A stretch of 17,918 nt of DNA from an uncultured archaeon (lineage in GTDB: Archaea > Asgardarchaeota > Lokiarchaeia > Sigyniarchaeales > SOKP01), in assembly GCA_964632315.1 (NCBI GenBank), contig CAZWEM010000066.1, forward strand, positions 1 through 17,918, written 5' to 3'. The notes beneath the pieces were generated by a model that made no database searches, was not told where the DNA came from, and worked only from the letters and a program-made list of their open reading frames with translations. A program made the translations under genes and the position numbers. This document shows, one piece after another, positions 1-17,918 of the stretch; position 1 is the first letter of the stretch, and the number at the start of each line of letters is the position of its first letter.

Positions 1-128
1 CGTTTTGGCAAGGGATAGGACACTCCACATGAATCACACTTAACAAACCGCTTGTAATTACTAGTTTTATACATGATCAAGGAAAATTCACAACAAGGGC
101 AGGTTCCAATCTCGTCTAATTGTTTCAT
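1..128 (-). CDS. Partial (runs off the window) Zn-finger protein resembling topoisomerase I C-terminal C4 Zn-ribbon repeats
   Basis: Not in the ORF track. Manual translation from ATG at 128: MKQLDEIGTCPCCEFSLIMYKTSNYKRFVKCDSCGVSYPLPK.. with CPxC...RFVKCxxC..YPLP, the pattern of zf-C4_Topoisom repeats. Confidence 0.7.
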   Translation of the reverse strand, partial: MKQLDEIGTCPCCEFSLIMYKTSNYKRFVKCDSCGVSYPLPK

Positions 129-272
129 TTTTTTCCCTTTTAACGACCTTTCTTCCTTATTAGAAAGGGTGATTTATAAAAGAAAAATGAACGATTCATT
201 ATGGGCTAAGATATAATTCAAAGCAAATTTTCACTTTTTTCTTTTTAAATATTCCTATTATAAGTACTCATT

Positions 273-497
273 ATGGTTGTGTTCGATTATGTTGATCAAG
301 TAACTAACGGAATAGAATTTCTGATTGCCTTTGGATCAATTGTTGGAGTTTTAGGGTTGATTGTAGGTTTTGTAGCGCTTATCATTAGTGGTAGTAGGAT
401 GCGAAAACACGTTTTAGCACTCATGGTTTTTTGTTTCATCTTGGTGGTAATCTGTGGATTTGATACGGGAATCAACTACTTTCACATCTTTAGGTAG
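273..497 (+). CDS. Small two-TM membrane protein, VirB2/TrbC/CedA1 pilin-like topology
   Basis: 74 aa; amphipathic N-terminus, Gly-rich hydrophobic helix (FLIAFGSIVGVLGLIVGFVALII), basic loop GSRMRK, second hydrophobic helix. Pilin call rests on topology only. Confidence 0.6.
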   Translation: MVVFDYVDQVTNGIEFLIAFGSIVGVLGLIVGFVALIISGSRMRKHVLALMVFCFILVVICGFDTGINYFHIFR

Positions 498-507
498 GTA
501 GATTTAA

Positions 508-693
508 ATGGGAGAAAAGTTGGTTAATATCTCGGTAAATGTACCAAACATGTATTTAAAAGAATTAAACAGGCTCATTGCATTAGGAAAAATAAAAAAC
601 AAGTCTCAATTTGTGAGAGACGCCATAGAGCATTATCTCGAAAAGGATACCAAACTTATTGCAATTTTTGAAAATAGAAAGAGGATTAAATAA
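508..693 (+). CDS. Ribbon-helix-helix (CopG/Arc/MetJ-type) DNA-binding protein
   Basis: VNISVNVP beta-ribbon, helix A LKELNRLI, turn GKIKNKS, helix B QFVRDAIEHYL. Confidence 0.88.
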   Translation: MGEKLVNISVNVPNMYLKELNRLIALGKIKNKSQFVRDAIEHYLEKDTKLIAIFENRKRIK

Positions 694-959
694 TGAAAGT
701 TTGCGTTTTTAACATTGGTAAAAACATGAGAGAGACAATCGACGACATAATAACATCATCAGGTATGTATTGTAGTCGGTCCGAGTTAGTTCGTTGTGCT
801 ATTAGAGAATACCTTCTATGTTTAAGTGGAGATGAAGGGCCTATTACCGATTCTTTAGAAGTTGTCCACATCCCTAATGAGGTCATTGACGAGGAAGGAA
901 AAATGATCACCACCTATCTTGAATATAAAGTAGTGAGAAGATTGGAATCGGCACCATGA
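693..959 (+). CDS. Second RHH protein with an acidic C-terminal extension
   Basis: MKVCVFNI ribbon, RETIDDII, GMYCSRSELVRCAIREYL (SRSE.VR.AI signature). TAATG stop/start overlap with the preceding RHH gene. Confidence 0.82.
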   Translation: MKVCVFNIGKNMRETIDDIITSSGMYCSRSELVRCAIREYLLCLSGDEGPITDSLEVVHIPNEVIDEEGKMITTYLEYKVVRRLESAP

Positions 960-1019
960 TATATAAATATCCTGAAATCCACGATGCATGAAAATTAATT
1001 ATTAAATAATTTGGGATCT

Positions 1020-1040
1020 TAATATAAGATAATATAAGAT
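1020..1040. repeat. Perfect tandem repeat (TAATATAAGA)x2 +T upstream of the 1074 ORF
   Basis: taatataagataatataagat read directly. Confidence 0.75.
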
Positions 1041-1073
1041 TCATCTTTTATTTTAGATTAGAGTTATAGTTTC

Positions 1074-2084
1074 ATGTACTCTGGGCTTGAGGATGCAAAA
1101 GAAAGTCAATATATAAAAATCTTAAGGGAATATTTACCTGATTATAAGAAACTCTTCAATGAGGAGGATTTTAGAGAAGATCTTACTAAATCTTCTTTTC
1201 CAAAAATTAGAGAAGATCTTACTAAGTACATTCAAAAAACAAAAAACGATAAAAATTCTCGCATGGTACCTATTTCAATATCATATAAGACTGAAAAAAT
1301 ACAGCTTTTTGATTTAATAGAAGAAAAAATTCAAGATGTGTACTTAGTAAACGTTCCAATACCTCCTGAGTCAATAAGTATATATTATCATGTCTATACG
1401 TGTTTGATAGAAGAATTTGGAATAGAGATCCTTGAAGAAATCTCAAAAAAAATCCAAACTCAAAACATCAGAGAAGGGAAATGTGTAAAAGCGCTTACTA
1501 ATTACTTACATGATAAAGAAAAAAGAGAGGCAGTAATTCAATGGTTTTTAGGAGAAGAGCTATCGGAAAATGAGAAGAATTTATTGGGTTTCGAAAGCAG
1601 CATTCAAACCGATGATAAATCTCTTGAAATGATAAAATTGATTGGTGAGACCACCAATAAAATTATTATACTTTATTTTGATGATATAGAATTACCTTAT
1701 GAAAAGTACGGAGCATCTGCTCAAAGAAAATTTTTAGAAGCATTAAAGAGATTACATCGTGATGTAAATCAACTGATTATAATCCTAATTTGTCCAAGAA
1801 AAATGTGGTCTACCATATTGGGTCTTGCGGATGGATCCCTAAGCTCAATATTAGAACGTGAATTAGAATTTTATGATTTTTCTTTGGTAAAAGCATTAAT
1901 TGCGGAACTGAACGATGTCTTCTGGTTGAAAAGAGGTTATACTCCTCCTACAAATAAATTTTTTCCTTTCAATGAGAAATCAATTACTTATTTTTTTGAA
2001 GTGTCCAATGGAGATATAAGAAAATTCTTAAAAGTATACGTAAGAATGATAGATAAATCAATATCCGGAGAACTGTCTCAATAA
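1074..2084 (+). CDS. Degenerate AAA+/P-loop NTPase-fold protein (probable pseudo-ATPase)
   Basis: Walker B-like IIILYFDDIE, strand LIIILIC, C-terminal lid FFPFNE...SNGDIRKFLK. The expected Walker A position reads VPISISYKTEKIQL with no glycines. Confidence 0.62.
   Translation: MYSGLEDAKESQYIKILREYLPDYKKLFNEEDFREDLTKSSFPKIREDLTKYIQKTKNDKNSRMVPISISYKTEKIQLFDLIEEKIQDVYLVNVPIPPESISIYYHVYTCLIEEFGIEILEEISKKIQTQNIREGKCVKALTNYLHDKEKREAVIQWFLGEELSENEKNLLGFESSIQTDDKSLEMIKLIGETTNKIIILYFDDIELPYEKYGASAQRKFLEALKRLHRDVNQLIIILICPRKMWSTILGLADGSLSSILERELEFYDFSLVKALIAELNDVFWLKRGYTPPTNKFFPFNEKSITYFFEVSNGDIRKFLKVYVRMIDKSISGELSQ
1171..1225 (+). repeat. 19-bp direct repeat TTAGAGAAGATCTTACTAA at 1171-1189 and 1207-1225 (36-bp period, in frame)
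   Basis: Read directly; encodes REDLTK twice. Confidence 0.85.
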
Positions 2085-2098
2085 GGAAAAAAATTAGA

Positions 2099-2467
2099 TC
2101 AATGAAATCCAGGATTCGATATAGGCTCATAAATGGTCATTCCAAAGATGGTCACGGTCCCACCCGTGAGGAATGCTCCAACATAAAGTAAGAGAATACC
2201 CGTTATCATCCAACCTAAGTGTATTCGCCTAAAAAGTGCTTGTATTGCTGCAATGATTAATAGAATCCAGCCACAATGCTGAAATATGGTTCCTAAATAA
2301 TCACACATCAAACGCATGGAAATGCTGACTTGATAACGAAGAGTGGTACCGTATATGGGCATAACAATAGCCACAACAACAATAATGATGATCAACGCGA
2401 ATATGAAACGACTCTTCCTCTTTTTCATGAAATATATATTTACTTGGTCTGAGCTATAATCTGTCAT
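2099..2467 (-). CDS. Small membrane protein with a signal-peptide-like N-terminus and two further TM helices (prepilin-like architecture)
   Basis: MKKRKSR then FIFALIIIIVVVAIV, followed by WILLIIAAIQALF-RR-LGWMITGILLLYVGAFL. A7 run at 2087-2093 (T7 on the minus strand) downstream. Confidence 0.7.
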   Translation of the reverse strand: MTDYSSDQVNIYFMKKRKSRFIFALIIIIVVVAIVMPIYGTTLRYQVSISMRLMCDYLGTIFQHCGWILLIIAAIQALFRRIHLGWMITGILLLYVGAFLTGGTVTIFGMTIYEPISNPGFH

Positions 2468-2628
2468 GATTTATGGTTTAAAAAATATCTAACTTAGAGC
2501 TTTATAAATAACAAATATACTATAGAAAAAGATTACTTATTTGAAATTACTGAATTATAAGTCTACATAAAATTTTTAGAATTAGTGTTCACATTTGTTC
2601 TTTAAAAAAATTTGATACATCAAAATGC

Positions 2629-3717
2629 ATGGGAATTAAATTAAAGGATTTGGTCCATTCAGAACAGATTAACAGATCAGAATTAGCTGGTGCTGTAATT
2701 GCTATTGATGCTCCAAATATTATTGCCAGTCTCCTTTCTTTTTCTCGTAAACAGACCGATCACTCAAAATTCTTTTTTGATTCTACTCAGCGACCAATAT
2801 CTCATTTATACGGCTTGTTATATCGGATGAATTTTTATTATTCTAAAAGGATTCTTCCCATCTTTTGCTTCGATGGTGTCGATTCCGAATTGAAACGATT
2901 TCATACAACTGATAAATTACATGATTTTCGGTTCTATGAAAAATGGAGAAAGCAAGCATTAGAGAATGGTGACTGGCAAAAAGCTCGAAATATAGGCTTA
3001 AACAAGAATTACTTATGGGCTAATATCATAAAGGAATCCAAACAGTTATTAGGAGCATTAGGGGTTCCTTATCTAACATCTCCAGCCTCTGCGGAATCTC
3101 AATGCGCTCAATTAGTGAAGGATGAAATAGCTAAGTATTCAAACTCCCAGGATTATGATTCATTACTATTTGGATGCCCTAAGATCGTAAGGAACCTATC
3201 CAAATCGCTCAAGCGAAAGATTAGGGGCAGATGGATTTATGAGAAAGTACAACCAGAACTCATCGATTTGAAGAAAACCTTGGAAGGATTACGGATAAAC
3301 CAATTCCAGTTGGTAGATATGGGACTGTTGATTGGTACGGATTATTTTTCGGGGATCAAAAATATTGGACCAAAAACGGCATGGAAAGCAATTAGGGTTC
3401 ATAAAAACATAGAAACCGTGATAGAAAACTTGAAAGAGAAATTTGACTTTTCCGAGTTAGATCCTGAGATAATCAAAGACGTGCGTAAAATCTTCTTGTT
3501 TCCCGAAGTGTTAGAAACTTATCCTGAATTTCATTGGGACCCTCCCGTTGATTCCCTTGTTATAAAATTAATGTGTAAAGATCATAACCTCGATCAACTA
3601 AAAGTAGTTAATAACCTTGAGAAAACTTCCAATAATTATTATAAAACCATCGAATATTGTTCAAGACACTTAAATGAACCAAGAAACATCCAAAAAACTC
3701 TTTTTGAAAAATTATAA
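2629..3717 (+). CDS. fen: Flap endonuclease-1 (XPG/Rad2 family), divergent paralog
   Basis: MGIKL N-terminus, IAIDA, SHLYGLLYR, FCFDG, SQDYDSLLFG, LIGTDY..GIKNIGPKTA (H3TH), C-terminal PIP-like QKTLFEKL. Confidence 0.93.
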   Translation: MGIKLKDLVHSEQINRSELAGAVIAIDAPNIIASLLSFSRKQTDHSKFFFDSTQRPISHLYGLLYRMNFYYSKRILPIFCFDGVDSELKRFHTTDKLHDFRFYEKWRKQALENGDWQKARNIGLNKNYLWANIIKESKQLLGALGVPYLTSPASAESQCAQLVKDEIAKYSNSQDYDSLLFGCPKIVRNLSKSLKRKIRGRWIYEKVQPELIDLKKTLEGLRINQFQLVDMGLLIGTDYFSGIKNIGPKTAWKAIRVHKNIETVIENLKEKFDFSELDPEIIKDVRKIFLFPEVLETYPEFHWDPPVDSLVIKLMCKDHNLDQLKVVNNLEKTSNNYYKTIEYCSRHLNEPRNIQKTLFEKL

Positions 3718-3732
3718 AATGAGAATGAGAGT

Positions 3733-3740
3733 AAAAAAAA
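3733..3740 (-). terminator. Oligo-T tract (T8 on the minus strand) just after the amidase stop
   Basis: A8 run in the 31-bp gap between the convergent FEN1 and amidase genes; archaeal intrinsic terminators are oligo-T. Confidence 0.4.
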
Positions 3741-3748
3741 TTTAAAAT

Positions 3749-5179
3749 TTAATTGAACTGTGGTCTTTTATCTTGCCATGGTGCGATTCCTTCAAATGCT
3801 TTTGATACTTGTAACACCGTTTTTTCATCATACTGGCGTCCTACAATTTGCATACCTATTGGTAATCCGTTTGAAGTCCAACCACAGGGAATGGTGGCTG
3901 CAGGTAACCCAGTCATGTTGAATGGATAAGTATAAGTTATCCAATCTACGGTACTTAAAGCTTTTTTGCCAATCTTCGGAAATACTGTCCCTGTGTCTAA
4001 CCATATAGGTTTAAAGGCAGGAATGGGAGTTGTTGGTGTAATTAGAAGGTCATATAAATTAAAATATTCATACATCGCGTCGTAAAGATCTTTTCTTTGT
4101 GCGGTAGCTTTAGCAATGTTCATCCCGCTATTGTCTAACCCTAACCTTATTGTAGCTTTCAAATCAGGGGCCATATCATCAGGTCGTTCTTCAAAAGCCT
4201 TCTTTAAATCATAAGCATATCCCACACTTACTAGAGTTTTAAATGCTTTTCCAGGATTTCGTAATTTCAAATCAGATTCTTCAACGTTCCAATCAAATTG
4301 CTCAAACTTATGAGCAGCATTTAGAACTGTCTTTTCAATTTCATCCTCAATTGCTTTTCCAAATCCTAAGCTCATTGAATACCCAATTTTCAAATGCGAA
4401 GGTTTATCGTCAAGTATTTTTACATAATCAATGTTGTCATCAGGCAATGAATTTTTATCAGCAGGATGGTGACCTTTCATAACGTTTAACATTAAAGCTG
4501 CATCTCTCACATAACGAGCAATCGGTCCATAGTGATCCATGCTCCAAAATTGAATGGTTTCATGGGGATATCGAGGGATACGTCCAAACGTTGGTTTCAA
4601 GCCATAAACACCACAACAACAACTTGGGATTCTAATTGACCCTCCACCATCTGAGCCTAGAGCGAGAGGTCCCATACCTGAAGCTACAGAGGCTGCGGCA
4701 CCCCCACTTGATCCACCAGAATTGGTTTCTAAATCCCAAGGACTGTGTGTTTCTCCAAAAATCTTGTTATTTGTAAGCGCGATATGCCCAAATTCAGGCG
4801 TGTTCGTTTTTCCTAATATGACACATCCTGCTTCCTTCAATCGTTTTACGACAATCTCATCATCTTCGGGTACAAAATTCTCATGTAATAATGATCCATA
4901 TGTAGTCCTAACACCCTTTACCAACATTAAATCTTTAATGGATGTTGGAATCCCATTTAGCAAACCCAACTTATCTCCATTCTTTACTGCTTGATCCGCT
5001 TTTTTAGCCATCTCACGAGCCATATCAAATGTAGGAGTGCAATATGCATTTACTTTAGGATTGAATTCCTTGATTCTTTCTATCAGCGTCTCAGTTATTT
5101 CTAATGATGTTAACTCTTGAGTTGCAATTTTCTCCCGCATCTCATGAGCGGATAAGAAACAAATATCTTCTTTATTCAT
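3749..5179 (-). CDS. Amidase-signature family amidase (GatA-like fold)
   Basis: Ser-cisSer-Lys triad motifs SIKDL, GKTNTPEF, GGSSGGAAA, GSDGGGSIRIP, C-terminal GLPIGMQIVG. Start placed at ATG 5179 (MNKEDICF) rather than the track's TTG at 5209. Confidence 0.92.
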   Translation of the reverse strand: MNKEDICFLSAHEMREKIATQELTSLEITETLIERIKEFNPKVNAYCTPTFDMAREMAKKADQAVKNGDKLGLLNGIPTSIKDLMLVKGVRTTYGSLLHENFVPEDDEIVVKRLKEAGCVILGKTNTPEFGHIALTNNKIFGETHSPWDLETNSGGSSGGAAASVASGMGPLALGSDGGGSIRIPSCCCGVYGLKPTFGRIPRYPHETIQFWSMDHYGPIARYVRDAALMLNVMKGHHPADKNSLPDDNIDYVKILDDKPSHLKIGYSMSLGFGKAIEDEIEKTVLNAAHKFEQFDWNVEESDLKLRNPGKAFKTLVSVGYAYDLKKAFEERPDDMAPDLKATIRLGLDNSGMNIAKATAQRKDLYDAMYEYFNLYDLLITPTTPIPAFKPIWLDTGTVFPKIGKKALSTVDWITYTYPFNMTGLPAATIPCGWTSNGLPIGMQIVGRQYDEKTVLQVSKAFEGIAPWQDKRPQFN

Positions 5180-5331
5180 TTTTTTCGTTCTCTTTTTATT
5201 TGATTTCAATAAAATAAATTTTGTTTGTATATAATTTAAGAATTATTCATTCTGAAAGGAAATTTTATCGTCTTTTTTATTTATATATGTAGATGCTAAT
5301 TTAGTACAAATAAGTCTAAAAGTGATTTTGT

Positions 5332-6261
5332 ATGAGTTCGTTCAGTGAAGATTTATACCAAACCTTGATTACAGAGGGAATGAGCGAAGAAGAAATTGAA
5401 GTGGCTATTAAACAGAAAAAAAGAGAATTTGGAGGATTCATGACCCTTCAAGGAATGCTGTTTCTTATTGCTAAAGAACGTGGTATCCTAATTCGTAATC
5501 CCGATCTTGATTTAAACGTGTATAAGGCCGCAGAGGAAGAAATCGATTATGATGAATTCACAATTCCAATCAACAAGATCAAAGAAGGCATGACCAATAT
5601 TGTAATTTTGGGAAAGTTAATAAGATCCTTTCGAATTCGTGAATTTAACCGTAATGACGGTTCGATGGGAATGGTGGGTTCGTTCATTATACAGGATGCT
5701 ACAGATGCCATCAAGATTGTAGCTTGGGATGAAAAAGTGAAACCTCTTCAGTCTGATTACTTCAAAGAAGGAACATTCATGCGGGTAATTGGAGGATATA
5801 GTAAACTCGGACGAGAAGGTGCCCTTGAAATTCACGTGGGGAAAAAAGGAAAACTCGTTCTTTCTCCTGAGAATATCAATGCCAAGGTTAAAGATAAATT
5901 GGATTCCATTCAAGTGAAAGATAGCAAAAGAAATATAAAAGATGTAACCACAGTTTCGTTGAAAACACTCATGGATGAGAATAAATTTATTTCACACGTA
6001 GAAGGTGTGGTCCAAGTAGAAGAGTTTAAAGAAGTCACGTTGAAATCAGGAGAAAATTCTTTCTTACTAAAACTAATTTTAACTGATCGCAATGACAATT
6101 CGGCAAGGATCATTATTTGGGGAGAAGATGCGGTTAATTCACTGAAGATCATCGAAGAGGGGATGTCATACCAATTTCACAATTTAATGGTAAAAAATAA
6201 CACCTATTTGGGAGAAAAAGAGTTATCTTTTACTCGAAAATCATCATTATCTCCCACCTAA
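5332..6261 (+). CDS. Replication protein A-like ssDNA-binding protein (N-terminal helical domain plus two OB folds)
   Basis: N-terminal EEEIEVAIKQKKREFGGFMT..GMLFLIAKERG typical of archaeal RPA. OB1: IREFNRNDGS.GMVGSFIIQDATDAIKIVAWD. OB2: LILTDRNDNSARIIIWG...ELSFTRKSSL. Confidence 0.88.
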   Translation: MSSFSEDLYQTLITEGMSEEEIEVAIKQKKREFGGFMTLQGMLFLIAKERGILIRNPDLDLNVYKAAEEEIDYDEFTIPINKIKEGMTNIVILGKLIRSFRIREFNRNDGSMGMVGSFIIQDATDAIKIVAWDEKVKPLQSDYFKEGTFMRVIGGYSKLGREGALEIHVGKKGKLVLSPENINAKVKDKLDSIQVKDSKRNIKDVTTVSLKTLMDENKFISHVEGVVQVEEFKEVTLKSGENSFLLKLILTDRNDNSARIIIWGEDAVNSLKIIEEGMSYQFHNLMVKNNTYLGEKELSFTRKSSLSPT

Positions 6262-6393
6262 ATCATTCTAATTCAGTAATGTGTAGGTTGATTGAATTCA
6301 ATTCTGACTTTAAAATCAACAGTGTATGAAATCATAACATATTTTATTTTTTTCTACTTTATTATCCACAACATAAGAGTAGGGAAGACAAGA

Positions 6394-6894
6394 TTAGGGA
6401 ATAAGATGCTCAATTTTTTCTTTTTCATTTTTTTCATTCTTTCGGTCACTTGTAATGCCGTATCCAAGGCAAATTAGAAAAAGACTAATAACTGGCAAGG
6501 GCAAATACCACATACCTAAATTAATAACATGGAAACTGTATAAACCTTGTAAAGCATAAGATAATGCCAAAAGGGCTAGACCTGTATATACAACTAAGTT
6601 ACTAATGAGTTTTAACCTCTTAATGGATTTTATCGACAAGATGTTTTTCTGTTTTAAGTTCTTAATTATACCATAAAGAATAAGTCCAAAACCGCTTGCA
6701 ACAGGAATTGAAAAAAATACTAAATAGCCGTACGCTAATCCCGCTCCATGTAAATATATAAAATCAATATAAAATACCCATAGTGGAAAGCATAAGAGTT
6801 CTACTATTATACCTGCAATAATTTGTTCGCAGCCCGAATTGGTTTTTTCAATACTGTCTTTTTGAATTGCGTTTTTCACCCAAACTTTTATCAT
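6394..6894 (-). CDS. Hypothetical four-TM membrane protein
   Basis: Four hydrophobic segments separated by a basic loop (KNLKQKNILSIKSIKRLK); charged C-tail. Confidence 0.72.
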   Translation of the reverse strand: MIKVWVKNAIQKDSIEKTNSGCEQIIAGIIVELLCFPLWVFYIDFIYLHGAGLAYGYLVFFSIPVASGFGLILYGIIKNLKQKNILSIKSIKRLKLISNLVVYTGLALLALSYALQGLYSFHVINLGMWYLPLPVISLFLICLGYGITSDRKNEKNEKEKIEHLIP

Positions 6895-7055
6895 AAATTA
6901 ATAGAATGCTTCTATTAACTGATATGATTGAAAAGCAATCTTTCGTATTTAAATATTAATAGTAGGACCATACTTTTTTTGAAATTTTTCTTTAAATATG
7001 AACAATTCCCATCTGCTTTCAAACAGATAATATATAAAAAAGGAAAATCAGAACA

Positions 7056-7598
7056 ATGACAGATAATTTTGTACCAAAGGATCTCTATGAAAACGAGGTC
7101 ACTAAGGTATTGGACAAGATGAGATATGATTATGGGATGTTAACCCGTAAAGGGTTCATATATGGGATGATTGCAATCGATCAGGATGCAAAGATCATTG
7201 CCATCGACTCGAGATTTGACAGAAAGCTAAATTACTGGGATTTAAGTTCGGTAGGTGCCGCCATGTACGGAGTGGCTCGACAAGCGCAAGATTTTTTTGA
7301 AGCTGACGAATTAATCCGTGGTTCGATCATCTTCAAGGACTTGCAACTTTACGTGCGCTCGGTTGGAAATATAAATTTACCTGAAAAGGGACAAAGGGAG
7401 ATCCTTATCATCCTTCTTGTTGATAGCGAGGTAAATATTGGTGTAATTATATTACAGATGAAAAAATATGCCGATTTTATTCGAAAGGCTATAGAGAACA
7501 GCAAAAAAACCGTTACTCGCCTACAAATGACCGAAATGGAATTAAAAAAACATTTACTCAACCTTAAACGGAAAATATTCGAATCAAGTTCTTCATGA
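7056..7598 (+). CDS. Roadblock/LAMTOR (MglB-like) domain protein with N- and C-terminal helical extensions
   Basis: Roadblock pattern MIAIDQDAKIIA...LSSVGAAMYGVARQA...LQLYVRSVG...ILIILLVDSEVNIGVIILQMKK (NxG motif); lies directly upstream of an MglA-type GTPase. Confidence 0.82.
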   Translation: MTDNFVPKDLYENEVTKVLDKMRYDYGMLTRKGFIYGMIAIDQDAKIIAIDSRFDRKLNYWDLSSVGAAMYGVARQAQDFFEADELIRGSIIFKDLQLYVRSVGNINLPEKGQREILIILLVDSEVNIGVIILQMKKYADFIRKAIENSKKTVTRLQMTEMELKKHLLNLKRKIFESSSS

Positions 7599-7611
7599 GG
7601 TGATACCAGAA

Positions 7612-7779
7612 ATGATAATGAATATGGATAATAATGTAAAAATCCTCCAACCTTCAGTTTGTAGCAGTCCAAAAGTCCATCAAAAGTTTTGCTATTTAAA
7701 CTATTTTTATGTACTTCTGATATTTAATAGTGTAAAGAATTGGAACTTCTTAAAGGTGAATCATCGAAATGACGATTAA
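7612..7779 (+). CDS. Candidate unannotated 55-aa small ORF between the roadblock and GTPase genes
   Basis: GAGGTGA at 7597-7603, ATG 8 nt later. MIMNMDNNVKILQPSVCSSPKVHQKFCYLNYFYVLLIFNSVKNWNFLKVNHRNDD fills the whole gap and overlaps the GTPase start. Confidence 0.35.
   Translation: MIMNMDNNVKILQPSVCSSPKVHQKFCYLNYFYVLLIFNSVKNWNFLKVNHRNDD
7754..7759 (+). promoter_or_regulatory. Shine-Dalgarno-like AGGTGA for the MglA-type GTPase
   Basis: AGGTGA 9 nt upstream of ATG 7769. Confidence 0.6.
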
Positions 7780-8428
7780 ATCAGAGAAAAATAAGGATGT
7801 AGAATTCAAATCCGGTTCAAGTGACATACCCCTCGTAGATATACTCCAATTTAAAATAGTATATTGGGGGCCAGGAGAGTCGGGGAAAACTACTAACTAC
7901 TTTCGATTACGGGAAAAATTTGATGGGGTGAAGTTGAATCGAGGTATTTCAATTGAAACTACTGATGGCAGGACTTTATGGCAAGATTCTATACGGCTTT
8001 CTTTCTATTTAGTAATTGGAAATTCCAAATTTAACATCATTACACAAATTGTTACTTGCACGGGGCAAGAAAGGTTCTTATCTACCCGAGAATATGTGTT
8101 AGATGGAGCAGATGGCGTTATATTCGTAGCAGATTCTCATCCTGATCTATTGGAGCAAAATAAGCGCAGTTTTCGAGAATTAGTGTCGTTTGCGACGCCT
8201 CATAAAGTACCTTACCTAATCCAACTAAACAAGCGGGATTTACCGGAAGCCATTTCAATTGAAGAATTTAAAAATCAGTTAGACCTTCCCAAGTTCGAAC
8301 GTTATGAAGACGGGACGAGAGTGCTATATCCTACTATCGCAACAGAGGGAAAGAACGTTAGGGAGTGTTTTGAAGATCTAATGACTCAAGTTATTTACAA
8401 GTATTTTTTAGCCCTAGCTGGGATGTAG
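7769..8428 (+). CDS. mglA: MglA-family small GTPase (Ras superfamily)
   Basis: KIVYWGPGESGKTTN (G1), GRTLWQD (switch I with intrinsic Arg-Thr), TCTGQ (G3 lacking Asp, as in MglA TVPGQ), GADGVIFVADS, NKRD (G4), IAT (G5). Confidence 0.9.
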   Translation: MTIKSEKNKDVEFKSGSSDIPLVDILQFKIVYWGPGESGKTTNYFRLREKFDGVKLNRGISIETTDGRTLWQDSIRLSFYLVIGNSKFNIITQIVTCTGQERFLSTREYVLDGADGVIFVADSHPDLLEQNKRSFRELVSFATPHKVPYLIQLNKRDLPEAISIEEFKNQLDLPKFERYEDGTRVLYPTIATEGKNVRECFEDLMTQVIYKYFLALAGM

Positions 8429-8466
8429 TGTAATAGAGTTCAATAAAATTAAGAAGGTGAGAGATT

Positions 8467-9672
8467 ATAGTCGATAGTGCATATGATTTTATAACGACAG
8501 AGCTTCTTAATGTAATTTTTTTCCATCAGAAAAGTGTAGTATTATTTCCGTATATTGATAAAAAGCATTTAAAATCACTTGAGACTTTCTGTGTTGGTTA
8601 CTCGATCATAGATTTGGATTGCACGGTATTAGATGATGTCATTAGCATCATTGATCACGAAGTCGGGACATATTCCCAAAATCCTAACTTCTATTTCATT
8701 TACAATGCGTCAAGAGATATCATCGCTTCGCTTCATGACATGGAAAATGTTCATTGTATTATTAACACCCATGAGGACGTGTCTCAATTGGTAAGTGAAC
8801 ATTCATTACTATTTTATAACAAGAAAAGTAAGAAATTTCTCAACTGGAAGTTTGAATCTCACGAACTTGAATTTGAAAATCACCTTTTTGAACAATCACA
8901 GGGTAATGTCTCACTTCTCCACGACTCACTGATGCATATCAAGAGTTTTGCCACTCGAATCTATGCTGCTTTAGTAGAGACAAACAATTATCCTTCAATC
9001 CCTATCTTATTTAATGAACAAGCAGAGAAATATGCTCCTGAATTCTGGGATCGAATCTTACAGTTTATGGAGCGTTATTATGACATAAAAACTCCGCCAG
9101 AGATATATAAAGGATTGCAAGAACTAAAAGTTCTTGGTAATGGAGGGCTAAAAGCAAAACCTCAAGCTAAAAAATCTCCTCTAAAGGACTTTTTCATTGA
9201 ATATGATCTTATAGTCTCAACTGATCGAGCAATTAGTAATGCTTTCGTTCGTGCTCTTCATGATTATCGTAGTGAACATGTAAATAGCGCGAACTTGGAG
9301 CTTTCGCAACTCTATAATCCAAAAGAACTGTATAATTACTTGCGAAATCATCATTGGAAAGATAATATCGATGATGAATTTGTAATAAAGTGGTTTAAAG
9401 ATCCTGCTTTAATTAACGAAAATAATTCAAAAGATGTTAAAATCATGCTCAAAAAATTGGCGATTCCTCATGAATTGGTCATCAAACATGGAACAGAAGA
9501 GATTGATGAGAAAATCTCCTTTGGTTTTAATCTAACTGGAAGCAATTCCAATGACAAGATTGGCAAACCTTCAATTCAAAATTCCGAAAAAATGCCTTCA
9601 GTCAAAGACTTTAAACTATTTAAGGCTTGGATTATGACTAAATTAGACCAAATAGAGTCAAAAGATTACTAA
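8467..9672 (+). CDS. Hypothetical soluble protein (about 401 aa); start probably upstream of the track's TTG at 8614
   Basis: Frame is open from 8461 to 9672; AGGTGA at 8455-8460 precedes ATT (8464) and ATA (8467). No recognisable domain. Confidence 0.7.
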   Translation: MVDSAYDFITTELLNVIFFHQKSVVLFPYIDKKHLKSLETFCVGYSIIDLDCTVLDDVISIIDHEVGTYSQNPNFYFIYNASRDIIASLHDMENVHCIINTHEDVSQLVSEHSLLFYNKKSKKFLNWKFESHELEFENHLFEQSQGNVSLLHDSLMHIKSFATRIYAALVETNNYPSIPILFNEQAEKYAPEFWDRILQFMERYYDIKTPPEIYKGLQELKVLGNGGLKAKPQAKKSPLKDFFIEYDLIVSTDRAISNAFVRALHDYRSEHVNSANLELSQLYNPKELYNYLRNHHWKDNIDDEFVIKWFKDPALINENNSKDVKIMLKKLAIPHELVIKHGTEEIDEKISFGFNLTGSNSNDKIGKPSIQNSEKMPSVKDFKLFKAWIMTKLDQIESKDY

Positions 9673-9716
9673 TTATAAATTTTAATTTGTTGACAGAAAA
9701 ACGTAAGCTAAAAATA

Positions 9717-10418
9717 TTAGACATTTTTCAAAAGGAACTGCTTTACGAGGGGCAAAGATTGGCGTAAAGTCGTAAATCCTTCTACTCTATGTCTTTTTAT
9801 CAACTTGTGCTTGATTTGGTATATCACCGTACTCATTTCTACCCCAAATTCATCACAAATCCCTTTAAACGGTGGTGGGGCGTCTTCGACAAATATGAGT
9901 GTTAAGCAGAACACGGTTGCTGCAGTTGCCCTTTCGGTGGTACTGGAGAGTTCTTTCCAAAAAACATCTAATAAGGTCTCGCTCTCTTCTAAGAACTCAC
10001 TTGGATAATCCAATTTCATTCCTACATGCTCTATCATTGAAAAAATTAATCCTTTTCTATTTCTGATCTGGTATTCTGGAATGTAAGGAAGACATTCTCG
10101 TAAATTATTGGAAAGGTCTGCTTTTGACATGATTTTACTCTCCACGTATTTCATTGGAGTAATTGGTGCCAATTTCATTCTTAAAAACACGAAGAATGTC
10201 ATTGGGATTAGAATCTCAGGTTTTGAGATCTTTTTACCTGAAGGGATACGTGATAGTACCTTCTCAAAAAAAAAGAGAAATTCCTTTTTATACTTAATAT
10301 AACTCAATAAATCTAACTTTTTGAGGAATAGGACATAAAAGCGTGCTAATTCTGTAAGATCTTCTGTAGATAAATTTTTAGGCTCTTTTTTTGTATCGGT
10401 TAAGGTGGTTTCGACCAT
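9717..10418 (-). CDS. TFIIB/TFB-like protein with two cyclin-fold repeats and no N-terminal Zn ribbon
   Basis: Repeat 1: KISKPEILIPMTFFVFLRMKLAPIT. Repeat 2: MIEHVGMKLDYP...TTERATAATVFCL...FKGICDEFGVEMSTVIYQIK, matching the TFB C-terminal HTH spacing. Confidence 0.68.
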   Translation of the reverse strand: MVETTLTDTKKEPKNLSTEDLTELARFYVLFLKKLDLLSYIKYKKEFLFFFEKVLSRIPSGKKISKPEILIPMTFFVFLRMKLAPITPMKYVESKIMSKADLSNNLRECLPYIPEYQIRNRKGLIFSMIEHVGMKLDYPSEFLEESETLLDVFWKELSSTTERATAATVFCLTLIFVEDAPPPFKGICDEFGVEMSTVIYQIKHKLIKRHRVEGFTTLRQSLPLVKQFLLKNV

Positions 10419-10547
10419 GAGACATTCATCTATTGCATTATCTTGGATTAAGTAACCATCATTTCTTTTTAAATGACAAAGAAAAAAAATCGTTTTAAGA
10501 CCTTTATGAGTAAATTTTAAGGTGAATCTTCTAGGATATTTATTTCA

Positions 10548-10565
10548 ATGAAATTCAAATTTCAT
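10548..10565. promoter_or_regulatory. Perfect inverted repeat ATGAAATT-ca-AATTTCAT, candidate operator
   Basis: 8-bp arms with a 2-nt spacer, centred in the divergent intergenic region between the TFB-like gene and the Rad50-like operon. Confidence 0.45.
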
Positions 10566-10631
10566 GATACTTCATCCCAAATGATATTTTACAAAACCTT
10601 CACTATACAAATATTAATAAATGCAATAATA

Positions 10632-10648
10632 CCAAAATTATTATATTA
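10632..10648 (+). promoter_or_regulatory. Candidate BRE/TATA promoter for the five-gene operon
   Basis: ccaaaatta-TTATATTA ending 28 nt before ATG 10677; fits a nearly leaderless archaeal transcript. Confidence 0.4.
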
Positions 10649-10676
10649 GTCTGACAAAAGACAAACAGAATTTAAA

Positions 10677-10934
10677 ATGAGTTTTAAATTTAATATTTCA
10701 GAAATTTTAACCGGGTTTGAATTATCAGAGCGTGAGCGCAGTAATTTAGCTAGATTATTTGACTACACTAACTTTTTATATGATGATGAGACCAATTTGA
10801 CCAAAACGTTTAATTTAGTCAAAGGAGCTCGTGAAAAGCTCATGGAACGAATTAGTGAGATGTTTGAATCGGATCTATTTGAGGATGAATCAATAGAAGC
10901 GGAGGAAGAATTTATGGAGGAAAAGGGCCAATGA
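10677..10934 (+). CDS. Small acidic helical hypothetical protein, first gene of the operon
   Basis: 85 aa with acidic tail EMFESDLFEDESIEAEEEFMEE; ATGA overlap with the next gene. Confidence 0.8.
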   Translation: MSFKFNISEILTGFELSERERSNLARLFDYTNFLYDDETNLTKTFNLVKGAREKLMERISEMFESDLFEDESIEAEEEFMEEKGQ

Positions 10935-13450
10935 TTCAATCTATTCGCGTAAAGAATTTTCGAAAACACGAGGATTTAACTTTAGATTTCGATGAAAAAT
11001 TCAACCTAATTCACGGAAGGAATAATGCAGGCAAGTCCACCTTATTTTATGGGATAGAATATTGCCTTTTTGGTAACGTGCAAGGTTTTAAGAAAATTGC
11101 TCAACTCGCAAAATTCAAGAAGAATGCAGTAGGAGTCCAGTTGATATTTCATGGAAAAGATGGAAATACCTATAAATTACAGCGAATGCATAAATTAAAA
11201 GGGAAAAGCAAGTCTGCCCAAGGGTTTTATACCCTTAAAAAAATAACAGATGATGGAGAAGTCTATTTATTATCTTCCGATCACGGAAATCGAGAAGAAG
11301 ACTTGTCATTAAAAATAAATCAGATATTAGGCATTTCAAAACGGTTTTTTGAGACTGGAGTCCATTTTTATCAAGGTTCAGTTTCGGATATTCTCTCGGG
11401 AGATAAAAAATTGGATATAGTGTTCGGCATTAAATCTGCAATCGCTTTAGCCGACGTATTTAAAGATAAAGCATTGGAATTTGAACGAGAAATAAAAAAT
11501 ATTCCGGTTTTTGAGTCTAACTTAACTCAATCCAAAAGTGAAAAAGAAGAATACAGAAAAAAGCTTTCCTCACAAGAGAAACAACAAGCTACTATTAATG
11601 AGGATATAAAAACAAAAGAAAATGAGTTAAAAACATTTGAAACCTTTAAATCTTCTTCTGAGACTTTGTCTGATGTAGTGCTTCAGTTTGAGAATAAAAA
11701 ACGGGCACTTGATGATATCAAATTAAAAGAGGAAGTAATCGCAAAAGAAAAAGAGGACACGATTAACAAATTTGGAATGAAATCTAGCATAGAAAAATCA
11801 CTTGCATTAGATAAAAAGAGTCTAGATGAGGTAAAAAAGAAGTTAGAAATATCGGAGAAACAAATCGAAGCGATTCAACAACAAATTAGGAAATTAGAGA
11901 AAGATAAGGTAGAAACAGAGACCTTATTAGGTCAAAAGAAAAAGCTTTCAGAAGAATTGGATGCAATCGTCAAAGACGTGGGAGGTAAAGAGGACTTAGA
12001 AAAAAAATTAACCGCTCAGAAGAAGGATTCGAAGGATATCTCAAAGAAATTGGCTACTTTAGAGAAAAAAAATGAGGAACTTCAAAAATTTTTTAGGGAT
12101 ATTGAAAGGGAAAAAGGAGATATTGAAGGAATTCTTACACGGAGAGAGCAGTCAAAAGGAAAACCTATATGCGAATATTGTGGTGCTCCTATTGATCCCG
12201 CAAAAATTAAAGATGAGATCAAGCAATTTAAAGCTAAATTAACCAAAATAGATGAAGATATTAACTCCAATGAAAAGAAAAGTGCAGACATTAAATCGGA
12301 ACTCCTCCAATTAAGGGAAGATGAGAAAGCAATTGAGAACAGCATCAACAAGATTACTGCTAACATTGAGAAGATTGAAAATCTTTCTAATGCATTAGAA
12401 ACATCATATGGAGAAGAGTTGGATACTAAACTTGATGGTCTTAAGGATAGCATCATCAAAGAAGAATCAAAACTCGAAAGCGAGAAGAAGAACCTAACAA
12501 TTTTTCGACAAAAAGAGCAAGAACAGTTAAAAAAAATGAATGAGTTTCAATCACAAATTGAGAAAATAGACGAAATAGAAGTAAAAGTTTCAAAAATACA
12601 GGATGAATTAGAGGATATTCAGACTCAATTTTCAGAGGGGAAAGACAATCTTCTTGAAACCATTAAAAGGGCTAAAACACAAATTTCAGAAAATCTCAAA
12701 GTAATCAAGAAAAAAGGTAATGAAGAATCATTTACTACTTATTTTGAAAAGTTAATAGTGCGCATGGGGGATATTACTGAAAATTTCTCATTAAAGGAAA
12801 TACAAAGCATTAAGGATGATTTAAAAGAATTAGTCGTCAAGAAGTTAACGGAAATATCGACAAGTCTCAGTCATTTAACTGATCAAAAAGACCAAATTTT
12901 AACTGAAATAGAAGAAACGAAAGATCATGTAAAAAGACTGGATCGACAAATAGCAAATACCGAAAAAGAAATCCAGATCCTTCATAAGAAGGAGACGATT
13001 GCTGAACGATATCGTTCATATCAAAATGTTTTTAAAGACGCCCAATCCATAATCCGGGAAAACGCTTCCAGTATTTTAGAAGAAAAAATACTTGAAATGC
13101 ATAAAAATCTTTCTACTACTGATGAGTTTGACAAAGTCTTTATCGACAGTAATGACTATAGTCTTTCAGTGACACCCAAAGGACTTGATATGAATGAATC
13201 ATATCCCGCTGCTTTATATGAAGGAGGTGGTCATAGATTAATGCTTGGCCTCTCTTATAAATTCTCTCTCGGAAAAGTTATTGGGGATGCTCCATTTCTG
13301 TTAATTGATGAGCCTACAGAATTTATGGATGTGGAAAATAGGGTCAATTTATTGTCCAATTTACCCACAATTGCTGAAGGTACCCAAATTTTGTTAATCA
13401 CTCATCAAGATGTGGATAAAATTCAATGTGATAAAAGAATAGGAATTTAA
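10931..13450 (+). CDS. Rad50/SbcC-like SMC-family ATPase with zinc hook and non-canonical signature motif
   Basis: MIQSIRVKNFRKH start, Walker A GRNNAGKST (11015-11041), Q-loop FYQG, long coiled coils, central CEYCG hook (aa 414, 12170-12181), signature EGGGH, Walker B/D-loop LLIDEPTEFMD, H-loop LLITH. Confidence 0.92.
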   Translation: MIQSIRVKNFRKHEDLTLDFDEKFNLIHGRNNAGKSTLFYGIEYCLFGNVQGFKKIAQLAKFKKNAVGVQLIFHGKDGNTYKLQRMHKLKGKSKSAQGFYTLKKITDDGEVYLLSSDHGNREEDLSLKINQILGISKRFFETGVHFYQGSVSDILSGDKKLDIVFGIKSAIALADVFKDKALEFEREIKNIPVFESNLTQSKSEKEEYRKKLSSQEKQQATINEDIKTKENELKTFETFKSSSETLSDVVLQFENKKRALDDIKLKEEVIAKEKEDTINKFGMKSSIEKSLALDKKSLDEVKKKLEISEKQIEAIQQQIRKLEKDKVETETLLGQKKKLSEELDAIVKDVGGKEDLEKKLTAQKKDSKDISKKLATLEKKNEELQKFFRDIEREKGDIEGILTRREQSKGKPICEYCGAPIDPAKIKDEIKQFKAKLTKIDEDINSNEKKSADIKSELLQLREDEKAIENSINKITANIEKIENLSNALETSYGEELDTKLDGLKDSIIKEESKLESEKKNLTIFRQKEQEQLKKMNEFQSQIEKIDEIEVKVSKIQDELEDIQTQFSEGKDNLLETIKRAKTQISENLKVIKKKGNEESFTTYFEKLIVRMGDITENFSLKEIQSIKDDLKELVVKKLTEISTSLSHLTDQKDQILTEIEETKDHVKRLDRQIANTEKEIQILHKKETIAERYRSYQNVFKDAQSIIRENASSILEEKILEMHKNLSTTDEFDKVFIDSNDYSLSVTPKGLDMNESYPAALYEGGGHRLMLGLSYKFSLGKVIGDAPFLLIDEPTEFMDVENRVNLLSNLPTIAEGTQILLITHQDVDKIQCDKRIGI

Positions 13451-13462
13451 TGAGGGATTTTA

Positions 13463-13987
13463 ATGCCTGAGTTAGAAAATAAGGAGTTTAATGAAGCAAT
13501 AAAGGAATTTAAAGATGATGTTCAAGGTATATATTTAGGGAATGAAGATAATTTTAAAGATCTATTTATTACAGCCCAAAAACAAGCTGAGACTGCTATC
13601 TCTCTTGATGATTTTAAACGTAGATTAAGTTTATACATCATTAAAGAACTAAGCATTATGCTTAAGAACGATGAATTAGATCATCGAGATTTTTTTCTTG
13701 ATGGATTAAAAAATAGTGAATTTTGGAAACCATTAGCTAAATTAGTACTGTTTAAGCGTATTGAAGAGTTAAAAAACTGCAAAGTTTTAAAGAAGGGGAA
13801 AAAGTACGATGTCTCAGGATTAAAAGAGACATTTTTTGGTAAGTTTATTATGGAACGGTTGAAGTTTGAACGAAGAACAGTTCTAATGGATGAAGAGTAT
13901 ACCAAAATCACGAATGCTATAAAGAAGTTAAATTATGAAGTTCCTGTGGTAATTCAACCTACAGAAACAGAGAAGTTTTTTAAATAA
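13463..13987 (+). CDS. Hypothetical protein (174 aa), operon member
   Basis: 12-nt gap after the Rad50-like stop with GAGGG upstream; 9-nt gap to the next gene. No nuclease or phosphoesterase motif seen. Confidence 0.82.
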   Translation: MPELENKEFNEAIKEFKDDVQGIYLGNEDNFKDLFITAQKQAETAISLDDFKRRLSLYIIKELSIMLKNDELDHRDFFLDGLKNSEFWKPLAKLVLFKRIEELKNCKVLKKGKKYDVSGLKETFFGKFIMERLKFERRTVLMDEEYTKITNAIKKLNYEVPVVIQPTETEKFFK

Positions 13988-13996
13988 ATAATTTAA

Positions 13997-14935
13997 GTGA
14001 AAAAAATGGCAAAAAAAGTAGTAGAGTCAAATATTGATAGTGATGATTTTGCTAAATTGATGGAAGCGAATGTTATAAAAGATATTCGAGAAGAAATCAA
14101 ATTGGTATTGGAAGGGCAGTATAAGTATGCTTATGAGGCGATGATGGATGCATATCATGCTGGGTTATTTGTGGGTTTGGTAGGACCAGTGGGATGTGGA
14201 AAAACTGCCCTATGTCGAAAATTTGCGTATGACTTGGAAAGGGAGTTTTATTGGGTTACTTTTTCCGATTTGGTAAGACCAGCAACTTTAATCGGCTCGT
14301 TTGATCCAACTCTGGTTTTTAAATATGGGTTTTCCGCAGAATCTTACATTCCGGGACCTTTTACCTTAGCATCATTAAAAGGGGGCGTTTTCTTGGCAAA
14401 TGAGTTGAATAGAGGTGATGAATACGTACTTAACAGCATGCTAGATGCTATGGAAGAGAGACGCTTGTATATCCCCCAATTAAAGACATGGATGAAAGCA
14501 CAAGATGAGTTTTATGTCATCGCAGCAATGAACCCAGCAGAGCTTAAAGGGACTCGAAAACTTCCCTCAGCAATCAAAGATCGAATCAAAGTATGGATTC
14601 ATCTTGATTATCCACCTCGGAGTTTAGAACAAAAAATAATGATTGCTAACTGTCCAGAATATCAATTATCAGCGATGACGCAGGAAAAAATTATCGAGCT
14701 AATGATTGGTGCTCGAGATGACCCGATTGTAGAGAAACCTCCCAGTCTTAGAACGAGCATTGGGCTTGCCCGATTTGTTTCTGAAAGAGCCCAACGATTG
14801 AAGCTTTCCGTGGATAATAAATTGATTGCGGAATGTGCTAAATTAATTCTTCCTGATTCCATCGAACTTCGTCCTGGACGGGATGTGAATAGTTTCATTA
14901 AAAAGTTATTGACAAAAGTAGTAGGAGTCGCTTAA
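13997..14935 (+). CDS. MoxR-family AAA+ ATPase (AAA_5/CoxD/GvpN-like)
   Basis: Walker A GPVGCGKT, LIGSFDP, YIPGPF, Walker B FLANELNR, AMEERR, sensor-1 AAMNP, Arg finger SAIKDR, LDYP, sensor-2 PSLR. Alternative ATG start at 14006. Confidence 0.93.
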   Translation: MKKMAKKVVESNIDSDDFAKLMEANVIKDIREEIKLVLEGQYKYAYEAMMDAYHAGLFVGLVGPVGCGKTALCRKFAYDLEREFYWVTFSDLVRPATLIGSFDPTLVFKYGFSAESYIPGPFTLASLKGGVFLANELNRGDEYVLNSMLDAMEERRLYIPQLKTWMKAQDEFYVIAAMNPAELKGTRKLPSAIKDRIKVWIHLDYPPRSLEQKIMIANCPEYQLSAMTQEKIIELMIGARDDPIVEKPPSLRTSIGLARFVSERAQRLKLSVDNKLIAECAKLILPDSIELRPGRDVNSFIKKLLTKVVGVA

Positions 14936-14959
14936 AAGTAGAGATTAGAAAATTTTCTT

Positions 14960-17530
14960 ATGACAGAAAATAGTAAAATAGATCAAGGCAAAGTTGGCAC
15001 TTTTTGGAATAATCAAGTGTTAGGTTGGGACCCCATTTCATTTACTATTGAATTCATATATCGAATGCGGAAAATAAGAAAAAAACTACTTAATCTTCCA
15101 AGTACGCGTCAAGCAATCGCCATCCCTAAGTTGATGACTGCCATGTATTATCGTAAGCTAAATTTAATCCCAGATGATTATATCAAAGCAGCAGTAATAA
15201 CGACTCCAATTGAAGATCAAGAGATTGCCAGAAAAGTAGCATTTGAAATCTTATTTAGCGATCCAGATGCTAAGAAAAAGTCAAAAAAAAAGGTCAAGAG
15301 TAAGGATAAAGTAGGATTAGTTGCAGATATCGAGGATAGAGATGAGGGTGACTTCATGGATGATCTGCTTTCTGAAATTATGGATTCTGGAATAGACATG
15401 CAGAATGTGAAAATGGATGATCTAATAGATCAAACTTTAGAAGAATTTTCTAATTTAATGGAATTTATTGATGCGATATATGAAAAAGCAGGTTTGGGTG
15501 AAGATCCGTATGAAAGTTTGATCGATATAATTGAACGGCGAGAAGGGTATAAAGAATTACTTGGAAGGGGAATTTCTTCATTGGAACAATTAAATGATTA
15601 CGTGCACCAAATGATCTTGCGTGAAATGAACGTGTTATCACCCCAAGATATTAAATCTTCAGTAAATTTAGGTTGGGGTGATGACATTATCAATCAAGCA
15701 CCCAATCCTTGGAGCAAGGCCAGTGCAATGTATCAGGTGATCTCCCCCGAATTCAGGAATTATCTTCAAGATGTAATGGATCATGAGGAAGTTGCTACTG
15801 CTGCACGAACCGCTCGCTATCTTCAAGAGTCAGGCATGAATCGTACAGACGCTGAAAAATTAACAGAAAAACTCATAGAACGGGCAACTGATATCATGGA
15901 TATCAATGAAATAACAAAAGTGATGGAATCCATCCCTAAATTCGATCGCCAACAAATAATAAACAAAAGTCTTAAACGCGATATGGGCATCTCATTTCGG
16001 ATTTCTCGTCAAATGGATAAGAAATATAATGATAATATCACAAAAGATATGTTTCAAGAATGGGCGAAACAAAGCTCTTCTCCTTCTTTACCAGAGTTAT
16101 TCCAAGCACACGTGGACACACCAGAGTGGAAACAAATGGTAGATGACTGCATCTCCAGAGAGATTAACCAAACTTCAAGTGCCAATGGAAAATCAGCATA
16201 TAATCTGACAAGCCTAGCTTGTGATCTCATGAATCTCTCTCAGGAAGTCGAATATATAGAATGTGCTCAATATCTTAAAGAAAAAGCAAGTTTGGTCGGA
16301 ATGGAAGCATTGAAAAAAGCAGTCGATGAAGAACAGTTCAAAAATGTATTAGAAACGCTATTAAATGCTTTTATTCAGGTAAATGAAGGAGAAGTGATCA
16401 CTTTAGCTAAGACTTTAGGTGTTCCAGAAGATGAAGTCATCGAGATTTTAGGAGGAAATTATGAGTTATTAAAATCGCTCATTTCTGAAAAAATTGGCAA
16501 TTTTCAACGTTATACTAAAATATTGAATAATATTCCCTCTCTTTCTGGTGATCAAGTGAAGGAATTATTAAATATTGCCTTAAAAGCAGGGAATTTTCAA
16601 GCAATGGGAGCGTTAGGGCATCATAATCTGGGGCAAGCTTTTCAAGCTTCAGAACAAATGGGAGGTACCACCACAATGCAGCTTTCAGAATCCTTATCTG
16701 CTGGTCCAGGGGATAATTTATTGCTACAATGGTTTACACATCGCGATAGAATTCCCTCAAAAGCAAAAGAATTTGTAAGGAATTTAGTGAAAGATGCCCT
16801 CATTAAGATTGCTCTTAACATGATTTCAAATCAACGGGGAAGTGGAGAGAAAGGATTAGTTCCAACAAATAAACTCCGAATTTTTATTGATGGGGATGAT
16901 ATGGATTTGATTGATGTAGATGCTTCCATCGAAAATATAGTAATGCAGGGTAAATCCATAGACATGGTGACTCCTGAAGATCTTTTAGTAATGGAAACTG
17001 AAAAAGGCAGGGTTTCTATCTGCTTTTTACTTGATATTTCTGGCTCAATGACGGGTATGAAACTAGCTGCTTGTTCAATTGCAGTAATGGTATTGATAGG
17101 TGCCCTAAGGGCAGAAGAAGTAGCCATTTGTTTCTTTGAATCAAACACTCATATTGTCAAAGAATTCGGTGACGTGAAGGATTTAGAAGACGTAGCTGAT
17201 GAATTGTTAGATTTAAAGGCTAGAGGTGGTACACGCGTACAAAAGGCATTAGAGTGGGGAGCACGACAGTTAGAAGAAACAACGACTGAATTAAAAGTAT
17301 GTTTTTTATTAACTGATTGCGAATTTTTTGAAAAAAAAGAGCAAATTGTAAAAGAACTTGACTCATATGTGAATCAAAAAGTAGAGTTCTTGCTGGGTGT
17401 TAACACTCGTTCCTTTTCAAAAAAATATGCCGATTGGATTTTAGAGTCTACGCAGGGAAAAATAGTATATATCTTGAACATCATGGATATTCCTAAAATC
17501 CTTACAGAACTGCTGGAACAAATAGGTTAA
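14960..17530 (+). CDS. Large vWA (MIDAS) domain protein, MoxR partner
   Basis: C-terminal vWA: pre-domain DLIDVDASIEN, MIDAS DISGS (17033-17047), GGT, FLLTD. Long all-helical middle; N-terminal AAA-lid-like segment followed by a basic/acidic linker. Confidence 0.92.
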   Translation: MTENSKIDQGKVGTFWNNQVLGWDPISFTIEFIYRMRKIRKKLLNLPSTRQAIAIPKLMTAMYYRKLNLIPDDYIKAAVITTPIEDQEIARKVAFEILFSDPDAKKKSKKKVKSKDKVGLVADIEDRDEGDFMDDLLSEIMDSGIDMQNVKMDDLIDQTLEEFSNLMEFIDAIYEKAGLGEDPYESLIDIIERREGYKELLGRGISSLEQLNDYVHQMILREMNVLSPQDIKSSVNLGWGDDIINQAPNPWSKASAMYQVISPEFRNYLQDVMDHEEVATAARTARYLQESGMNRTDAEKLTEKLIERATDIMDINEITKVMESIPKFDRQQIINKSLKRDMGISFRISRQMDKKYNDNITKDMFQEWAKQSSSPSLPELFQAHVDTPEWKQMVDDCISREINQTSSANGKSAYNLTSLACDLMNLSQEVEYIECAQYLKEKASLVGMEALKKAVDEEQFKNVLETLLNAFIQVNEGEVITLAKTLGVPEDEVIEILGGNYELLKSLISEKIGNFQRYTKILNNIPSLSGDQVKELLNIALKAGNFQAMGALGHHNLGQAFQASEQMGGTTTMQLSESLSAGPGDNLLLQWFTHRDRIPSKAKEFVRNLVKDALIKIALNMISNQRGSGEKGLVPTNKLRIFIDGDDMDLIDVDASIENIVMQGKSIDMVTPEDLLVMETEKGRVSICFLLDISGSMTGMKLAACSIAVMVLIGALRAEEVAICFFESNTHIVKEFGDVKDLEDVADELLDLKARGGTRVQKALEWGARQLEETTTELKVCFLLTDCEFFEKKEQIVKELDSYVNQKVEFLLGVNTRSFSKKYADWILESTQGKIVYILNIMDIPKILTELLEQIG

Positions 17531-17546
17531 AACTTGATAAGATCTA

Positions 17547-17553
17547 TTTTTTT
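17547..17553 (+). terminator. Oligo-T (T7) putative terminator of the five-gene operon
   Basis: T7 tract 16 nt after the vWA stop codon. Confidence 0.45.
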
Positions 17554-17620
17554 GTGATAAAACTTAAGTTTAGACTTATCTATTTTTCAATCAATTAATA
17601 AATCCAAAGCATTTCATAAA

Positions 17621-17918
17621 ATGTATGTATGTCGGCAATGTGGTCAAGAACTAATCGAATATGAGATTAATAATGGAATTGATATCTGTTCAGAATGTAT
17701 TTTAGAGAATTCCACTAAATCTGCTATTAAATTTTCAGTCATTTATTGTTTTATTACAATGGTGAGTATAATGTTTGTAGCAAATTTATTCCCCATCATC
17801 ATAAATTTCTCCTTAGGGTTGATGGTTGAGAATTTTGAGTATATCTTTATAAACTTAGTAATTTTTATTATAACAGGAGGGACTTTAGTGATTTTCATAA
17901 CTTATTCGATTTCGAGGC
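17621..17918 (+). CDS. Partial (runs off the window) Zn-finger membrane protein
   Basis: Not in the ORF track. MYVCRQCGQELIEYEINNGIDICSECILEN.. (CxxC-x15-CxxC) followed by two hydrophobic segments; open to the end of the window. Confidence 0.75.
   Translation, partial: MYVCRQCGQELIEYEINNGIDICSECILENSTKSAIKFSVIYCFITMVSIMFVANLFPIIINFSLGLMVENFEYIFINLVIFIITGGTLVIFITYSISR

Follow-up and report, generated by a model that had tools for sequence, protein, structure and literature searches.

The DNA analysed here, a window of 17,918 nucleotides from an uncultured archaeon of the Lokiarchaeia, contains an operon of five plus-strand genes that extends from position 10677 to position 17530 (Table 1). 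A sequence-only reading of the window had described five co-directional genes separated by junctions of -4, 12, 9 and 24 nt, and the ORF listing returns precisely this layout at exact coordinates. The MoxR gene could alternatively begin at the ATG at 14006, in which case the junction that precedes it would measure 18 nt. No RNA families were found in the window using Rfam.

Table 1. Features of the five-gene operon and its immediate flanks, in window coordinates.
Feature	Position	Strand	Basis and remarks
Presumed promoter region, AT-rich, with TATA-like words (258 nt)	10419..10676	+	Sequence read
Gene for 85-aa protein	10677..10934	+	ORF; ATGA overlap with next gene, translationally coupled
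Gene for 839-aa zinc-hook SMC/Rad50-like ABC ATPase	10931..13450	+	ORF, Pfam, motifs, tree
Gene for basic 174-aa protein	13463..13987	+	ORF, alignment, predicted fold
Gene for MoxR-type AAA+ ATPase (AAA_5)	13997..14935	+	ORF, Pfam, motifs
Gene for 856-aa vWA adaptor protein	14960..17530	+	ORF, Pfam, MIDAS alignment, predicted structure
T7 tract, candidate archaeal terminator	17543..17555 (T7 ~17546-17552)	+	Sequence read; 13-22 nt past stop codon

The largest component of the first half of the operon is an SMC-like ATPase that matches Pfam AAA_23/SMC_N and carries two coiled-coil arms of ~230-265 aa each; arm length varies within the family, and forms of 704 aa exist. The ATPase motifs – Walker A (G29-GKS/T37), Q148, Walker B (D793-E794) and H825 – and the zinc hook (C414-x-x-C417) are all invariant in 16 homologs, as are the residues that flank the hook (G396, G400, R404, R405, G418 and I421). 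The ABC signature is not the usual LSGG(E/Q): it reads (Y/F)(E/Q)GGG, with G765-G766-G767 invariant and serine replaced by glycine in 16 of 16 sequences.

Central to any interpretation is the relationship of this protein to Rad50, which provides both its closest profiles (NCBIfam, 129 bits) and its closest solved structures (PDB Rad50 heads, 3e-15). Against the Rad50 equivalogs the scores are 129 bits for NF002244 (cut-off 847) and 102 bits for NF003034 (cut-off 700); the Mre11-linked Rad50 of the window's own genome itself reaches only 172 bits and none of 14 control genomes passes the cut-off. Given that a genuine Mre11-linked Rad50 also falls short, the NCBIfam threshold does not discriminate in this case. 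Phylogeny is more informative. In a tree of head domains – one with long branches, drawn without ASRP (ClsN, Sph), arcadin-4, LmuB and bacterial SbcC sequences, and in which the SMC-like group was named after the tree had been seen – the SMC-like family is monophyletic (support 100/99) on a branch of ~0.95, while the clade of Asgard Mre11-linked Rad50 (100/100) nests with Rad50/SbcC-like proteins (99/98, 100/99) and leaves the SMC-like family outside. An AU test rejects a joint clade of the SMC-like family and Asgard Rad50 (delta lnL 66, p 8.5e-5). The possibility that the protein simply groups with Mre11-associated Rad50, which the sequence-only reading had named as fatal to its own proposal, is thus not what the data show: the family is a long-branched clade of its own. 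The same tree and AU test rule out a recent tandem duplicate of a neighbouring rad50 gene.

The two small proteins are conserved partners of a kind that databases do not recognise: the 85-aa protein has no family in Pfam, NCBIfam or PADLOC, and the 174-aa protein has no Pfam family and no PADLOC match. Ten orthologs of the former (46-64% identity) share a core, residues 1-65, with the invariant pattern D-x-E-x-NLTKT-x-NL. The protein had been characterised as acidic from the window alone; the gene is certainly present, but the acidic tail is not conserved among orthologs, and a role for that tail as a conserved MIDAS ligand was dropped given its variability. The 174-aa protein is basic and has a confidently predicted alpha/beta fold (pLDDT 87.7) that ends in an invariant, flexible and acidic motif, PTxTExFF. 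Foldseek returned nothing for this fold at E <= 0.001, Atlas scores were 0.86 or less, and the best structural match (VIA wide, Z 7.0) is to generic helical bundles across residues 1-104 only. No DNA-binding fold is recognisable in either small protein; among the homologs of the 174-aa protein, one has a BRCT domain at its N-terminus.

The second half of the operon encodes a MoxR-type ATPase and a long vWA protein. The ATPase (AAA_5, 71.6 bits; Pfam cut-off 22) has an invariant Walker A, GPVGCGKT, and its orthologs are 78-88% identical. Its Walker B reads V-F-L-A-N135-E136, that is, hhhhNE, not hhhhDE: the catalytic glutamate is kept, and the asparagine is invariant in nine orthologs and in both paralog classes. 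Since the signature serine of the SMC-like protein has become glycine and the Walker B aspartate of the MoxR protein asparagine, the ATPase cycles may be unusual. Among solved structures the top match of this MoxR protein is Midasin, but an apparent Midasin-specific link to eukaryotes was rejected, the score of 106 bits being a sum over six AAA modules. Taken module by module the best Midasin score is 37.8 bits, against 56 bits for a bacterial MoxR (2r44) and 36 for NorQ, and a paralogous MoxR shows the same pattern of Midasin scores.

The vWA gene follows that of MoxR in every ortholog locus. Its 856-aa product matches VWA_2 at residues 688-786 (39.9 bits, cut-off 27), and the predicted structure (pLDDT 83) resolves into a helical domain at the N-terminus (25-98) that includes a PSxR segment resembling an AAA lid, a disordered acidic linker (103-150), an all-alpha region (153-623) and the vWA domain proper (634-856). 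The MIDAS is complete: across 35 sequences D692, S694, S696 and D786 are invariant, and conservation of T758 is 90% or higher. Structural comparison of the vWA fold using VIA gives Z 19.7 (rmsd 2.5, 173 residues), with NorD (9qh8_G) matching at Z 18.9 across 230 residues, and the fold also matches the MIDAS domain of MDN1; NorD and MDN1 both belong to the adaptors of remodelling machines. The protein is nonetheless not one of the curated NorD, CbbO or CoxE types: VWA_CoxE scores 25.5 bits (cut-off 26.4), and NCBIfam has no equivalog for it. No family is matched by its first 630 residues; for the alpha-solenoid there is no usable Atlas match and PDB searches are dominated by the vWA domain. Ro60, OGT and SPY, considered as relatives of the solenoid, align at rmsd 17-34 A, which is not meaningful. 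Between the MoxR C-terminus and the vWA N-terminus BLASTP detects no match, while a profile comparison assigns similarity at 75% probability.

There is a hint of contact between the two halves. Complex prediction for the 174-aa protein with residues 150-856 of the vWA protein and Mg gave a median of 0.43 (best control 0.00). Of 80 solved complexes 58 attain this mark, as do 2 of 110 mismatched pairs, although the band from this mark up to 0.60 holds only 7 of the 80 solved complexes and both of the passing mismatches. Agreement between runs extends to 66% or more of the contacts, and the partner has a pLDDT of 73 or higher. The prediction suggests, weakly, that the 174-aa protein may touch the vWA protein.

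Do the five genes belong together? Neighbourhood comparison leaves little room for doubt. The same five genes occur in the same order in every locus with enough contig, at least 17 loci in all, including that of the cultured Ca. Lokiarchaeum ossiferum, and because the order recurs in each of them the arrangement is far beyond chance. Synteny is kept as SMC identity ranges from 35% to 85%, and the unit stays together across genera, an inversion and shifts of genomic context. The coupling of the SMC-like gene to the MoxR-vWA pair, on which the sequence-only reading had staked its proposal, therefore holds wherever it could be assessed: in all loci examined the former is accompanied by the latter. 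We conclude that the five genes form a single unit that is conserved as a whole. The family was found solely in Promethearchaeota, where it is scattered over 16 of 161 genomes and 6 of 30 genera; being present in only ~10% of the genomes of the class, the unit must be dispensable. It had also been suggested that the combination is not a named system, and neither PADLOC nor the literature searched yielded a name, a paper or any description of a Rad50-like ATPase joined with small proteins and a MoxR-vWA pair.

The genomic surroundings of the unit offer a guide to its function. In at least six genomes the order on one strand is SF1 helicase, mre11, rad50 and then the five genes (L059/L068, L061, L066, L067, L069 and L070), the spacer found upstream of the operon in the window being replaced in these arrays by a gap of 67-72 nt that separates the 85-aa gene from rad50. 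In L061 and L066 the unit is followed by a convergent gene for an ATP-dependent DNA ligase; in G023 the layout of the array is inverted and a ligase is again adjacent. Searches of the ligase-adjacent small proteins for Ku-like sequences gave no signal (Pfam; PDB profile search). The mre11-rad50 operon beside the unit is the sole copy in three genomes that are 92-96% complete (G158, G057 and G155), which rules out, for these genomes, a separate accessory island equipped with its own mre11-rad50; G023 has two mre11-rad50 loci. The unit lies away from mre11-rad50 in roughly half of those genomes for which there is context (the window, G005, G068, G069, G075, L057 and L. ossiferum). The genome of the window possesses canonical mre11 (Metallophos) and rad50 genes on a separate contig, C13, so that the second locus which the sequence-only reading had called for does exist; the 178-aa gene behind this rad50 is unrelated to the 174-aa gene. 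That reading had further described the system as nuclease-free. This is correct for the genome of the window, and only there: elsewhere, in six genomes or more, the unit sits directly behind SF1 helicase, mre11 and rad50.

Two further points bear on a link with repair, one on each side. Against it, the six identical arrays may share a single ancestral event, and there were perhaps only one or two independent juxtapositions. In its favour, the divergence of the five-gene module between genomes resembles that of Mre11 and Rad50: between G000 and L059 identity is 47% for the SMC-like protein, 54% for the vWA protein, 51% for Mre11 and 36% for Rad50. The genes that flank the unit vary among genomes.

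What, then, might the unit do? The sequence-only reading had left a choice of chromosome organisation, scaffold or conflict; adjacency to mre11-rad50 in at least six genomes narrows that choice, and the recurrent context of mre11-rad50 and ligase indicates the handling of DNA ends or double-strand breaks more specifically. Our best explanation – advanced tentatively, with a confidence that stops a little short of even – is that the operon encodes one machine made of two modules, an accessory complex for DNA-end or double-strand-break repair that is loaded, unloaded or remodelled by the MoxR-vWA pair. Besides the genomic context, this explanation draws on the Rad50 affinity of the ATPase and its invariant hook and catalytic motifs, on the BRCT-bearing homolog, on the intact MIDAS with its match to remodeller adaptors and, weakly, on the predicted contact. 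The first module would comprise a homodimer of the zinc-hook Rad50-like ATPase with the 85-aa and 174-aa proteins as obligate partners, and would bind or tether DNA, most likely at ends or breaks. The second would join a ring of the MoxR AAA+ protein to a long adaptor of the NorD/CbbO style, whose MIDAS-vWA domain or alpha-solenoid could grip the first module while ATP is spent to load, unload or reset it; contact may be made by way of the acidic motif conserved at the C-terminus of the 174-aa protein. The SMC-like complex would accordingly be the client and the MoxR-vWA pair its remodeller, this being the direction that we infer. Such a machine would act alongside Mre11-Rad50, and possibly DNA ligase, in double-strand-break handling, and in the genome of the window it would have come to lie apart from the mre11-rad50 operon.

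A more pointed version, which we regard as rather doubtful, holds that in Lokiarchaeia the unit is dedicated to loading or extracting a Rad50 paralog that entraps DNA, is driven by ATP and acts by way of its MIDAS, and that it works at chromosome breaks together with Mre11-Rad50 and perhaps a ligase for end joining. If true, it would provide an Asgard-specific prokaryotic precedent for the stripping or resetting of repair factors on DNA by eukaryotic AAA+ proteins, parallels for which are found in the action of p97 on Ku and in the Midasin-type pulling of clients by way of a MIDAS.

Defence against viruses or plasmids is the alternative that survives best, with the SMC-like protein sensing, in the manner of Lamassu, the ends or replication intermediates of foreign DNA, and with the MoxR-vWA pair serving as activator or effector arm. 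A patchy distribution and variable flanking genes would fit such a role; moreover, the best PADLOC model of the ATPase is LmuB (PDLC03859, 4e-31, 107 bits, model positions 5-482 of 611), and bacterial counter-invader systems centred on MoxR-vWA have been described (bioRxiv 10.1101/2025.10.09.681413). We nevertheless judge it unlikely. An effector domain, be it a nuclease, a peptidase, a TIR domain or the like, was detected in none of the five proteins, the four proteins other than the ATPase have no meaningful PADLOC match, and conservation of 78-88% in the MoxR protein would be unusual for a component of an arms race. The neighbours, too, are housekeeping genes and not defence islands – the lone hint being a SIR2_2 gene 5 kb off in L060 – and in several genomes the unit is attached to the sole mre11-rad50 operon.

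That the ATPase is instead a scaffold of the chromosome or cytoskeleton, a coiled-coil protein like ASRP/ClsN or arcadin-4 that is assembled or disassembled by the MoxR-vWA pair, is distinctly unlikely. The NCBIfam matches on which this would rest (ASRP, 71 bits; arcadin-4, 63 bits) lie far under their cut-offs of 300 and 860 bits and also under the match to Rad50. Although an actin gene is located ~4.5 kb from the operon of L. ossiferum, on the opposite strand, it is mre11-rad50 and ligase that recur as neighbours, not actin, SMC or segregation genes, and presence in a tenth of genomes is a poor fit to a core chromosomal role.

Less likely again is a 'Rad50B', in which the SMC-like protein pairs with canonical Rad50 via hooks or heads to give an asymmetric ATPase, the remaining genes regulating the hetero-complex. 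The location of the gene directly after rad50 in six genomes invites this idea, and the degenerate GGG signature would leave a heterodimer with one impaired site; yet the two genes are unlinked in about half of the genomes, that of the window included, the SMC-like protein is remote from the neighbouring Rad50 on the tree, its coiled coils vary in length and it has two strictly co-conserved small partners of its own. Finally, it is very improbable that the operon is two unrelated neighbouring units, an SMC-like trio and a MoxR-vWA pair with some other client: two paralogous MoxR-long-vWA modules of the same lineage do have a SWIM-like protein of ~790 aa as partner, and such pairs can therefore serve other clients, but the SMC-linked pair is its own ortholog class (vWA identity 43-63% within, ~30% to paralogs) that is devoid of the ~790-aa partner, and neither trio nor pair class was ever seen alone.

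SMC/Rad50-type ATPases and MoxR-vWA remodellers are each well studied; their fixed genetic coupling is new relative to the literature searched. Should the MoxR-vWA pair load or remove a Rad50-like ring, as the repair-accessory explanation would have it, this would add a new class of client for MoxR chaperones. It would also reveal a new level of control over the handling of DNA breaks among the archaea whose lineage stands closest to eukaryotes. That the unit repeatedly lies behind a sole mre11-rad50 operon adds detail, too, to what is known of double-strand-break-repair loci in Asgard archaea, where the array neighbour of mre11-rad50 is an SF1 helicase and not HerA-NurA. With the operon present in the cultured L. 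ossiferum, and the five proteins tractable in size, the hypothesis is directly testable.

Comparison with known systems places the unit between several of them. Midasin (Rea1) is a eukaryotic hexad of AAA_5 modules with a C-terminal MIDAS domain behind an acidic linker. The Asgard unit resembles it in combining AAA_5-type modules with a MIDAS domain that would pull on a client, and the polypeptide with the MIDAS likewise has an acidic linker, but no specific evolutionary link is apparent, the best single Midasin module scoring no better than bacterial MoxRs. The bacterial MoxR-vWA ternary conflict systems described by the Aravind group similarly consist of MoxR, vWA and a third, variable and sensor-like component; here, however, the bpMoxR profile scores 19.1 bits (cut-off 27), the vWA protein has no recognisable effector, and the third place is taken by an SMC-like ATPase plus two small proteins. 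With Lamassu (LmuA-LmuB-LmuC) the unit shares an SMC/Rad50-like ATPase and a small accessory gene alongside it; it differs in having a MoxR-vWA pair in place of any LmuA-type effector or LmuC match, in its location outside defence islands, and in coiled coils that are about twice as long and bear a zinc hook.

For the second module the nearest counterparts are NorQ-NorD and CbbQ-CbbO, where a MoxR protein of the AAA_5 type (~310 aa) is likewise encoded beside a protein of ~850 aa with a C-terminal vWA domain and intact MIDAS. It is NorD that gives the longest structural alignment to the vWA domain, and the logic of ring, adaptor and client is the same. The presumed client, however, is an SMC/Rad50-like DNA ATPase complex, whereas theirs is a metalloenzyme or Rubisco; the Walker B of the Asgard MoxR protein is hhhhNE, and the adaptor has an N-terminal lid-like domain, an acidic linker and a 470-aa alpha-solenoid with relatives detected only within an Asgard-centred family. 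For the first module the counterpart is archaeal Mre11-Rad50, which has in common with it a zinc-hook CxxC at the apex of the coiled coil and ABC heads that contain Walker A, Q-loop, Walker B, D-loop and H-loop, provides the best profile and structure matches of the SMC-like ATPase, and adjoins the unit in several genomes. The SMC-like family differs in forming a separate clade, in its GGG signature, in the occupation of the mre11 position by an 85-aa non-nuclease protein, in its restriction to about a tenth of the genomes of the class, and in being followed always by the 174-aa, MoxR and vWA genes. Where the two lie side by side, the SMC-like protein is a second ATPase, additional to Rad50.

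The five genes lie on contig C66 of a Promethearchaeota genome (Asgard, Lokiarchaeia-type; 4.45 Mb, 99.5% complete), and ORF mapping recovered exactly the positions and strand assigned to them by a sequence-only reading. Junctions within the operon are -4, 12, 9 and 24 nt; an AT-rich spacer of 258 nt precedes the first gene, a T7 tract lies beyond the stop codon of the last, and the operon matches its surroundings in GC content. An Rfam search of the window returned no RNA family, and neither the 85-aa nor the 174-aa protein had a match in Pfam, NCBIfam or PADLOC. Upstream of the operon lie genes for FEN1/XPG-family, two-OB-fold RPA-like and Arf/Ras-like small GTPase proteins (2629-3717, 5332-6261 and 7769-8428), none of which is kept beside the operon in other genomes.

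Features of the module, of its vWA protein and of the paralogous modules (C47, contig of the window's own genome, G000; L, locus compared)
Feature	Position	Strand	Basis
85-aa protein gene	10677-10934	+	ORF mapping
839-aa SMC-like ATPase gene	10931-13450	+	ORF; Pfam AAA_23/SMC_N/AAA_27
174-aa protein gene	13463-13987	+	ORF mapping
MoxR gene, 312 aa	13997-14935	+	ORF; Pfam AAA_5 (71.6 bits) and AAA_3
vWA protein gene, 856 aa	14960-17530	+	ORF; Pfam VWA_2 and VWA, residues 688-786
vWA protein, small helical N-domain	residues 25-98		predicted structure
vWA protein, acidic disordered linker	residues 103-150		predicted structure
vWA protein, all-alpha region, 470 residues	residues 153-623		predicted structure
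vWA protein, vWA domain	residues 634-856		predicted structure; complete MIDAS
Paralogous MoxR-long vWA modules	G000 contig C47 (L041:8721-14542); L046; L073:5389-11538		

That these genes comprise a single unit, as the sequence-only reading had supposed, is borne out by comparison of loci (tblastn and ORF mapping), each judged only where its contig was long enough. In every such locus the same five genes occur in the same order and orientation: L048/L060/L063, L049/L065, L051/L042, L052, L053, L054/L064, L057 (with a 704-aa ATPase), L056 (the closed genome of Ca. L. ossiferum), L059/L068, L061, L066, L067 and L069. Loci cut by a contig end (L050, L055/L043, L070, L062) agree as far as their sequence reaches. 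Clustered at 90% identity, the SMC-like family forms about 55 groups, all from Promethearchaeota, and outside it scores fall sharply, from ~300 to 90 bits; the 174-aa family (73 clusters) has the same taxonomic range. Of the 161 genomes of the class that were compared, 16 carry the SMC-like family, as do 6 of 30 genera; the module is thus accessory.

A critical question is how the SMC-like ATPase relates to Rad50. Across 16 family members (alignment A4) the Walker A residues G29...G34-K35-S/T-T37, Q148, the zinc hook C414-x-x-C417, Walker B D793-E794, D800 and H825 are all invariant, the flanks of the hook being conserved. The signature motif reads (Y/F)(E/Q)GGG in all 16, so that Gly replaces the canonical Ser. 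The closest profile is archaeal Rad50 (129 bits, far under its cut-off), and among solved chains Rad50 heads come nearest. Contig C13 of the window's genome opens with a separate canonical locus, whose mre11 encodes 524 aa (Metallophos) and whose rad50 encodes 903 aa; a search with the SMC-like protein found no second copy of that protein in this genome. A head-domain tree (42 sequences, 359 columns, IQ-TREE, LG+C20) recovers the family as monophyletic (100/99), subtended by a long branch whose deep placement the tree does not settle. The Asgard Rad50s linked to Mre11 are a distinct clade (100/100) that falls within other Rad50/SbcC-like proteins. A topology constrained to unite the two groups is worse by 66 lnL units (p-AU 8.5e-5), and the family accordingly stands apart from Mre11-associated Rad50.

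Only one sequence from outside groups with the family (99/99): P0057, an SMC-like protein of 775 aa and 22% identity, on a contig too short to reach the position of MoxR-vWA (L058:463-2790). A 704-aa subfamily (L057:3574-5688; P0036-P0043) has ~70 residues fewer in each coiled-coil arm, symmetrically, yet retains the hook and all five module genes, which indicates that arm length is adjustable in register. Genome G023 holds two full mre11-rad50 loci, on its contigs C66 and C190 (Rad50 of 904 and 887 aa), and this family of Mre11-linked Rad50s also splits in two, with identity between the subclades of only about 36%; these could reflect paralogy or contamination (6%).

After Rad50, the profiles closest to the ATPase are PADLOC LmuB (107 bits), ASRP (71) and arcadin-4 (63), no sequences of which were in the tree. 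The LmuB match, together with the patchy distribution, fits a defence system in which a Lamassu-like sensor works with MoxR-vWA. PADLOC support stops at the ATPase, however, the other module genes having none, and the loci show neither an effector nor a defence-island context; we consider this reading unlikely. Less well supported, and improbable, is a chromosome or cytoskeleton scaffold; a Rad50A-Rad50B heterodimer is more doubtful still, and a mere neighbourhood of genes is the least probable of these readings.

Genomic context points instead to DNA repair. The module lies directly behind genes for an SF1 helicase, mre11 and rad50 in L059/L068 (genome G158), L061, L066 (G057), L067 (G156), L069 (G155) and L070 (G160), with all genes on one strand and the 85-aa gene starting 67-72 nt behind rad50. 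A convergent ATP-dependent DNA ligase gene follows the vWA gene in L061 and L066. In G158, G057 and G155 the mre11-rad50 pair of the array is the only such locus of the genome, and what the module adjoins is therefore the housekeeping repair operon and not a private copy. In G023 the module comes after the ligase and on the other strand, the order before it being helicase, mre11, rad50, two small genes, ligase; one inversion would produce such an arrangement. Elsewhere – the window, G005, G068, G069, G075, L. ossiferum and L057 – the module sits amid unrelated housekeeping genes. Its divergence between genomes is about equal to that of Mre11 and Rad50, which fits vertical descent with losses, and a single ancestral juxtaposition may underlie the arrays linked to rad50.

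The mre11-rad50 operon of these Lokiarchaeia is itself led by an Upf1/Dna2-like SF1 helicase and not by herA-nurA (L059:886-5361; L061:870-5342; L066-L069). The array helicase (1,490 aa, AAA_11/AAA_12) has ~960 residues N-terminal to its core that match no Pfam family. Two small proteins are kept between rad50, the module and the ATP-dependent ligase (L043:4839-6190; L061:18746-20379; L066:241-984); they match no family, and a search by sequence gave no Ku signal. In Ca. L. ossiferum, divergent genes of 380, 173 and 858 aa, without family, adjoin the operon (L056:15721-20616), followed by an actin gene; the 173-aa product has weak PLD-like and FilR1 matches.

Turning to the small module proteins, conservation of the 85-aa protein is confined to residues 1-65, with an invariant DxExNLTKTxNL motif, and the acidic tail seen in the window is missing from many orthologs (A2). 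The 174-aa protein is basic and confidently modelled (pLDDT 87.7) save for an invariant C-terminal PTxTExFF motif, which is of low confidence and flexible (A1, A3). Searched with the whole model, Foldseek found no structural relatives and VIA only helical bundles (Z <= 7). One homolog, P0133 (L062:1078-1959), has a BRCT domain at its N-terminus (Pfam 29.8 bits) and retains the operon position before MoxR and vWA.

MoxR is 78-88% identical among orthologs, even to L. ossiferum, where SMC-like identity is 35%. Its Walker B, V-F-L-A-N-E (14393-14404, residues 133-136), has Asn for the Asp of hhhhDE, and hhhhN-E is invariant in all orthologs and both paralog classes described below (A6). The four-part vWA model (pLDDT 83) has invariant MIDAS residues D692, S694, S696 and D786, with T758 at least 90% conserved (A5); its vWA domain resembles solved vWA folds (Z 19-20), and the alignment extends furthest on NorD of the NorQ-NorD complex and on the MDN1 MIDAS domain. 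Profile-profile comparison aligns the MoxR lid/sensor-2 segment 232-269 (14690-14803) with vWA N-domain residues 29-67 (15044-15160) at 75% probability, with the pattern PSxR...I...L. This lends moderate support to a lid-like N-domain, which, followed by an acidic disordered linker, resembles the layout of ChlD/BchD.

The lineage holds two further paralog classes of MoxR with a long vWA protein, the latter ~30% identical to that of the window; one is found in almost all genomes of the genus, beside coaBC and a Dam-type methyltransferase. In both, what follows in place of the SMC trio is a protein of ~790 aa that belongs to no Pfam family and has a SWIM-like HDCP...CxH motif, and this set makes up a core module, so far uncharacterised, of these Asgard archaea. 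The whole long-vWA family is small (104 representatives at E <= 1e-30). The paralogs with their other partner and the small family together support the view that the MoxR-vWA pair is a portable remodeller whose client is set by linked genes.

In known MoxR-vWA pairs (CbbQ-CbbO, NorQ-NorD, Mg-chelatase, Rea1/Midasin) the ATP-driven motion of the ring reaches the client via an adaptor, which takes hold of an acidic residue by its MIDAS; in hook-linked Rad50/SMC dimers, ATP-dependent engagement of the heads leaves DNA bound, tethered or entrapped. Combining this behaviour with genomic context, we propose that an SMC-like dimer with its 85-aa and 174-aa partners would bind DNA ends or breaks, and that MoxR-vWA would then load, release or reset the complex. 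Prediction of the 174-aa protein with vWA residues 150-856 plus Mg weakly suggests that the two may be in contact: contacts agree by at least 66% between runs, and partner pLDDT is at least 73. The median score was 0.43 (best control 0.00), against a mark attained by 58 of 80 solved complexes and by 2 of 110 mismatches, although among complexes reaching it at 0.60 or below were only 7 of the 80 solved but both mismatches.

In the literature searched, whose coverage is incomplete, no paper describes a fixed association of an SMC/Rad50-like ATPase with a MoxR-vWA pair, whether in Asgard archaea or in other organisms. All components of the module belong to known superfamilies; what we class as new is the proposed class of client of the MoxR-vWA remodeller, along with the Rad50-like family itself and its pair of small partners.
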